This document shows positions 1-64,000 of a DNA stretch of 64,000 nucleotides, one piece after another. The position numbers and the translations under genes were made by a program. The notes under the pieces are model-generated. The model saw only the letters and a list, made by a program, of their open reading frames with translations. It ran no database searches and was not told where the DNA came from. The stretch comes from an uncultured virus (IMG/VR IMGVR_UViG_3300031565_000002). Lineage: Duplodnaviria > Heunggongvirae > Uroviricota > Caudoviricetes. The DNA lies in IMG/VR virus record IMGVR_UViG_3300031565_000002; one strand, 5' to 3'. Positions within the stretch are counted from its first letter, which is position 1. Each line of letters opens with the position of its first letter.

Positions 1-59
1 ATATAAAAAAAATCATTAAAAAAACAATAAAATCGATCTATCAGGAGAAAATATCTCCC

Positions 60-536
60 CTAATCAACATTACTAACTATTTCTGAGCTTAAATACATAA
101 CTCCAATACCAACTACAGTCCCAAATCCAAACCAAAAAGTATTATTGAAAAATCCTAATTTACCCCTTCTTTTTTGTAGCTCCTTATCCGTTTCATTAAA
201 CAGATCCTTATAAACAATAATTTTTTTATTCAATAAAATATCACGATCAACACCCAAATCTAATTTGCCTTGTTGTAAAATTACTTTCCTATCTAATAAG
301 AAAATTCTATTATTCAGTTCGAAATTAGTCTTCTCGACAATCTCAACCTTCTGCTGTAACAATTTAACTTTCTCAACATTTAGGCTATCATCTGTCCACG
401 CTACTTCAATTTTTTCAAACTCTTCAACCGTAAAAGCAACCATCGGTTCAGCAAATTTGTAATTTTTACCAGCATCCAATATCTGTTGAGAATAGACAGT
501 AAAAACTATAGCGATAACGATAATCATCACTCTCAT
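60..536 (-). CDS. Hypothetical membrane protein (N-terminal signal/TM, coiled coil, C-terminal TM)
   Basis: Hydrophobic N- and C-terminal segments flank a heptad-rich middle. Confidence 0.6.
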   Translation of the reverse strand: MRVMIIVIAIVFTVYSQQILDAGKNYKFAEPMVAFTVEEFEKIEVAWTDDSLNVEKVKLLQQKVEIVEKTNFELNNRIFLLDRKVILQQGKLDLGVDRDILLNKKIIVYKDLFNETDKELQKRRGKLGFFNNTFWFGFGTVVGIGVMYLSSEIVSNVD

Positions 537-538
537 AA

Positions 539-1027
539 TTACCCCCTATTCAACCTTTCTTTCATCTTCTTAACTTTTTCTTCCAGCGATTCCTTGTCGG
601 TCTTCTTGTCACTATATTGAGCGTCAAGCGTACTCATCTTAGCATCAACACTTTCCTTCTGCTTATTAAGTTTTTCAATCTTATCTTTATTAGTATCAAG
701 ATCCTTATCTAATACCTTTAACTGCTCATCGATCTTACCGGACTTCTCTTTATTATTTTTAAGTTTCTCATCTATAACTTTCAGATCGGATTCAGCTTTA
801 GTTCTTCGTAATTTTGACAATAACTCATCTGCCAATCGACTCTTTTTACCAACAAAAATCTTAACTACAATTACAGTCATAATAGCAAGCACAATGCCTA
901 TGACTATCAGCCAGTGCTTTACCTGCACATTATAGAGTTTAGCGCTAAAACCCTTCTTGTACATGATAATAACAGCAGCTACAACAATGAGTAACAGAAC
1001 TCCCATAATAACGATAAAAGCATCCAT
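539..1027 (-). CDS. Hypothetical membrane-anchored coiled-coil protein
   Basis: Two N-terminal TM segments, then a long K/E/D-rich coiled coil. Confidence 0.65.
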   Translation of the reverse strand: MDAFIVIMGVLLLIVVAAVIIMYKKGFSAKLYNVQVKHWLIVIGIVLAIMTVIVVKIFVGKKSRLADELLSKLRRTKAESDLKVIDEKLKNNKEKSGKIDEQLKVLDKDLDTNKDKIEKLNKQKESVDAKMSTLDAQYSDKKTDKESLEEKVKKMKERLNRG

Positions 1028-1030
1028 TCG

Positions 1031-1948
1031 TTACCTCCCATTGAATAATTCAAAAACGGGTATCCAATTCCTTGCCCTTTTTTCCCACGTCCAACTTTCT
1101 TCAACTATTTCACGACTTTTAATGCCCATAACACGACAACGATCCCTATCTCCCCTTAATGTCAATATATAATGAGCAAAACTTCTAATAGTTTCCTGTA
1201 TTTTATTATTATCCCCAATATTATAAGCATCAACAATGAATCCATTTTCCCCGTGTTGTATAAATTCAGATATCGCCCCTACATTAGTAGAAATTAATGC
1301 CTTCCCACACGATGCTGCTTCAAACATAGGGTTAGGAGCACCTTCTGTTAAACTTGTACATATTTGACAATCTACATTATCAAAAAACGATGGCATATCA
1401 CTATACTTAATACTATTTTTGGGAGTATTACTTAACAACTTAAATTCTATATTTTTATGTATAGATAACTGTTTCATTAAAGGTAATAAAACAGATGTAT
1501 AACCCTTTATGTCAATTTTACCAGATGTCTTCTGTGCTACCCACCCAATAACAAAAGTCTCACTTTCAGGCTTACTAACTGGAATAAACATATCATGATG
1601 AACTCCACCTTGAGCACAAAAAACATTATCATTTTGATCTTTTAATTTATCATAAATAATACGAGAAGTTCCTACTAACGCTTTATATTTAGGGAATATC
1701 TTCTTAGATGCATCGTAATGCAATAATTCAAAATTATGACTAGAAACCCCTGCTGACACTTTATCAGGCATCGATTGCATATCATACCAACTCATAAAAT
1801 GCACTAAATCATACTCATCTATAAACTTACGATGAAAAGCTGATTTAGGGACTTTATCAATATTATATTCAGGCAGATACCTTATAACAGCACTAGCATC
1901 ACGATCAAATGCCCAGTTAAGAATATCAGGGACTAATAATATTTTCAT
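1031..1948 (-). CDS. Glycosyltransferase family 4 (GT-B)
   Basis: TSLTEGAPNPMFEAASCGKALISTNVGAISEFIQHGENG matches the GT4 EX7E motif. Confidence 0.9.
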   Translation of the reverse strand: MKILLVPDILNWAFDRDASAVIRYLPEYNIDKVPKSAFHRKFIDEYDLVHFMSWYDMQSMPDKVSAGVSSHNFELLHYDASKKIFPKYKALVGTSRIIYDKLKDQNDNVFCAQGGVHHDMFIPVSKPESETFVIGWVAQKTSGKIDIKGYTSVLLPLMKQLSIHKNIEFKLLSNTPKNSIKYSDMPSFFDNVDCQICTSLTEGAPNPMFEAASCGKALISTNVGAISEFIQHGENGFIVDAYNIGDNNKIQETIRSFAHYILTLRGDRDRCRVMGIKSREIVEESWTWEKRARNWIPVFELFNGR

Positions 1949-2517
1949 TTTTCAATCCTTATAATAGAAAACTTATCCTGCATAATTGAAATAGATACTG
2001 AATAACATTCCATTATATTTTTCCCTATAATTTCATTCAAAGACTCTTCAGAAAAATGATGAACCATAAATGGTGTCTCTACCGTAATGTATTGCTCGAC
2101 ATGATTAGTAACAATAATAACCTTATCTTTAGCTACTCTTACCATCTCACTAACAGCCATCGATGGGTCTAATGTATGCTGTAACATAGCTACGCTCACA
2201 ACAGTAGAGAAACTATTATTATCAAAAGGTAAATCTGTAGCATTAGCCACTTTAAACTCAGTATTTACCAATAATTTCTTGGCTTCTTCAACCATAGATG
2301 ATTAAAAATCAACTGCAAAATCAGGAGAATATAACAATCCAGAATCACCGACACCACAACCGACTTCTAATAATGGATGTGTAATTTCTCCCAATAAAGG
2401 TAGCACCAAATCTTCTAAATCTTTTTGATTATTTGGGTTCTCAATATGAAATTTTTGATGATGATATTTTGATTCCCCATTAAAATAATCTAACGTTCTA
2501 TTATGCAATTCACTCAT
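1945..2517 (-). pseudogene. Class I SAM-dependent methyltransferase interrupted by one in-frame TAA
   Basis: ORFs 2302..2517 (LEVGCGVG motif I) and 1945..2295 (DLPFDNNSF, LQH) are in frame and separated by TAA at 2302-2304. Confidence 0.75.
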
Positions 2518-3068
2518 GCTACCCTCCTAATTAACCATATTGAATCTTTAAAAAATTCTACAGAACTAAACCTTTCATCAACGGCTTGCTTAACCCCTTT
2601 ATAACCATCTTTATAATCATGACCACAAAAAATACCACCAGGCTTAATTTTAGGTAACCATTCATCTATATCTTTAGAAGCATATTCATAATCATGATTA
2701 GCATCTAAAAATAACCAATCAACCGAATTATCATTAAACTGTTTAGCTGAATCAGCAGAATCACCAACAATAACATGATTATCAAATTCTATCATATTTT
2801 TTGTAAATTCAGCCATAACATCCTCTTCAGTGGCTCTTTTTCGTTGAGTAGGATTAGTTACAGCCCCTTCAAAAGTATCTATACTATACAATAACTGACC
2901 CCTACCAGAATCTCTAATGCCGCTAGCGATAGCATGACTACTTCTACCTTTCCAACACCCGATTTCAATAATAACAGAATCACTATGTAACTGCAACATC
3001 TGATTATATAAAAAATCTAACTCATGCTTAAGTATCCATCCCTGAATGCCAATATCTTTATATAACAT
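2514..3068 (-). CDS. Class I SAM-dependent methyltransferase (Methyltransf_24-like)
   Basis: IEIGCWKGRS, FLDANHDY, KPGGIFCGHDY motifs. Confidence 0.88.
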   Translation of the reverse strand: MLYKDIGIQGWILKHELDFLYNQMLQLHSDSVIIEIGCWKGRSSHAIASGIRDSGRGQLLYSIDTFEGAVTNPTQRKRATEEDVMAEFTKNMIEFDNHVIVGDSADSAKQFNDNSVDWLFLDANHDYEYASKDIDEWLPKIKPGGIFCGHDYKDGYKGVKQAVDERFSSVEFFKDSIWLIRRVA

Positions 3069-3079
3069 ATTATCCCCTT

Positions 3080-3808
3080 TTATGTGTAACTTTTAATAAT
3101 AGGATTATTAATTGCCCTTGTCTGAGATAACTTATGATAATCTACAACCCTATTATTTTCATCCCTATAAGTATTAGTATATCTTCTATGCGATCCGTCA
3201 TGCTGCCTATGGAAATAAAGGACTTTTTCTACAATACATATATCAAAATATTTTAAAATACGAATCCAATAATTATAATCTTGACCCACCCTTAATTTAG
3301 GATCAAAATACCCTATTTTATCAAAAACAGATCTTGTCCACATAGTAGAACCACCGGCAAGAAAATTACTATTTCCTATATTACTTTTTATATGATCAAC
3401 ACCAGTTTTATTAACAGCTTTTACCCATGAATTATGAGATTCATTCCCATTACTGTCTATACTACCTATTCTACATGATACAAAATCATAACCACTTTCT
3501 AACATTTTAACTTGCTCATACAGTCTATCGGGAGCACTGATATCATCATTATCTTGCCTACAAAAATATTCCCCTCTACTTGCATCAAGTATCCTATTTA
3601 ATGTATATGGGACTCCCATTTGTTTATCGTTCTCTAATATTATAATCCTGTTATCATTATACTTATTTAGAATATCACTTACAGGCTCAGTAGAACAATC
3701 ATTAATAATTATCAAATCAAAATCAGTATAAGTCTGAGACAAAATACTATCAATACTTTGTTGTAAATATTTAATATTATTACGACATGGCATCATTACA
3801 GTAATCAT
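3080..3808 (-). CDS. Glycosyltransferase family 2 (GT-A)
   Basis: ITVMMPCRN, IINDCST, RQDNDD DxD motif, QDY. Confidence 0.92.
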   Translation of the reverse strand: MITVMMPCRNNIKYLQQSIDSILSQTYTDFDLIIINDCSTEPVSDILNKYNDNRIIILENDKQMGVPYTLNRILDASRGEYFCRQDNDDISAPDRLYEQVKMLESGYDFVSCRIGSIDSNGNESHNSWVKAVNKTGVDHIKSNIGNSNFLAGGSTMWTRSVFDKIGYFDPKLRVGQDYNYWIRILKYFDICIVEKVLYFHRQHDGSHRRYTNTYRDENNRVVDYHKLSQTRAINNPIIKSYT

Positions 3809-3809
3809 A

Positions 3810-4742
3810 CTAACCCTTTTTTAACAAAAAATTATTAACTATACCAATAAATTTCTTTGAATAAATATCTAATGTTCTATGTCTAACATTTTCAGAATAA
3901 CCCTTTTCTACCAATTTATTCCTATCATTAGAATAAACAACATAATGAGCTATCTTTTCTGCTATCTCATCATTTGTCATTTTATTATCAATCTCAAGCA
4001 TCCACCCCTTATACCAATTATGATTTTCATCAGGAATATCTCCACAAAGCAAAGATTTACATAGTGGAACTTCAACATACTTTGATAATGCATATCTGTG
4101 TTTACTGCTACACGCCAACACTATCTTTGCCTTATTCAATTCTGTAGCATAATCAACTATCTGCTGCTCAACATTTTCTATGTTATACCCTGGATGTCTT
4201 AAAATTCTACAATTGAAATTCCTTAAAATTTCACTATTAATCACACGTTGAAACCTTGCCCTTAATGGATAATGGGTAGGAGAAAGAGCCCCAGTTACCA
4301 ATACATCACACTCCCTCATAAGTCCATAATCCCTAAATATATTCTTGCTAACGCAATGCGGATTATGGAAAAATTCTGCAGTTTTAATATGACCGTACTG
4401 CCGAATATCATTCTGGTGATGACAAAGTATTAGACTTGATCCACTTCTTTGTATCTCCTCAGTCGTCCATCTAACATCCCACATCTCATTATACCTTAAA
4501 CAACATGGAATATCATTAACCTGATCAAACCCAGGCATCTCTAGCGGTTTATACCAAAGTATTATATCAGGATTATATTTATCAGCAACTTGCTTAACAT
4601 TATCAAAATCATCCCAACCAGGGCCTGATTTAAATACAGTAACATCAGTATTATTGCCTATTGTCTCAATGGAATGGAACCTGACCCTATCCAATTTATG
4701 TTCCCAATGCTTCTTATCACAAAGATACAAAATCTTGAGCAT
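3810..4742 (-). CDS. Glycosyltransferase, GT-B fold (CgeB-like)
   Basis: YATELNKAKIVL...KYVEVPLCKSLL C-terminal GT-B motif; cluster context. Confidence 0.75.
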   Translation of the reverse strand: MLKILYLCDKKHWEHKLDRVRFHSIETIGNNTDVTVFKSGPGWDDFDNVKQVADKYNPDIILWYKPLEMPGFDQVNDIPCCLRYNEMWDVRWTTEEIQRSGSSLILCHHQNDIRQYGHIKTAEFFHNPHCVSKNIFRDYGLMRECDVLVTGALSPTHYPLRARFQRVINSEILRNFNCRILRHPGYNIENVEQQIVDYATELNKAKIVLACSSKHRYALSKYVEVPLCKSLLCGDIPDENHNWYKGWMLEIDNKMTNDEIAEKIAHYVVYSNDRNKLVEKGYSENVRHRTLDIYSKKFIGIVNNFLLKKG

Positions 4743-4743
4743 A

Positions 4744-6342
4744 CTAACTCCCGTCCTTTACAATCTTATGATATCTACGGCTATCTGTCTTAATAATATT
4801 CAAAGAGTCAATTTCATCAATACGAGCGACTATCATTTTATGATATTCATGATAATTTTTTGACCCATTACCATAAATCAATAAGACACCACCAGGAATA
4901 AGAACCCTATTAGCCTCCCTGAAAAACACTGTAAATAACGCTATTAACTTTTCATCAAAAATCCACAACCCATCATGAGATGGTATCCAACCCTCACCAT
5001 TCTCATTGTCATGTCTCATGTAATCCTTAAAAACCTGCTCAATAGATCCCTGACTATTAATAATAGATAAAGAACAATCATCAAAAGGTAATCTACCATT
5101 CTCTAAATAATTCTCAAATCCATCATACTTTATATCGATGCACTGTCTGTTATGTAATAACTCAGAAAGCTTATGATATTTTCTCCCCATCATATTATGC
5201 ACACCAGCCCTACACTCTACCCCAATAATTCTATTACCATAAAATCGACAAATTTCCAAAAATTCACCAGGGCCAGTCCCTATATCAAAAACATATCCAC
5301 CACCATTTTTTATAATAGGGAGATTTTTATTAATATGATCATTCTGTTCTTTTAATCTTGCTCGCCGATTATATTTCTTACTAATAAAAGCATCCTGCAA
5401 CAAATCTACATAATCCAAATCCCAATCATCATTAGGTGACGGATATAACTCCAATTCAGTAGGCTCTACCATTTTATTAAATACCTCCTCAAATATTTTT
5501 ACATGACTTTTCCAAGACCACTCTCTATCTATCGTATTTCTAATATTTTTACCACATTTATTCGCCATAGGAATAATTTTACGTAAAGCAGAAACTAAAG
5601 CATTAACATTCCTCTCACATATAATTCCATTCTCACCATCAACTATAAGAGAATCTGCTATACCAGCATGAGACGATATTATTGGCAATCCACATGCAGC
5701 AGCCTCAATAAGCCCATTCTGCCGACCTGCCGATTCACTCATGTCAACATATATATCTATTTCTTCATGATAATACTTAACCATTTCATCTTCACTCCTC
5801 ATCCTATCTTCTCTTATCGCAGGATTAAAGACAAAATTAAGATTTGCACAAGCCTTCCTAATAATATGTAAACCACGAAAAGCTTCCCCAAAATTTCTTG
5901 AACTCCCTGCCCATCCAACTACTGGTTGACTTCCTATTTTACAATCAGAAAAATAAAACTTATCAGTATCAACACCACCCGGGGCAAGAATAACATTTGG
6001 GTGCATCTTCGAAAATCTATCATAGAGTTTTTGATTAGATACAGCAATAACTCTGGCTACATTTACCACTTTTTGTGGATCATTATAAAAAGCATGCCTA
6101 ACATTACTTCTAATGGCAAGTACTAATTTATCCCTGGGAATATTATTTTTCTCTATAAGATGATATTGATAATCACATAAAAATAAAACAACAGAATATT
6201 TACTATGATCGATGTTACCACTCTTTTTAGTATAATGAACGCCGACATCCCAACCTTCAATATTATCCCTAATACCTCGATATATCTTATCAAAGACCCA
6301 CCATTCGGCATCCGCTACCACTAATACTTTTTTATTTATCAT
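4744..6342 (-). CDS. GT4 glycosyltransferase fused to a class I SAM methyltransferase
   Basis: N-terminal LIEAAACGLPII; C-terminal FDIGTGPG, LPFDD, NRVLIPGG. Confidence 0.85.
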   Translation of the reverse strand: MINKKVLVVADAEWWVFDKIYRGIRDNIEGWDVGVHYTKKSGNIDHSKYSVVLFLCDYQYHLIEKNNIPRDKLVLAIRSNVRHAFYNDPQKVVNVARVIAVSNQKLYDRFSKMHPNVILAPGGVDTDKFYFSDCKIGSQPVVGWAGSSRNFGEAFRGLHIIRKACANLNFVFNPAIREDRMRSEDEMVKYYHEEIDIYVDMSESAGRQNGLIEAAACGLPIISSHAGIADSLIVDGENGIICERNVNALVSALRKIIPMANKCGKNIRNTIDREWSWKSHVKIFEEVFNKMVEPTELELYPSPNDDWDLDYVDLLQDAFISKKYNRRARLKEQNDHINKNLPIIKNGGGYVFDIGTGPGEFLEICRFYGNRIIGVECRAGVHNMMGRKYHKLSELLHNRQCIDIKYDGFENYLENGRLPFDDCSLSIINSQGSIEQVFKDYMRHDNENGEGWIPSHDGLWIFDEKLIALFTVFFREANRVLIPGGVLLIYGNGSKNYHEYHKMIVARIDEIDSLNIIKTDSRRYHKIVKDGS

Positions 6343-7079
6343 AAATCATAACAATACTGATAAGGCTTCATGTTACAAATATATTCTTTATTTTTTCTTT
6401 GCTCTTCTAATCTTAATTTATCATCACTAAAAGGTGTTTCTTTATTATAAACATATAATGGTTCAGGAATATGTCTTATTCTTCCAATCCCTGCCATTTC
6501 TATTGCCGGAAACATTATCGCTACATCCCATGCACTTTTAAAATACCTACTATTCTGATCTCTTAAATCTGAGTCTTTTATTCTCTTCCATACTTTATAT
6601 TTCATAGTCCTTAATGCTGTCCCCCTCCAATAAGAATTCCTTATCCCAACAACAAAATCCCTATCCCTATAGGGCTCACTATTATTGGGCATATTATTAG
6701 ATGGGAATCCAACCCAACTACCATGCGTAACTAAAACATAAGGGCTACTTTCATAATAAGATTCAACGATAGATAATACGTTTTCGCTATATAACCAATC
6801 ATCAGCATCAACAAAAACAATTACATCATTATCTTTCGGTTTCAATAACTCTATTGCTTTAATTATATTGGGAATAGCATATAATCTTTTTTTATTAATC
6901 TTAACACCCAATATATCAGATGCATATCTACTTGCTTTCCTATATGTCAAATCATCGGCAGGATCAAGAATAACCTGCGCTCTCCAATTGGTATTATCTT
7001 GAACAATAATAGATTTCAAACACTTCTCAACATAATCATCAGCAGGACCGCCAACAACAACTATCTTAAAATTAATCAC
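6339..7079 (-). CDS. Glycosyltransferase family 2
   Basis: KCLKSII, FVDADDWL DxD motif; probable GTG start at 7079. Confidence 0.85.
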   Translation of the reverse strand: MINFKIVVVGGPADDYVEKCLKSIIVQDNTNWRAQVILDPADDLTYRKASRYASDILGVKINKKRLYAIPNIIKAIELLKPKDNDVIVFVDADDWLYSENVLSIVESYYESSPYVLVTHGSWVGFPSNNMPNNSEPYRDRDFVVGIRNSYWRGTALRTMKYKVWKRIKDSDLRDQNSRYFKSAWDVAIMFPAIEMAGIGRIRHIPEPLYVYNKETPFSDDKLRLEEQRKNKEYICNMKPYQYCYDL

Positions 7080-7959
7080 CGTTAGCACCCATAACAAAAG
7101 TCATAAACTCATGTTCCTGACCTGCAGACTTTAACTGTTGATACCTTTTATATAAAAAATGTTCCTTGATTATCTCCGGATGATCAGAAAATGGATATGG
7201 ATTCATACTATTTAAATCAGCACAAACAATATGCTCCCTAACCCATTCACTAGCTGTATCATTAAGATGTTGACAATCAAAAGAAGCATCGCTTCTCGAA
7301 ATGTAATATTTAACCCTTAATAATAAACTCTCCCAATTTTTCATCTTAGAGTAATGATAACAACGAATACCATTAAAAAACAAAACTTCCGACTGACCAG
7401 ACCTTTCAAAATTTATTCTATCCCACATTTTCCCGACATTTTTCCTATAAATATTTTGCCCATCTATAGGGTCTCCCCAATAACCAATTTCATCGACATC
7501 ATTCTTATATACTCTTTCCATATAATTTTTCTTATTGTAATGTTCAAAATCAAAAAAATTATAATGCGGAAAAAGAATCATATTACAATCAGAAGATACA
7601 TCGTCTATTTTAAGTCTTAATTTTCTTAAATGATTTCTCTTATAAAATTCATCGGCATCAACAATAAATATCCAATCTCCAGTGCACTGCTTTAACGCAA
7701 ACTGTCTCTGCTCCAGTTTATGGGCAAAAATCATTTCTTTGTGAAAAATAATCTTACCATCTGGATCAGGAAATTTATCAACAATTCTAAACCCAGAACC
7801 ATCAAACTTCGCCCCAGCACCCCTTAACAAATCAACCATACCTTCTACAATGACAATCTGATCAACATAATTGTAAATATTTTTAAGACAAGACTCCAAC
7901 CATAAATAATCATTAAAGTAAATAATCATCGCCGAAACAGTTTTTTTGTAATTAATCAT
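7072..7959 (-). CDS. Glycosyltransferase family 2
   Basis: LESCLKNI, CTGDWIFIVDADEF. Confidence 0.85.
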   Translation of the reverse strand: MINYKKTVSAMIIYFNDYLWLESCLKNIYNYVDQIVIVEGMVDLLRGAGAKFDGSGFRIVDKFPDPDGKIIFHKEMIFAHKLEQRQFALKQCTGDWIFIVDADEFYKRNHLRKLRLKIDDVSSDCNMILFPHYNFFDFEHYNKKNYMERVYKNDVDEIGYWGDPIDGQNIYRKNVGKMWDRINFERSGQSEVLFFNGIRCYHYSKMKNWESLLLRVKYYISRSDASFDCQHLNDTASEWVREHIVCADLNSMNPYPFSDHPEIIKEHFLYKRYQQLKSAGQEHEFMTFVMGANGD

Positions 7960-8692
7960 TTTCCAATGCCTTCATATCTTTGTATAAATCTATATATTCA
8001 AAATTTTCGGGAACTCTTATATTAGAAACAAGATAATGTTTTATAGTCCCAGATTCAGACACTACCACTTCATCAAATATTGTCTGTCTATAACCATCTA
8101 ACATTTTATCTCTCTTATTATCGCTATTATACATTTTCTGATTATGTGTTGTAGCCTTGCTGTTAACGCCAAACTTCCCCGATTGCTTTTTATGCTTAAC
8201 ATGATAAATTTCCATCCCCAATTTAGTAAGTGGACACCGAATACTTATTATACCATCTTCAGCACCCCAACCAATAAGTAAATTTGAATAACCATTAGAC
8301 TGTTCAAATTCAGATCTCTTAAAAACAATACAACCACCATGCCCCGGTCTTTTCAATTTCTCATCAGTAATTTTCGGATTCTTAATATCATCTTCTATAA
8401 TTGTAATAAGATATGACCAAGGCACAAATGGCCTTTTCATTCTACCTGTCATTTCTTCAAAATCAATCTTTTCTATAAACCTTATGTCAGCATCAATAAT
8501 TGCTATTGTACTACCACTTGATTTTTTAAAACCAATATTCCTAACTTGCCCCAATTTGAATGGTTCATCGTTATTTTGCTCAACTATTACAACCTCATAC
8601 TCACTACCCCTATAACATTTACGGATATTATAAATTAAACCATCCAGCATATAGAGCCGACTGCTATTTATGGGAACTATAAAACTAATCAC
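7952..8692 (-). CDS. GT2/GT7-like glycosyltransferase
   Basis: ISFIVP, VEQ, IDAD, GYSNLLIGWGAED; GTG start with GGAG upstream. Confidence 0.85.
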   Translation of the reverse strand: MISFIVPINSSRLYMLDGLIYNIRKCYRGSEYEVVIVEQNNDEPFKLGQVRNIGFKKSSGSTIAIIDADIRFIEKIDFEEMTGRMKRPFVPWSYLITIIEDDIKNPKITDEKLKRPGHGGCIVFKRSEFEQSNGYSNLLIGWGAEDGIISIRCPLTKLGMEIYHVKHKKQSGKFGVNSKATTHNQKMYNSDNKRDKMLDGYRQTIFDEVVVSESGTIKHYLVSNIRVPENFEYIDLYKDMKALEND

Positions 8693-8705
8693 AAAAATTC
8701 TCCAA

Positions 8706-9557
8706 TTAAATATGTGGATCGCTAAAATGATCCTCATTAAATTCATCATCGTTTTTTAGCAATTCTGTATGACCATCATTAAAGGTCAAAAGAATATCGT
8801 CACTAGTTTCACCTAAAAACTCACCATAAATCATTCCCAGGTCTATATACTTTTTTATCAATTCTTCACCAAAAGTATCGCTCAAAAATTCAGGAGCAAA
8901 TTGGAACTTAATCTCCACCTCTCCTGTGTCAACTTTCTTCAAACCTTCGAGTAAATCTATGTAATATTCCCATCCTTCTTTAATCTTATGATCAGGAATA
9001 TTTTCTGACCATTCAAGTTCTATAGAATCTTTATCGCAAAAATCATAATGCGTATCAATATACGCTAGTATAAAACCTTCAGCAGATTTCCTATCTAAAT
9101 AATCAATAGGTATAACACCACCTATAAAAGATGGCTTCACCCCAAAATCATCCACCGGAACATTTGGCAAATCTGTTTCATATTTATCAGGATCATCAAA
9201 ATAATCATAATAATAACCCATAACAATATGATTACATTTTAAAATATCCGTAAGAGTCATACCAAAAACGGAAGTATCATTCAGTTCTTCTTCTACACTA
9301 CCAGGCTCATCTAATTCCAGTTGCTCTCCATATTTACCATTGAGGTCACTTATACTTTCTTCGATAAATTTTCTAGACTGAACTTCGGTAAGTTTTTCGT
9401 CAAAGAAAACACCATTAACAAAGACAGTGATATATACATCCATCTTCGAAATAGTAGCAGGCGTGCCATCCGCGTGCTTATACCCTTTTTCTGCCCATAG
9501 CAATCCTAGAGACGTTGACTCTAGGGTGACTTTTACCTTTTTCTGATTCTTCACCAT
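8706..9557 (-). CDS. Hypothetical acidic protein
   Basis: 283-aa ORF in the minus-strand gene run. Confidence 0.6.
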   Translation of the reverse strand: MVKNQKKVKVTLESTSLGLLWAEKGYKHADGTPATISKMDVYITVFVNGVFFDEKLTEVQSRKFIEESISDLNGKYGEQLELDEPGSVEEELNDTSVFGMTLTDILKCNHIVMGYYYDYFDDPDKYETDLPNVPVDDFGVKPSFIGGVIPIDYLDRKSAEGFILAYIDTHYDFCDKDSIELEWSENIPDHKIKEGWEYYIDLLEGLKKVDTGEVEIKFQFAPEFLSDTFGEELIKKYIDLGMIYGEFLGETSDDILLTFNDGHTELLKNDDEFNEDHFSDPHI

Positions 9558-10323
9558 TTATAATAGCCTCAAAAGATTCTCTTAAAACATTAACTAATGC
9601 ATCATGATTATTTTCTACACCATCGCCAGTATGCTCAAATTTCTTTATAATATCAGTCAATTGATCATCGGTATAATTATCGCTATCACAAACAGTATTC
9701 TCTACAAATTCACATTCAAAAACAAATACTATACCATCCTCACTAAAATGAAAATCTTTCATTTTAGCAGAATCACCAGGAAAAGTCCGGTTATTTACTA
9801 CCTCATCAAATTCAATATGATCCCTTAATACATCATTGAAAAAATCACTCTTATAAGCATAACCAGAAGATTTGTTACTGCAATATTTTATAATCTCACT
9901 AAATTTTACTTTCAAACTATATGTTTTAGTAACATTAAGAGAAACACTGATAGCATCCCGAAATAATTCAGCCTTATATTTATCGGGATCCTTATAACTC
10001 TCATCTCTCCATATAACTTCATATTTATCTCTCTCATTCAACTCATTTATAATATCATCAATAGATGTTACACCCTCAACGTCCATATTCATAACACCAA
10101 ACCCAGGGGCATCTGATTCTCTTTCTAATTCATAAAAAGCATGACTGAGTTCAGAATTTAACATAGTGTACCCTTTATCATACTTAAAAATCAGAGCATA
10201 TTCCTTTAAGTCAAAATCTACACCCATCCCATTATCTACAGTTTCCCCGACCAATGGTGTTTTCAGAATAACAATCGGACTAACATGATTGCCGTCACAT
10301 ATCTCTTTAATCTTATCTATCAT
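9478..10323 (-). CDS. Hypothetical acidic protein
   Basis: 281-aa ORF coupled to the upstream gene (ATGA overlap). Confidence 0.6.
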   Translation of the reverse strand: MIDKIKEICDGNHVSPIVILKTPLVGETVDNGMGVDFDLKEYALIFKYDKGYTMLNSELSHAFYELERESDAPGFGVMNMDVEGVTSIDDIINELNERDKYEVIWRDESYKDPDKYKAELFRDAISVSLNVTKTYSLKVKFSEIIKYCSNKSSGYAYKSDFFNDVLRDHIEFDEVVNNRTFPGDSAKMKDFHFSEDGIVFVFECEFVENTVCDSDNYTDDQLTDIIKKFEHTGDGVENNHDALVNVLRESFEAIINGEESEKGKSHPRVNVSRIAMGRKRV

Positions 10324-10751
10324 ATTACCTCATCTTTCAAAAAATTAGCTTCATCAACTGACTTATGGACAGCCCCAACCCCACCATTTATATGAGAAAA
10401 AAATCGGTAAACACATTCATCTTCACGATTAACCCTAAAGACAGTCAACTTCTCTTTCATATGATCATCAACCTTAACATTCATAACTTTCAAAACTAAC
10501 CTGTCAGACTCTGGATCAAGTTCAACATAATTAACGTCTTCACCTACTGCATCCATAAAATCATCAATGTCACTTTGACTATATACATCTTTCTCCTTGT
10601 TCTGCCCTATCCTAAAATAAAGACAATATTTTCTTTGATCTGGAGAAAGATTTTCTGTACTTTCATCAGCAGTACAATATCCATCTTCATTATTTGAACA
10701 AATAATTTCATCACAATCAAAATCGTCTATTTCCTGCATACAATATGGCAT
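10320..10751 (-). CDS. Hypothetical protein, Cys-rich N-terminus
   Basis: 143-aa ORF; C-x4-C-x7-C pattern. Confidence 0.55.
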   Translation of the reverse strand: MPYCMQEIDDFDCDEIICSNNEDGYCTADESTENLSPDQRKYCLYFRIGQNKEKDVYSQSDIDDFMDAVGEDVNYVELDPESDRLVLKVMNVKVDDHMKEKLTVFRVNREDECVYRFFSHINGGVGAVHKSVDEANFLKDEVI

Positions 10752-10756
10752 AATAA

Positions 10757-11479
10757 CTATATCCTTTTAACATTATATCTCAATGAATACCCTCTTGACT
10801 CGTCTACATTCTCAAATACTTTATTTATTCTTTCCAATTCATCCTTAATTAATACAAACTTTTGAACTAACATATCCTCAGGCCAACTATTAAGATCAGA
10901 GCTTGGCTTTCCACCAGCAGCATCGCTGAGTTCAGTGTAGAAATAAGAAGTCGGAAGATAAAACCGATCAAACTTACCGGCAAATGCCTTTAGCCTTTCT
11001 TTTAAATAGCCAATATGGGCAACTGCTTTTTCAAACGTCCTATCTTCATCGTCTGAGTCATACCCAAAATAAAATTGGAAATACGCTTGAATCTTATTGC
11101 CCTTAGGGAAATAAGTATACTCACCATGACCGTGACTATCAGTACCATCTTTCTGTAGATCATCCCCGATTACCCTTTTCTTCCTATCATCACTCAAATC
11201 AGAGTCAGCCCTAACGCCGTCTTCTGGATATGCCCAGAACAAGTGCCTTCTGCCACATACAAAGAACCCACCCATCAAGTATGATAGATTACCAGAACCA
11301 CATTCCGGACAAGTAACCCTAAAAAGGTCGCCATCTCTATCAATATAATTAGGCTCATAAGTAAGACTCTTCAAATAATCTTTATAGACATCATCAATTG
11401 TCGGAAGATTGTTTTCTTGGGGTGATTCTCCAGGAAACTGCTGAATAATCTTTGGTTTTCTAACAAACTTATTCATCAT
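10757..11479 (-). CDS. Hypothetical protein with zinc ribbon
   Basis: CPECGS...CGRRH; AGGAG RBS upstream. Confidence 0.6.
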   Translation of the reverse strand: MMNKFVRKPKIIQQFPGESPQENNLPTIDDVYKDYLKSLTYEPNYIDRDGDLFRVTCPECGSGNLSYLMGGFFVCGRRHLFWAYPEDGVRADSDLSDDRKKRVIGDDLQKDGTDSHGHGEYTYFPKGNKIQAYFQFYFGYDSDDEDRTFEKAVAHIGYLKERLKAFAGKFDRFYLPTSYFYTELSDAAGGKPSSDLNSWPEDMLVQKFVLIKDELERINKVFENVDESRGYSLRYNVKRI

Positions 11480-11528
11480 TTACTCCTTTCTATATACATA
11501 TATAATATAAACTCATCTTGATAAAAAT

Positions 11529-11561
11529 AAAAAAGGACTGACTTTTTCAAGTCAATCCTTT
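11529..11561 (-). terminator. Intrinsic terminator
   Basis: Imperfect inverted repeat aaaggactgactt/aagtcaatccttt followed by a U-run on the minus strand. Confidence 0.6.
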
Positions 11562-11584
11562 ATCAAAAAATATAATCAGGAGAT

Positions 11585-12205
11585 TTACTTTAATACATCG
11601 TATAATAATTCAGACTGTATAACCTTATTATTCTGTACTTTCTTCCTTATCACTACCCAACCATTATCCTGTGCAAATTTATCTTTTTCAGCATCCTTCA
11701 ATAATTGCTTACCGTTATGATATACTCCATCAAATTCAACAAATATCATTCTTTTAGATAATGCTAAATCAAAAATATAATTACCAAGAATAAACTCAAA
11801 CTCAAAATTTTCATTATTAAATTCTAAAAAATCTATTAACTTTTTATACTTCCACATTTCACGTAATAGCAAAGTCTCTTGAGCGGAAATAAGGTTTTTA
11901 CTTTCCAATCCAGATTTCCTTTGTGCATTACGTCTTTTATCAGTAACACTACCTGAAGATGCACAAGACCTTGAACAAAAGTCAGGACTCTTGGCTCCTG
12001 TTAATGTATCAAATGAAGATTTACAATATAAACATATTTTTTTTATAGGGACTCTTTTATCTAATCTTTCAGCATTTCTTTTCTTTGCAGCACATGATAA
12101 CCCACAATAAAAAATAGTCCGGCCATTCTTAACTTGCCTATTATATTCTCCACTATAAATTAGAAAACTATTACCGCAATATCCACAGATTAAATAAATA
12201 TCCAT
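11585..12205 (-). CDS. Free-standing homing-endonuclease-like protein (CxxC repeats + DUF559/Vsr-like nuclease)
   Basis: CGYC/CGLSC/CLYC/CSRSC repeats, then IFDLAL..IFVEFDGVYH..KDAEKD..GWVVIR; ATG at 12205 avoids overlap with the tmRNA. Confidence 0.75.
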   Translation of the reverse strand: MDIYLICGYCGNSFLIYSGEYNRQVKNGRTIFYCGLSCAAKKRNAERLDKRVPIKKICLYCKSSFDTLTGAKSPDFCSRSCASSGSVTDKRRNAQRKSGLESKNLISAQETLLLREMWKYKKLIDFLEFNNENFEFEFILGNYIFDLALSKRMIFVEFDGVYHNGKQLLKDAEKDKFAQDNGWVVIRKKVQNNKVIQSELLYDVLK

Positions 12206-12233
12206 AAAAGACTTATACAAAAATAAACTTAAT

Positions 12234-12593
12234 TGGAAGTGAGGGGAGTCGAACCCCTGTGTCATTAGCACCGTTAACAAGTCGCTACATGTTTAGTCTA
12301 TCTTTTTATAAACTCTCATCTTCTAATGCGCCGACAAACAAGCTCAATAAAAGACCAGTGCCTTATCTTACTCACCGGCCAACACTTCCGGCAAGCCAGT
12401 ACTCAAATTTGGGTCGAATCACAGTGAGTACACCCGTAATCCAACCAGACCACTTTTTTCTAAGCAGCCATACCGTATACTAACTCGTAATCTTCGCCAG
12501 TTAGTTTTTGTATCGGATGATTAACGAGGCCAACCGACATCCTCGACATGCTACTTGAAAATTATACCAAAGATCGAAAACCAGTACACTCCC
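12234..12593 (-). ncRNA. ssrA: tmRNA; tag ORF 12498->12460 encodes (A)GEDYELVYGMAA*
   Basis: 5' GGGAGUG pairs with 3' CACUUCC-A with G3.U70; T-arm AGGGG-UUCGACU-CCCCU; about 360 nt; internal ORF ending AA-stop after UAACU. Confidence 0.93.
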
Positions 12594-12596
12594 TTC

Positions 12597-12628
12597 GTTT
12601 CAATCCACGCACCAGTGAATGGCGCGAC
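12597..12628 (-). CRISPR. Solitary type I-C-like CRISPR repeat (not an array)
   Basis: 32-nt GTCGCGCCATTCACTGGTGCGTGGATTGAAAC has the GTCGC...GTGGATTGAAAC form with an internal hairpin; no second copy seen. Confidence 0.75.
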
Positions 12629-12668
12629 ACATTAAATTAATATTTTACTTTTTTTATCAAAATATCGT

Positions 12669-13007
12669 TTATTTATTATGATACTTCTTCCTTATCGCTA
12701 ATACAGGATCTTCAACTACTTCAACCTTATCGCTTTCATCATCCATTAAACTAGCAAGATTACTAACCAACCCAGTAGAAAGGCTTTCGTTCCCCGTATC
12801 AGAAACTATTGAAAAAACATCATTCTCAAGATTAATAGTTATTTCCATAGTATAAATATCCTTCTTAACCGGCTCTGATTCATCTTTCCCTAAACCCATC
12901 TGTGATCTTAAAAACTCAAGTAACATTTCCTGTAAATACTCAGTCTTTACCTGACTCCAAACCTTAAAAGTATCTTCCTTGAGATTGTACTGAATTTTTA
13001 TTTTCAA
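12669..13007 (-). CDS. Hypothetical protein (last gene of the Ubl/TROVE operon)
   Basis: 112-aa ORF starting 2 nt after the E1 stop. Confidence 0.6.
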   Translation of the reverse strand: MKIKIQYNLKEDTFKVWSQVKTEYLQEMLLEFLRSQMGLGKDESEPVKKDIYTMEITINLENDVFSIVSDTGNESLSTGLVSNLASLMDDESDKVEVVEDPVLAIRKKYHNK

Positions 13008-13009
13008 TA

Positions 13010-13657
13010 TTACTCCAATTCTAAAATTTTAAAATCTCCCAAAGTTATAGAACGAGAAACCTTATTCCCACTCTCAACATATTGAATAATTGTTTCAATT
13101 CCTACAATGGCTGACATCATACAAATGTTCCTCGATAAAGGATACTCGCACACATCAGGGCCGTTATTACCTTTTGGAACAATATATCTCTCATTCCATA
13201 CAACTTCACCATAACCTTCAGCTAATCCAATATGCAAACAATCAATTTTTCTTTCTTTACAAAAATCAGTAACAATTCCACGGCTCTCGCTATTATCAAA
13301 AGAATCAATAACAATCAGATTTTCTAATTCGGGCCAATTAATTTTCTTTATATTCGATTCAGTTAATCTTTGATCAATAACATTTATCTTAATGCCCATA
13401 CTGGCAAAAGCAATATTTTTCATCACCTGAACCTTTTTCGATCCGACTTCTCTTTTACCCCATATCTGCATTCCTCTATTATGGTCTTCAATGCGGTCAT
13501 TGTCAACTACGGTAATATTCTCAAACCCCTGCCTTATCATATTGACAATCAAATTAGAGCCAATAGCCCCGCAGCCACATACCACTATAGTATAATCTTT
13601 CAGCTTCGAAACAATATCTTTACCACGATACGACATTTCATGCTCTAAATGATGCAT
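13010..13657 (-). CDS. ThiF/E1-like ubiquitin-activating adenylyltransferase
   Basis: GCGAIGS nucleotide-binding loop, DNDRIEDHN, DSFDN; candidate catalytic Cys in DVCEY. Confidence 0.9.
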   Translation of the reverse strand: MHHLEHEMSYRGKDIVSKLKDYTIVVCGCGAIGSNLIVNMIRQGFENITVVDNDRIEDHNRGMQIWGKREVGSKKVQVMKNIAFASMGIKINVIDQRLTESNIKKINWPELENLIVIDSFDNSESRGIVTDFCKERKIDCLHIGLAEGYGEVVWNERYIVPKGNNGPDVCEYPLSRNICMMSAIVGIETIIQYVESGNKVSRSITLGDFKILELE

Positions 13658-14021
13658 CCCATTTTCCTTTCTGCTCTATTGCAAAATAGAAATTACCTAT
13701 AAAAAAATCCTTAACAAATTTAATCTTCTTATCCTTAGTAAATAAGTAAGAATTCCTTACTGTTTTATTACTATTCCATATACCACAAATAAGATCTTTC
13801 CAATGACAACTAACCCATGCCCCCATTGTTCTCCTATCTCTGTCGCTATATTCAATCCCATCTCCTGGGTGATTATGGTAAAAACCCAGCAACCACCTTG
13901 AATTATATACTTTCTCCCAGTCAAAGACAACATTAGCAGTGCCACCATTAGAATGATACACTATCCTTCCTATGCGGAACCATAATATTTTTATGCCAAA
14001 TAAAAAGTAACAATTTTCCAA
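13638..14021 (-). CDS. JAB/MPN+ (JAMM) metallopeptidase
   Basis: GFYHNHPGDGIEYSDRD fits HxH-x7-S-x2-D to within one residue of spacing (x6). Confidence 0.82.
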   Translation of the reverse strand: MENCYFLFGIKILWFRIGRIVYHSNGGTANVVFDWEKVYNSRWLLGFYHNHPGDGIEYSDRDRRTMGAWVSCHWKDLICGIWNSNKTVRNSYLFTKDKKIKFVKDFFIGNFYFAIEQKGKWDASFRA

Positions 14022-14030
14022 AATATTCCT

Positions 14031-14519
14031 TTATTTAAATAAATGCTCCTGCCCTGGCAATGTATATACATATACCTTAACGCTCGGGCAAGATTCCTTG
14101 ATACACTCTTCAATAATATTCCACTTCCCCTTCGCAAGCCCAGAGCCTATTCTCGGCATATGAATGGTACAATTATTATTACTAGCCTGATAATGTACAG
14201 ACCCAAGGCATCTCTTTAATGAACCATACCTAATAGGTGGTACACCATCAACTACCTTAGTCCCTTGCTGTGCAATCATATTTGCAACTATGATTTGAGT
14301 ATTAACACTGACCAGTTGAATGTTACCCAATTTAGGCTTTAAACCAAATTCATTAGGAGATTCGAACCACTTCCGGTATCCTTCTTCCGCTAATGGGTAT
14401 TTTTTGCTTAATGCCAAAACAAAACCTCTGCCCCACCCACCTATATCATTACAAACATGAGCAATAATAGCAGGCTTGACAATCGGTTCAGTTGCATCTC
14501 CGGTAATATATTCTATCAT
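14031..14519 (-). CDS. Macrodomain protein (ADP-ribose processing, TARG1/DarG-like)
   Basis: IEYITGDAT, AHVCNDIGGWGRGF, MPRIGSGLAKGKW. Confidence 0.88.
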   Translation of the reverse strand: MIEYITGDATEPIVKPAIIAHVCNDIGGWGRGFVLALSKKYPLAEEGYRKWFESPNEFGLKPKLGNIQLVSVNTQIIVANMIAQQGTKVVDGVPPIRYGSLKRCLGSVHYQASNNNCTIHMPRIGSGLAKGKWNIIEECIKESCPSVKVYVYTLPGQEHLFK

Positions 14520-14521
14520 AA

Positions 14522-15370
14522 TTAATTCCTTGTCCTTATTATTAAACTCCTGTTCTGCCCTTCTCTCATAACACCAACTAAACTTTTCAAATCAAAATCA
14601 CTATCATGACCATTCAAGCAAATACCGGCAGAAATAATATTATGGGCAGAATCCTTACTTACAAATGAAGTGTATTCATTTCCATCAACCATATAAGTAA
14701 TAGAATAACTGTCCTTACGCTCTCTATATGAAACTAATTCACCGCCAGCATGAGAAACAGCATCTTTAAGTCCATCTTTAGCCGTCTTCTTATGTAATTC
14801 TTTATCCATTCCAAATTTAATTGCATAAGCTGCCTTTTCCTCAAACATGAGTCCTGAAAACTTTAGTTTATCTGGCTTTAGTGCTTTAGAATAATTTTCT
14901 CTTAAATATTCACCTTTCATTAAATCATTATTCTGGTCTGCTATTTCAAACCATATATTACAACCATCGAATCTACAAATAACAATTTCGAAATCAAGGG
15001 TATTATCATCTGTCAAATATATTGGTAACAATGATTCAGAACTAATCCCCAATTTATTCCCCTTCTGAGGAATACCATAATAAACACCATTATTCTTATA
15101 AGAAGTGACCAATCTTATTGATGGTAATTTTTTCAAATATGCATCAACATCACTAAAATCTGCTTCACTCTCAACTTTCGCATTCTCAAAATTAGTAGGC
15201 TTAAACATATACCACCCAGGATCAATAGCCTTGATCTTCAAGGTATGAACTACACCCTGGATTCTCATTGCAACAATCCTATTGCCAAAAACAGGAGAGA
15301 TAAATTCCATTTCTGTAATTTTACTCTCCTGTTCAGCAAACTTATCCAAAATTTTAAGTGGATCAACCAT
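14522..15370 (-). CDS. Operon protein with a putative divergent E2-like C-terminal domain
   Basis: AHNIISAGICLNG resembles the E2 HPN..G.ICL active site; lies among Ubl/E1/JAB genes. Confidence 0.45.
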   Translation of the reverse strand: MVDPLKILDKFAEQESKITEMEFISPVFGNRIVAMRIQGVVHTLKIKAIDPGWYMFKPTNFENAKVESEADFSDVDAYLKKLPSIRLVTSYKNNGVYYGIPQKGNKLGISSESLLPIYLTDDNTLDFEIVICRFDGCNIWFEIADQNNDLMKGEYLRENYSKALKPDKLKFSGLMFEEKAAYAIKFGMDKELHKKTAKDGLKDAVSHAGGELVSYRERKDSYSITYMVDGNEYTSFVSKDSAHNIISAGICLNGHDSDFDLKSLVGVMREGQNRSLIIRTRN

Positions 15371-15374
15371 GCTT

Positions 15375-17006
15375 TTAAGCTACTTTCTTTTTTCTACCTT
15401 TCCTTAGCTTCCGAAAAATCTCATCGAAAGGTTTGCGGACAGGTAACGGATAATCCTGAATCTCATAAAGCAATTCTAACTTTGATTTCTGAGATAACAA
15501 TGGGATTAATCCCGGTAAAGCATAATATCCTTTATCGTCATCTGAAATATCAAACTGGGTATAATCTCCCACAGCATTTGTTAGCCCAGCCCTAAAATTT
15601 CTGATCCAAGAAGGCTCATTACCATAACGTGAATCAGCATCAACTCTGATAACAACAACATTAGGATCAACATTCATAGCATTTTTATAAGATGTAATAG
15701 CATCGCCTATAAATGGTGCACGGTTTTCTCCTTCATCCGTAATCAAAACTATCTGCTCGACATAATACTTCATTCTCTGGAGAAACGCTACACCGACACC
15801 AACAGATGTCGCTCCACCAGCATTGACACCTCTAAATGCATCCTCCCACGAAGTCATTGTATGACTTTTAGACTTTATTTCACGTGCCATAGTATCAGCG
15901 GTCAAAACGTAAAGTTTATCATTAGTAGCACCAGAAATCATAGATGCTACTATCTTACCAACCTCAATAGCAATGTCCATACTCGCTGAAACATCAACTA
16001 TTACAGCAGTTGGTAAATTGATAGTTCTTTTCCTCTTGATACTTTCATCGGCAACCTTATCTAACTGATCTGCAATTTCAGAATCTTCAACGCCGGATGA
16101 TGTCTTGGCAACTTTTGCCTTTAATCCAGATACATGCTTCGCACTCTCTGCCTTTTTCAACTTCTCCATAACAAGTTTTTTAAGGTCAGGATTGTTATAC
16201 GCACCACGATCCCTCAATGATCCAATGTTATTAATTACCTGTTGAGGAGTCATCTGACTAATCAAAGCAGTAAGAATACTCGGAGTCATTTTCTTAATAA
16301 GACCAACAGCAGTAATATAAGGAACGTTATTCTTTATAATAAGTTCTGCCTTTTTAGCCGGACTTCTGGCTTCCATGATCTGCTTCAATATAATAAGCTT
16401 ACTATCTTCAGGGATATTTCTATCAAAAAGAATAGCCTTTGCCCTGTCAGATGGCTTCATCTGAATCGACGCATATAACCCGATTATTGGATTAAAGTTA
16501 GAAAGCACTACATCATCAAACCTATCATTATCACTCTCAAGCCACTTTAGATAATTGGCTATTTCAACCTTTAATGAACGGGTAAGATATCTTTTAAGCC
16601 CTACATATTTCTTCTCTGTAATAGGCTTATCAATAGTTTTTCCACCCTTAATCTTAATCTTCTTAGTTTTGTCCCTGGTCGTTATTTTAACCGGCTTTCC
16701 TCTAATAAGACCTTTTACTCTTTCCTTCATAAAAGGTGGAAGAAGCCTGAAAAGAGCCAGCCCTGTCTCTCTATTATCAATAAATGGATCAACACATAAC
16801 AAACCGGTAAAAACCTCATTATGATCCCTGATTTCACCAAATTCCCCATGCCAAGCTGCTAGCCGTGCATAAAAAAGTGGATCTGATTTCTGAACTGCCC
16901 TATGCACCTCGATAATCTTATCAAGGTCGCGATGAGGGCATTGTAAAATTGAGTTCAATAAAGAGACTCGCTCATCCGACTCAGGTCTGGATGTATCTCT
17001 AGTCAT
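15375..17006 (-). CDS. TROVE/Ro60-like helical domain + vWA domain protein
   Basis: N-terminal DPLFYARLAAW..IRD as in TROVE proteins; C-terminal MIDAS DVSASM, GGATS, LITDEGEN. Confidence 0.78.
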   Translation of the reverse strand: MTRDTSRPESDERVSLLNSILQCPHRDLDKIIEVHRAVQKSDPLFYARLAAWHGEFGEIRDHNEVFTGLLCVDPFIDNRETGLALFRLLPPFMKERVKGLIRGKPVKITTRDKTKKIKIKGGKTIDKPITEKKYVGLKRYLTRSLKVEIANYLKWLESDNDRFDDVVLSNFNPIIGLYASIQMKPSDRAKAILFDRNIPEDSKLIILKQIMEARSPAKKAELIIKNNVPYITAVGLIKKMTPSILTALISQMTPQQVINNIGSLRDRGAYNNPDLKKLVMEKLKKAESAKHVSGLKAKVAKTSSGVEDSEIADQLDKVADESIKRKRTINLPTAVIVDVSASMDIAIEVGKIVASMISGATNDKLYVLTADTMAREIKSKSHTMTSWEDAFRGVNAGGATSVGVGVAFLQRMKYYVEQIVLITDEGENRAPFIGDAITSYKNAMNVDPNVVVIRVDADSRYGNEPSWIRNFRAGLTNAVGDYTQFDISDDDKGYYALPGLIPLLSQKSKLELLYEIQDYPLPVRKPFDEIFRKLRKGRKKKVA

Positions 17007-17044
17007 ACAACCCTCCTTGTAAAATGATAAAACTTAATTATTTA

Positions 17045-17302
17045 TTATTTTCCGAATTCAGCGTCAGGTCGGACCGTTGCATTACCATTAGCATGTCGCT
17101 CAATAGTATAGTCTGAGAACTCCGATAATGCTACATCGAGGTGATCTGATACCGCTGTTTTAATTTGAGTATCAGATAAATCTTGTACATTATCGGCTGC
17201 ACCTTCAGCAACACCAAGGGCTTGCAATCTTCCCTGTGGGAAAAGTGTAGTAAGGTCAAAGTCCTGAGACTGATTTCTGAATTTAACATGAACTGTAGCC
17301 AT
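17045..17302 (-). CDS. Ubiquitin-like (beta-grasp) small protein
   Basis: 85 aa, N-terminal beta strands, C-terminal TVRPDAEFG-K; GGAGG RBS; first gene of an E1/JAB operon. Confidence 0.65.
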   Translation of the reverse strand: MATVHVKFRNQSQDFDLTTLFPQGRLQALGVAEGAADNVQDLSDTQIKTAVSDHLDVALSEFSDYTIERHANGNATVRPDAEFGK

Positions 17303-17336
17303 AATGTACCTCCAAATGCGATAAATCTATAAAAAA

Positions 17337-17475
17337 GGGTTAGCGTCCGTTTTGAAAATGCAAGTTTTGGTTTGCGTAATAGGAATTGAACCTACGACAA
17401 TTTGATTAGTAATCAAATGCTCTACCAACTGAGCTATATGCAATGTATGCATTAAAGGTCGAAGACGCTTAACCC
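17337..17475 (-). ncRNA. Y-RNA-like ncRNA: terminal stem enclosing a complete 76-nt tRNA-like module (17368..17443, anticodon ACU)
   Basis: GGGUUA-A-GCGUC pairs with GACGC-UAACCC; inner AAUGCA/UGCAUU stem; cloverleaf ending ACCA; followed by U6. Confidence 0.72.
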
Positions 17476-17502
17476 ATATTATTCCTTAATAAACTTTTAA
17501 TT

Positions 17503-17531
17503 AATATAACCACAAAAGTAAAAAAAGTCAA
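17503..17531 (-). promoter_or_regulatory. sigma70-type promoter for the ncRNA/Ubl operon
   Basis: TTGACT-17 nt-TATATT. Confidence 0.7.
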
Positions 17532-17538
17532 CAACTTT

Positions 17539-17946
17539 TTATTTTTTCCCATTTTTATTCATCGTAGCAGATATCCTGCTATTATTTTCTTTAACTAACA
17601 TATCAGTATTAAACTCTTCATTACATCTTTTACATTTATAAAAAACATACTTATATTTAACGTCACATTCCCCTGTTTTATCAATTTCTGTTCGTTCTCG
17701 AAGAATATGATCACCATTACTACAATTGGGACATTCAACCCCTTCTTCACCGGCAATATCAGAAAATCTTCTACGATGAGATATTAATTCATCTCCATAC
17801 AACTTCCCCTTCATTGCTCTCCATGCAGTAATTGGGAGTTCGATAGTGACTCTAGCCATATCATAAGCACCACTCTTATTACTCTTCGAACGAAAATACT
17901 CTTCATTCCTAACTTCAATATCTTTATTCATTGTTTTATCTTCCAT
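17539..17946 (-). CDS. Hypothetical protein with zinc ribbon
   Basis: CPNC...CKRC. Confidence 0.6.
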   Translation of the reverse strand: MEDKTMNKDIEVRNEEYFRSKSNKSGAYDMARVTIELPITAWRAMKGKLYGDELISHRRRFSDIAGEEGVECPNCSNGDHILRERTEIDKTGECDVKYKYVFYKCKRCNEEFNTDMLVKENNSRISATMNKNGKK

Positions 17947-17987
17947 ATCCTAATATAACAAAATAAAGAAAAAAATCAATAAAACTA

Positions 17988-18251
17988 TTATTTTTTTTCA
18001 TTTATCATTTTTATAACACCATCTTCCATTTCAACATAATTAACAGCCTCATTAGCAATAGCTTCAATATGTTTATCAGTTAATGATATTACTACACCAC
18101 CATCTTCATCCGATACTTCCATAAAATCAATATCATCACCACACATATTATAAAGCATCTTAGCTAACCAATCAACTTTACCAAGAGGTATTTTACCCTT
18201 AAATGAAACATTTCTTCTGTTCATATTACTTCGGTTTTTTTGAAGGGGCAA
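17988..18251 (-). CDS. Hypothetical protein
   Basis: Small ORF in the gene run; start uncertain. Confidence 0.5.
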   Translation of the reverse strand: MPLQKNRSNMNRRNVSFKGKIPLGKVDWLAKMLYNMCGDDIDFMEVSDEDGGVVISLTDKHIEAIANEAVNYVEMEDGVIKMINEKK

Positions 18252-18720
18252 GTTTTAACACATTAAAATCTTCATCATTATTATCATTCAGGAATCTGCC
18301 ATTCAATTTTTCGAAAATAACCCTGATCATTAACGTCTGTAAAATCGACTCCTGAATATACCTTTTAGTTAAAACGTCAGGATTCGGGATACCATCCGTA
18401 TTCATGTGCGCAAGCACTTCTTGAAGCCTTAATATTTTACCATCTAATTCATTTAAAAGTTCTTCATATTCATTATCGGAAACATCTTTAACCGGTATAT
18501 TATTTCTAACTTCACCAAGTTTATACGTTAATGCCAAAAAAGTCTCATAACTCTCATGTGAATCACCCAATACAATAAATTCAACAGGATCTTCATCAGA
18601 AGTAGATGTAGTGTTAATCTCACTCTTAACTTGACGAACAATAGCTATTAAAATTATACCATTTATAAAAATAGCCAAAGGTATCCAAATACATAAAGTC
18701 AATACCATACATCTAACCAA
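18226..18720 (-). CDS. Hypothetical membrane-anchored protein
   Basis: N-terminal TM segment. Confidence 0.55.
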   Translation of the reverse strand: MVRCMVLTLCIWIPLAIFINGIILIAIVRQVKSEINTTSTSDEDPVEFIVLGDSHESYETFLALTYKLGEVRNNIPVKDVSDNEYEELLNELDGKILRLQEVLAHMNTDGIPNPDVLTKRYIQESILQTLMIRVIFEKLNGRFLNDNNDEDFNVLKLAPSKKPK

Positions 18721-19375
18721 TCAAATCTTCGGATGTCATAACAGGAATACAATCATCTAACTTTAAATAATTCCTCAAAAAATCTCTCGCCCTAATTTGA
18801 TCCTTCCCTAATTTATAGTCATCTTCAAAATAAAACTTTACCCATTCATGAAATTGTAATTGCTCATTATATTTAAACGGCTTATTAACTCTAGTTAATA
18901 TATCTACCCACCGTACCCACTGCTCCTTAGTTATCTTTGGACTTTCAATTCCGACAACATGCTTGTGCTGACAAACTTCTTTAAAAACAGAATCTAAAAT
19001 ATCCATGCCTGTCATTCTACATTTATAATGCCTAACATTATAAATTAAACATCTCTTATCGTTATCAAGGAAAGGACAAATCGTAACCCCATTACTATCT
19101 CTACCGTTATCTCTCAATAAAATCTTATATGGATCATCAAATTTACGAAGTATATAACTGGCTACATATAAGAATTCAGCAATACAAATATAAGGGGAAA
19201 CACAACAATTTTCATTACAATTTTCACAATCAAAATCACATTTAGGAATAGCCTTATGTACCTTTTTTATTTTATCAAAACTATCTATCATATTTATACT
19301 CAATAAATATGGCACTTGTTTCTTTCTCTTCAGTTTCTTATTATTTGATCTTGACATTTGGGTCTCTTCTGGCAA
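18713..19375 (-). CDS. YkgJ-family Cys-cluster (CxxCxxCC) protein
   Basis: CENCNENCC ... CPFLDNDKRCLIYNVRHYKCR. Confidence 0.8.
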   Translation of the reverse strand: MPEETQMSRSNNKKLKRKKQVPYLLSINMIDSFDKIKKVHKAIPKCDFDCENCNENCCVSPYICIAEFLYVASYILRKFDDPYKILLRDNGRDSNGVTICPFLDNDKRCLIYNVRHYKCRMTGMDILDSVFKEVCQHKHVVGIESPKITKEQWVRWVDILTRVNKPFKYNEQLQFHEWVKFYFEDDYKLGKDQIRARDFLRNYLKLDDCIPVMTSEDLIG

Positions 19376-19745
19376 CCTTTACAGTACCATTTGCCCGCTT
19401 GGTTAATTTAGACCTTCCTATAGTATCCAGAAAATGATGTATCTCCTTCCCTGCTTCTCGATTTGGCCTATTAAGCGGTTTCGGTGCTCTCGGCATTTTC
19501 TTTAAAACACTCTCTGGGATTTGACCTTGAGACCTGTAATTCTCCCTTATCCTTTTACTTATTATATCATAAGCATGTATCTTTCCAGAACAACAACTCC
19601 CTGACTGCACTTGAATTTTATTCCCAGATTCATCTTCTTGATAACTAACTCGATACCCTCTAGATGAATCAATAACTTCACCACAAATGTCACATTTAGT
19701 AACTTCTTCGATAAATTCACCGGTACTCCAGTCGTATACTCTCAT
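19341..19745 (-). CDS. Hypothetical protein (CxxC, basic C-terminus)
   Basis: CDICG..CCS. Confidence 0.55.
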   Translation of the reverse strand: MRVYDWSTGEFIEEVTKCDICGEVIDSSRGYRVSYQEDESGNKIQVQSGSCCSGKIHAYDIISKRIRENYRSQGQIPESVLKKMPRAPKPLNRPNREAGKEIHHFLDTIGRSKLTKRANGTVKVARRDPNVKIK

Positions 19746-20263
19746 TCCCTAAACTCCATTCTTAATATCCTACTAGTCTTACGTTTATGATATCCTGTCC
19801 AATTCAAAATTATATCACCCGATTCTTTACCAGTTTTAAGAAAGCTTAATATTTTAAAAGCGTGGTTCATGTCGATACTGGGCTGATTAAAAATAGGGCT
19901 CAAATGTTTCGGAACAACAAAAAATTTAAACTCTTCTAATATATCATTTTTTAAAAGCAACTCCCTATACTCATCTTTTATAGACAAGATATGAGAATCA
20001 GTAAGCCCCCTACTTGCATATTTATCAATAAGTGCTCTATATGCCTGCAAATACTGGTCAACAAATATCTGTTGTTCAGTATAACCAATAAAACCATTAC
20101 GTTTAGCATACGCCTGAATATGTTCCTTGAAATGATCTAATACATCTTCATGTATCCACACTGTAGTTTTCATGGCTATTGCAGGATGATTAGAATTAAA
20201 AGTAACTCTATAAATATTAACTGACACTTCAATGCCCCTAACTATAAAAATCCTTAAAATCAA
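19742..20263 (-). CDS. Hypothetical protein
   Basis: 173-aa ORF; start uncertain. Confidence 0.55.
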   Translation of the reverse strand: MILRIFIVRGIEVSVNIYRVTFNSNHPAIAMKTTVWIHEDVLDHFKEHIQAYAKRNGFIGYTEQQIFVDQYLQAYRALIDKYASRGLTDSHILSIKDEYRELLLKNDILEEFKFFVVPKHLSPIFNQPSIDMNHAFKILSFLKTGKESGDIILNWTGYHKRKTSRILRMEFRE

Positions 20264-21008
20264 ATCTATTTTTTAAGATAAGACTCTTCTTTAACTTATT
20301 CTCAGCGTCTATTTTGTGACCGGATACAGTATTTTGCTTTATTTTTAACAATTCCCCTATCTCCCTTTCATTCAATCCTTCCTTATAATAATAATAAAGA
20401 ACTAAAAATTTCTTACGAGATAATATCCGTTTAACTTCACCCCAAAACTTACTTAAGTCACTTTCAACTTCAACCTTCTTATATTCAAAATCAATTTTCC
20501 TACTAAAATCAGAATTAGCATTCCTTAATACAATATCAAGATCATCTATGTCATATTCATCTCCACATATACGATTTATATAATCGGTAAAATTTATTTC
20601 ATTTGCCCACTTACGACAAAACGAAGATCTTAGCCCTATATTTCCCAATGCATTTTTCTTACCACCATAATCATTCATCACATCTTGAGTCAGCATCCTT
20701 TTGATATATCCGGCAAAAGGGACTCTCTTTTCATGATTAAAACTCCTGATACGTATTATAAAATGCTTATAAACTAACGACCTCACATCTTTTTTATCTT
20801 CTTCTGTATATCTCAAATCTCTCTGGGAATAAACTATGCTACGAATCAAATTCTCATATCTAATGAGGATGATCTCTACGGCTGGCTTTGCTATTGGGAA
20901 ACTAGAATTAGCCCAATAGACAACTGCTTCGTCAGTAAGTTTTAACAGAGATTGCTTACTCTGCGGGACTTCCCCTGGAATAAACTGATCCATAGATAGT
21001 ATTATCAT
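20238..21008 (-). CDS. Sigma-70 family RNA polymerase sigma factor
   Basis: Region 2-like YENLIRSI..FNHEKRVPFAGYI; region 4 HTH YYKEGLNEREIGELLKIKQNTVS. Confidence 0.8.
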   Translation of the reverse strand: MIILSMDQFIPGEVPQSKQSLLKLTDEAVVYWANSSFPIAKPAVEIILIRYENLIRSIVYSQRDLRYTEEDKKDVRSLVYKHFIIRIRSFNHEKRVPFAGYIKRMLTQDVMNDYGGKKNALGNIGLRSSFCRKWANEINFTDYINRICGDEYDIDDLDIVLRNANSDFSRKIDFEYKKVEVESDLSKFWGEVKRILSRKKFLVLYYYYKEGLNEREIGELLKIKQNTVSGHKIDAENKLKKSLILKNRFDFKDFYS

Positions 21009-21191
21009 CTAGTGTTACGACCAATAGCATCTGTAACAACACGTATCCCTCGTAATCCGAAAAATGATAATACTATGGATTCGTTACAACAACAAAGGAT
21101 GGTAATTTAAAACAACAGTGCCCTTTATTTTAATACAACTATACACTCCACGCCTCCCACATCCCAGCGTGGTATTTAATAAAAACAATAC

Positions 21192-21617
21192 TTAACTTTT
21201 TATTAACTCCACAATATAATGACAAACCGATTTCTTCAAATGCTTAATCTCATCTCTCTCGATTTCGGTGCCACCTATACCTTTGAAATTTGACGGCCGA
21301 ATAGATACATCCTTATTAAACGTATTTCTACCAGATAAATATTTAGTATCCTTTGACCTTTTCCTGAAAATCTTAACTGCTCCTACCTTATCATAAATCT
21401 TCTTAATTTCAAGTAATTCAGGTTCGGTAGGCTCATCACCATCTATAATAAAAGCCAGCCCTTTCTCTCTAGCGTCTGACAAGACACTATTATATTCAAA
21501 ATCATCATTAAAACTTTGGCTGTTTATATTGATTTTACCATTATTGTCAGCATTAAACAAAGAACTTTGTGATAATTTATAAATCCTTATTTCGTTGTCA
21601 TCATTCATCTTCCCCAC
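21192..21617 (-). CDS. Hypothetical protein
   Basis: 141-aa ORF. Confidence 0.55.
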   Translation of the reverse strand: MGKMNDDNEIRIYKLSQSSLFNADNNGKININSQSFNDDFEYNSVLSDAREKGLAFIIDGDEPTEPELLEIKKIYDKVGAVKIFRKRSKDTKYLSGRNTFNKDVSIRPSNFKGIGGTEIERDEIKHLKKSVCHYIVELIKS

Positions 21618-22335
21618 TCCTATTCGTCTTTTCCCTAAGATTCTTCATTTCCCAGAACTCCTTAAAATCTTCATAATAATATGGGCATACTAAACATTGA
21701 TGGGGTTTTCTATCGCAAAAATTAAATAAATTATCATTACCTATAGTTTTAATCTGCGATAAAACTTTCTTGCGATCCGACTCATCTTCAAACTCTATTG
21801 TATCTACCTCCTCAAACATTTCATTGAGATTTTCTACGTCAATTTTTGTAGATTTACACTTAAAAGACTCTTCTATGCTATGCTCATGTAAAAATTTACC
21901 AAGAATATTAACTTGTTTAAAAAAATATTTTTCAGCACTGCTAATCTGCCCCATTTTCTCTCTCTCTATTTTACGACCAGCGCCAACCATAGCAGTATTT
22001 TCTTCTTCCGGTTGAGTCGTACATTGACTCCTCCCAAATTTACCCAAAATACTATCTGCCTCAGCATCTCTTTCTTCCTCTTCAGTTTTATCTTTTTTCT
22101 TCGATAATCTACTTCTACCAAAATCAGAAATAGCATTATCTGTTTTTCTCTCATTCTCAAGTACGCGGATCATATGCTGCATAGCATCCGGCTTCATTAA
22201 AATATCATTTTCGCTATATCCACTAATTTTATCTTTAGTTGATTTTACTGACTGCTCAAAAACCAAATTCTCATAAGCAGAAATAGCGTTAAGCCTTAAT
22301 TCCCAAAGTCTCTCTTTTATGCTACTTTTGTCCAT
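21601..22335 (-). CDS. Hypothetical protein
   Basis: 244-aa ORF, C-terminal C..CLVC. Confidence 0.6.
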   Translation of the reverse strand: MDKSSIKERLWELRLNAISAYENLVFEQSVKSTKDKISGYSENDILMKPDAMQHMIRVLENERKTDNAISDFGRSRLSKKKDKTEEEERDAEADSILGKFGRSQCTTQPEEENTAMVGAGRKIEREKMGQISSAEKYFFKQVNILGKFLHEHSIEESFKCKSTKIDVENLNEMFEEVDTIEFEDESDRKKVLSQIKTIGNDNLFNFCDRKPHQCLVCPYYYEDFKEFWEMKNLREKTNRSGEDE

Positions 22336-24884
22336 TTAGCCGCCGAATACCCGTCCTTATCAATCTCAACATTCAATTTAACGTCAAACATTTCTATTAA
22401 ATCTCTAACGTGAGTTATTAAAATAATCTTATCAAATTGACTTTTCATTGCACTTAACGTTCTCATTATAAGAGTAAGATTATCAGGATCCAATTTCCCA
22501 AAACCTTCATCTATAAACATCACTTCTTCACCACCACATATAGCCACTCTGAGGGCAAAAGATATTTGGAAACACTCTGCACCACTATAAGTGTTAAACG
22601 TCCTTTTCTTGCCCCTTCTATCCCTTATCATAATGATTATCTTATCCTGATATGAACCATCTGCCCTTTTGGGTCTTTCAAAACTAATGGTCCTATCAGC
22701 TTGCATTGTTTTTAACAATTCATTAGTCTGATTCTCAATTTCAGGCAACATATTCTCTATAATCAAAGTCGGAATACCAGATTTACTATACATCTCGATG
22801 GCTCTTTCCAACAAAAATTGCTCTTCCTTGAGATCAGCCGACTCTTCCATTTTCTCATTTAACTCTTCTTCCTTCTTAATAATACTTTCCATGATCTGTT
22901 GCTGTGCTCCAAAATCACGCATAAGCTGAGTGAACTCATCTCTATTTCTTGATAAAGTTTCCGTAGCTTCTTCCTCCCTTGCCTGTATAACGCTTAATTT
23001 AGAATCAAGGTTACTACGGTCAAAAGAATCAAGGTCCTTCGATAATTTAGAGACCATCGTCTGCTTATTTTCAATTTTACCGACTAAATTATTTTTTCTT
23101 TCAACTAAACCTGGGAGTTCCCTTTCAGCCGTATCAAGTTTTTCCTTCTCTCTAAGAAACCCTTTCAATTCACCATGCCTAACTCGAACGGATTGATGTT
23201 CATCCTGATTATAAACAATAGCACCCAACTGTTGCCTCAAAGAAACTAACGTTTCAGTTTTATCGGAATATGCCCCACTATCTATTATACTCTTTAGATG
23301 ATTTATTTCATGAACTAAACGATTAGATGTTTCCCTTGCCACTGTAATATTCCCAATTTGAGTTTCAAGTTGACCAAGCTCCCTATCAAAAGAAGATTTC
23401 TTACTCAAATTATTATTCATTACTAATAACTGTTCATTATTATTTTTTAATTGCTCCTCAAGCAAATTCATTTTCTCGACATTATCACGCCCCTGCAACT
23501 TATAACTATCTATCTTCTCAATTTTCTTCCCCTTAATAAAATTCATTCCGTTATCATCTACTGGTCTTTCACACTCGAAACAAATTCTATCTTTCATAAA
23601 TTGCTGCATCTTAACAGTCTCTTCATTTATTCGCTCAGACAAATTTTCATTAGTAGTTTTAATGGCAGATATTCGAACTAATATTTCCCGATTCTCATTT
23701 TCAATATCACCAGTCTGGGCTTCCAATAATGAAAGAGATTCTATTGATTGTCTACAATTCTCATGCTGCAGTTCAACTTCATCGGCATTCTGCAAAACTG
23801 CTATAGCATTATCATTATTAGTTATAGCCTGCTGATATAACCTCTCAACTTCTAGCTTTGCATTATTGACTTCATTCTCAATATTTGATATTTGATTTGT
23901 CAAATTACTACGATTCATTAATGCTGTATCTAACAATTCTTTACTATTTTCAAGCGACTGGAATTCAGTAAATTTTTCTTCTATTTCAGCCTTCCTGGAA
24001 ACAATACCTCCCTGCTCATTAATATTACGTTCTACACCATCCTTTTCTTTAATGAAATCATTTATTTCTATATTGACAGACTGCAGATCACTTTCTATTC
24101 TTTTTACGTTATCAATAACTAAAACAAGACCATCCTTTTCTTTTGTTATTTTGCTAACTTCAATTTCTATTTTTTTGATGTCATCCTTAGCGCTCATAAT
24201 CTTTTTATTCAAGCCATCTATTGCTAATTGGACATCTCCCTTTTGCTCTATCTCCAGCTTACAAGTTTCAAGGTAATGGTCAATCCCATCAAGCATCACT
24301 GTTACCTTATTAAGTTTATTGACTGCCTTTTCTCTTAATAACTCCCATACCGTAATCTTCTTCAACTTGCTGACTTCCTCTATAAATTCAGCAGGTCTTA
24401 ATCTCGCTAACCTGTTAGCTTCATCCTGTGGGAAAAAAGCACTATTGCAAAAATTACTACAGTCCTTACCTAATATATCTACCACTTTTTCGCTGGTAAT
24501 ACTTTTTGATTTAGCAGTCAATGGAATTATCTGTTTTCCAATAATTTGATTCAATTCACATTTAACCTGATCACATTTAGCTATATCATTTTTTGTTTTT
24601 GATAAACGATACTCCCTTATTATTTCGTATGTTAATCCATCATGGGAAAACTTATATTCAACACTCATATCCTTACTGCCATCGTCAATTATAAGTTCTT
24701 TTACTGAAGTCTCAGCATCATCTATCAATACTTTCCCATATAATGCCAATAATATTCCATAAAAAATAGTAGACTTGCCAGTCCCATTCTTACCTACTAT
24801 TGGCATCACACCTGAATGCGGGAATACTATTGTTTCATCTTTATAATTCCTAAAATTCACAAATTTAATAGATATTGGGTTCAT
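22317..24884 (-). CDS. sbcC: SbcC/Rad50-like SMC ATPase
   Basis: Walker A GKNGTGKST, Q-loop FFPQ, zinc hook CFEC, signature YSGAE, Walker B FIDEG, ITH. Confidence 0.93.
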   Translation of the reverse strand: MNPISIKFVNFRNYKDETIVFPHSGVMPIVGKNGTGKSTIFYGILLALYGKVLIDDAETSVKELIIDDGSKDMSVEYKFSHDGLTYEIIREYRLSKTKNDIAKCDQVKCELNQIIGKQIIPLTAKSKSITSEKVVDILGKDCSNFCNSAFFPQDEANRLARLRPAEFIEEVSKLKKITVWELLREKAVNKLNKVTVMLDGIDHYLETCKLEIEQKGDVQLAIDGLNKKIMSAKDDIKKIEIEVSKITKEKDGLVLVIDNVKRIESDLQSVNIEINDFIKEKDGVERNINEQGGIVSRKAEIEEKFTEFQSLENSKELLDTALMNRSNLTNQISNIENEVNNAKLEVERLYQQAITNNDNAIAVLQNADEVELQHENCRQSIESLSLLEAQTGDIENENREILVRISAIKTTNENLSERINEETVKMQQFMKDRICFECERPVDDNGMNFIKGKKIEKIDSYKLQGRDNVEKMNLLEEQLKNNNEQLLVMNNNLSKKSSFDRELGQLETQIGNITVARETSNRLVHEINHLKSIIDSGAYSDKTETLVSLRQQLGAIVYNQDEHQSVRVRHGELKGFLREKEKLDTAERELPGLVERKNNLVGKIENKQTMVSKLSKDLDSFDRSNLDSKLSVIQAREEEATETLSRNRDEFTQLMRDFGAQQQIMESIIKKEEELNEKMEESADLKEEQFLLERAIEMYSKSGIPTLIIENMLPEIENQTNELLKTMQADRTISFERPKRADGSYQDKIIIMIRDRRGKKRTFNTYSGAECFQISFALRVAICGGEEVMFIDEGFGKLDPDNLTLIMRTLSAMKSQFDKIILITHVRDLIEMFDVKLNVEIDKDGYSAAKWTKVA

Positions 24885-24887
24885 TAG

Positions 24888-26099
24888 CTATTCCAAACTT
24901 TTAATTTTATTTTCTTTATCAACATTAACCTCATCTAAAAGGTCTTTTGTTAACATCACAAGCCCTTGTAATGCATCCTCAAATTCCCCTCCCTTTAATT
25001 TACAGAATTCTTCTACAGCAACAATCGGGGATATGATATTATTTATTTCATTCTTCTCATGGTCTATGTCTTCTATATCAACTCTATAGTCAATATCAAA
25101 ATAAACAGTATTCGACAACTCTTCCCTTATCTTATTTATATCAATACTAAGAAGCTGTCTTTCTGTTACATTATAAACTACCCTAACAATACAATCTTTA
25201 ACCAATGCATTTACTATTGATTTAAGTATAACTCTTGTAGGGTTGGAATCTTCTGGAGATACTGAAACTCTAATTGTTTTAAACCTCGTATAAAAATCTG
25301 ATATTACATGCTTTCTTTTTGAAACATTATTATCTTTATCTATCTCAAAATATACATATCCCTTTTTATCTGCTTCCTCTCCAAAATCATTTGGAAATAA
25401 ACTCCCAGAATACCAAATCCTATCATCTACAATTAATGGTTGATGGATATGTCCTAATATAAAAGCTCCAAATTTATTAGTAGCCTGAAACACTTCTTTG
25501 GGTACTATAAATTCTTCGCTAAATATATTGCTCCCCATATAATGATTTTTCACACCAGCAAGAGAAAGATGACCTAAAACAATACTGGCATTATCACCAA
25601 CCTTTGCCTTCTTAATTATATTAGCAACAGCATTACCTGGATCTTGCCCATATTTTTTCCAATCTTTAGGATACAAATATGGCAACCCAAGGATGTCTAT
25701 TAATTCTCCGTTTTTAGCTGTTATAGTCTGAGTCCCAACACTATCGACAAGAAATATATTGGGCAATTTATATACTCTATCGGCAACAAACGGGTGCATA
25801 GCCCCTTCTGTCCGTGGGGTACAATGATTTCCAGGTATAAATACGACTGGCAATCCCTTATCATTACAATACACTAGCCGTTTCTCAAACTCTTCTCTCA
25901 CCCTATTAGTAGGATTAAGCATTTCAAAAATATCACCGGCTATCAATAATATATCTGCTTCATTTATAGCCTTATCAATAACACTATCAAATAAATTAAA
26001 ACCTTCCAGTGTCCTTGTATTAAGTTTAGAATCCTGATCTAAACTTCCATACAAAGATAATCCTAAATGTAGGTCAGCAATATGAAAACACTTAATCAG
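24888..26099 (-). CDS. sbcD: SbcD/Mre11-like nuclease (probable CTG start)
   Basis: In-frame upstream extension supplies HIADLHLG; AGDIF, PGNH, GHL, LGHIH motifs; adjacent to sbcC. Confidence 0.9.
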   Translation of the reverse strand: MIKCFHIADLHLGLSLYGSLDQDSKLNTRTLEGFNLFDSVIDKAINEADILLIAGDIFEMLNPTNRVREEFEKRLVYCNDKGLPVVFIPGNHCTPRTEGAMHPFVADRVYKLPNIFLVDSVGTQTITAKNGELIDILGLPYLYPKDWKKYGQDPGNAVANIIKKAKVGDNASIVLGHLSLAGVKNHYMGSNIFSEEFIVPKEVFQATNKFGAFILGHIHQPLIVDDRIWYSGSLFPNDFGEEADKKGYVYFEIDKDNNVSKRKHVISDFYTRFKTIRVSVSPEDSNPTRVILKSIVNALVKDCIVRVVYNVTERQLLSIDINKIREELSNTVYFDIDYRVDIEDIDHEKNEINNIISPIVAVEEFCKLKGGEFEDALQGLVMLTKDLLDEVNVDKENKIKSLE

Positions 26100-26161
26100 A
26101 ATAACCTCTTTTGTTTATAGTTCAAAATCTCAACATTATTAATATATCACAACTTATTAAT

Positions 26162-26189
26162 AATATAACAATAATAGAAAAAAAGTCAA
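26162..26189 (-). promoter_or_regulatory. sigma70-type promoter
   Basis: TTGACT-16 nt-TATATT upstream of sbcD. Confidence 0.55.
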
Positions 26190-26791
26190 CATTCTAACTT
26201 CAATTCAAGCATTTTATCAAATAACGTTTTTAAATCCCTATACATCTCTTTTTTCTTAATCATCGGAAACTTAATCATTCCGGAAGGGTGATTTAACGGG
26301 TATATCAAGATATCCTTACCATTAATTTGTTTTTTGAAAAATTTACCATGAGTATCTGATATTTTTTTATTTGCTCCCAAAAAATGGTGTAAAACTTTCC
26401 TTCCACAAATAGCAACAACAGCAGGAGATAAGATGTTTATCAATTCTGTTAAATAGTCTTTGCACGATTTCACATCATTTGCCATTAACTTATTGTCTTG
26501 TGGTCTACAATGGACAAGATATGTTACGTATATTTTATTGGTATGTATATTAGCCGCACGCAACAATTTCTCAAACAACCTACCTAACGGACTTGACCAT
26601 GCATTTCCAGTTCTATCCTCTTCATATTCAGGATAATCCCTAACTAACAATAAGTTAGCACGGAAGGTGCCGGAACCTATCATAGCATTCTTTCTTTCAT
26701 CACATAACGGACACTTATCACATTTCGTGATACTTTCATCAAGAAAATCGAGCCGTTCTATTTTATCTTCAGGACTTTCATTTTTTTGCAA
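26186..26791 (-). CDS. Uracil-DNA glycosylase family 4-like protein (divergent active site)
   Basis: CDKCPLC Fe-S ligands, HCRP, NHPS motif B. Confidence 0.8.
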   Translation of the reverse strand: MQKNESPEDKIERLDFLDESITKCDKCPLCDERKNAMIGSGTFRANLLLVRDYPEYEEDRTGNAWSSPLGRLFEKLLRAANIHTNKIYVTYLVHCRPQDNKLMANDVKSCKDYLTELINILSPAVVAICGRKVLHHFLGANKKISDTHGKFFKKQINGKDILIYPLNHPSGMIKFPMIKKKEMYRDLKTLFDKMLELKLEC

Positions 26792-27218
26792 AACTATTAC
26801 CCCTCAAATCTTTCCCACCCCTAAACATTGCCCATGCCTGCTTATCCATACTAAATACCCTGATATACTCACACTCAAGACATACCTTGTCTATTTGTTC
26901 CTTATTTGAATAAAGGCAATATTCTCTCAAACAACGGAATTGGAATTCTATCTTTTTACTCATCTTTCCAACTCCAAGTCTCAGTTCCATACAGTCTATA
27001 CAATCATCCTTAACTTTTTCTCTTTCGTTCCTGTGACACTTACCGAAAGAACAAGAAATTGTTAAAGGTAAAACCTTCTCCTTTATTTTTTCGCCCCTTT
27101 TAATAAAATCAGAGCAACTACCATACTTAGGGCATCCGGTAGATAATAAAACCATCCTTGTCAATCCAGATTTATTACATACAGATGCCTTATTGCAAAA
27201 TTCATTCTGCCGCATCAC
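26778..27218 (-). CDS. Cys-rich hypothetical protein
   Basis: Repeated C-x4-C...CxxC units. Confidence 0.55.
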   Translation of the reverse strand: MMRQNEFCNKASVCNKSGLTRMVLLSTGCPKYGSCSDFIKRGEKIKEKVLPLTISCSFGKCHRNEREKVKDDCIDCMELRLGVGKMSKKIEFQFRCLREYCLYSNKEQIDKVCLECEYIRVFSMDKQAWAMFRGGKDLRGNSFAKK

Positions 27219-27642
27219 TATCTCCTTTCAAATAATACTCTGAAACTATAGAGTGCTTTTGTCGAAAAACATCATATTCATCTTTATTCAAATATCCATC
27301 AAAAACGACAATAATCCTTGCTGGAGCAGAATAATTTGGCTGAAAACAAAAAACACTTACAACCATTGCATCTTCTGTAATATCACTCCTTACATTACCA
27401 TCAAAACCTTCATACTCCATTGACATCCACTTTTCTCTTTTAACATAAGTAACAAAATCTCTTAATTCAATTGCTGGTTTCTTAAATAAAAACCTTCTAC
27501 CATCATTATCTATTAATGTATTTCTTTCTTCTTCAAGTGACTTGATATCATTGGTTATCACTGTTAATTCAGCATAAAGAGTTTTATACTGATGGTATTT
27601 ATCATCAATCTGACCATTAATTTCTTGAATTCTATCACTCAT
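27202..27642 (-). CDS. Hypothetical protein
   Basis: 146 aa, N-terminal coiled coil; GAGGA RBS. Confidence 0.6.
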   Translation of the reverse strand: MSDRIQEINGQIDDKYHQYKTLYAELTVITNDIKSLEEERNTLIDNDGRRFLFKKPAIELRDFVTYVKREKWMSMEYEGFDGNVRSDITEDAMVVSVFCFQPNYSAPARIIVVFDGYLNKDEYDVFRQKHSIVSEYYLKGDSDAAE

Positions 27643-27696
27643 TAATAATCCTCATTTCACAATAACTATAATATACCATCATCAAAATAAAATTTA

Positions 27697-28104
27697 TTAA
27701 GTACCAAAAAAATTCCTAAAAAAATCAACATTAACTCCAGCGTTCTGACCCATTTTTGAAATATCCACATATACTTCACCATTTGGGTCTATAACAACAT
27801 TAGGCTTACCTGTTTTCATCTGTTCATTTTGAACATCACTCGTAGTCTTAACTTCAACATCTGGCTGCTTTTTCTTCTTCCTTAAATTATGTACACCTAT
27901 AGAAATATCGTGAGACCTTCTCTTACTTTTATCCTTTAATATCTCATACGCTTCCATTACTTCCCTAAATTTATTTTCAGCATCTTTATCCCCAGGATTC
28001 TTATCTGGATGATATTTAATTGCCTTTTTCCTATATGCCTTCTTTATAGTATCATCGTCAGCATCATAGTCAACATCAAGAATCTTATAACTATTTTTCA
28101 ACAT
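27697..28104 (-). CDS. J-domain (DnaJ-like) protein
   Basis: [32 protein letters not shown]. Confidence 0.9.
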
Positions 28105-28372
28105 AACTCTTGCCTATTTTCTGGCTTCTTTCTACTGATTTACTTTTCCTGCTACCGTCTCTCATATCATAAACATCAATTATATCACCCAAAAAAATTG
28201 TTAATATTTTACGCAAGACAGCAACTATTAAATTAGACTTTAAACATAACTCATGAACTTTCCCATCATTCTTTTTTATATCAACGGTATACCCTCTATG
28301 AAATCTACAGCTATTGGCTGACCCTTCATACTTGAAATATTTCCTTCTACAACGACCATCGCAATATTTCAT
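28091..28372 (-). CDS. Hypothetical protein
   Basis: 93-aa basic, Cys-containing ORF. Confidence 0.5.
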
Positions 28373-28377
28373 ATTAC

Positions 28378-29112
28378 TTATTCATCCATCCCAAAAAAAG
28401 TCTGCTCTAGACTGGTATTAGCTCGTAACCCCTCTAATTTCCTAATCGCCTTTTCATGAAAATCTTTATCTATTTCAAACCCTATAAATTCTCTTTCTAA
28501 ATCCCTACAAGCAAGGGCAGTTGTCCCACTACCCATAAATGGGTCTAATATCAATTCCCCTTTTTTAGATGATATTTCGATCAATTGTTGCATAATATGC
28601 AACGGCTTCTCAGTCGGGTGACCATACTCTGATGGTTTTACATTAGTCATTTTTATTTTTCTATATTTACTGAAATGTAACTTCCCCTTTAAATCATTAA
28701 AACATGCACCTTTCTCTCTTATGTACATTATGTATTCGATGTCTGATAAATATTTATTGTTTTTAGTCGGAATAGGATTTCGCTTACCCATCACAAGTAA
28801 ATCCCAATTGAACCCATTGCTAACAGCAAAGGTTATATAATCAACAAGCAAATCTTTTGAACAAAAAATATAGGCATTAAACTTCTTCAATACTCTGACG
28901 CATTGCTCTAAAAATAAGATAGGGTCAAATTCATCTAAATCACTATTATGAACATTTTTTAACCAATCTCTCTTATTATGTAAGCCACCACCAGACTTTG
29001 CGTGAATTCTATACGGAGGGTCTGTTGCTACTAAATCTATAGAATTATCAGGTATCTCATTAACTAATTCATAAAAATTGCCAAGTGTTATCTTATTGAT
29101 AAATCTTTCCAT
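28378..29112 (-). CDS. N4/N6 DNA methyltransferase (beta class)
   Basis: TDPPY, HPTEKP, LDPFMGSGTT. Confidence 0.93.
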   Translation of the reverse strand: MERFINKITLGNFYELVNEIPDNSIDLVATDPPYRIHAKSGGGLHNKRDWLKNVHNSDLDEFDPILFLEQCVRVLKKFNAYIFCSKDLLVDYITFAVSNGFNWDLLVMGKRNPIPTKNNKYLSDIEYIMYIREKGACFNDLKGKLHFSKYRKIKMTNVKPSEYGHPTEKPLHIMQQLIEISSKKGELILDPFMGSGTTALACRDLEREFIGFEIDKDFHEKAIRKLEGLRANTSLEQTFFGMDE

Positions 29113-29114
29113 TA

Positions 29115-30308
29115 TTAAACCTCGATGTTTGATTCATAGGCAAAAATTGCATCATCTAATATATCTTCAACTTCATCTATAATTTCAGCCTTAAATTCAT
29201 TTCTCTTTAACGTAGTAGCCCTAAAAATTCTTCTGCAATATTTATAAACAGTATCTTTTGATAACAATTCTTTAACATCATCCTGATACTTCATCCTAAA
29301 TGTATTAATCATCATACATTTTGCACAAACGCCACACATCCTTTGATAAAATGGGAATTCGGGATAATTCTTAATTGCCCTTTTCCTATGTGATGCTAAA
29401 AAACCACTCAACATCATACAACTTACTGTTTCCTTCATAATGTCAGGATAATTTTCCATCAAATAAATAAGTGGTGTTTTTGTATCAGGAACTCCACTAA
29501 CCATCTTTATATCAAGTCCAATATTACTTAAAAATTCATTAAATAATTTTATTACCGGGACCGTCTCGCTGAATGTCGGTGGTTGAACATGAAATATATC
29601 TTTCTCAGTCTGTATTGTCCCCATTATAACCTGCGATGCCCCAAAACTTAAAGCAACAGGAATAATCAATGCTGTAGCCATTGATATTTCAGCACCATTT
29701 AGAATACCTCTATGTTTCTTAAAACTATTCTTTATTTTTATAGATACTAATTTGACTCCAATTTTATTACATATAACAGAACAAGCACCTCTCTCCTGTT
29801 CAGGACATATACCCATAATATTATCAACATAAACTGCTACAACATTATCTTTCCCATAATTTTCAATAGCCTTAACTAATGCATAAACAGAATCCTTACC
29901 ACCAGACAAACCCACCACAGCCCTTTCGCCTGACACCCTATAGGATATAGGCTCATACAATTCTTCTCCATTCTGCTCTATGGTTGGTGGCTCTAAATCA
30001 ACCCTACTATAATAAAGATTTATAATATCAACTACAGCAATATCAACAGGACGATCTAGTGAAATTTTTTCGGGGAAATAATTAGGGGCTATAGAATAAA
30101 AAACACCAACATTATAATATAAAATATCAAACAAACTCATAAAACTTTTATAAAAATCTTTCTGTTCAACACTAAATATCTTTCCACCAGTAAAAAGAGA
30201 ATGCCCCTCATGAACAAGTGTAGCAACAACTTTTCTTCTCGGATCATCAATAAAATAAAGTGTCTCCTTTACCGGAACTGGCTGATAATTTTTTGTCTTA
30301 GATGTCAT
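29115..30308 (-). CDS. PP-loop ATP pyrophosphatase (QueC/MurL-like)
   Basis: GLSGGKDS; C-terminal SC...CGVCAKC. Confidence 0.65.
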   Translation of the reverse strand: MTSKTKNYQPVPVKETLYFIDDPRRKVVATLVHEGHSLFTGGKIFSVEQKDFYKSFMSLFDILYYNVGVFYSIAPNYFPEKISLDRPVDIAVVDIINLYYSRVDLEPPTIEQNGEELYEPISYRVSGERAVVGLSGGKDSVYALVKAIENYGKDNVVAVYVDNIMGICPEQERGACSVICNKIGVKLVSIKIKNSFKKHRGILNGAEISMATALIIPVALSFGASQVIMGTIQTEKDIFHVQPPTFSETVPVIKLFNEFLSNIGLDIKMVSGVPDTKTPLIYLMENYPDIMKETVSCMMLSGFLASHRKRAIKNYPEFPFYQRMCGVCAKCMMINTFRMKYQDDVKELLSKDTVYKYCRRIFRATTLKRNEFKAEIIDEVEDILDDAIFAYESNIEV

Positions 30309-30318
30309 TAATGCTCAC

Positions 30319-33300
30319 TTAATAATTAATCTCAAACCCACTCTGTACAATCAGATATAACATCTGATTATCGTTACCAACTTTTAAATCTGATGGTATT
30401 ACTTCTCCATTCAACACAAAATCAACGGGTATAATTCCACCTGAATAATTACTTAATATCCCCTGTAAATTCATTATATCTGTTTGACTCTTTCCTGAAA
30501 CATTTATCTGCAAAGGCTTAACAACACTTGACAATTGTGACTTATCTGGCAATATCGCCTTATCTATTATAATCTGAACTTTATCATCATTTTTATCTAC
30601 CCTGCCCTGAATAATAACAATGTTATCCATAGTTAAAATTTCTTGACACTGATTCCTAGTCCTCTCAAAAACTATTCCAGATGCTGCACCACTATCATCC
30701 ATCAAATCAACATACAACATGATACCTTGAGAATATGTTTTAGATTTATAACCATTAATAACAACTGGTAATTCAACCTTTTTGCCGACATAATCCTCAA
30801 GATTACCCAATTTTACAGCAGAATTAAGAAATAATGCGGCAGCTACTTCAAGATGATTATAACTTATTGACATCCCTAATATCTCTTTCTCTCCCCTTCC
30901 CTTTTCTTCATCTGTCAAATCGGCAATATTAGGAAGATTAATGCAAACATCATCTTCTTCAACAAGATCATCACATAAATCATCAAAAGTTAACTGTCCT
31001 CTATCGTTCTTATCTAATTTATCTTTCCCAATACTTATAGCATCCGGCAATATAGACAATAACTGTCCCCTATTAGCAATACTATCAAAACAACCGCACT
31101 TAATTAAACTCTCCACAACCTTTTTGCTCACCCTAACTCTACTACAAAAATTTTCGAGTGTTGAAAAACTACCGTTCTTATTTCTATCAGCAAGAATTTT
31201 ATCAACACCCACTGACCCTAAATTCCTAATAACCGCTAACCCACATCTTATTTTATTATCTGCAGTAACTTCAAAACCTCTATAACTCTCATTTATGTCA
31301 GGTAACATTACAGGAATATTTAACCTTTTTGCTTCGATATAATACTGCTTTATTTTATCGTCTTTATCCATAATAGACGTTAAAAGCGATGCCATAAACT
31401 CTATCGTATAATTTGCCTTTAAATAAGCAGTCCAATAAGCTATAAGGGCATATCCAGTGCTATGTGCTTTATTAAACCCATATGCTGCAAATTTCGCTAT
31501 TTCTTCAAAAAGATTAGTCATTTGGCCATGAGATAACCCACTTGTATTAACTCCTCCATTAACAAATTCTTCACGCATAGCATCCATAACTTCCTGTTTC
31601 TTTTTCCCCATCGCTTTGCGTAATACATCTCCCCTACCCATTGTAAATCCACATAATGATACTGACAACTGCATTATTTGTTCCTGATAAACTATAACCC
31701 CATAAGTCTCTTCTAAAATAGTCCGCATTGATTCGTGTAAATATGTGATTTGTTCATACCCATTTTTCCTATTAATAAATCTGTCTGTCATACCAGACTG
31801 TAAAGGTCCAGGTCTATATAAAGCAACAAGAGCAACAATATCAGCGAAATTATTATTCTGCATACCAAGCCTACCCAACAACTTCCTCATACCATGACTC
31901 TCAAGCTGAAATATTCCTGCTGTTTCCCCTCCATCCAACATCCGATAGACCTTATCGTCGTCAAGGGGAACTTCCAACATTTTGATATCTATTCCCTTCC
32001 TTTGTTTAATCAATCTCTCTGTTTCGCTTATTACGGTCATAGTACGCAAACCTAAGAAATCAACTTTCAACATTCCGGCAGCATCAACACTCTCCATATC
32101 AAACTGCGTAGCCAGTTGCCCTTCCTTATCAACTGTAAGTGGAACAAAATTATCTATTCCACCATCTGCTATAACTATCCCACTAGCATGTATACCGGCA
32201 TATTTAATACACCCGCCCAATTTTCTACCAACATCTAATAATTCTCTATTAACCGAATTTTCTTCCAACGCACTTTTAAGTTCATCATTGGCTTTGATAT
32301 TATTGTCAATCGTATCAGCAGGCAATAATACCATTTTAGATATTCTCTGACTCTCCTGGAAAGGTATCCCCAATACTTTAGCTACAGCATTGAGGGCACT
32401 TTTTGCTCCAAGTACTCCAAAAGTAATAATACTACTTACATTCTCTTTCCCATATTTATTCGTAACATAATCAATAACATCCTGTCTACGAAAATAACAA
32501 AAATCTATGTCAATATCAGGCATAGAAATTCTTTCCGGATTTAAAAATCTCTCAAAAAATAATCCGTATTTTAATGGGTTAATATCAGTGATAAAAAGAC
32601 AATAAACCACAATACTTGCAGAACAACTACCGCGACCAGGGCCAATCGCTATCCCTCTATCCCTAGCCCATCTAATAAAATCATGCACTACAAGAAAATA
32701 TTCAGAAAATCCACATTCTTTAATAATACGTAATTCATATTGAATTCTATCTTCGATCTCTTTTGTAATTTCTCCATTAAATCTAACTTGTGCCCCATCA
32801 TATGTTTTCTTCTCAAGATAATCATTCAGAGTTGACCCACTAGGAACAGCATATTTAGGGAAATGATGGGTTTTTAAATCTAACTCAAAATCAACTTTAT
32901 CAGCGACTTCACACGTTCTATGTATAGCATCTAAATCATCGGGAAATAATATAGCCATTTCTGACTCTGACATTAAATGATAACCAGTTCCATCATATCT
33001 CTGCCTATCTGGATCATCCATCTTTTTCCCGGTACCTATACAAAGCATAGCATCATGGGCTTCAGCATCGTCCTTATCTAAATAATGAGTATCATTTGTA
33101 ACAACAAGAGGAATGCCAAGTTGATTAGACATCTCCTTAAAAAAACTTCTTATAATACGTTCCTTTGGTATATTATGTTCCTGGAGTTCAAGGTAAAAAT
33201 CATCACCAAAAACACTGCGATACCATTTAACTTCTTCTATAGCATCATTAATTCTATCAGATAATACTAATTGCTGTATAGACCCAGCTAAGCAAGCAGG

Positions 33301-33717
33301 TAAACAAATAAGTCCATCCTTATATTCAGATAACACCTGTTTATCTATGCGGGGTTTATAATAAAAGCCTTTTGTAAAACCAACAGATGATAATTTAACA
33401 ATATTTTTATAACCAATTTCATTTTTTGCCAATAAAATAAGATGTGAAAAACCTTTTTTGCCCTTTTCGGTAGTTTTATCTGTCATTAAACCTTTAGCCA
33501 AATAAAATTCACATCCAATAATGGGTTTAATGTTATTTTTAACCGCCTTTTTATAAAAATCAACAGCACCATACAAATTACCATGATCAGTCATAGCAAC
33601 GGCTGTATGCCCAAATTGCTTCAACCTATCAAATAATGGGTCTAACTGAACTATACTATCACAAATTGAATAATTTGTATGCAAATGCAAATGTGTAAAT
33701 GCCAAAATAATCTCCAT
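30319..33717 (-). CDS. dnaE: DNA polymerase III alpha subunit
   Basis: PHP HLHLHTNYS/TDHG, GPGRGS, SMPDIDIDF, YGFNKAHS. Confidence 0.97.
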   Translation of the reverse strand: MEIILAFTHLHLHTNYSICDSIVQLDPLFDRLKQFGHTAVAMTDHGNLYGAVDFYKKAVKNNIKPIIGCEFYLAKGLMTDKTTEKGKKGFSHLILLAKNEIGYKNIVKLSSVGFTKGFYYKPRIDKQVLSEYKDGLICLPACLAGSIQQLVLSDRINDAIEEVKWYRSVFGDDFYLELQEHNIPKERIIRSFFKEMSNQLGIPLVVTNDTHYLDKDDAEAHDAMLCIGTGKKMDDPDRQRYDGTGYHLMSESEMAILFPDDLDAIHRTCEVADKVDFELDLKTHHFPKYAVPSGSTLNDYLEKKTYDGAQVRFNGEITKEIEDRIQYELRIIKECGFSEYFLVVHDFIRWARDRGIAIGPGRGSCSASIVVYCLFITDINPLKYGLFFERFLNPERISMPDIDIDFCYFRRQDVIDYVTNKYGKENVSSIITFGVLGAKSALNAVAKVLGIPFQESQRISKMVLLPADTIDNNIKANDELKSALEENSVNRELLDVGRKLGGCIKYAGIHASGIVIADGGIDNFVPLTVDKEGQLATQFDMESVDAAGMLKVDFLGLRTMTVISETERLIKQRKGIDIKMLEVPLDDDKVYRMLDGGETAGIFQLESHGMRKLLGRLGMQNNNFADIVALVALYRPGPLQSGMTDRFINRKNGYEQITYLHESMRTILEETYGVIVYQEQIMQLSVSLCGFTMGRGDVLRKAMGKKKQEVMDAMREEFVNGGVNTSGLSHGQMTNLFEEIAKFAAYGFNKAHSTGYALIAYWTAYLKANYTIEFMASLLTSIMDKDDKIKQYYIEAKRLNIPVMLPDINESYRGFEVTADNKIRCGLAVIRNLGSVGVDKILADRNKNGSFSTLENFCSRVRVSKKVVESLIKCGCFDSIANRGQLLSILPDAISIGKDKLDKNDRGQLTFDDLCDDLVEEDDVCINLPNIADLTDEEKGRGEKEILGMSISYNHLEVAAALFLNSAVKLGNLEDYVGKKVELPVVINGYKSKTYSQGIMLYVDLMDDSGAASGIVFERTRNQCQEILTMDNIVIIQGRVDKNDDKVQIIIDKAILPDKSQLSSVVKPLQINVSGKSQTDIMNLQGILSNYSGGIIPVDFVLNGEVIPSDLKVGNDNQMLYLIVQSGFEINY

Positions 33718-33766
33718 TTATAAAAATGTTGTACTATATACAGTATAAACATCAGACCAAAAAAGT

Positions 33767-33789
33767 AAAAGCCCTTAATTAAAAGGGCT
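33767..33789 (-). terminator. Probable intrinsic terminator
   Basis: agccctt-aattaa-aagggct hairpin with a short U-run. Confidence 0.45.
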
Positions 33790-33834
33790 CATCTATAACC
33801 TGCAAATATGCTATTTACGCAATATAAAAGACGG

Positions 33835-34662
33835 CTATTCTCTACCCATTAATAGGTTTAAAGAGTTAATGGCTACTAACTCTTTACTAATACTTCTATT
33901 CTTAACAATAGAATAATAATAACTCAACTGACTTATCGCACCTTCTATGTTATCGTTGTTTATTGATTTCAAAGTATCATCAATCCCATCGCTAATAATT
34001 TTGCATCCATGCCGAACACATAAAACATCCCTCAATAATATCATTGAAAAATCAAGAAAATTTAATAAATCAAATTTAGTTTGTGATATTTTCTTGGTAT
34101 AATTAAAAAAAACATCAAGTTCACCATTCTGGACAGCAATCAACTCATCTACCATACCCCTATAATTTATATCAATCTTTTTAGCATAGGGATAATTAAA
34201 CTGCCTACACCTTGACCTAATAGTAGCAAGAAGACCAAAAACATCAACTGTAACTAATAGGAATATTGATTCAGGGGGTGGCTCTTCCAATATCTTCAAT
34301 AATGCATTCTGAGCCTGATCGGTCATTCTATCTGCATACTTAATAATAAAAACCCGATACTTACCCTCAAAAGGCTTCTTAAAAGCATCCCCTCTGATAC
34401 CCCTTATTGTTTCAATTTTTATGGTACTCAATTCACTCGACTCATCATCTTCATTCGGGATAATTGTAATATCAGAATGCTCATTTCTTTCTATTTTTGA
34501 GCACTGCTTACAGACATTGCAGCCAGTCCCATGTTCACAATTTACCCTTTTAGCAAAACCAATAGACTCATTAATACCAACATCACTATCAGCAACATGA
34601 ATGATATACGAATTACCAATCTCAAACTCCAATGAATCTGCAATCCTTATAAAATCACGCAT
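33835..34662 (-). CDS. holB: Clamp loader delta-prime subunit
   Basis: CNVCKQC zinc module, ADRMTDQAQNALLKILEEPP, TIRSRC. Confidence 0.9.
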   Translation of the reverse strand: MRDFIRIADSLEFEIGNSYIIHVADSDVGINESIGFAKRVNCEHGTGCNVCKQCSKIERNEHSDITIIPNEDDESSELSTIKIETIRGIRGDAFKKPFEGKYRVFIIKYADRMTDQAQNALLKILEEPPPESIFLLVTVDVFGLLATIRSRCRQFNYPYAKKIDINYRGMVDELIAVQNGELDVFFNYTKKISQTKFDLLNFLDFSMILLRDVLCVRHGCKIISDGIDDTLKSINNDNIEGAISQLSYYYSIVKNRSISKELVAINSLNLLMGRE

Positions 34663-35617
34663 AATAACACTCGAAAAGTTTCTTTAAAACAACACTATTT
34701 TTTGATAATTTGCTTCTAGCTGTCTGCTCAACTTGCCACGACCATGATTTAGCTGAATCATCATTGTATGATTTATTGTCACGCTTGCGAATTTTCCTAC
34801 CAATCCCCTTATAAGTTTCACCACCCTCACCATCAAGTCCCCATCTCATTGAAACTACATCAATCTCATCAGGACTTAAGTGTTCACTCATTTCACTCAT
34901 CAAAATATCTCTCAATTCAGATATAGATATTTCATCAGTAAAGTCGCCACGTTCGGTATCATCGCCGATAACAGCAACATTATCCATAACATCAGCATCA
35001 TCCACTATTACATTTCTACTATTCCATAATTTCTGTTTTCTAATAAGATTTAACATTGAACCATTTATACATCTCTTGAGAAATGGTATTGGTGAATTCC
35101 CACTCTTCATAGATTTACTTGGGGAAAATTCTATAGCGCCCTTAAATAGCGCTATATTGCTCTCACTCTGCAACTCTTCCCGTGGAACTATACAAGAATT
35201 ACCATACATCTTATTTGCTTGCTGATAAGCAAATTTCATGTAATTATTGTAAATTTCCAATGCATCTTCACGTGAAACCTTTTCGGATTTTTTATTACAT
35301 TCCTCTCGTTCTTCAACACTCTCAATATATCTCTCAAGATCTGTCTTATTTTCTGCATTTATACTATACAGCCCCTTAACAGGCTTTTTGTGCCCATTAT
35401 TATCGGAACAAGAATAAATCCTTTTAAAAATTCCTTCTTTTTTCCCTATGGATGCATTCAGAATACCTCTAATTTGGGCTTTGAAACCTTCATTATTAAC
35501 TTTATTTAACTTTTTACAAATAGCATCGTATATTTCATGCAAAAAATAAGGTCTGCCGCCAGCTTCACTTAAGAAGCTGACAACATGATATTTTAACGTA
35601 GCCTGCCTTGGTGCCAA
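34655..35617 (-). CDS. Sigma-70 family factor with extra N-terminal winged-HTH
   Basis: EELQSESNIALFKGAIEF (region 2), LSPDEIDVVSMRWGL..TYKGIG (region 4). Confidence 0.75.
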   Translation of the reverse strand: MAPRQATLKYHVVSFLSEAGGRPYFLHEIYDAICKKLNKVNNEGFKAQIRGILNASIGKKEGIFKRIYSCSDNNGHKKPVKGLYSINAENKTDLERYIESVEEREECNKKSEKVSREDALEIYNNYMKFAYQQANKMYGNSCIVPREELQSESNIALFKGAIEFSPSKSMKSGNSPIPFLKRCINGSMLNLIRKQKLWNSRNVIVDDADVMDNVAVIGDDTERGDFTDEISISELRDILMSEMSEHLSPDEIDVVSMRWGLDGEGGETYKGIGRKIRKRDNKSYNDDSAKSWSWQVEQTARSKLSKNSVVLKKLFECYYA

Positions 35618-35649
35618 CTTTACCCCCTTAACAAAAACTACTACCCGGG

Positions 35650-36102
35650 TTACTGTTCCTTTTTTTCTTCCTTTATCATGCCAACAGCTTCCTTGAGGAG
35701 TGCAGCATTATTCCGCATCATATCTTCATTCTGGATATTATTTAGTGCCTGAGTTAACAGTCCGACAACATCAGATCGAACATTTACATTCTGCACTGGA
35801 TGAACCTCTATCCTTTGATTACCCATATGCTGAACTATCTGAATAACTCTCATTGTTTTCCGGTCTTGTTCCTCGGCATTTTTTTTCAATTCTTCAGGGG
35901 TAAGTGGGCCTGACTGCTGCGGTTTACCTGGGGGTGTTGGTGGTATAGGTTCTTTTTCAGTACCAGGGCCTATCGGAGCAACATTAGGGGGAGGCCCTTG
36001 CTGATCTTTTACATCACTAGATTCATTGGTGATTACTTCCTTTTTTTCTGCATCAACAGGTTTTTTCTCATCTGTTGACTTGTTATCACTATCTGCCATC
36101 AT
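35650..36102 (-). CDS. Hypothetical protein, Pro-rich low-complexity N-terminus
   Basis: 150 aa; AGGAG RBS. Confidence 0.6.
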   Translation of the reverse strand: MMADSDNKSTDEKKPVDAEKKEVITNESSDVKDQQGPPPNVAPIGPGTEKEPIPPTPPGKPQQSGPLTPEELKKNAEEQDRKTMRVIQIVQHMGNQRIEVHPVQNVNVRSDVVGLLTQALNNIQNEDMMRNNAALLKEAVGMIKEEKKEQ

Positions 36103-36121
36103 AAGCTCCTTCTGTAAAATG

Positions 36122-36439
36122 TTAAGCTAATTTTAAGTTATTATCTAAAACTCTCTTTTTGAATTTCCTGTATATCTCAACCATAATATCAAGCCTAGCA
36201 CTTTGGTCATTAACATCACTCTTAATTCCTTTTAATGCTCCCATGTGTTCTTTAACAATTCCTTCTTCTTCCTTTGTCAAATCAAGTTTATCTAATATCT
36301 CCTGTAGAATACTTATCTTTGCATCATTGTGATACAACATGTTCTCATTACCTTCGACAGTTTTTTTCAAATTATCCATCTCATGAGTTACAAACTCTCT
36401 TCTAAATTTTGGATCATTGATACAGTCTTCTAATTTCAT
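36122..36439 (-). CDS. Hypothetical helical protein
   Basis: 105 aa; AGGAG RBS. Confidence 0.6.
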   Translation of the reverse strand: MKLEDCINDPKFRREFVTHEMDNLKKTVEGNENMLYHNDAKISILQEILDKLDLTKEEEGIVKEHMGALKGIKSDVNDQSARLDIMVEIYRKFKKRVLDNNLKLA

Positions 36440-36448
36440 CTATCTCTC

Positions 36449-37456
36449 CTAACTATTGCAAAAGTCAATAACAAAATTCTCAATCACAGCATTGCAACTC
36501 AGAGGACTGCTTTTCAATTTGATATCCATTGACAATAATTTATTAAAAGCCCGTACAACGTTAGTTGTCCCCAATTTCCTCGACTGACTCCCGACATTTC
36601 GCAAAAAATAAGGGTTAATACCTATTCTTTGAGCTATCGTAATATCATCGAGTCCAACACGATATAAACTATCATAAATAAGAATATTCTTAAGTTGACG
36701 ACAAAGAAGAGCGACCAATAAAATTCCCTGATCGCTCCTATCTTTTATCACATTTCCAATAGTTTTTAATGATTTGACAGTATCTTTTGAAATGATCATA
36801 TCAACAAGTGAAAAAATGCTATCACTCCTTATGTTCGACACTACCTGACTAACATCTTCAAGATTTATAGAATCCTTATTGACAGTATAAATCAATACTT
36901 TCTTTATCTCATTTTTCATTTTAGATAAATCAAAACCAATCATATCTATCATAAAGTCGATAATATGCTGATCAACATCTCTTTTTTTATCTGCAAATCC
37001 ACCCTTTATCCGATCAACCATATCATTATATTCTAACTCATAACAATTTATGATAACTGCCTTTTCAGAAAACTTCTCTATAAATTTTACTTTTTTAGGA
37101 CTGATCTGTTCAGATGTAGAAAAAACACCTATAGTAGAATCCCCAGGATCATCAAGCCACTTTTTTAGAATGTTCTTAACCTTAACAGTACACTTATTTA
37201 CATCCCTTATAACAACAATCCTATACTCATTCATCATTGGAGCAGCACTCAACTCTCCTATAATCTGACTATCATTAACTTCCTTCCCCTGCATGATTGT
37301 CAAATCAAAATCTTCATCATATTTACCTTCATACTTTTCCAATATTAGGGATATACCTTCATCTTTCAAAAAACCCTCGTTCCCATTAAAAAGGAATATC
37401 TGATCTTTTGATTTCCTGAAACTAGTTAAGAATCTTTTATACGATAAAGTGCTCAT
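36449..37456 (-). CDS. holA: Clamp loader delta subunit
   Basis: FLFNGNEGFL, APMMNEYRIVVIRD, NEIKK, SIFSLVD, DIKLKS. Confidence 0.88.
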   Translation of the reverse strand: MSTLSYKRFLTSFRKSKDQIFLFNGNEGFLKDEGISLILEKYEGKYDEDFDLTIMQGKEVNDSQIIGELSAAPMMNEYRIVVIRDVNKCTVKVKNILKKWLDDPGDSTIGVFSTSEQISPKKVKFIEKFSEKAVIINCYELEYNDMVDRIKGGFADKKRDVDQHIIDFMIDMIGFDLSKMKNEIKKVLIYTVNKDSINLEDVSQVVSNIRSDSIFSLVDMIISKDTVKSLKTIGNVIKDRSDQGILLVALLCRQLKNILIYDSLYRVGLDDITIAQRIGINPYFLRNVGSQSRKLGTTNVVRAFNKLLSMDIKLKSSPLSCNAVIENFVIDFCNS

Positions 37457-37609
37457 AATTCATCAAAGAAAGTCGGCTGTGAAAAATCACTCATGACTTT
37501 ATTTTTTGTCTTTCTTTTCTTTTTTGATGATAATTTAACGGAATCGGCAATATTATCAATTTTCCTTTTTGGAGTTCGAACAAACAATTTCTTACTAACT
37601 TTTTCATCT

Positions 37610-38062
37610 TTATTCTTTTCCATTAATACCACCGACCTGATCTCTCTTCTTTTTAATTCTATCTCTTGTCCTACAAACTATACATAATACAGGCTTCTTT
37701 GTTTCATATTTAATATAACGACCACAATCCTCACAATTTACCACCTTATCGCCAGTGTAATATTTTCTCATCCAGTCTAATCTGGCTTTTCTGGCATGTT
37801 TAGGGCAATGTCTTGGCTTATTCGTCACATATGGAATACTTACGCTACACTCGTTACCATCTGACGTTGGATAGGTGCATTTCGCAATTTTAACTACTTC
37901 TTTAACCTTTTTGCGATATGCATCTCTTCTGAGTTTCTTGGAGTGATTTAATTGGCAGGACTGACATCTTTTGGGCTTACGCCCCCTACCATTGTAAGTA
38001 ACATAGTTATCACATTCATTAAAATTTGCACATTTATAACGAATAAAATCTTTGCAATACAT
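37610..38062 (-). CDS. Multi-zinc-finger basic protein
   Basis: Three C..C / KP..CxxC(H) repeats. Confidence 0.6.
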   Translation of the reverse strand: MYCKDFIRYKCANFNECDNYVTYNGRGRKPKRCQSCQLNHSKKLRRDAYRKKVKEVVKIAKCTYPTSDGNECSVSIPYVTNKPRHCPKHARKARLDWMRKYYTGDKVVNCEDCGRYIKYETKKPVLCIVCRTRDRIKKKRDQVGGINGKE

Positions 38063-38088
38063 TTAGGCGCTCCATGAAACTATAGTAT

Positions 38089-38116
38089 AATATAAGAACA
38101 TTTTCATTTATGTCAA
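38089..38116 (-). promoter_or_regulatory. sigma70-type promoter
   Basis: TTGACA-16 nt-TATATT. Confidence 0.6.
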
Positions 38117-38170
38117 ACTCTTTTTAATAAAATATAAATTTTTTTCATCACTTTTTCATCGTATTTTCAT

Positions 38171-41023
38171 CTAACTTTGAACTAATTGTGATTCTGCTAC
38201 TTCTTTAAAAGTTATTTTAAATTTATGGAAAAAAAGACTATAGTGCAAATCCTTCTGTCCCTTTCTATTTTTCAAGATATGAAGAATGCAATTACCAAAT
38301 TTTGAAATTTTAAACTTATCATACTGACTCTGACTTGCACCATCAACACCCAATAAATATCCTTCCCTAACCATTTCTGACATTGTTAAAAAACCCTCTT
38401 CCTCCATTTTTTTGCGAGATTTAGACTGCAATGAAATAGCTACATCAACATCATGGGAAAATTTGTCGCACCCATAAATATGATGAAGTTCAGGTCTTCC
38501 CTTATTTTGATTGATTGTATCCCTATTTGCCTGAGCTATCATTATAATAGGGATATTTAGTGTCTTTGCCAATCCTGTGATACCATTACTTATTACACCC
38601 AACTGATCAGAAGAACTCATTCCCCTATGCTCTTTATCTGCCCCCATCAATTGGACATAATCTACTACTGCCAACTTAACGCCATTACACTCAATCTGAT
38701 ACTTTAATATCGATGTTAATTTATTAATGGTTAAATCAGTTATCATTTGCATGTGTAATGATTTTCTCTTTCCATAATTCTCTATAGCATGAAATAATCT
38801 GCCCCTCAATTCAGGATCATTAATATTCCCTGAACTTATACTTCTCGCAGGAATCCCAGTATATATAGACATCATCCTATCCATCATCTGATCGCTAGGC
38901 ATCTCCATATTCGCATAATACACTGGAATAGGAGGGGTCTGCTTAAGGGACATATGACACACCATATTTTGAGCCAGTGCAGTCTTACCATCCGATGTTC
39001 TAGCTAATATTAGGATCGATTGTCCAGGGAAAAATCCCTGAGTAGCATTATCGAGGATTCTCAATCCAGTAAAAATACCATGCCTTATCCCCTCTTCTTC
39101 CATTCTCCTTCTCATCTCTATCGCATAATCAATAGACTCCTGGGTCGGATTTTCTATAACCCCTCCAGTAGAAAAATTCATTTTATACAAATCTTTACTG
39201 ACATTGCCAATTACAGATTGCATATCATCAGATTCTATTGCAGATTTTGTTATCCTTGTCCCTATATCAACTAATCTTCTTTTTTTAGCAAGATCAACTA
39301 TTCTATCTGCATGAAACTCAACATTCATCCTATTTACTTGACTTAATTCCTGCAAATAAGCAAAATCATAATATCTTCCCTCATACCCATCTTCACGACC
39401 CTTTATGGTAATAATATTAAAATCAACCGGTTTCTGAGTCCCATTTAATTCAAGAACCATCTTATGAAGAATCTTATTCCTGAGATAAGAATAATCATCC
39501 TGTCCTACCATATTTAACAATTGGGGTCTTGATTCCTCATTAGATATTAATTCAGAAATCACTATCATTTCACTCAAAATATTGTCAACTGTATTGGGGA
39601 CACCATGAGTATCAATTCCAAGAAATTCCTTCACAACTTCTGGAGGAACATTTACTTTACTTGATAAAGAATCAATAATAACTCTTTTTTCCAATAGGCT
39701 TAATGTCCTAGATGTATCAAGATCTGACTTAATGGTACTGATAAAATTAATTCTGTCTGTAAGAGTATTTAATGTTGTCGCTCTCAATGCATCGTCAATA
39801 ATATATTCAGAAATACACCGACTCTCACTTATAACTTGCCGAAATCCTTCTGCACTTCCCAATAACAAATATTCATCAGGATCATCGTAACCTTCAGGCA
39901 AAGTAGCAACACCAATATTAAAGCTAGGGGCAATATCACCTTGTTGTATCTTCTTTAGTACTCTTTTTACAGCACCAGTGCCACCCTGATCAGAGTCTAA
40001 ACAAAAAACCAACTTTCTTACATGACATTTTTCCAATAATTTTATAGTATCATTCCCAAAAGATGCACTCATTAAACCTGCAACATTCCGTATCCCATGT
40101 CGATGACACGATATAACATCAGTAAATCCTTCGGTAACTATTAACGTCCCCTTTTCTTTCCTTATATGTTTACGGGCAATATTAAGACCATACAAATAAG
40201 ATGACTTGCTAGCGAATAGTACACTACCTATTCCCTCCCCAACGTAGCCCTTTTTCCAAATGCTAGTATTAACATACTTACCAAATTTATCTATAAGTTC
40301 ACTTTCACGTTCCTTCTGTTTTTCTTTATTTTCATCATAAAAAAAGACCCGATTACTAAAAGCAATTGGGTTACTATTAATATCATATATAGGGAAAATA
40401 ACTTTGCCAGTAAAAAAGAAATCACGGAGAACATCTATATCTCTTAGATCATCTATGGAAATCAATCTATTATTAAATGGGACATTTATAAACGACTGTT
40501 TTATAAACTGATCATCACCAAATCCAATCCCCCATTCAATAATATCACTATCTGTAATACCCCTATCATATAAATATCTTTTAATATCAGAGCTAGGGGA
40601 TGAATCCATAAGATTCTTGTTTAATGCAATAGTAATAGCAGCATTTAATTTTGATAAATAATCACGTCTTATTTCTTCTTCGGTAAGTTTATACTCTTCA
40701 TAATCGAGTGGAAGCCCATATTCATTAGATAAAAACTCAATAGCCTCATAATGCTGCAGGTTATAATATCTACAAACAAAATCAATAACACTTCCATGCT
40801 GTTCTTCACACTGACCGCTAAAACAATGAAACGTATTAGCATTAGAAAAAGCATCTATATTATTAACAACAAAACTTGGTTTCGACTCTTCGTGAAATGG
40901 GCATAGCCCCTTATGATAAGCCCCAACTCTCTTAAGGTCAATAACTTTACCTACGACCTTAACTATATCAACAGTCTTATTAATTCTCTCATATTCAATT
41001 TTTTTAATTCTTTTTTTTATCAT
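38171..41023 (-). CDS. DnaG primase - DnaB helicase fusion
   Basis: CPFHEE..HCFS..C zinc finger, TOPRIM VTEGFTD/LDSDQGG/DPDE; helicase ARTSDGKT, VVDYVQL, IAQANR, KNRKG. Confidence 0.92.
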   Translation of the reverse strand: MIKKRIKKIEYERINKTVDIVKVVGKVIDLKRVGAYHKGLCPFHEESKPSFVVNNIDAFSNANTFHCFSGQCEEQHGSVIDFVCRYYNLQHYEAIEFLSNEYGLPLDYEEYKLTEEEIRRDYLSKLNAAITIALNKNLMDSSPSSDIKRYLYDRGITDSDIIEWGIGFGDDQFIKQSFINVPFNNRLISIDDLRDIDVLRDFFFTGKVIFPIYDINSNPIAFSNRVFFYDENKEKQKERESELIDKFGKYVNTSIWKKGYVGEGIGSVLFASKSSYLYGLNIARKHIRKEKGTLIVTEGFTDVISCHRHGIRNVAGLMSASFGNDTIKLLEKCHVRKLVFCLDSDQGGTGAVKRVLKKIQQGDIAPSFNIGVATLPEGYDDPDEYLLLGSAEGFRQVISESRCISEYIIDDALRATTLNTLTDRINFISTIKSDLDTSRTLSLLEKRVIIDSLSSKVNVPPEVVKEFLGIDTHGVPNTVDNILSEMIVISELISNEESRPQLLNMVGQDDYSYLRNKILHKMVLELNGTQKPVDFNIITIKGREDGYEGRYYDFAYLQELSQVNRMNVEFHADRIVDLAKKRRLVDIGTRITKSAIESDDMQSVIGNVSKDLYKMNFSTGGVIENPTQESIDYAIEMRRRMEEEGIRHGIFTGLRILDNATQGFFPGQSILILARTSDGKTALAQNMVCHMSLKQTPPIPVYYANMEMPSDQMMDRMMSIYTGIPARSISSGNINDPELRGRLFHAIENYGKRKSLHMQMITDLTINKLTSILKYQIECNGVKLAVVDYVQLMGADKEHRGMSSSDQLGVISNGITGLAKTLNIPIIMIAQANRDTINQNKGRPELHHIYGCDKFSHDVDVAISLQSKSRKKMEEEGFLTMSEMVREGYLLGVDGASQSQYDKFKISKFGNCILHILKNRKGQKDLHYSLFFHKFKITFKEVAESQLVQS

Positions 41024-41765
41024 CTGATTTTCCTAAAGAAAGTATCCTATTATACACATCATCTTCTTCCTTAGAAAACTTTCTCCTATTCTTTAGTGCT
41101 TTTTTATTCAAAGTTTCTTCAATTTCAAGAGACTCAATACAGACGATACTATCTCTTCTTTCTCTCTCCCATCTCTTCTTATCAGCTATCTCATCTTCTT
41201 TCATTCTCCTTAAAATACTATGTAAATATTTTATATTGTAAACCGTTGCACCATTCTTTTGACAATCATCTATAGCATCTTCTAATTCATGAATAGAAAA
41301 ACCCTTATTTACTATATCATCTATTTCCATTAAATGATCAGAAACACCAATGCCACCGTAATCCATAAATACACATAGTCTTTCATATATCTCATTCCCT
41401 TTATGATGATCATGAAATTTTGCAGGATCTTCAAACCTTTCTTTATATGTTTCCTTATTAATAGAAGCATTATTTTTAGTGTATGATGCTAACTTCCGTA
41501 ACAACAGCATATAATCATAACCATTCTTTATCCTATCAACAAGTGATGGGGTTAACCATTTCCTCATTAAATCTGAAAAACTTCTATAATATGATTTATC
41601 TGCTATCTCATTAATCTCTTGCTCATTATTACAGGACGGTAAATTTTTAACTCCTGCCATTTTACAAAGCCCCTGATAAAGAATCCTACCATCATCCGTC
41701 AGTAATGATAAATTAATAGGGGTATCTTTATTTACGCCATCTATATCAAAGGTATTTTGTTTCAT
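41004..41765 (-). CDS. Hypothetical replication protein (DnaD-like C-terminal motif)
   Basis: NIKYLHSILRR resembles DnaD YxxxIL; adjacent to the primase-helicase. Confidence 0.45.
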   Translation of the reverse strand: MKQNTFDIDGVNKDTPINLSLLTDDGRILYQGLCKMAGVKNLPSCNNEQEINEIADKSYYRSFSDLMRKWLTPSLVDRIKNGYDYMLLLRKLASYTKNNASINKETYKERFEDPAKFHDHHKGNEIYERLCVFMDYGGIGVSDHLMEIDDIVNKGFSIHELEDAIDDCQKNGATVYNIKYLHSILRRMKEDEIADKKRWERERRDSIVCIESLEIEETLNKKALKNRRKFSKEEDDVYNRILSLGKSDDKKKN

Positions 41766-43594
41766 TTTATTATTTGAAAAGCAGGTTCAGTCCTATAAAT
41801 TTCTTCTCTATCTTCAGAATGTTTACTTAAATATTGAGCACAATCATAAAACTCTTCTATATAAGCCTTCTCCTTACCTGGGAACAACCTTAACGCCCTA
41901 CCGACCCTCTGTAATGCTGTTGTCTTACTTGTCCCACCGCCTGCCATAACCACAGAATCAAGTGCAGGCAAATTCAATCCCTCATCAGCAATTGTAGATG
42001 CAATTATAGCCTTTAATTCTTTGGCTCTTATTTTATTCATAGCATCATTTCTTACTTCTATATCATCTTCTCCTTTAAGAAAAATGACATCATCTGGCAA
42101 AAATTTTAAAATATTTTCACCATGCCTTATTCTCCTCACTAAAACCATTACCGAATGATTCAACATTCTATGTAAATTAACCTGCTGTGCTATATATTCA
42201 TTCCTATACACATTATCAGTAATACATGCATCATATATAAAATTATACTTTCTTTTCATCACTAAATCACTATACTTACGCTTTACTTTCTGAACAAATT
42301 TTTTATAAGAATTATCGTCATCAAACCTTAAGGCATCAGATTGTATTTTATCAATAAGAACAGTTTGAAAAACATAATCACATATTTCCTTTAATTTAAC
42401 ATAAATATGATGAATAAAATTCACGTTTCCCTCATAATGCAACCATCTCTTAACTAACCTACAGCCATCTGAATAAGTATAAATAACATCCTTATCCTTA
42501 ACATTCTCCATCTTAGATTCATGCCTTTTAGCCAAATCAGGCCATTGCATATCTATCTTTCTTCTTCTCTTCCTACTATCCGGAGGATCTGGATCACAAT
42601 AAAAAATATTACCATCATGATCTAACTTAACAAATTCAAAAAAATCAAAAATAGTATAACCTATTTCACTAAAACGAATTTCTGGCGCTATCAAATATTT
42701 TCTCTCTATTAAATATGTAGCACTAACCCGACATAAGATATCACCAAATATTCCTTCAATTAATAAATCATCGCCCTGATCACGCATAGGAGTTGCAGAT
42801 AGCCCAATCCTATAATCAGCAACCATAACTGCATTCATTATATTCTGCTGTGTTTCTGACCTTACATGGTGACACTCATCTATAACAACAACATTAACAG
42901 TACGAAGAAGATGCCTTATCTGCTCTTTATCTTGTTCTTTTAATCTTACTTTTTCATCTACTTCATCATCCATAAATTTTACATATTTATACCCAAGACT
43001 CTTAACAATTGTTTGAACAGTACCTACCGTAACATCTTTAATATCAAGATTCTGATTGCCTATATATCCAACTTCTATACCAAGAGAATCTATAATATCA
43101 TTTCTTGCCTGTTCTAATAAATCAAGTTTATGCACCAACACTAATGTTTTTCTACCAAGCGTCTGAATAAATTTACACATAATAAAAGTTTTACCGGCAC
43201 CAGTCGCAGCCTGCACTATCCCAACCTTTTTCCTCTCGACCTCACCAACAGCATCCATCTGATAATCATATAACTCTTTAACCTTACTATGAACCCACTG
43301 CCAGTCAAAAGATTTTGAAGAAACAGGTCTATTGTCAACAACAGAATAAACTATTTTTAGTTCAATTAAAAAATTAATCAATCTCGATAAAAGACCTGTC
43401 GGAAAAGATAGATCCTTCATATCGAAAAGACGTATCCTACCATCCCACCTACCACTCTGAAAACTTGGAATAAAATCAGCCTTCTGTTCACGAAAAGAAA
43501 GTAAAATATCAATCTTCTGATAAACAGCCTTTGGAATATATCCCCTTATAGTAGACCTTATTGGCCCTACTGTTATATTTACAGGTTGATCCAT
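41762..43594 (-). CDS. SF2 DEAD/DEAH-box helicase (UvsW/XPB-like)
   Basis: YQ, ATGAGKT, DECHH, SAT, EGLNLP, QRVGRALR. Confidence 0.92.
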   Translation of the reverse strand: MDQPVNITVGPIRSTIRGYIPKAVYQKIDILLSFREQKADFIPSFQSGRWDGRIRLFDMKDLSFPTGLLSRLINFLIELKIVYSVVDNRPVSSKSFDWQWVHSKVKELYDYQMDAVGEVERKKVGIVQAATGAGKTFIMCKFIQTLGRKTLVLVHKLDLLEQARNDIIDSLGIEVGYIGNQNLDIKDVTVGTVQTIVKSLGYKYVKFMDDEVDEKVRLKEQDKEQIRHLLRTVNVVVIDECHHVRSETQQNIMNAVMVADYRIGLSATPMRDQGDDLLIEGIFGDILCRVSATYLIERKYLIAPEIRFSEIGYTIFDFFEFVKLDHDGNIFYCDPDPPDSRKRRRKIDMQWPDLAKRHESKMENVKDKDVIYTYSDGCRLVKRWLHYEGNVNFIHHIYVKLKEICDYVFQTVLIDKIQSDALRFDDDNSYKKFVQKVKRKYSDLVMKRKYNFIYDACITDNVYRNEYIAQQVNLHRMLNHSVMVLVRRIRHGENILKFLPDDVIFLKGEDDIEVRNDAMNKIRAKELKAIIASTIADEGLNLPALDSVVMAGGGTSKTTALQRVGRALRLFPGKEKAYIEEFYDCAQYLSKHSEDREEIYRTEPAFQIIK

Positions 43595-43595
43595 A

Positions 43596-43781
43596 TTAAG
43601 AAGCTCTCGCTAAATCGGCAATCGGCAAACAATAAAGAGATGTAAACTTTGATCCATGTTTAACGTTTTTAAGAAATACGTAAACACTATCCTTATCTAA
43701 GAAGACACCTCTAAATTCATCGTTACCTTTTGTCACAAAAAGATACTCATTACCAACTTGCAAATTATCTATTTTACGCAT
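43596..43781 (-). CDS. Small hypothetical protein (beta-rich)
   Basis: 61-aa ORF immediately upstream of the helicase. Confidence 0.5.
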   Translation of the reverse strand: MRKIDNLQVGNEYLFVTKGNDEFRGVFLDKDSVYVFLKNVKHGSKFTSLYCLPIADLARAS

Positions 43782-43791
43782 AATAAAACAT

Positions 43792-45062
43792 CCGTTCCTA
43801 AAAATGTAGTAAAATCTACCATATTGACACCATCAACATTAACGCTTCCGCAAGCGGAAGTCTTACTTAACTCCAATGTCCGTTTAGGTGGGCTGAAACG
43901 TTTCCACACCATAATTCAAAATATTTATAGCCGCATTACGGTCCCTGTCAATCATAAGACCACAATCGCATACGTAAATCCTATCAGACAATTTCAAGTT
44001 ATCCTTGATAGCCCCGCAAGCAGAACACATCTTAGATGATGGGAAAAAACGATTAACAATAAGAACTACGTTATCACGTAATTTCGCCTTATATTCAAGA
44101 AATCGCCTGAACATACCAAGTCCTGCATCAGATATAGCCCGTGCCAACTTATGATTTTTAACCATACCGTTAACATTTAAATCCTCAATACAGATAGTAT
44201 GATATTTAGATGTTAACATATCAGTTAACTCATGCAAAACCGCCTTGCGTTGTTTTGATATCAAAAAATGAAGTTTAGCAACCTGAAACTTGGCTTTTGC
44301 TTTCCGATTACTGCCATTCTGTTTTCGACTCAATTTACGTTGCAGTTTTTTAAGTTTAACAAGACTATCCTTAAGCTTCTGATTAGCCGGAATAACTACC
44401 CCATCACTTAATGTAGCAAGATTTTTAATCCCTAAATCTACACCGATAGAACCTACTCCAGCAACTTTATTATAATCAATAGTTTCAACAAGAATACTTA
44501 CGAAATATTTACCAGCACGTTTACTAATGGTAATCTGTTTAGGGACTCCATTAAAACATAATTGTTGCCGAAGTTTAATTAATGTTTTTAATTTTTCAAT
44601 CCTAATCCATCGACCACGGATATCAAACTTAGGCTGCTCTCTCAAAGAAAAAGAATCATTAATATTTTTCTTCTTAAATTTCGGAAATCCAGGCTTCTTA
44701 CCGCTCTTAACTCTACGGAAAAAATGTTTAAATGCATTATCAAGATCATCTATAGCATTGCGAGTTACACGTTGACTAATTTCTGAATACCAAATAAATT
44801 CTGATCGTAACGATTTATAAAAATTTAAAGCAATTTTTTTATTCCATTTAACTGTTTTATCAGAAAAATGATTCAATAACTGATTATAACAATGCCTGCG
44901 TGAACCGCAGGCTTTATCTAAATAGATAGCCTGATCTTTTGTAGGATATAATTCTATCTTATGTGCAAGTAACATTTTTCTAAAAATTCCTATCATTAAA
45001 CGTAGTAAAATATGCTATATTTTACTACGTTTTACTATATCATCGCTTACTGTTAACAACCC
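43792..45062 (-). mobile_element. Non-autonomous IS607-like element carrying tnpB only
   Basis: GG at both junctions; TAGTAAAA/TTTTACTAC subterminal repeats at both ends; right end ...TTTTTAGGAACGG; no tnpA. Confidence 0.7.
43884..44975 (-). CDS. tnpB: TnpB RNA-guided endonuclease
   Basis: AHKIELYPT HTH, RuvC GVDLG / IEDL / DRDRNAAINI, CSACG..CDCG. Confidence 0.95.
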   Translation of the reverse strand: MLLAHKIELYPTKDQAIYLDKACGSRRHCYNQLLNHFSDKTVKWNKKIALNFYKSLRSEFIWYSEISQRVTRNAIDDLDNAFKHFFRRVKSGKKPGFPKFKKKNINDSFSLREQPKFDIRGRWIRIEKLKTLIKLRQQLCFNGVPKQITISKRAGKYFVSILVETIDYNKVAGVGSIGVDLGIKNLATLSDGVVIPANQKLKDSLVKLKKLQRKLSRKQNGSNRKAKAKFQVAKLHFLISKQRKAVLHELTDMLTSKYHTICIEDLNVNGMVKNHKLARAISDAGLGMFRRFLEYKAKLRDNVVLIVNRFFPSSKMCSACGAIKDNLKLSDRIYVCDCGLMIDRDRNAAINILNYGVETFQPT

Positions 45063-45136
45063 TTTGGATATAATATACCCCCATCGACATCAAGAGTATC
45101 ATGACATCAACCAATAATACAACGATAACTCATCAA

Positions 45137-45784
45137 TTAATAATTATTTTGCCCCGGCTGCTGATTATTTGGGGGATAATAATTAGAATTATTCCCCTGC
45201 GGTTGTTGCTGCTGTACCGGTGGCTGTTGCCAACCAGGTGTTTGCTGAGGTTGCTGAAAAGAATTACTCGGCTGACCAAAGTTAGGAGATTGTTGTACAG
45301 GCTGTTGTACAGGCTGTTGTAAGGGGTATTGTTGAAATGGCGGCTGATTCTGCCCCCTCTGATTCCTTTTTACTACATAATCAGTTTCAGAAAACTGCTG
45401 TGTATTTGCCCTTATAGTGGCAATTTTACGTACACTCTGAGATTTAGCCTCAATACCCTTCACTACAACTTCAGCACCCTCATATTCAATTGCAGTTTTT
45501 ATTCTAAGTTTATCAGCAGCAATAACAGCATCATTTGCCTTAGCCATCATTTTCTTTGTGGTAACATTAATTCCATCATCTAATTTTATAAACTCTCTAG
45601 CGCTGGTTACCTCAGATTCATGCTCTGCATATTCTCTGGCTTCCTTCTTTTCAACTGCAGCAGAACAAACCCTCTGAAGAGCCCCCGGTAAAAAAGCAAG
45701 CCATGCTTCTAATTCTGCATTATCAACACACGGACTTATATGAAAATCAGGATTCAGAACATCTTCTATTGACTGTGGTAACAT
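45137..45784 (-). CDS. Helical protein with Gln/Pro-rich tail (possible UvsY-like mediator)
   Basis: Helical N-terminal part and QQP repeats; lies in the recombination cluster. Confidence 0.45.
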   Translation of the reverse strand: MLPQSIEDVLNPDFHISPCVDNAELEAWLAFLPGALQRVCSAAVEKKEAREYAEHESEVTSAREFIKLDDGINVTTKKMMAKANDAVIAADKLRIKTAIEYEGAEVVVKGIEAKSQSVRKIATIRANTQQFSETDYVVKRNQRGQNQPPFQQYPLQQPVQQPVQQSPNFGQPSNSFQQPQQTPGWQQPPVQQQQPQGNNSNYYPPNNQQPGQNNY

Positions 45785-45793
45785 TTTTCCTCC

Positions 45794-46594
45794 CTACATT
45801 TTTGGGGCATCGCATAGCCCATGTTTAAAAGCACAAAACTTACATATCCAAACTTCCCTAGGGGTCTTTGTAAAAAGACCGCTGGCAACTTTTGTAATTA
45901 TCGCACTCGTTTTATCTAATATTTTTTCTATCTCAATTCCCATAAAACTTACCGGAACAAGGTTTGAACTCCTAACGTAATACAAAGCACAATATTCTAC
46001 AACATTATACGGTAAATTAAACTTCTTACAAAAAGCCCATTGATATAACCCTAACTGCAAATCATCTTTCAATTTCTCCTGAGTATCTTCCCATTTGCCA
46101 GTTTTATAATCTAATATCCTATAATTAGCAGGCAAGTCAACTCGATCTATAAACCCATACAAAAAATCACCAGTAGGTAATTGTTCATTAAAATTTAACT
46201 CAATAGCAAATGGCAATTTCTTAATATTATTATGCCTATCCCAAAAATCAGAAACTATCCTTTGCCCTATTTTATAAAACTCCAACTCTTCTGCTTCATA
46301 ATCATAACCAAGGAATTGCCATCTCGGAATATTATTTTTTATTGCTTTAGCAAAATCTTTTAAATAATCATCTGCAACCCAATGATCTTCATAATATTTT
46401 AATAGTTCTTCCTTTGAAGGAAATTTAAAATTACTAAAAGCAAATTCTGCACATTGATGAAAAGCACTTCCCCAAGTCAATGCTTTTGCATTACCCTCAG
46501 GAAATTCTTCTAATATATAACTGCAATAGAATTTATAAGGGCAATCTTGATAACTCTTTAATTTAGATACACTCCATCTTTTCAATTTAAACAT
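45794..46594 (-). CDS. PD-(D/E)XK nuclease (RecB/AddB-like, Cys cluster)
   Basis: SVSKL..CP, GSAFH, GFIDRVD, ILDYKTG, QLGLY, CKFC..C. Confidence 0.88.
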   Translation of the reverse strand: MFKLKRWSVSKLKSYQDCPYKFYCSYILEEFPEGNAKALTWGSAFHQCAEFAFSNFKFPSKEELLKYYEDHWVADDYLKDFAKAIKNNIPRWQFLGYDYEAEELEFYKIGQRIVSDFWDRHNNIKKLPFAIELNFNEQLPTGDFLYGFIDRVDLPANYRILDYKTGKWEDTQEKLKDDLQLGLYQWAFCKKFNLPYNVVEYCALYYVRSSNLVPVSFMGIEIEKILDKTSAIITKVASGLFTKTPREVWICKFCAFKHGLCDAPKM

Positions 46595-46601
46595 ATGCTA
46601 T

Positions 46602-47144
46602 TTATTTCATCCATCTCAAAGATGCTAAATCCCATCCAATTTTTGGTTTCGGTTCATTAGTTTTCTTTTTGGGCTTCGTAAAACCAACCCTAACTCGATC
46701 TATCTTATAGCCATACTCTTTAAAATATTCAAACTCAATAGAACTTCTTGTAGTAGATGAACTATGTTTCAAGAAATCTTCAATCTTCAACGCATACATT
46801 ACATTCCATGATTCCTTCCCCCTTTTCCCGATACTCCTAAAGTTTACAAGGAACACACCCACTCCTCCTTGAGAATAAACTAATTCCAAATTCTCAATTT
46901 GATGAGGCTGAATATTTTTATATGGCATGCTCTTTTCAGCCGTCTGTTTAGCCTCTATAGCAAAAAACCTACCATTAAACAACCAAAAATCGAAAAGACT
47001 CTCATCGCTTTTGGCAGCAAAGGCAAATCCACCCTTTTTACCAAAAGCGTGATAAGTCTTATCTCTTATCCTATCGCCTGTCAATACCTTACTCTTCCTG
47101 AAATAAGCAATAGAATGATCAAGTTCCAATTCAAACTTCTGCAT
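46602..47144 (-). CDS. recU: RecU-like Holliday junction resolvase
   Basis: DF..NGRFFAIEAKQT..NIQPHQIENL..QGG. Confidence 0.82.
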   Translation of the reverse strand: MQKFELELDHSIAYFRKSKVLTGDRIRDKTYHAFGKKGGFAFAAKSDESLFDFWLFNGRFFAIEAKQTAEKSMPYKNIQPHQIENLELVYSQGGVGVFLVNFRSIGKRGKESWNVMYALKIEDFLKHSSSTTRSSIEFEYFKEYGYKIDRVRVGFTKPKKKTNEPKPKIGWDLASLRWMK

Positions 47145-47152
47145 AGATTATA

Positions 47153-48328
47153 TTAATCCTTTTTCTTCTTATGCTGCTTCGGCATCACAACACATATATA
47201 ATCTTCACTGTCCTTACCTTTGATCCTGAAGGGAATATTGGGATTTTCAATATCAATCTGAACAGCATCGCATGAGATATTCTTCAAAACTTGCAATGCA
47301 TACGTAGTATCAACCCATAAAGCCCAATCTTCTTTGATCTCACCATATTCCGTTGTGAACGGAATTTCACCGACCTGCGTATTGGCTACATTCTTAGCGT
47401 TAACAATTGTAGCAAACCCTTGACCAAATCCTTCATTAGTCATTTTTATGGCGACATCATTAATCTGTGATCCATCGGGGCTACATGTATTTGCTGCATC
47501 GGCTATTTGGACCTTTCTCATTAGCTCTTTTCTGTCAAATGTGATACCAAGAACAAAGTTACTCGGAACAATTTTTTTGTAATTGATATACTTACCAGAA
47601 ACCAAAAGTGAATCCATCAACAACCTACCAACACGAACATATACCCTGTCTTCCTTTATATTTATATCAATATTTTCATCACTGGAATATTCCCTGATTG
47701 CCTTAGCTATCTTCCCAAGTCCTTCCGATGGAATCAATATCGAAAAATTTGGCAGGTCTTGTGAAACATCATTTTTTAAATAAGCAAGTTTACAACCATC
47801 ACAAGCAGCCATCTCAATTTTACCATCCTGTAAAATAAGATAAACAGAAGACATCTGTGGTTTAGCCGAAGAATAATCAGCAGCAGCAAACCTAACCTTA
47901 GTATCAGCATCGGTAATTAAACTCACTGGTATCTTGAACCATCCGGTATCATTATCATCGGTAGTAATGTTAACAAAATCATCTACCTTCATAGGTTTAT
48001 AATCACCATTATCCCTGCCACACTGAATGGATATGTCACCATCAAGCTTAATGATAATATTTTCATCAATATAACAATCAACTAATTTATTGATAAGAAC
48101 ACCATCAATTAAAATCTCTCCGGGCTGTCTCACTTCAGCATCAATACATAAATCAATACTTGTATTACCATCGGTTGAGCTAAGAGCAATAGAGCCATTG
48201 CCTTCGGGAGAAGTAAACGCCCTCATTTTTAACCCTTTTGTCCATTCGTTAGTTCCGCCTGTTCCCTGGGCTATCTTTGCAATGCCAATACTTTCCTTCA
48301 ATAATTCACGATTTACTGTTACATCCAT
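47153..48328 (-). CDS. dnaN: DNA polymerase III beta sliding clamp
   Basis: 391 aa; STDG, ACDGCKLA, GKYINYKKIVP, VVMP. Confidence 0.88.
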   Translation of the reverse strand: MDVTVNRELLKESIGIAKIAQGTGGTNEWTKGLKMRAFTSPEGNGSIALSSTDGNTSIDLCIDAEVRQPGEILIDGVLINKLVDCYIDENIIIKLDGDISIQCGRDNGDYKPMKVDDFVNITTDDNDTGWFKIPVSLITDADTKVRFAAADYSSAKPQMSSVYLILQDGKIEMAACDGCKLAYLKNDVSQDLPNFSILIPSEGLGKIAKAIREYSSDENIDINIKEDRVYVRVGRLLMDSLLVSGKYINYKKIVPSNFVLGITFDRKELMRKVQIADAANTCSPDGSQINDVAIKMTNEGFGQGFATIVNAKNVANTQVGEIPFTTEYGEIKEDWALWVDTTYALQVLKNISCDAVQIDIENPNIPFRIKGKDSEDYICVVMPKQHKKKKD

Positions 48329-48362
48329 AATACTCTTCCCTTTCTATGTTTGTTATAATTTG

Positions 48363-49544
48363 TTATTGCTCATCCGGTTCAATCGGCTCTGGTTGATCAA
48401 GTTGTTGCTGCTGCTCAGTAAAAGCCGTGACAGCTACTTCTGACCCACTACTTTGTCTGATAGCTTCCATATCAGCCTTAATCTTTTGAACAACCATTTC
48501 CCTTATTTCACTAACAACATCAGGTCTCCCACGCATCCCTTCAATAAAAGTCCCAATTCCTTGAGCCTTAAAAAGATTCTCTCCATCCGCATTTTTAAAT
48601 CCAGGGCTTATATAACTCATCCATGCACCTGCTGCAGATATTATTCCTTCTTCTCTTGCTACAGCACAAACATCCGACACCCTATCAAATCCACTCGCAT
48701 AAAAAATAACGAACTCCCCCTTTCCAAATGGTGGTCCAACCCTATTTTTAACAACATCAATATTAGCTCTATGCCCAATAATTGGACTATCATCACCACC
48801 CTGTTTAATTCTTGATCCCTGCTTAATAAAAACTTTAATTCTAACTGAAGCATAAAAAGGGAGTGCCATACCACCAGATGTCGTTTCTGGCGACCCGAAC
48901 ATAACCCCAACCTTCATTCTGATTTGATTAATAAATAATACGCAAGCCCTTGTTCGCCCTACAATAGCAGTCAATTTCCTTAATCCCTTTGACAAAACCC
49001 GTGCCTGCAATGCTACCTGTATTTTACCCATATCATTATCTAACTCTTCTTTCGGCACCATATTAGAAACACTATCAACCACTACAAGGTCAACAACATT
49101 AGTTTCTATCAGCTTAATTATGGCATCTATACAATCTTCAGCCGAAGCATCATCAACATATAACAATTTACTAACGTCTACCCCCAATAAATTAGCAAAA
49201 GTAGTATCAAATGCATTTTCAAGATCAAACCAAGCAACGACCCCTCCGTCTCGCTGTACCTGTGCCGCGGTCATTAATGCTAATGCCGATTTTCCCGATG
49301 CATGAGGGCCAAATAATTCTATTATTCTCCCCCGTGGTAAACCGAATGCCTTCACTGCCCTATCGACAGATAATATTCCAGTCGGAATAACTTCAACATT
49401 CTGGAGTACAGCTTTAGACAAATCCCTTATTTCTACTCCACAGTCTTTCCTGATAGATGCCATAGCAGCATCTAATATATCAGACTTCTGTTGCTGCTCT
49501 TCTTCCTTATCTTTTTCAATAGAATTTTTTGATTTTTTGGCCAT
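48363..49544 (-). CDS. recA: Recombinase RecA
   Basis: GLPRGRIIELFGPHASGKS, VVVDSV, FINQIRMKVGVMFGSPETTSGGMALPFYASVR. Confidence 0.96.
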   Translation of the reverse strand: MAKKSKNSIEKDKEEEQQQKSDILDAAMASIRKDCGVEIRDLSKAVLQNVEVIPTGILSVDRAVKAFGLPRGRIIELFGPHASGKSALALMTAAQVQRDGGVVAWFDLENAFDTTFANLLGVDVSKLLYVDDASAEDCIDAIIKLIETNVVDLVVVDSVSNMVPKEELDNDMGKIQVALQARVLSKGLRKLTAIVGRTRACVLFINQIRMKVGVMFGSPETTSGGMALPFYASVRIKVFIKQGSRIKQGGDDSPIIGHRANIDVVKNRVGPPFGKGEFVIFYASGFDRVSDVCAVAREEGIISAAGAWMSYISPGFKNADGENLFKAQGIGTFIEGMRGRPDVVSEIREMVVQKIKADMEAIRQSSGSEVAVTAFTEQQQQLDQPEPIEPDEQ

Positions 49545-49611
49545 AAATTATCCCTCACTTTGATGTAATTTACTTCCGATGTTTATAATATACCATCACA
49601 AGGAAAAAAGT

Positions 49612-49643
49612 AAAAAAAAAAGCACCAAAAAATGGTGCTTTTT
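49612..49643 (-). terminator. Intrinsic terminator
   Basis: aaaagcacca-aaaa-tggtgctttt hairpin with a long U-run on the minus strand. Confidence 0.7.
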
Positions 49644-49668
49644 CATCTATTGATATAAAGGGGATTTA

Positions 49669-50613
49669 TTATGCGATCAATCTTTTCAACTCTGCAAAAT
49701 CGTGCTTTGATCTTAATGCCTTGAAAACTCTTTTAATTGCCTGGCGAACGCCTTCTTTTGTCATTTTCTCTTCTTCTCCAACTTCATCGAGAGTCATTTC
49801 TTCACCGGTTTCCAATCCATATCTCTTCGTAATTAGTATTACATCCTTTTCTCTTGCTCCGGCAGCAAGAAAAGCATCTCTTATCTTATCATTAAAATCA
49901 ATATTTTCAAAAAAGTAATCAGGTCTTGAATCTTCCCGATCAGCCACAAAATCAGCCGAATCAAGAGTATCAATTAATTCTACATTTACATTGTTATCAT
50001 TAGGTTGTTTACTACTAAGGGAAACAACTGATAAAAATTTACGGGTTGCCTTTTTCTCTTTCTCTCCATTTTTACCTATGACTGTCTCCAACTTAAAAAT
50101 ATTAGGGACAATTTCCCTGGTAATCTTATTTCTAAGACGACGAACAACATTATTCAATAAAAATGTCGTTGGCTTACCCTTATTTACATTATAAAGATGT
50201 TTATAATCATAGGCAATGGAAATAAGTTCAGAAAACATATCTTCTGGATCCTGAAAAAATTCTTTTCCCAATCTTTTTGCCTGAGAATTCAAATACCCTA
50301 AATGCTCCTCAACCCTTAATTCATCTTCTTCTTTTTTATTGGATACATTATCTTTTGCTTTTGACTGCCCATTAATACTTGCTAATTTAACGGGAATGAC
50401 ATTCTTTTTCCCAACTAATTCATATTCCCCCATCTTAATACGAATAAAAGTAGGGTTTTTCTTACAGATATCGCCACGAATTACAGCCTCAACATTAACG
50501 TATTTTACGCCTTTCATGAGTTTCATAATAGCCTGATGAATATGTGCGATAGTCATGCCATTACGCCCAGACCTTAATACGTATATAACCAAGTCTTTGA
50601 CGCTCTTCTTCAC
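49669..50613 (-). CDS. Sigma-70 family factor with extra N-terminal winged-HTH
   Basis: Region 4 KRYGLETGEEMTLDEVGEEEKMTKEGVRQ; region 2-like YNVNKGKPTTF. Confidence 0.8.
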   Translation of the reverse strand: MKKSVKDLVIYVLRSGRNGMTIAHIHQAIMKLMKGVKYVNVEAVIRGDICKKNPTFIRIKMGEYELVGKKNVIPVKLASINGQSKAKDNVSNKKEEDELRVEEHLGYLNSQAKRLGKEFFQDPEDMFSELISIAYDYKHLYNVNKGKPTTFLLNNVVRRLRNKITREIVPNIFKLETVIGKNGEKEKKATRKFLSVVSLSSKQPNDNNVNVELIDTLDSADFVADREDSRPDYFFENIDFNDKIRDAFLAAGAREKDVILITKRYGLETGEEMTLDEVGEEEKMTKEGVRQAIKRVFKALRSKHDFAELKRLIA

Positions 50614-50660
50614 TGGGATTACCTCCTGTTTTAGAGTGTTAGTTTTTGCCTGTTAATATA

Positions 50661-50689
50661 AGTATAATACAAAAAAAGAATTTTGTCAA
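50661..50689 (-). promoter_or_regulatory. sigma70-type promoter
   Basis: TTGACA-17 nt-TATACT. Confidence 0.7.
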
Positions 50690-50744
50690 CACTTTTCTTA
50701 TGTTTGTACAAAATAAATTATAAACCACTATATATTGTGGTTTT

Positions 50745-50996
50745 TTAGTTTATTTCAGGAGTTGCTGTAGGCGCTGTTAAAAGACCGTATTTGCCTCGTT
50801 CAACACGTTGGAAATACTTACCACCAGTCTTAATATCTCTGTTTAAAACACCACGAACATGAGCCTCATGGACATTCTCTCGTTCTGACCGAACATTAGT
50901 ATAAATATCCTTCAATAACATAGGCCCATTTACCTTCAATAACTCAATCATGAGCATTTTCACGCTTTTCTTAATAGGCACTGGATACCTCCTCAA
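50745..50996 (-). CDS. Stand-alone winged-HTH protein (HARE-HTH-like)
   Basis: ELLKVNGPMLLKDIY..VRGVLN..FQRVERGKYGL. Confidence 0.65.
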   Translation of the reverse strand: MRRYPVPIKKSVKMLMIELLKVNGPMLLKDIYTNVRSERENVHEAHVRGVLNRDIKTGGKYFQRVERGKYGLLTAPTATPEIN

Positions 50997-51016
50997 ATAA
51001 AACGATAATAATTTAA

Positions 51017-51044
51017 AATATAATTAATGGTATTTTAATGTCAA
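51017..51044 (-). promoter_or_regulatory. sigma70-type promoter
   Basis: TTGACA-16 nt-TATATT. Confidence 0.6.
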
Positions 51045-51086
51045 CAAATTAATAATAAAGAAATTATTTTTTTATTCATAATTATA

Positions 51087-51458
51087 TTATAAGTACAAAT
51101 CCTCATTTTCAACGTCACAAATAGCATTATGTACTATTTCATCAACTATATTATCCGAATATACCTTTAAATACTTACATTCTATACACTCAAATTCCCA
51201 TTCTTTATTACCATTAACCTGATCCCCTATCAAAATTCCACCATCACCATTGGGGCAAAATCCACCAAATCTGCCAACCCCTCCACCCAAATCTCCAACA
51301 AAATGATATGTCGGTACCCCTTTAAAACCAGACCTTACAAAGATTACACTCCCGTCAGCTAATATATAATACAATGCCTCTATCCCACCAAACTCATTTA
51401 TCTGCTTATAAGAACGCTTAACTAAAAAATTGTCTTTTACATAAACTTGTCTTACCAT
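51087..51458 (-). CDS. Hypothetical protein
   Basis: 123-aa ORF. Confidence 0.55.
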   Translation of the reverse strand: MVRQVYVKDNFLVKRSYKQINEFGGIEALYYILADGSVIFVRSGFKGVPTYHFVGDLGGGVGRFGGFCPNGDGGILIGDQVNGNKEWEFECIECKYLKVYSDNIVDEIVHNAICDVENEDLYL

Positions 51459-51655
51459 TGTATTGTTTTCTTCTCTACACTTGATTTAACATTACTCATC
51501 TTTTTCTTGAATTCACCCAAATCATTTATCTTATTGGTCTGCTTAAAATTTACCACAACATCAACTCTTTTTGAATATTTCATCTGAAATTCACTTTCAG
51601 AAAGATTCTTATTCTCCGGTAAATTCCTTAATCTATAATAATCTAACCTATTCAT
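51452..51655 (-). CDS. Hypothetical protein
   Basis: 67-aa ORF coupled to its neighbours. Confidence 0.5.
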   Translation of the reverse strand: MNRLDYYRLRNLPENKNLSESEFQMKYSKRVDVVVNFKQTNKINDLGEFKKKMSNVKSSVEKKTIQW

Positions 51656-52470
51656 TACTCTATTCCAATAAAAATTGAATTATTAACCTTAATGGGAGTT
51701 ATATCAGCATCGGCCGGATACTCCAATTCTAACGGTAAAAAAGTCAATAAATCCAAAGACTCATAAGCTGCCACTTTCGCATCATATTTATCGTCATCAT
51801 TAAACTTCTTTAATTTATTAACAATACCCTTAGGTAATTCTTTCATATCGGAAGCATATACACTATCCAAATCACCATATGTTTGAATAATCTTGAGTGC
51901 CCCTTTTTCTCCGATCCCTTTTACTCCGCTAATATTATCACTCGAATCACCCATAAGTGCTCTCACAAACTTCCATTGATTGGGCTCTATTCCATATTTT
52001 TCCTTAATATGATAAGCCTCTACCAGTCTTTTTAGCCTTGTATCATAAATAGAAACGGTATCCGATAAAAGCTGGTACATATCATGATCAGTAGATGCTA
52101 TTGTAACTGCATAATTCTTCTTATTACACATATTCACTATTTCTGCAATAATATCGTCAGCTTCATATCCAGATTTAGCATATTGCTGTACTTGTCTCAT
52201 TTCTAACGTATCACAAACATAACTCATCATATCATAAAAACCATCAGGCTTTTCAGGCCTTGTGCCTTTATAGTGGGGACATTTTTCTTTACGCTTATTT
52301 TCCTTTGAATCCCATACTACAAATAAAAACTCGATTTCATCTTCCTGTTGCTTATATGATTCACCTATTAACTCAAAAAATCTTATAGCTACATATTCAG
52401 CATCCCCCTTTGCTGAATAAAAAGAAATATTATAAAAATTATTGCCATCAATAACTAAAGCCCTTTTCAT
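51655..52470 (-). CDS. 5'-3' exonuclease / flap endonuclease (Pol I N-terminal-like)
   Basis: LVIDG, YKGTR, GYEADDIIA, STDHDMYQL, LMGDSSDNISGVKGIGEK. Confidence 0.93.
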   Translation of the reverse strand: MKRALVIDGNNFYNISFYSAKGDAEYVAIRFFELIGESYKQQEDEIEFLFVVWDSKENKRKEKCPHYKGTRPEKPDGFYDMMSYVCDTLEMRQVQQYAKSGYEADDIIAEIVNMCNKKNYAVTIASTDHDMYQLLSDTVSIYDTRLKRLVEAYHIKEKYGIEPNQWKFVRALMGDSSDNISGVKGIGEKGALKIIQTYGDLDSVYASDMKELPKGIVNKLKKFNDDDKYDAKVAAYESLDLLTFLPLELEYPADADITPIKVNNSIFIGIE

Positions 52471-52486
52471 AATTCAGTCCCTCAAT

Positions 52487-52511
52487 AAAAAAAGCCGGTC
52501 TATCAACCGGC
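52487..52511 (-). terminator. Intrinsic terminator
   Basis: GCCGGT/ACCGGC stem followed by U7 on the minus strand. Confidence 0.6.
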
Positions 52512-52760
52512 AGTCTTCTCTAAAATTATATTATAAATAGTATCTGTTGCTTTAAGTTTTGCGTCTTTCAAGGTATCAAAACCAAGCCTAACTTCCTGTA
52601 CAACATTATAAAAACTATCTCTTTGATCTCTATCTGATAAATCCCTATACTTTTTCCTTGCAAACTTCTGTTTTAATTTCCTTGCCTGAAACCTTATATC
52701 ATTATCTTGAGTATGGTCTAAAATGGCATTTAATATTTTTAAAACTTCGTCCGCAAACAT
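52503..52760 (-). CDS. Hypothetical protein
   Basis: 85-aa ORF. Confidence 0.55.
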   Translation of the reverse strand: MFADEVLKILNAILDHTQDNDIRFQARKLKQKFARKKYRDLSDRDQRDSFYNVVQEVRLGFDTLKDAKLKATDTIYNIILEKTAG

Positions 52761-52782
52761 AGGTAATCCTTAAAACGAAAAT

Positions 52783-52810
52783 AAAATAGATGCCAATTAA
52801 GGCATCTATT
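52783..52810 (-). terminator. Intrinsic terminator
   Basis: aatagatgcc-aattaa-ggcatctatt perfect stem plus U-tract. Confidence 0.65.
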
Positions 52811-53351
52811 CCGGAAGCAATATTATATTCCAATAAATATAGTCAGTCCAAGTTTCATGTGGAATCTTAAAACCAATCTTATCAACCACATCAACAGGAG
52901 CAGCCTTATTCAATCGTGGTGCATAAGGCGGCCTCAATAAGCGAACCTTCGCCTTATGTAACAACAGTCCACCCTTCTTGGAATTACAAGAAATACAGGC
53001 AACAACTATGTTGTCCCATTCTGTCTTTCCACCTAAATACTGTGGTATAACATGATCGAAAGTAAAACTGGATATTCCCACTTTCTTACCACAATACATG
53101 CACCTACCATGATCCCGAATATATACGTTCTTCCTATTAAAAGGAAGAGTTTTAGTGTACTCCTTAGGTACATAGTCAGATGTAGAAAGCTCTATCACAG
53201 ATGGCACAAACATAGCCGTACTTGGCGAATGAACCATTACATCATATTCAGCCAATACAAATGCCTCGTCATTAAACAACTGACCTATAGCATCATGCCA
53301 ATGAATAACATTGATCGGTGTCTGTGACTTACTTAACACGAGCGTCTCCAC
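52806..53351 (-). CDS. HNH endonuclease (McrA-like)
   Basis: RDHGRCMYCG, DHVIP..GG..WDNIVVACISCNSKK. Confidence 0.9.
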   Translation of the reverse strand: METLVLSKSQTPINVIHWHDAIGQLFNDEAFVLAEYDVMVHSPSTAMFVPSVIELSTSDYVPKEYTKTLPFNRKNVYIRDHGRCMYCGKKVGISSFTFDHVIPQYLGGKTEWDNIVVACISCNSKKGGLLLHKAKVRLLRPPYAPRLNKAAPVDVVDKIGFKIPHETWTDYIYWNIILLPE

Positions 53352-53494
53352 GTTAACCTCCTACCTTATTACTTTACTATAATATAAAATTCATCGAAAG
53401 AAAGTATGTTCCAATCTGAAACAACTTATTTCATATTTAAACGTTTTAATTGTAACTAACTATCTATATGACATTTATACAGCAATATTACTGT

Positions 53495-53510
53495 TGGCAC
53501 GCCACTTGCA
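53495..53510 (+). promoter_or_regulatory. sigma54 (-24/-12) promoter of hsp20
   Basis: TGGCACG-CCAC-TTGCA is a perfect match to TGGCACG-N4-TTGCW. Confidence 0.8.
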
Positions 53511-53554
53511 TTATATCATCAAAGAACACTAATAATAATCCAAAAGGAGATAAC

Positions 53555-53944
53555 ATGTACATATCCATTCAGTACCCAAATAAAATTTTTGCCGACCTTG
53601 CTGCCATATTTGATAACTTCTCGGCCGTATCAGATAACTATGACTTCAATCAGCCCAATGTTCCTGCAAAAGTAGTAAAAAATGAAAATAATGTAACAAT
53701 TCTAATTAAAGCTCCAGGATTCAAAAAAGATGATATATCAATATCCATACAAAACGGGGCTGTAATTATCAAAGGAAAACGTGACAGCAAAGAAAAATGG
53801 CTTGAAGAAGAATTTGAAAAATCCTTTAAACTTCCGGAGAAAATAAAAGAAAATAAAATATCGGCTAAACTTGAAAATGGTATCCTGACAGTTACCCTAC
53901 CATACGCCGAAGAGTCAAAGCCTATAGCAGTCGAAATTAAGTAA
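53555..53944 (+). CDS. Small heat-shock protein Hsp20
   Basis: APGFKKDDISI, FEKSFKLP, ISAKLENGILTVTLP; AGGAG RBS before ATG 53555. Confidence 0.92.
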   Translation: MYISIQYPNKIFADLAAIFDNFSAVSDNYDFNQPNVPAKVVKNENNVTILIKAPGFKKDDISISIQNGAVIIKGKRDSKEKWLEEEFEKSFKLPEKIKENKISAKLENGILTVTLPYAEESKPIAVEIK

Positions 53945-54584
53945 GACTATTCTTTCTTAATCCATTAACATCTATCTTACGTCGAGCCCAATGTTTATCG
54001 TTGGGCTTTACGTGTTCTGCCCTTACATATTTTGCGCAAGATGTAGTAAAATCATCGTAATGAAATCTCTCCTCGAGTCTCACAACATAACCTTCACAAG
54101 GGTCACCATCAATGTTATCTTTAAAAAAATTATGAACAGTAGAACTATTCCATATACCATCATAAATAACTGGGACTGTTTTCATTCCTAAATAATCGGC
54201 CCACGATTCAGTCGCAGCCCAATCTAAACAAACATTGTCCTCATCCCAAACTGAAAAAAGTAAAAAATAACTTTCCAGATTATGATAGTGGATACTATGC
54301 ACAGCATACATATTCTCACCACATAATCGCCACCCCACAGGTATTTTCCGTTTTATCTGTGCATGGAAATTCTTAACCCAATTTCTCGAAGGGTGATTGT
54401 TACTATCAAGTGATCGAGCGTGAGTATGGTCAGTATACATACTCGTATTTTCACCATCCATCTTAACAGTAACTATAACTCTTTTATTCCAAAAATGATT
54501 GTCACTCCTTAATACCTTATCATCATCCGTAAAACCTTGAGACCAAGGCAAGTGATACATTCTCGGATGCTTAATGTACTCCAT
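53937..54584 (-). CDS. ATP-dependent RNA ligase family protein
   Basis: KHPRMYHLPWS, motif I KMDGEN, GENMYA, EGYVVR, AKYVR. Confidence 0.85.
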   Translation of the reverse strand: MEYIKHPRMYHLPWSQGFTDDDKVLRSDNHFWNKRVIVTVKMDGENTSMYTDHTHARSLDSNNHPSRNWVKNFHAQIKRKIPVGWRLCGENMYAVHSIHYHNLESYFLLFSVWDEDNVCLDWAATESWADYLGMKTVPVIYDGIWNSSTVHNFFKDNIDGDPCEGYVVRLEERFHYDDFTTSCAKYVRAEHVKPNDKHWARRKIDVNGLRKNSLT

Positions 54585-54605
54585 GATAACAACCTTTAAT
54601 TTAAG

Positions 54606-54680
<75 letters not shown>

Positions 54681-54684
54681 ATGT

Positions 54685-54921
54685 TTAGATAATCTGTTTT
54701 AACAACTCATGTAAATCATCTTCATCCCAGAAGCAAAACTGCCATTCATCTTTAAACTCAAGGGAAACACAAAAGCCTTTCCTTATTCTCTCAAATAAAC
54801 TATCGAGAACTCTTGATTTTAGGATATAATTACGTAACGATGCATACACATCCAATGGAATCATTCCCAAAAAATCCCTTATCCTAATATATTTCTTTTC
54901 TGCTTCTAATATTTTTCTCAT
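54685..54921 (-). CDS. Hypothetical protein
   Basis: 78-aa ORF between tRNAs. Confidence 0.5.
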   Translation of the reverse strand: MRKILEAEKKYIRIRDFLGMIPLDVYASLRNYILKSRVLDSLFERIRKGFCVSLEFKDEWQFCFWDEDDLHELLKQII

Positions 54922-54959
54922 AATGTCATTTATTCTCCATGTTCACATAATAACCTTAA

Positions 54960-55031
<72 letters not shown>

Positions 55032-55033
55032 AT

Positions 55034-55558
55034 TTATGCTTTCCTTTTCCTTAATGCTACAACACCACCAAATATACCACCGCCACCAATAAGTGCACCG
55101 ACAATAATCTCTATAACCTTCAGTAAAAATGCCCTATTGTCTACCGTAGATGTCTGTATACTCGCAGTTATACCGGTTAACTTCTCAACATTCATTTCAA
55201 GTTTAATAATTTTTGCTTCAAGTTCAGATTTCTCTTTATAATAATCTTTAACACTTATAAACATATTATTAGAAGATAAGTCAGGAAGTGGTACCAACGG
55301 CTCTCTTGTTGTACCGGTAAGATTCGGCAACGGCCTTAATCTTAACCCTTCTAACTTTGGTGTTACCGTTACCCCTTTTAATTCCTTCTTCTGGAATAAA
55401 GAATCAGGATGAGTAAGTTTCTGTTGTATAAAAAATCCTCTTACTTTCTGCTGCTGAATTCCCTGCATCTTATCTAATTCTTTGTCAACATTACCACCCA
55501 TGCCAAATATAACAAAAACAGACAACGTAGTAAACAGAAACGTTTTATGCATTCCCAC
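55034..55558 (-). CDS. Hypothetical membrane protein
   Basis: N-terminal hydrophobic segment, coiled coil, C-terminal TM; GGAGG RBS. Confidence 0.6.
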   Translation of the reverse strand: MGMHKTFLFTTLSVFVIFGMGGNVDKELDKMQGIQQQKVRGFFIQQKLTHPDSLFQKKELKGVTVTPKLEGLRLRPLPNLTGTTREPLVPLPDLSSNNMFISVKDYYKEKSELEAKIIKLEMNVEKLTGITASIQTSTVDNRAFLLKVIEIIVGALIGGGGIFGGVVALRKRKA

Positions 55559-55576
55559 CTCCGTTTAAAATAAATA

Positions 55577-55652
55577 TGGAGCCTACGGTGGGACTCAAAC
55601 CCACGACCTTCGGATTACAAAGCCGATGCTCTATCAACTGAGCTACGCAGGC
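55577..55652 (-). tRNA. tRNA-Thr(TGT), slightly non-canonical
   Basis: Cloverleaf with CCA; loop TTTGTAA; T-loop TTTGAGT, D-loop GA instead of GG, C.U at 31-39. Confidence 0.8.
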
Positions 55653-55710
55653 TTAAATGGTGACCAGAGGGGGACTTGAACCCCCACGCCTATAAATGGC
55701 AACGGATTTT

Positions 55711-56470
55711 CCTACCACACTTACTTTCATAAGCCAGCAATATTATACTGTTGTAGCCTGGACTATATCATCACCTTCGACTTAACGTTAAGGTGTGGAG
55801 TGCATAGTCTCTGAACCTTCTTCTTGGGATATATCCTTTAGAAACTCGGCTGCTGATTGCCCAATTTCCCATAATTTTATAACTTTCACACTCGCCGTTT
55901 CCAGCCATGTTGTAGTTATGGGAACTATAAGGGTATCCCAGCAATTCTCTCCATTCACAATACTTGATTTCTCAAGTATGGCTCTCTGTTCCCTGATAAA
56001 ATGATGCAATCTAACATGGTTAGTTCTAGAAATAACTACTAAATTAGTTAATTTATTATTCTTTGGATTATCATCTAAATGGTGAACAACTTCATTAGTA
56101 TTTAATTTCCTTTGCAATACTTCTTCGGCTATTCTCCTATGTAACCAACAATATCCTCCACCATGAGCAGGTTCATAAGGATTCAAAAATTTACCAGAAC
56201 TATGAATATTTCTATAACATTCTAAACAATATTTCTGTTCCGGTCTATTTAACCTTATCTTCTTTTTACATAATCCACAAAAACCATACCCATAACGTTT
56301 TTTATTCTTATTTCCTCCTTTCTTATAATATTGTGCCATTCTTCTTTCTAGATAACAACCATGACAGTATCGCCTACCACTTTCACAAGGATTTTTCCTA
56401 CACTTGATGCACATTTTTATCATAATAACAATATAACCAAAACATACATGCAGTATCAAGAAAAACTTGA
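55711..56470 (-). ncRNA. Group I intron in the tRNA-Leu anticodon
   Basis: P AAUUGCUGGGA, Q AAUCAGCAG, R GUUCAGAGACUA, S GAUAUAGUCC; exon ends in U and intron in G; GAGCC guide then P2 hairpin. Confidence 0.92.
55788..56423 (-). CDS. Intron-encoded HNH homing endonuclease
   Basis: LHRRIAE..EVVHHLDDNPKNNKLTNL..H..H; CxxC fingers; C-terminus runs through the intron core. Confidence 0.88.
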   Translation of the reverse strand: MIKMCIKCRKNPCESGRRYCHGCYLERRMAQYYKKGGNKNKKRYGYGFCGLCKKKIRLNRPEQKYCLECYRNIHSSGKFLNPYEPAHGGGYCWLHRRIAEEVLQRKLNTNEVVHHLDDNPKNNKLTNLVVISRTNHVRLHHFIREQRAILEKSSIVNGENCWDTLIVPITTTWLETASVKVIKLWEIGQSAAEFLKDISQEEGSETMHSTP

Positions 56471-56514
56471 AAGTCCGCAGCGTCTACCAATTCCGCCACC
56501 TGGCCATATATAAA

Positions 56515-56588
56515 AGCCCACAACGGGGATCGAACCCATGAACCTCATCCTTACCAAGGATGCGCTCTACCTACTGAGCTATGTGGGC
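56515..56588 (-). tRNA. tRNA-Thr(GGT)
   Basis: Cloverleaf; CATCC-TTGGTAA-GGATG. Confidence 0.92.
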
Positions 56589-57091
56589 GCATTAAACATA
56601 CTGTTATTTCTGTCTATCTTATCTCTCTGCTCTCTTAACAATCTCAAAACATACCCATTCGCATTAACCTGAGGATTTGTCCTTACAAATGTATAATAAT
56701 TCAAACCTAAATAATCATTAGCAAACTCACCAACAGCACCAGATCGACTTATACCTGCATCGCAATGTACCAAAAGAACATCATCTTCATTGCCCCTATT
56801 CGCACAATCTATAAATTTAACTACCTGCTCTGCCTGTATCTTGCTAAACATCCCTTTTGTATCATCTGCCGAAAAACCATAATCACTATCAGTAGAATCG
56901 TAAAAATTTAAAGATAAAAAATCCTTACAGCCTAATTCCTTTACCCTATTCGGTATCCCATTCTTTAAAAACTCCCCTCTACCATTGTCGGCATAAATAG
57001 AAATAAGATACCATGAATTATACGGAATATAATCATGAGCAACCATATTGGCTATTGCCATTCTATTAATAACTTTTATAAAATTTATCAC
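56579..57091 (-). CDS. Protein tyrosine/dual-specificity phosphatase-like protein
   Basis: VHCDAGISRSGA CX5R motif. Confidence 0.85.
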   Translation of the reverse strand: MINFIKVINRMAIANMVAHDYIPYNSWYLISIYADNGRGEFLKNGIPNRVKELGCKDFLSLNFYDSTDSDYGFSADDTKGMFSKIQAEQVVKFIDCANRGNEDDVLLVHCDAGISRSGAVGEFANDYLGLNYYTFVRTNPQVNANGYVLRLLREQRDKIDRNNSMFNAPT

Positions 57092-57105
57092 TAAAATACC
57101 TATAA

Positions 57106-57282
57106 CTACCCTTTATCCTTCTTCATTTTAGCGTTAACTTTGCCACCATTTTTATTAAATATCCCACAGTTACACTTGCTGCCAATCCCTTTACTACCAT
57201 TTAAATAATGAATACAAATGGCTACCTTATCCTGCCCACAATTTTTACAAATATTCTTCGCCCCATTTTGGTTTCCTCCCAT
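57106..57282 (-). CDS. Small Cys-containing protein (58 aa, below ORF-track cutoff)
   Basis: MGGNQNGAKNICKNCG...KCNCG..KDKG* fills the gap between the phosphatase and a tRNA. Confidence 0.4.
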   Translation of the reverse strand: MGGNQNGAKNICKNCGQDKVAICIHYLNGSKGIGSKCNCGIFNKNGGKVNAKMKKDKG

Positions 57283-57294
57283 CGACTAAAATAA

Positions 57295-57381
57295 TGGTAG
57301 CAGAGAAGGGACTTGAACCCTTACGCTCCGAAGAACACTGGATTTTGAGTCCAGCCCGTATACCAATTCCAGCACTCTGCC
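57295..57381 (-). tRNA. tRNA-Leu(CAA)
   Basis: Class II cloverleaf; CTGGA-CTCAAAA-TCCAG; CCA end. Confidence 0.92.
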
Positions 57382-57382
57382 A

Positions 57383-57598
57383 TTATATTTCGATTTCTTC
57401 ACAAAAGAGCAATAAGTCAAATCTTTCTTTAACCACTTTCCTAATAATGCTACAATGGATACTACCAGGACAACTATCACTCAGTCCACTACACCCGATA
57501 AGACGACATACTTTTTTCAACTTTTCAATCATTTCTAATTTTTCTTTTTTATCAATTTCTACATGTTGAACCATTTTTCCTGACTCTCCGCTCTCCAC
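57383..57598 (-). CDS. Hypothetical protein
   Basis: Small Cys-containing ORF; start uncertain. Confidence 0.45.
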   Translation of the reverse strand: MESGESGKMVQHVEIDKKEKLEMIEKLKKVCRLIGCSGLSDSCPGSIHCSIIRKVVKERFDLLLFCEEIEI

Positions 57599-58467
57599 AA
57601 ATTATCCTGTGCTATCCTGATATATCTCTCTGATATATCATATCCGACATATTTTCTCTGATCTCTTACCGCGGCAACACAAGTAGTACCAATTCCAACA
57701 AATGGGTCTAATATCACATCATCTTTAAAACTATACAACCTGATTAATCTCTTCGGAATATCTTCAGGAAAAGGAGCAGGATGACCCGATTTTTTCGCTG
57801 ACACTGTATCTATATTCCAAACACTTTTTGTCCACTCCATGAACTCATTTTTATCAATTGTTGTCTCGTTACTGTCATCATTCCTAATAAAAGTACCATT
57901 TGAAAAAACCAATATGTATTCATGAACATCCCTCAAACATGGTGCGCTCGCAGACATCCAACTTCCCCACGCCATTGATGTCCCTGCACTAGCCCCCTTA
58001 TTCCATATAATCTCACCATGCATAAAAAATCCCAAATCTATCATATCTTCAATAATATATCTATGCAAAGGAATATATGGCTTCCTGCCTATATTGGCGA
58101 TATTAATACATACCCTACCACCTGGAATCAATACTCGCTTTGTTTCTCTCCATACCCCTTTTAACATCTCTCTATATTCAGATAAACTAAGATCCTTGTC
58201 ATAATCCTTTGAAACGTTATACGGTGGAGATGTAATCATTAAATGAACACTACTATCAGGCAACTGATTCATCACATTACTTGACTGACAAAAAATATGA
58301 TTTATATAATCATTCGAAATTTTATTTATAGTAATTGGTTCATGAACTCCTTTATTATATCCTGTTTCCTTAAAAATTTCTTGAGAATAGAACTGTTCAG
58401 AGTCATGACTAAATCTTCCTGACACACCAAAAGAACTATGTTGCGTTCTCTTTTTCATATTAGCCAT
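57559..58467 (-). CDS. N4/N6 DNA methyltransferase (SPPY, probably m4C)
   Basis: TSPPY, HPAPFP, LDPFVGIGTT. Confidence 0.93.
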   Translation of the reverse strand: MANMKKRTQHSSFGVSGRFSHDSEQFYSQEIFKETGYNKGVHEPITINKISNDYINHIFCQSSNVMNQLPDSSVHLMITSPPYNVSKDYDKDLSLSEYREMLKGVWRETKRVLIPGGRVCINIANIGRKPYIPLHRYIIEDMIDLGFFMHGEIIWNKGASAGTSMAWGSWMSASAPCLRDVHEYILVFSNGTFIRNDDSNETTIDKNEFMEWTKSVWNIDTVSAKKSGHPAPFPEDIPKRLIRLYSFKDDVILDPFVGIGTTCVAAVRDQRKYVGYDISERYIRIAQDNLWRAESQEKWFNM

Positions 58468-58849
58468 TTCTTTTTCTCTCCTCGAGTCTCAGATAAACAG
58501 CATCCGTTACTTCTCGACTAGGCTTCCCTGACTCATCACAATCAAGGCAAACTATATCTGTTTTATTCCCATTCTTCAATCTTCTAACTTTACGTGTCCC
58601 AATTCTGCAGTATAACCCTACAGGATTATCTCTCAAATAACAGCAATCGTTAGCAATATTTACAAACTTTTTCTTCTTTTTACTGCTGTAGGAAGTGGTA
58701 ACCTTTTTATCTTCCCCTTTTCTGACATCGCTCTCAATATTCTTTGCCTTAATTCTCTTATCCTTGTTGTTATCAGATTTTTTGGAACTATTTTTCTTTC
58801 GCTTGGGCGTTTCATCATAAATCCCCTCAAACGTGGGTTGTTCAAGCAT
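58460..58849 (-). CDS. Lys-rich hypothetical protein
   Basis: Start moved to ATG 58849 to avoid the tRNA; GAGG RBS. Confidence 0.55.
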   Translation of the reverse strand: MLEQPTFEGIYDETPKRKKNSSKKSDNNKDKRIKAKNIESDVRKGEDKKVTTSYSSKKKKKFVNIANDCCYLRDNPVGLYCRIGTRKVRRLKNGNKTDIVCLDCDESGKPSREVTDAVYLRLEERKRNG

Positions 58850-58870
58850 CCGAAACCTCGTTAATAGTAA

Positions 58871-58953
58871 TGGGACAAGAGGGGCTCGAACCCTCACGCC
58901 ATTAAGACACATGCTCCTAAGGCATGCGCGTATCCCAATTCCGCCATCGTCCC
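58871..58953 (-). tRNA. tRNA-Leu(TAG)
   Basis: Class II cloverleaf; CATGC-CTTAGGA-GCATG. Confidence 0.92.
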
Positions 58954-58996
58954 TTATACTTTACTTTTTTATAAAATAAACTGTGGATAATTTTCA

Positions 58997-59084
58997 TGGC
59001 AGGCCCGGAGGGACTCGAACCCCCATTGAAGACTATGCTTCACGGTTTTGGAGACCGCTGCATTACCAATTATGCTACAGACCT
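58997..59084 (-). tRNA. tRNA with Trp anticodon (CCA) and long variable arm
   Basis: GCGGT-CTCCAAA-ACCGT; 17-nt variable region with GAAG/CTTC stem; G73, CCA. Confidence 0.85.
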
Positions 59085-59085
59085 G

Positions 59086-59319
59086 TTATTTTTTTATATA
59101 TCGGTAAGGATAACCGATTTTCAACACCTCAATTAGATGCATCCAATCATATCCTATCTCATCTAATTTTACCTGCGCTTCTTCTTCCGTATCGAAATAA
59201 CCATACTTTTCTTCACATACATCAACAAATAAGTGCGTCCAATATTCAGAGCAAATTAAAAATTTACCTATTAAACTATCATCATTCAATTTCTCAATCT
59301 CTGAGCTTCTTCCACCCAT
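59086..59319 (-). CDS. Hypothetical protein
   Basis: 77-aa ORF. Confidence 0.5.
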   Translation of the reverse strand: MGGRSSEIEKLNDDSLIGKFLICSEYWTHLFVDVCEEKYGYFDTEEEAQVKLDEIGYDWMHLIEVLKIGYPYRYIKK

Positions 59320-59321
59320 TC

Positions 59322-60146
59322 CTATTCTTTATCCTCCGGAAAAACCATCTTCCCCAATAATACTTTTGTCATCGACTCTTCAAGTTCATCATTTGATAAA
59401 CTAATTTTTTTATCATCACACTCAAAAAATTCGTGACACGATAATTCATTATCATTCTCCAGGATATCAAGCATATAACTCTTACTAAGATTAAAACATA
59501 TCCTTATAGATACATCACCATCATCACAATTAGATACAATCGGAAATATTCCATTTGGCTTCACGACTCTGTTACCTAAAAAATTCAGCATACGCAATGC
59601 TCGCTTAATTTGCTCCTTACTAAATCTATTGCTTTTATGATAATTAACGTGCCATTGTTCGGGAAAATCAATAAACATTTTTATCAAACCAACAAAATCT
59701 TCAAAAGTATCTTTCTTTACCCCAGATATAAAGTCTCTAAAATCATCAAGTGGTAATTCCAAAACTTCATGTTCACAATCAATATTGCCGTCCTTATTCC
59801 TTCTATAAAAACATCTTTTCTTATCCTTTATTACTATTATTTCAGAATCACCAATTTCAATATCATAATCTATATTCCATCTATGAAAATCAATTGCTAT
59901 ATCACCATCATAGCCATTAATAACCCTAGATGGAACAATGTTATTCATCTTCAATATATCAATGACCTTTAATGCCAATGATATAGTTTCATCATCCGGT
60001 AACCTAATATGATCATCACCATCGTCAAAAAGAGGCTTCGATTTCAACGACCTTATTCTGTTTTTGGCAACACCCCAAATACGCTTTGACTTAACAGCAT
60101 ATATTAAATCAAACCCACTTGATATTTCTCTCTCATTCTCACTCAT
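59322..60146 (-). CDS. Hypothetical protein with an internally duplicated domain
   Basis: Two similar AL..L...P......DGD(I/V).I segments; start at ATG 60146. Confidence 0.55.
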   Translation of the reverse strand: MSENEREISSGFDLIYAVKSKRIWGVAKNRIRSLKSKPLFDDGDDHIRLPDDETISLALKVIDILKMNNIVPSRVINGYDGDIAIDFHRWNIDYDIEIGDSEIIVIKDKKRCFYRRNKDGNIDCEHEVLELPLDDFRDFISGVKKDTFEDFVGLIKMFIDFPEQWHVNYHKSNRFSKEQIKRALRMLNFLGNRVVKPNGIFPIVSNCDDGDVSIRICFNLSKSYMLDILENDNELSCHEFFECDDKKISLSNDELEESMTKVLLGKMVFPEDKE

Positions 60147-61053
60147 AATTAAATACCGGCTGCTCCATTTTAGATTTAACTTTACAGGGGATATTATCGT
60201 ACTTCTGTAGAATCTCACTATCATTATCTCTGATAGTTTTTATCTGATCTAAATAAACTGAAACATAACAATCATTAATTTTAGTCGGATTAACATTCTG
60301 AACCTTCTCATTCACAATCTCAACATACCTTTTATCCATTTCAGCCCCTACAAACCTTCTCCCTAATTTTCTCGCCGCTACTGCCGTGGTGCCGGTACCC
60401 ATAAAAGGATCAAATATCATATCTTCCTCATCGGTTACCATTAAAATTAATCTTTCCAACAAAGGGACTGGTAATTGACAAGGATGATCTACTCTCATCG
60501 ATTTATGTTTAAGTCTATGAATATCAGTCCAAACATCAGAAGCAAGAGCACCGAATGGATGCATCTTCGATTTTTTGCCACCATAATCTTTTGATAAATT
60601 TTTACAATATTTACATCTTTTATGTGGTATCCTAACATCGTAGAATTTATAATCTTTAGGAAGAAAACTCAACTTTGTATAATATAATATCCCATAATGA
60701 TAAGGGAGTAATGTTTTACCTAATGGTGCACTGTTAGTATCCCATGAAATCCAATGTCTAAATTTTGCTATATGATTAAGTGAATGACCATATGAAATTA
60801 ACCACTTCGGAATATGATGAATAAATATTGTTCCTGCCGATTTAGTAATCCTGACCATTTGATAAATCCACTCTAGCGACCATGCCAGATAATCACTGTC
60901 ACTCATACTATCTTTATAACTTCCATATTTTTTATTGAGATTAAAGGGAGGGTCTGCAAACGTCATATCAAAAATATTGTCTGGAAATTTACTCATCACT
61001 TCAAGACAATCACCGTGAAGAACCTTATCTACTACATCTGTTTTCTGATACAT
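60139..61053 (-). CDS. N4/N6 DNA methyltransferase (beta class)
   Basis: ADPPF, HPCQLP, FDPFMGTGTT. Confidence 0.93.
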   Translation of the reverse strand: MYQKTDVVDKVLHGDCLEVMSKFPDNIFDMTFADPPFNLNKKYGSYKDSMSDSDYLAWSLEWIYQMVRITKSAGTIFIHHIPKWLISYGHSLNHIAKFRHWISWDTNSAPLGKTLLPYHYGILYYTKLSFLPKDYKFYDVRIPHKRCKYCKNLSKDYGGKKSKMHPFGALASDVWTDIHRLKHKSMRVDHPCQLPVPLLERLILMVTDEEDMIFDPFMGTGTTAVAARKLGRRFVGAEMDKRYVEIVNEKVQNVNPTKINDCYVSVYLDQIKTIRDNDSEILQKYDNIPCKVKSKMEQPVFNYE

Positions 61054-61072
61054 TATTAATCCTTATAATACA

Positions 61073-61155
61073 TTCTAGTGGGACGCTCCAATCTCATCCC
61101 ACTCCAAACTGTGGAACTCCTGGGGCTGCTTCCGCGTCGCCCACGCCCACCAGAA
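61073..61155 (-). ncRNA. Unassigned GC-rich structured RNA (three-way junction)
   Basis: UUCUGGUGGG/CCCACUAGAA closing stem; GGGC..GGAA..GCCC and UUCCAC/GUGGGA hairpins. Confidence 0.5.
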
Positions 61156-61167
61156 AGTACTATGTAT

Positions 61168-61254
61168 TGGAAGCGAGGGAGGGATTCGAACCCTCGTAAA
61201 CTTCGCGCCTTCGGGTTATGAGCCCAAGATCCTAAGCCACTAGACCACCTCGCA
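61168..61254 (-). tRNA. Initiator-like tRNA-Met(CAT) with long variable arm
   Basis: TTGGG-CTCATAA-CCCGA; U1.U72 mismatch; 15-nt variable region; CCA. Confidence 0.8.
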
Positions 61255-61265
61255 ATAATTTATAA

Positions 61266-61339
61266 TAGCAGCGGGCGGATTCGAACCGCCGACCTCAGGG
61301 TTATGAGCCCTGCAAGCTACCTGACTGCTCTACGCTGCG
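61266..61339 (-). tRNA. Initiator tRNA-fMet(CAT)
   Basis: CAGGG-CTCATAA-CCCTG (3 G-C pairs); C1.U72 mismatch; A11-U24. Confidence 0.92.
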
Positions 61340-61389
61340 ATAATTTCCTAAACTATAATATAACAAACATCCATTAAAAGTAATTTTTA

Positions 61390-61477
61390 TGGCGGGAGGA
61401 ACAGGATTCGAACCTGTGGAAGCTCTCGCTCCAACGGTTTTCGAGACCGCCGCATTCAACCACTCTGCCACCCTCCC
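61390..61477 (-). tRNA. tRNA-Ser(CGA)
   Basis: Class II cloverleaf; GCGGT-CTCGAAA-ACCGT; GCCA end. Confidence 0.93.
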
Positions 61478-61480
61478 GAA

Positions 61481-61768
61481 TTATAGAATTTCGATGACTT
61501 TTCCAAAGATTTGCTTCGTCCAACCGTTTATACGCCCCTTATTATTACCTATCAGACAGCCCCTTTGCTCATTCTTCCCTTTCACAAGATGCGTGTAATA
61601 GTTCCCCTTAACCCTACAATAAACTATGTCTCCTACATCCACACTTTCAACAGTAGCCGGAGCAATCCTAACCGGTTGCCTTGATTTTATCAAAGGGAGC
61701 ATAGAATTCCCAGGCTCTTTTGATATAATTGTTTTCCCTTGTTTTAATAATTCTTCTTTCTGATTCAT
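61481..61768 (-). CDS. S24/S26 peptidase-like protein
   Basis: GNSMLPLI..GDIVY..HLV..GNN; start at ATG 61768 with GAGG RBS. Confidence 0.7.
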   Translation of the reverse strand: MNQKEELLKQGKTIISKEPGNSMLPLIKSRQPVRIAPATVESVDVGDIVYCRVKGNYYTHLVKGKNEQRGCLIGNNKGRINGWTKQIFGKVIEIL

Positions 61769-61788
61769 AATCGTTACCTCGATAATAA

Positions 61789-61879
61789 TGGCGGAGGACA
61801 CGGGACTCGAACCCGCAAGGCAATATTTCAGCCCAAAGCATTTCCAGTGCTTTCCCTAAAACCATTTCGGATATCCTCC
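61789..61879 (-). tRNA. tRNA-Ser(GGA)
   Basis: Class II cloverleaf; AAGCA-CTGGAAA-TGCTT; GCCA end. Confidence 0.88.
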
Positions 61880-61884
61880 CTAAT

Positions 61885-62058
61885 TTAACTATTCAATTTA
61901 TTAATACGATCTTTATTCCAAAACTTTAATCTTAACTCTTCAAATTCTTCTATATATAAAAGCCCCACATGATATTCACGATGACATGTTGGACAAACAG
62001 GAACACATTTTAATAACTCTACCTTATAATTGTTTAATTTCTTACTCCCGACAAAAAT
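61885..62058 (-). pseudogene. HNH endonuclease C-terminal remnant
   Basis: Frame reads ..ELLKCVPVCPTCHREYHVG..; no start codon before tRNA-Cys. Confidence 0.55.
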
Positions 62059-62063
62059 TACTA

Positions 62064-62146
62064 AGACGGTGACAGGGATCGAACCTGCGCCCTTTTACGG
62101 GATTACGGATTTGCAGTCCGTTGCCTTACCACTTGGCTACACCGTC
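62064..62146 (-). tRNA. tRNA-Cys(GCA) with long variable arm
   Basis: ACGGA-CTGCAAA-TCCGT; U73; 16-nt variable region with CCC/GGG stem. Confidence 0.87.
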
Positions 62147-62193
62147 ATATGTTCAACTTTATTCACTGTTCATGAATCGTGAACAGGATGAAT

Positions 62194-62280
62194 TGGTACC
62201 CAGAAGGAGACTTGAACTCCTATGACCTTACGGTCACATGGCCCTTAACCATGCGTGTCTACCAATTCCACCACCTGGGC
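62194..62280 (-). tRNA. tRNA-Leu(AAG)
   Basis: Class II cloverleaf; CATGG-TTAAGGG-CCATG; ACCA end. Confidence 0.9.
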
Positions 62281-62284
62281 ATTA

Positions 62285-62446
62285 TTATTCTTTCCTTGAT
62301 CCATCATATGAAGCAAATGTTGAATAAGGGTCATCTGAAAAACCCCTTAATCTCCTTCTCAATCTCTTTAACTTTATCATCTTACCTACCTCTACAAGAT
62401 CATAAGGATTAACATCAGCATAACTCTTTGCCTTATCCCTTTTCAT
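62285..62446 (-). CDS. Small basic protein (53 aa, below ORF-track cutoff)
   Basis: AGGAGG RBS; MKRDKAKSY...GSRKE*. Confidence 0.45.
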   Translation of the reverse strand: MKRDKAKSYADVNPYDLVEVGKMIKLKRLRRRLRGFSDDPYSTFASYDGSRKE

Positions 62447-62478
62447 ATAACCTCCTTAAACATCTATAACATAATTTA

Positions 62479-62556
62479 TGGTACCAGTGGGGGGACTCGA
62501 ACCCCCGACCTCACGGTTATGAGCCGTGCGCTCTTGACCATCTGGGCTACACTGGT
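62479..62556 (-). tRNA. tRNA(CAT): elongator Met or Ile2
   Basis: CACGG-CTCATAA-CCGTG; paired 1-72; ACCA end. Confidence 0.88.
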
Positions 62557-62601
62557 ATATTTTAATTACTAGTTCAAGTATCATATAACTTTGAGAATAC
62601 T

Positions 62602-63168
62602 ATGAAAAAATATAAATTAAAATGTATTCATTGTAAAAAAATATTTATTGTACATAAACTAAGAGATTATCATAAAAGAAAGTTCTGTGGAAACTCATGT
62701 TCAGCATCTTATAACAATCCTCGGAAACATCGAAAAGCAAAAAAAAGACCATGTTCAGTATGTGGGACTATGTTTATACCACCCAAAAATTATCTCCAAA
62801 GAATGCGCTGCGATAAATGCTTCAAAGAAAATAAATTTACAAGAACATCAATAAAACCAAGATATAAAAATTATATAGCTCCTGATATATCAGAAATGAC
62901 AAAGGGCAAATTGTTTAAATCAAGAAAATCTTGGCAATCAGCAAGAAGTGCAATAACTATACATGCCATCGTAACATATCATACGAGCAATCAACCTAAA
63001 AAATGTATTATATGCAACTATTCCAAACACATTCATATATGCCACAAAAAACCAGTTTCAAAATTCTCGAATAAAGTATTAATAAAAACCATTAATTCAA
63101 CAAAAAACTTAATTGCATTATACCCTAATCATCATTGGGAGTTTGACCAAAAACTTCTCCAATTATAA
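62602..63168 (+). CDS. HNH endonuclease-like protein with zinc fingers, possibly degenerate
   Basis: CIHC/CGNSC/CSVC, CIICN..HICHKK..NLIALYPNHHWEFD (Tyr where CPNHH is usual). Confidence 0.7.
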   Translation: MKKYKLKCIHCKKIFIVHKLRDYHKRKFCGNSCSASYNNPRKHRKAKKRPCSVCGTMFIPPKNYLQRMRCDKCFKENKFTRTSIKPRYKNYIAPDISEMTKGKLFKSRKSWQSARSAITIHAIVTYHTSNQPKKCIICNYSKHIHICHKKPVSKFSNKVLIKTINSTKNLIALYPNHHWEFDQKLLQL

Positions 63169-63169
63169 A

Positions 63170-63253
63170 TAGCCGGTAGCAGACTCGAACTGCTACGGGA
63201 TTTCTCCCACTGATTCCTGAAACCAGCGTGTCTACCAATTCCACCAACCGGCC
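63170..63253 (-). tRNA. tRNA-Leu(CAG)
   Basis: Class II cloverleaf; CTGGT-TTCAGGA-ATCAG. Confidence 0.9.
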
Positions 63254-63260
63254 TTAAAAG

Positions 63261-63391
63261 GAGAAGGTCGCTCACAGTAATAACCAGCCGCTTCTGGGTG
63301 GACTTGCTCACCCTTTTACTCTCTGCTGTACCTAAACAAGTCCCCGGCACCAGAGTTCATGAGCTACATTGCAACTGACAGTCACCTTCTT
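63261..63391 (-). ncRNA. Unassigned structured RNA with a kissing-loop pseudoknot
   Basis: GAGAAGGU/ACCUUCUC closing stem; two hairpins with complementary loops GACUUGUU and AGCAAGUC. Confidence 0.6.
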
Positions 63392-63406
63392 CTATAATTT
63401 AATTAA

Positions 63407-63517
63407 AGGTTACCATAAGTGCGCCGATTTCCTTGCGGTCGTCCGTGGTGATTGTCCCTACAATAAGGACTGAAGGGTCTTAGCCACATCGCACATCTCC
63501 ACGGTAGTAGGTAACCT
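63407..63517 (-). ncRNA. Unassigned structured RNA
   Basis: AGGUUACC/GGUAACCU closing stem; GUGCG/CGCAC, GUCCUUA/UAGGGAC and CC-GCAA-GG elements. Confidence 0.5.
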
Positions 63518-63989
63518 AACCATCTTTTCTTGACTTAAAACTTTTGATCATACTTATAGTAGATTTTACCACACCATAATCATTTGCTATTTCTATTTGC
63601 TTTCTTGAATCTCTCCTGATATCATTAATCTGATCTGTAGTCAATTTACACAAACCACTTCTCTCACCAATTGTACGATGTGCTCTCCCCTTTTTCTTCA
63701 TATCATTCATGTTATCTTGGTGAGTACCCAGAAATAAATGGTCAGGATTAACACATGGGGGATTATCGCAGGTATGACAAACCAGAATCTTATCAGGAAT
63801 AACACCTATCATTTTTTCATATATAAAACGATGAGCTAAAACAAATTTACCATTTCTACCGCCAATTTTAACCCTACCATAACCATCGACATTTCTACTC
63901 CCTTGATACTCAAAACATTCTCCATTAACTTTAATATTAGAGATTATTTTAACAAAAAAATCATATTCTGTAGAAATATATTTACTCAT
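63516..63989 (-). CDS. HNH homing endonuclease with C-terminal HTH
   Basis: GYG..LAHRFIY..VCHTCDNPPCVNPDHLFLGTHQDNMND. Confidence 0.92.
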   Translation of the reverse strand: MSKYISTEYDFFVKIISNIKVNGECFEYQGSRNVDGYGRVKIGGRNGKFVLAHRFIYEKMIGVIPDKILVCHTCDNPPCVNPDHLFLGTHQDNMNDMKKKGRAHRTIGERSGLCKLTTDQINDIRRDSRKQIEIANDYGVVKSTISMIKSFKSRKDG

Positions 63990-64000
63990 AACTTAAACCT

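Follow-up and report, generated by a model that had tools for sequence, protein, structure and literature searches.

A solitary 32-nt CRISPR repeat of the type I-C family (GTCGCGCCATTCACTGGTGCGTGGATTGAAAC) stands directly ahead of a phage tmRNA gene on the minus strand of a 64,000-nt stretch of DNA from an uncultured virus of the Caudoviricetes (IMG/VR record IMGVR_UViG_3300031565_000002), which we refer to throughout as the window. The repeat occupies positions 12597..12628 and is followed by a GAA linker (12594..12596) and then by the first nucleotide of the tmRNA, G1, at 12593. A preliminary description of this DNA had placed the repeat 3 nt ahead of the tmRNA, and our reading of the junction bears this out; the span given there, 12593..12628, takes in the repeat and the tmRNA junction but also includes position 12593, which is G1 of the tmRNA and lies outside the repeat. 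The explanation that we favor, and that we hold to be a serious possibility rather than a probable one, is that the repeat is a candidate viral type I-C decoy of the RNA anti-CRISPR (Racr) type, which would be transcribed within the tmRNA precursor and freed from it by RNase P or by Cas5.

Read along the minus strand, the order of features is the stop codon of a 112-aa ORF (12669), 40 AT-rich nt (12629..12668), the repeat, GAA, and tmRNA G1 (12593), and the strand of the repeat is that of the tmRNA and of all neighboring genes. The repeat is intergenic, between the ORF stop at 12669 and G1 at 12593, and its flanks are free of partial repeats. Specifically, the closest other partial copy within 100 nt on either side matches at 14/32 positions (44%), whereas the rule applied by SRUFinder, in the text available of PMC10651486, concerns partial repeats of more than 70% identity in the 100-nt flanks, of which there should be none; local alignment scores in the flanks were 13-15, compared to a shuffle mean of 15.1. 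Over the window as a whole the repeat matched once at up to three mismatches (shuffles gave a match in 0/100 cases), and no second 32-mer with at least 19/32 identity to it occurs in the 64 kb, in agreement with the earlier claim that the repeat is solitary in the window. There is accordingly no CRISPR array or mini-array, meaning at least two repeats with spacers, around this single repeat copy in the window.

Among the matches listed in a search of GTDB genomes, made with a pattern that fixed the repeat ends and the loop (the last 14 nt of the repeat being fixed letters of the pattern), the nearest array repeats are identical to the phage repeat at 29/32 positions. The pattern matched at least 122 stretches, in arrays of up to 123 repeats, and because the family is spread over many phyla the pattern search does not point to a host. 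In 5/5 genomes tested, arrays of this repeat family lie ~3 kb from a gene for Csd1/Cas8c (PF09709), the type I-C signature. The phage repeat is predicted to fold into a hairpin with a 7-bp stem (5′ strand at 12626-12620, 3′ strand at 12614-12608) and a 5-nt loop (12619-12615), followed by an 11-nt single-stranded tail (12607-12597) that represents the crRNA 5′-handle part; this fold has an energy of -10.4 kcal/mol and makes up 73% of the ensemble. Stem, loop, and tail are preserved despite three differences from the nearest array repeat: the pair that closes the loop is A-T instead of C-G, and one G-C pair has become G-U. The best Rfam match, CRISPR-DR9, reached 19 bits (E 0.037), below its gathering score of 45, in a test that is weakened by the longer loop region of the model. 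Judged by its sequence, the repeat is an intact, bona fide member of the type I-C repeat family, and the type I-C identity proposed in the preliminary description is borne out by the match to arrays beside Csd1/Cas8c together with the presence of the hairpin and the 11-nt tail.

One route by which such a repeat could have reached the phage is the capture of an array junction. A host type I-C spacer would have matched phage sequence starting from GAA-GGGAG, and recombination between spacer and protospacer would have copied the repeat into the phage, replaced the PAM side, and made the site uncuttable, leaving a scar that needs no present RNA function. We consider this origin without function unlikely, even though it would account for a repeat that ends exactly where a spacer would begin, that has the orientation of an array relative to the downstream sequence, and whose GC-rich sequence is foreign to a phage of 33% GC. 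The state of the repeat argues against it, as hairpin and handle are intact, though each of the three positions that differ from the nearest array repeat has gone from GC to AT. The intact hairpin and handle suggest either very recent capture or selection, and we infer that the repeat either arrived recently or is being selected for the features recognized by a Cas5-type enzyme. The searches for relatives speak in the same direction. No spacer-length match to the window was found among 372 array and repeat loci, the longest match being 22 nt, and no sister phage lacking the insertion was found that would show the ancestral PAM: blastn of 11000-14500 against GenBank phages gave no match, the ThiF-like neighbor described below had no relative in IMG/VR, the 20-nt 5′ end of the tmRNA had no match in IMG/VR, and the best identity of the DnaE protein was 45% in IMG/VR and less than 40% in GenBank phages. 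A repeat that originated by capture could still serve as a Racr today.

The exact repeat occurs neither in GTDB genomes nor in the 2.9 million viral contigs of IMG/VR, and among 241 million records of JGI metagenomes it occurs only in the contig of the phage itself. Being found once only across the three collections, it belongs to no array of identical repeats assembled in them. Metagenome DNA runs carry the stretch unchanged, with no RNA run among the public runs listed for it; in two of the DNA runs, X7 and X8, positions 12483-12722 are covered by the same 240-nt contig, and the two may be duplicate deposits of a single data set. We note that contigs of X2 and X6 match ~12594-12628 only and then diverge on both sides, and that these probably come from other DNA in the same samples, as parts of type I-C-like arrays or as further lone repeats.

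The single occurrence of the exact repeat bears on the possibility that the phage has a CRISPR-Cas system of its own, in which a Cas5-type enzyme of an I-C-like system encoded elsewhere in the genome would bind or cut the repeat and would thereby either mature the tmRNA from its precursor or produce a guide. I-C-variant systems have been reported from huge phages in the text available of PMC7162821, and the window covers only a portion of a larger genome: at 100% identity it shares positions 8597-16628 with metagenome contig L001, whose coordinates extend ~14 kb past the left end of the window. Nevertheless, a repeat that occurs once only in the metagenome records, the viral contigs, and the GTDB genomes is not what such a system would lead one to expect, and PADLOC detected no type I-C cas gene among the 80 minus-strand ORFs of at least 60 aa in the 64-kb window, itself part of that larger genome. 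We regard an own system as distinctly unlikely. For type I-C and for these 80 ORFs, the PADLOC result also upholds the earlier statement that the window has no cas gene.

Its gene content identifies the window as the region for replication and tRNA genes in a large genome that resembles those of huge phages. Every one of the 80 non-nested ORFs of at least 60 aa is encoded on the minus strand, the GC content is ~0.33 and the GC skew ~-0.35. Among the products encoded are a DnaE-type polymerase, a beta clamp, a delta subunit, RecA, a primase-helicase, SbcCD, a UvsW-like helicase, several methyltransferases, and TnpB; the RNA genes include 16 tRNAs called by ARAGORN and a group I intron. In having a tmRNA among many tRNAs and replication genes the window resembles the huge-phage genomes in which tmRNA genes were described by Al-Shayeb et al. 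2020 (PMC7162821), from which it differs in that a CRISPR repeat in the tmRNA leader is not mentioned in the available portion of that paper. No CRISPR-like repeat lies ahead of any of the 16 tRNA genes called by ARAGORN in the window. Several other features of the region were observed along the way. A class-II (Leu-like) tRNA missed by ARAGORN (~56505-55657, minus strand) has its 5′ exon right after tRNA-Thr(ggt) and is interrupted by the group I intron (Rfam, 55737-56010), which carries an HNH-like ORF (55788-56459); its 3′ exon supplies the T-arm, the acceptor strand, and CCA near 55657. The tRNA at 17368-17443, with anticodon ACT, is called as Ser though it is only 76 nt long. The TnpB gene (43884-44996, minus strand) encodes a TnpB/Cas12f-like IS605 OrfB inside the replication module (PHROG transposase, 1e-109; PADLOC Cas12f models).

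RNase P makes the 5′ ends of tmRNAs. The tmRNA gene of the phage (12231..12593 by Rfam, 12234..12593 by ARAGORN; minus strand) matches RF00023 over the full model (positions 1-374) with 135.3 bits (gathering score 47, E 8.6e-53), and ARAGORN finds in it a tag frame that encodes the peptide GEDYELVYGMAA, followed by a stop. Its acceptor stem, GGGAGUG/CACUUCC, is tRNA-Ala-like in having a G3-U pair, and this reading bears out the earlier proposal that the repeat adjoins a substrate of the RNase P type. The 3′ CCA is not encoded in the tmRNA gene, nor in any of the 16 tRNA genes called by ARAGORN (0/17 RNA genes), so that a CCA-adding enzyme is required. Between the hairpin of the repeat and the RNase P site at G1, the 11-nt tail and GAA leave 14 nt unpaired in the predicted fold. 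A 9-bp pairing of the handle with the 5′ region of the tmRNA, which appeared in a 109-nt fold, was dropped as this fold is not unusual (z -1.28).

These features suggest how a decoy could be made. Any transcript that starts at or above 12626 and yields the tmRNA would carry the repeat in its 5′ leader, and RNase P cutting after GAA would then liberate an RNA with the complete repeat hairpin, the handle, and GAA at its 3′ end. Alternatively, a Cas5c/d-type enzyme of a type I-C host could cut at the base of the hairpin, consistent with the processing of pre-crRNA by Cas5 in type I-C systems as given in the available part of PMC10651486. Once freed, the repeat RNA would bind Cas5 and Cas7 and divert both from real crRNAs, a mode of action demonstrated for RacrIF1 and implied by what RacrIC1 does. 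Through its coupling to the tmRNA, the repeat would be expressed strongly and early while needing neither a promoter nor a terminator for itself.

Whether the repeat is transcribed with the tmRNA depends on the sequence upstream. A consensus scan found no minus-strand promoter upstream of the repeat, and a scan for terminator-like sites found none between the upstream ORF and the repeat; read-through of the repeat from the upstream genes is possible. By eye, the 40-nt gap contains a weak promoter-like pair, TTGATA (12660-12655) and TTTAAT (12636-12631), 18 nt apart. With TTTAAT as the -10 element, the transcript would begin within the stem's 5′ strand, and the hairpin would be weakened or lost. 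Downstream, the tmRNA is followed directly by an ORF for a DUF559/HNH-like endonuclease (11585..12280, minus strand), which in its longest reading overlaps the 3′ end of the tmRNA and which is probably a homing-type nuclease; a terminator-like hairpin lies behind this ORF at 11561-11532.

The position of the repeat, where an mRNA meets a processed RNA, would also suit a plain structural hairpin, which might protect the 5′ end of the precursor or, once RNase P has cut, stabilize the upstream mRNA at its 3′ end; equally, the repeat might be a neutral passenger that does nothing, or it might seed an array for host Cas1-Cas2. In keeping with such a role, the fold is not unusual compared to shuffles, with a z score of -1.62 for the repeat alone and of -2.68 when 12 upstream nt and GAA are included. 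What this explanation does not account for is the exact 11-nt type I-C handle and the GTCGC start of the repeat, since any hairpin would do, and it is the one to which we give least credence among those weighed here.

The decoy explanation draws its closest precedent from RacrIC1, a solitary type I-C repeat from a Bifidobacterium pseudocatenulatum prophage that, in the available text of Camara-Wilpert et al. 2023 (PMC10651486), lies 11 nt behind acrIC5, is co-transcribed with it, and restored plaquing on a type I-C strain. RacrIC1 thus supports, in the literature, the statement in the preliminary description that solitary type I-C repeats can act as Racrs. The phage repeat resembles RacrIC1, so far as that text describes it, in being a solitary I-C repeat in sense orientation behind a small ORF, with no cas genes found nearby, although the gap to the ORF is 40 nt here and 11 nt in RacrIC1. 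It differs in being known from sequence alone, in having an upstream ORF without likeness to AcrIC5, and in being followed by a tmRNA after 3 nt, an arrangement in which RNase P could define the 3′ end of the repeat RNA. RacrIF1, which belongs to type I-F, provides the proposed mode of action, in which repeat RNA competes with crRNAs for Cas subunits; unlike the repeat described here, it belongs to another subtype with Cas6f as the processing enzyme, is driven by its own strong promoter, and loads Cas7f by means of a long 5′ part. Viral solitary repeat units (SRUs) in general, reported by Faure et al. 2019 as cited in PMC10651486 and numbering 2,103 in the SRUFinder set in the accessible text of that paper, offer a broader comparison. 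Like these, the phage repeat is intergenic, matches its family over the full length, and has no partial repeat within 100 nt. SRUs are not linked to cas genes, and no type I-C cas gene was found among the 80 ORFs scanned in the window, which is part of a larger genome. SRUs are, however, often found just downstream of a predicted promoter, at least in the part of the paper available, whereas no clear promoter was found here within 250 nt upstream.

The resemblance to the acrIC5-racrIC1 operon extends to the layout, and by analogy the 112-aa ORF that lies directly upstream, 40 nt from the repeat (12669..13007, minus strand), is a candidate anti-CRISPR protein. Its product is acidic (~21 acidic and 14 basic residues) and belongs to no known family: it had no match in PHROG, Pfam, PDB, or Atlas and no likeness to a known Acr, and a single-sequence structure model was poor (pLDDT 56.7). 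We note that beyond this ORF, at 13010-14021 on the minus strand, a 215-aa ThiF/E1-like protein (Pfam ThiF, 2.6e-24; PADLOC E1-E2 models) is encoded beside a 127-aa ORF without a family, and that the two may form a small ubiquitin-like conjugation or anti-defense module.

An intact handle followed by phage sequence is also what would be expected of a guide mimic. Host Cas5 would cut at the base of the hairpin and Cascade would assemble on the handle and the adjoining phage sequence; the resulting crRNA-like RNA would target sibling phages that lack the insertion or, like a Cracr, repress a host cas or toxin promoter. Viral crRNA-like regulators, including type I-C ones, are described in the portion available of bioRxiv 10.1101/2024.10.29.618823, and the phage repeat shares with these Cracrs that it would give a phage-encoded RNA derived from a CRISPR repeat and is predicted to depend on Cas proteins of the host. 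On the other hand, Cracrs as presented there combine flanking pseudo-repeats with a spacer-like segment that matches the promoter of a host cas or toxin gene, whereas the phage has a single repeat joined to a tmRNA. The window offers no further repeat, not even a degenerate one, that could set the 3′ end of a guide; cleavage by RNase P would fall 3 nt past the handle; the sequence in the position of a spacer, the acceptor and 5′ region of the tmRNA, is highly structured; and naming a target would require the host or sibling phages. The proposal of a crRNA mimic with the 5′ end of the tmRNA as its spacer is therefore possible but found no support, given the missing second repeat and the position of the RNase P cut, and we consider a guide function very unlikely.

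Returning to the decoy explanation, we asked how common its arrangement is among viral genomes. A looser I-C pattern matched at least 121 loci in IMG/VR; among the matches listed, 79 are solitary, defined as having at least 110 nt on both sides of the repeat, 30 are array-like, and 12 are at contig ends. Solitary I-C-like repeats, recognized by this pattern, are common in viral contigs. ARAGORN was run on 116 of the 121 listed loci, the long arrays L052, L059, L063, L074, and L080 being left out, and among these matches it found a tRNA or tmRNA in 3/116 loci and one adjacent to the repeat in 1/116. In the latter locus (L029, on the 8,851-nt contig L320), 16 nt separate a solitary I-C-like repeat from a tRNA downstream on the same strand. 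The tRNA is a true one (Rfam, 57.5 bits) that clusters with tRNA-Pro and a tmRNA, and tblastx of the contig against the window found nothing in common. Another sequence, LR756501.1, was rejected, as it shares only a small ORF with this contig and is without repeat or tRNA there. Scans that combined the end of the repeat with motifs from the RNA genes gave a similar result: a tmRNA was present in 0/7 loci found with the repeat end and the tmRNA 5′ motif, and contig L320 was the one hit obtained both with a common D-arm word (1/7) and with a looser D-arm word (1/113). No other viral contig with an I-C-like repeat ahead of a tmRNA was found among the IMG/VR matches listed. The placement of a repeat in a tmRNA or tRNA leader is thus real but rare among type I-C repeats in IMG/VR, and being rare, it may be incidental. 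Separately, a single compact, solitary I-C-like mimic recurs in 56/113 loci from the looser D-arm scan (e.g. L322). It measures 27 nt, keeps the handle intact, combines a 4-bp stem with a UUCG-type tetraloop, and lies downstream of a promoter-like stretch that is itself conserved; it looks like a widespread, minimized element of the Racr type.

Solitary phage CRISPR repeats, including a tested type I-C Racr, are known, whereas such a repeat joined to the leader of an RNA that RNase P processes is undescribed in the literature that we searched. Our search found no published SRU in a tRNA or tmRNA leader, though the full SRU tables of the Racr paper, which were outside the search, might contain tRNA-adjacent cases; for solitary repeats in combination with tRNA, tmRNA, or RNase P, it returned only reviews, such as PMC11656645 in the text available, and unrelated papers. 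A wider proposal, which we think doubtful, is that large phages rich in tRNA genes use the 5′ leaders of tmRNA and tRNA precursors to carry anti-CRISPR decoy RNAs; RNase P, a universal enzyme, would release from these leaders one complete Cas-binding repeat per tmRNA or tRNA without a promoter, terminator, or Cas nuclease of its own.

The repeat hints that an uncultured phage of soil or sediment meets type I-C hosts, and were it only a recombination scar it would be the footprint of a past CRISPR attack on the tmRNA region. If instead the leader is released and active, it would make Racr production promoter-free and bring it to the level of the most abundant RNAs of the phage, it would present a compact design for the co-expression of small RNAs, and it would link tRNA and tmRNA cargo with anti-CRISPR activity, two topics of phage biology that have been studied apart. 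Should large tRNA-rich phages in general carry decoys in such leaders, this would constitute a distinct route to Racrs, and the tRNA and tmRNA islands of phages would be islands of RNA counter-defense.

Follow-up and report, generated by a model that had tools for sequence, protein, structure and literature searches.

The RNA element at the head of this phage operon is best explained, at a probability of about 0.6, as a modular small RNA of huge phages, ~140 nt in length, that would act as the Y-RNA-type partner of a divergent phage Ro60 and not as a decoding tRNA. This reading is carried by the structure of the element, by its conservation and covariation across a family of relatives, by its linkage to the Ro-like gene and by features of its tRNA-shaped head that do not suit a decoder, and it predicts a stable RNA of ~140 nt, the binding of that RNA to Ro60 and a role for the head. 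The 5' and 3' ends of the RNA form a handle, and its genes, single or in arrays of two to four, are found a short way upstream of a highly divergent Ro60 (TROVE + vWA) gene on the same strand. In the proposed arrangement, the handle would dock on the Ro60 ring, and the tRNA-shaped head, with an anticodon free to vary, would present a mimic to a tRNA-binding enzyme or nuclease, as bait or as tether.

The window, which is the whole 64-kb stretch of DNA that was analysed, is AT-rich (~33% GC) with every gene on the minus strand. It encodes a replication module of the huge-phage type (Pol III alpha, DnaB-primase, clamp, clamp loader and RecA), along with a tmRNA, 15 clustered tRNAs, a group I intron and an RNA ligase, and an uncultured phage of 595 kb is the only deposited one related to it. 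Exactly one copy of the element occurs in these 64 kb, separated by 329 nt from the start codon of the Ro-like gene on the same strand. The nearest cluster tRNA begins at 54605, which bears out the distance of 37 kb that an earlier note, made from the sequence alone, had placed between the element and the tRNA cluster.

Layout and folding of the element

The element nests a 76-nt tRNA within two stems, an inner stem of 6 bp and a bulged outer stem of 11 bp, with internal loops and short linkers between the modules (Table 1). The structural details that the earlier note had read from the letters, including the cloverleaf, both stems, the U6 run, the ACU anticodon, the short variable loop (5 nt in this copy), A73 and the A.C mismatch, all agree with the sequence, ARAGORN and Rfam. 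In the closest relative (L056; Ro-like protein 56% identical), four tandem copies carry four different anticodons, three of the four have 6-nt T loops and, as in the window copy, the 3' loop has the variant in which AAAAC precedes GGAC.

Table 1. Features of the RNA element and its operon in the window.
Feature	Position	Strand	Basis
Sigma-70-like promoter candidate, TTGACT / 17-nt spacer / TATATT	17503..17531	-	10/12 consensus matches
Whole element, 5' to 3': outer stem/10-nt loop/inner stem/UACA/76-nt tRNA/AAACU/inner stem/9-nt loop/outer stem/U6	17475-17331	-	
Outer stem 5' arm, GGGUUA-A-GCGUC, one A bulged	17475-17464	-	sequence and fold
Internal loop 5' side, UUCGACCUUU, 10 nt, holding the conserved AC of the family motif YYNAC	17463-17454	-	
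Inner stem 5' arm, AAUGCA	17453-17448	-	
Linker UACA, single-stranded; family form near-invariant (U)UACA	17447-17444	-	column entropy
tRNA-shaped head, 76-nt class-I cloverleaf	17443-17368	-	ARAGORN and Rfam tRNA
Mismatch in AU-rich acceptor, A5 (17439) opposite C68 (17376)	17439, 17376	-	
Anticodon ACU	17410-17408	-	
Discriminator A73, then encoded CCA	17371; 17370-17368	-	
A-rich linker after the CCA, AAACU	17367-17363	-	NCCA-AAAA recurrent in family
Inner stem 3' arm, UGCAUU	17362-17357	-	
Internal loop 3' side, UUCAAAACG, 9 nt; AAAAC where the family has RACUY	17356-17348	-	
Outer stem 3' arm, GACGC-UAACCC	17347-17337	-	
U6 run immediately 3' of the outer stem; probable 3' end or terminator tail	17336-17331	-	
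Ubiquitin-like protein candidate, 85 aa, first operon ORF, RBS GGAGG	17045..17302	-	tblastn homologues in 17/25 loci
Predicted divergent Ro60 orthologue, 543 aa (P0001): helical-repeat ring and vWA, MIDAS DxSxS (VDVSAS)	15375..17006	-	fold
Conserved partner, 282 aa, OB-fold-like barrel	14522..15370	-	homologues in 21/25 loci

The promoter candidate would place the transcript start ~20 nt 5' of the outer stem, though with three such sites in the scanned region, where 4.9 are expected, it carries no significance by itself. The first RBS of the operon sits 29 nt past the U6 run. A consensus scan of the minus strand for intrinsic terminators with hairpin loops of 3-8 nt made no call; the U6 run escaped it because of this loop limit, the two stem arms lying ~120 nt apart. 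Judged by eye, a T run follows many copies of the family and is absent from copies inside arrays.

A 151-nt stretch with the element has a minimum free energy (MFE) of -41.3 kcal/mol, where 200 shuffled sequences give -24.4 +/- 3.35 (z -5.04). The flank-to-flank duplex has a z of -3.4, and the 15 cluster tRNAs range from -2.3 to +1.8. The unconstrained MFE structure of the window copy retains the outer stem and the D, anticodon and T arms and has two local hairpins in place of the acceptor and inner stem, while the nested cloverleaf form evaluates at -30.8 to -35.4 kcal/mol. Since the MFE trades these two helices for hairpins, it is comparative evidence that supports the nested form.

The family, its handle and its linkage to Ro-like genes

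An alignment of the Ro-like protein gathered 24 IMG/VR loci, where a single-protein query against viral contigs had returned none. ARAGORN calls tRNAs in 21 of the 24, many with odd anticodons (aat, att, tat, tca), and some calls of 72-77 nt in the related loci have Leu or Ser anticodons. The flanks of these tRNAs share a recurring design, with the 5' half running from an outer stem through a pyrimidine-rich loop ending in AC, an inner stem ending in GC and UUACA to an AU-rich acceptor, and the 3' half from N73, often with CCA, through an A run, the inner stem and RACUY to the outer stem, often followed by a T run.

A covariance model seeded with 25 copies (R1) recovered 40 full-length copies at 71 bits or more, the 25 seeds among them, in 22 of the 24 sources; L011 and L019 were without a strong copy. 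All but two of the 40 copies share the strand of the Ro-like gene and precede it (38/40), a count that, like the other linkage counts, is partly circular because the loci were collected through that gene; the exceptions are a copy on the opposite strand (L007) and one downstream (L021). Ordinary tRNAs of the related sources score at most 57 bits on R1, with only the core matched. A metagenome scan gave 39 loci, one of which was the window's own contig. Of these, 27 were searched with R1, none of them used for the model, and 13 of the 27 held a total of 23 further matches at 70 bits or above, each on the Ro strand. Nine loci with distant Ro-like genes (26-29% identity) had no R1 match of at least 70 bits.

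A further model (R3), built from 28 elements of other metagenome loci and excluding the window copy, scores that copy at 98.0 bits over its full length, after which the best that the 64 kb offer are ordinary tRNAs (58.2 and 55.9 bits); none of the 15 cluster tRNAs has the enclosing-stem design. In five phage genomes totalling 2.53 Mb, all eight matches of at least 90 bits fall at the Ro locus, and the matches elsewhere (56-67 bits) are GC-rich ordinary tRNAs with poorly paired flanks. The window and these five whole genomes are the only material free of the bias of collection through the Ro gene. Relatives carry arrays of two to four tandem copies together with shorter elements (minis), and in several of them copies are placed inside ordinary tRNA arrays. 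An exact-pattern scan of IMG/VR was set aside; three of its six loci were already in the set with a Ro-like gene and held no independent information, and the other three were chance matches without a model match, a tRNA or a Ro-like gene. Taken as a comparison of sequences, these searches strongly support the element as a member of a large undescribed RNA family of huge phages.

Pairing is maintained across the family. A plain MAFFT alignment of 25 copies with a hand-written structure has 82.2% of cells paired, against 58.8% when shuffled and 34-46% with slid partners. The alignment of the 40 copies fitted to R1 has 90.0% of cells paired and double-sided changes at 38 of the 40 pairs, and the independent metagenome set has 92.4% and double-sided changes at 36 of the 40. 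The earlier note had proposed a covariation model from the regions upstream of homologous operons, and the model now built finds the outer stem conserved, with 92.6% paired cells in the R1 alignment, 94.1% in the independent set and double-sided changes at 11/11 pairs. The inner helix is 83-87% paired (84.4% on the R1 alignment), with double-sided changes at six to eight of its eight pairs. Judged by these alignments, both enclosing stems covary strongly.

Together the outer stem, an asymmetric internal loop (5' YYNAC / 3' RACUY), the inner stem closed by G-C and the UUACA linker make up the handle. The UUACA linker is the most conserved segment (mean column entropy, 0.34 bits), the RACUY loop stands at 0.43 bits, and both the loop and the linker motifs are conserved beyond most of the tRNA body. 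The handle is also found without a tRNA: minis of 77-90 nt in the same arrays have the same stems, loops and UUACAAAC...GUUUAAAA junction closed round a small loop instead. A handle-only model built from eight minis (R2) gave 49 matches, all on the Ro strand, with the tRNA-less minis at 66-90 bits and the tRNA-bearing copies at 36-53 bits, the tRNA being treated as an insertion; it also matches elements bearing other heads, of 90-165 nt. At E ≤ 1e-3 it does not reach the diverged copy of the window. R2 replaced a scan by regular expression and complementarity that was too loose (964 matches on the Ro strand, 740 on the other).

By analogy, one handle with many heads is the layout of the Y RNAs. 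Two of their traits are found here, namely paired but interrupted 5' and 3' ends with variable modules between them, as seen from the covariation and from R2, and an adjacent Ro60 gene on the same strand (38/40 copies, 23/23 in the independent loci, 8/8 in the 2.53 Mb and the window copy). A vertebrate-style bulged helix across the handle loop (a pyrimidine bulge, then 2 bp) was rejected, as it fits only 11 of the 40 copies.

Proteins of the operon and the tRNA-shaped head

The 543-aa protein has no Pfam match at E 0.01 and a weak PHROG match to 'RNA-binding protein', and has at least 260 homologues, the majority of them encoded on long contigs from metagenomes. All four matches at E ≤ 10 of a profile of 32 homologues against the PDB are Ro60/TROVE/Rsr. 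The AlphaFold model (pLDDT 85.8) points the same way, with the top 12 Foldseek matches all full-length Ro60/Rsr/TROVE (E 1.9e-11 to 4.4e-9) and 10 of 10 Ro60/Rsr/TROVE entries aligned by VIA-align at Z 17.2-19.9 (rmsd 4.2-4.8, 415-448 residues), against Z of at most 15.1 for vWA-only structures. Among the 32 family members, Pfam TROVE matches none at E ≤ 0.01, vWA_Ro60 (PF25045) matches 6 and VWA_2 matches 15, and the MIDAS residues D338, S340 and S342 are invariant. On the predicted structure, the protein is a very divergent Ro60 orthologue, recognisable by its fold. The name 'TROVE operon' in the earlier note holds by fold, through the full-length Ro60 match, and fails by Pfam, where TROVE has no match. 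Through this comparison, a large clade of huge-phage proteins overlooked by Pfam TROVE can be counted as Ro60, and this Ro60-like clade is linked to a set of ubiquitin-like, E1 and JAB genes.

Across 25 loci, the operon runs in the order 85-aa protein (17/25), Ro-like protein (25/25), 282-aa protein (21/25), JAB-like protein (10/25) and ThiF/E1-like protein (8/25). The 85-aa protein has a conserved C-terminus (...NGNITVRPxAxFG) that ends at Gly in 7 of 15 homologues, and Prok_Ub and Ufm1 are structural leads only for it (TM about 0.5). The model of the 282-aa protein (pLDDT 86) has only weak matches of the OB/S1/CSD type (E 5e-4, Z up to 6.1), which place it in no family. The JAB-like protein carries an HxHx7Sx2D motif, and the E1-like protein matches ThiF, MoeB, TcdA and SAMP-E1 models. 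E1-like enzymes act in tRNA thiolation and t6A cyclisation.

The other operon products (Ubl-, JAB-, E1-like and OB-fold) could each be the true partner of the RNA. On such an account, which is unlikely, the RNA would be real and non-decoding, with another operon product or a host factor as its partner, for instance as a substrate or regulator of Ubl/E1/JAB or as a free decoy for anticodon nucleases. In 17 of the 25 loci the Ubl-like gene separates the RNA from the Ro-like gene, the OB-fold, JAB and E1 genes follow at the frequencies given above, the E1-like protein has the matches just listed, and the anticodon loop of the head keeps its shape while the triplet varies, as would be expected of a bait for loop-directed enzymes. 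Several loci (L013, L014, L017, L020, L022, L023 and L025) nevertheless have no detectable Ubl homologue and yet carry strong copies beside the Ro-like gene, E1 and JAB are found in a minority of flanks (in flanks of only 3.5 kb), and the Ro60 systems described in PMC4201824 and PMC12135203 all pair the protein with a neighbouring stem-closed RNA. These points count against a partner other than the Ro-like protein.

The head itself passes for a tRNA. ARAGORN calls it as tRNA-Ser(act) (17368-17443), and the Rfam tRNA model (RF00005), a check named in the earlier note, gives it 67.5 bits against a gathering threshold of 29, third best of the window's 15 tRNA matches. Its elbow is intact (GG in the D loop, UUCAAUU T loop), and U33 and A37 are present. 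Across the family, 37 of the 40 copies have a 7-nt anticodon loop, with U33 in 31/37, a purine at 37 in 37/37, A38 kept and A34 in 7/37. NCCA is encoded in 16 of the 40 copies; the acceptor is 27% GC and has 6-7 pairs in 26 of the 40, and in some copies the T loop is 6 nt or the acceptor stem is missing.

Two properties expected of a decoder are not seen. The first is conservation of the anticodon among close orthologues: the 40 copies have 22 different anticodons, the three anticodon columns have the highest entropy of the whole RNA (1.66-1.86 bits), and no anticodon is shared within any of the 12 pairs of copies whose tRNA bodies are 80% or more identical. The second is a body class that fits the amino acid. 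Bacterial tRNA-Leu and tRNA-Ser are class II, with a long variable arm, and in the window such tRNAs measure 83-91 nt, against 76 nt and a 5-nt variable loop for the head with its ACU (Ser) anticodon; family-wide, variable loops are 4-5 nt in every copy, including the 13 of 37 with Leu or Ser anticodons. Since the triplet varies while the shape of the loop is kept, selection would appear to act on that shape and not on its reading, and from sequence the head does not look like a decoder.

These observations bear on the quite improbable alternative of a working tRNA gene, in which the stems would be a precursor removed by RNase P and 3' nucleases (or RNase III) and a charged 76-nt tRNA would be used in phage translation. 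The ordinary tRNAs of the same genomes have no handle, the handle also caps tRNA-less heads and its loop and linker motifs are better conserved than most of the tRNA body, all of which, along with the 0/12 pairs and the 13/37 copies above, speaks against a tRNA gene. The Rfam score, the intact elbow, U33, A37 and encoded CCA agree with one, as do the copies inside ordinary tRNA arrays of several relatives, and a precedent for the processing is reported in M. smegmatis, where YrlA is cut by RNase P and receives CCA (PMC4201824). If the head is not a decoder, there is a warning for annotation, as some 'tRNA genes' of huge phages with odd anticodons may not be decoders.

In a Ro60-bound RNA, the head may serve as a tether, as a gate, as a bait that attracts host anticodon nucleases or as a connection to the Ubl/E1 set. 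A specific version of the bait is speculative and rather unlikely: a small library of complete tRNA look-alikes with free anticodons would be tethered through the shared handle to the Ro60 ring as baits or sensors for host defences that cleave or modify tRNAs. In that case the Ro particle, encoded alongside an OB-fold protein and a ubiquitin-like conjugation set, would capture, report or repair any hit on a bait, as an RNA-based counter-defence, and the diversification of the anticodon would be the trace of an arms race. The evolutionary signal, with the shape of the anticodon loop conserved and its triplet free, and the modularity of the family make concrete experiments possible.

The least probable account, a cis-acting terminator or attenuator whose tRNA shape would sense, for example, a tRNA-binding factor and set read-through into the Ubl and Ro genes, draws on the promoter-like site at 17531-17503, the U6 run right after the outer stem and the first RBS 29 nt on, and is very unlikely given the two to four tandem copies with minis in relatives, many without a T run, the one copy downstream of the operon and the one on the other strand, and the conserved loop sequences and modular heads, which fit a trans-acting RNP better. 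On the other side of the balance for the Ro60-partner reading stand the copy missed by R2, the MFE structure, the misplaced copies of L007 and L021, the loci L011 and L019, the nine loci with distant Ro-like genes, the absence of known Ro motifs and the low YrlA score.

Comparison with known Ro-partner RNAs

Known Y RNAs are encoded near the Ro60 gene on its strand and carry tRNA-like modules (PMC4201824), and phage Ro60 proteins with upstream Y-like RNAs are known from mycobacteriophages and phiLo (PMC4201824; PMC12135203). YrlA (Rfam RF02553) is reported from S. Typhimurium, M. smegmatis and 22 phages (PMC4201824; 10.1101/312249). The earlier note suggested the YrlA model as a further check, and the window element scores 16.4 bits on it, against a cut-off of 69 (E 0.81), and is not YrlA; Rfam Y_RNA (RF00019) has no match on the element at E ≤ 10. 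YrlA is described as circularly permuted, with T arm, closed acceptor hairpin and D arm and without an anticodon loop or free CCA (PMC4201824; 10.1101/312249), and the account of it in the earlier note, permuted and with the Ro stem replacing the anticodon arm, agrees with these sources, as far as they describe it, and with the Rfam consensus. As described there, YrlA and the present RNA are alike in being small and often tandem, within a few kb of a Ro60 gene on its strand, and in that their two ends pair into a closing stem and their tRNA-like module has D and T arms of canonical form. The terminal stem of YrlA continues the anticodon stem, whereas the present handle hangs off the acceptor end, and the present RNA, unlike the YrlA described, keeps the acceptor-D-anticodon-V-T-acceptor order, a 7-nt anticodon loop and an open acceptor, with NCCA in the linker. 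The proposal of a different Y RNA architecture that keeps an exposed anticodon loop is upheld by this non-permuted order, the 7-nt loop and NCCA, in an architecture that is conserved with covariation in upwards of 60 copies next to Ro-like genes.

In topology, Yrn1 of Deinococcus radiodurans, which is absent from the earlier note, comes nearest as a precedent and is a partial one. As described in PMC4201824, it is likewise non-permuted, with a stem-loop at the position of the anticodon arm and a Ro-binding stem formed from the RNA ends, and has as features of its own an incomplete D arm, an 'anticodon loop' of 6 nt and the lack of a variable arm. As far as it is described there, no separate acceptor stem or CCA is mentioned, whereas the present RNA has every part of a tRNA. 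The locus of the Thermus phage phiLo has a similar arrangement, with a phage Ro60 (phiRo60) and two Y-like RNAs, Yrl1 and Yrl2, just upstream (PMC12135203), and the phiRo60 structures (PDB 9KOP and 9L5Y) are among the fold matches of the 543-aa protein (Z 17.2-19.5). Yrl1 and Yrl2 differ from the present RNA in being described as stem-bulge-stem RNAs with a CGAA motif and no tRNA module, and for phiLo the binding of RNA to phiRo60 and to host PNPase, and the recruitment of that PNPase, are reported (PMC12135203), while the present element is known from sequence.

Across the 40 copies of the family there is no conservation of the motifs for Ro binding that known Y RNAs carry (GGUCCGA, GNCGAAN0-1G); for the YrlA motif GNCGAAN0-1G, no recurrent CGAA was found by eye in the 5' loops, and the window has only UCGAC. 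Because these Ro-contact motifs are not conserved, it is synteny, architecture and analogy that point to Ro binding.

Metazoan Y RNAs and the present RNA share an interrupted terminal stem formed from both ends, a U run and a constant handle with variable loops; the metazoan RNAs have no tRNA module, and their handle loop sequence differs from that of the present family. The 3' strand of metazoan Y RNAs is CUUGAC-like, against ACUUGGAC. tmRNA and the tRNA-like structure (TLS) of TYMV are, like the present RNA, tRNA mimics with a CCA end and an equivalent of the anticodon domain, and are described as aminoacylated and acting in translation or replication (10.1101/312249); for the present RNA, unlike these, there is no sign of charging, and the CCA lies within the primary transcript. 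The literature searched does not describe this architecture, and a related case may stand among the phage YrlAs tabulated by Chen 2014. With a complete tRNA as its head, unlike described Y RNAs, the element is a new variant of the Y RNA/Ro60 theme. The role of the tRNA-like domain in bacterial Y RNAs is a long-standing open question, for which the family provides a naturally occurring variant: its mimic is an entire tRNA, anticodon loop and CCA included, and the same handle occurs with and without the tRNA.

In Listeria phage P100 a Ro-like gene (phrog_850) lies directly downstream of an array of 17 tRNAs. The family is absent from this genome, where R1 matches only ordinary tRNAs (at most 48.7 bits) with poor flanks. 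For a P100-related phage, three highly transcribed regions are reported upstream of such a Ro-like gene (PMC12282133).

Handle-bearing RNAs with and without a tRNA

The handle of the RNA family (outer stem, internal loop, inner stem and UUACA linker) is not confined to tRNA-bearing copies. Mini RNAs of 77–86 nt that lack the tRNA possess the same handle, together with an acceptor-stem stump (AAAC...GUUU), and are interspersed among tRNA-bearing copies at related loci (L001, L025, L022 and L053). These mini RNAs may be analogues of YrlB.

For the window copy (the minus-strand element at 17475–17331), an alternative fold is predicted by a nearest-neighbour model to be ~6–10 kcal/mol more favourable than the nested form, with possible pairing of the inner 5′ arm (AAUGCA) to the 5′ strand of the acceptor stem and of the inner 3′ arm to its 3′ strand (17437–17453 and 17357–17376). 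This alternative pairing was not seen in the relatives.

Surroundings of the Ro-like gene

In the window, the Ro-like gene, a divergent Ro60 by fold, is surrounded by a ubiquitin-like gene set, including a Ubl candidate, a ThiF/E1-like protein and a JAB/JAMM protein. Such an association of Ro60 with Ubl, E1 and JAB genes is not known to have been described. Phage Ro genes can also be linked to tRNA arrays outside the handle-RNA family, as in Listeria phage P100, where a phrog_850 Ro-like gene (121588–123090) lies directly downstream of an array of 17 ordinary tRNAs (L079, P100 123000–130000; also L078).

The tRNA cluster and handle-like flanks

The RNA ligase and DSPc-like phosphatase associated with the window's cluster of ordinary tRNAs may constitute a tRNA repair set. 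In the region 55655–56100 (minus strand), a T-arm-like stretch, GGGGGUUCAAGUCCCCC, comes after the group I intron and just upstream of tRNA-Thr (55577–55652), and together the stretch and the intron may represent an intron-split tRNA without an ARAGORN call.

Among the cluster tRNAs, tRNA-Leu(cag) (63170–63253) has the strongest flank duplex (z = -2.3); it lies between 7-bp complementary flanks (CUUCUCC upstream and GGAGAAG downstream; 63132–63270), and handle motifs are absent around it. Far from the Ro locus of another phage sequence, a GC-rich tRNA-Thr(cgu) (L028; G001 181965–182150) sits between GUCGCCCAC and AUGGAC with a short outer stem and no inner stem, and scores 60 bits on R1, the covariance model of the full tRNA-bearing element. 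Its flanks may reflect either a diverged handle or chance.

Features of the window and mini RNAs of related loci
Feature	Position	Strand	Details
ORF with HNH-like and DUF559 matches	11585–12280		overlaps tmRNA 3′ end
tmRNA gene	12231–12593		tag GEDYELVYGMAA
Ubl candidate	within 12669–17302	-	85 aa; C-terminus ...FGK; terminal Gly conserved in relatives
phrog_335 'phosphatase'	within 12669–17302	-	162 aa; weak DarG/macro resemblance
JAB/JAMM protein	within 12669–17302	-	127 aa; motif HNHPx7SDRD
ThiF/E1-like protein	within 12669–17302	-	215 aa
Unnamed member of set	within 12669–17302	-	112 aa
TnpB/IS605 OrfB-type gene	43884–44996		OrfB_IS605 and Cas12f1-like TNB domains; within replication module
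RNA ligase	53937–54584		PF09414, E 1e-31; directly adjoins tRNA cluster
Group I intron	55737–56010	-	64 bits
HNH ORF accompanying intron	55788–56459	-	
DSPc-like phosphatase	56579–57091		inside tRNA cluster
Mini RNAs, L001	2604–2682; 3204–3285		
Mini RNAs, L025	193–275; 2030–2113; 2352–2437		
Mini RNAs, L022	2808–2887; 3124–3207; 3213–3293		
Mini RNAs, L053	725–810; 888–966; 2319–2395
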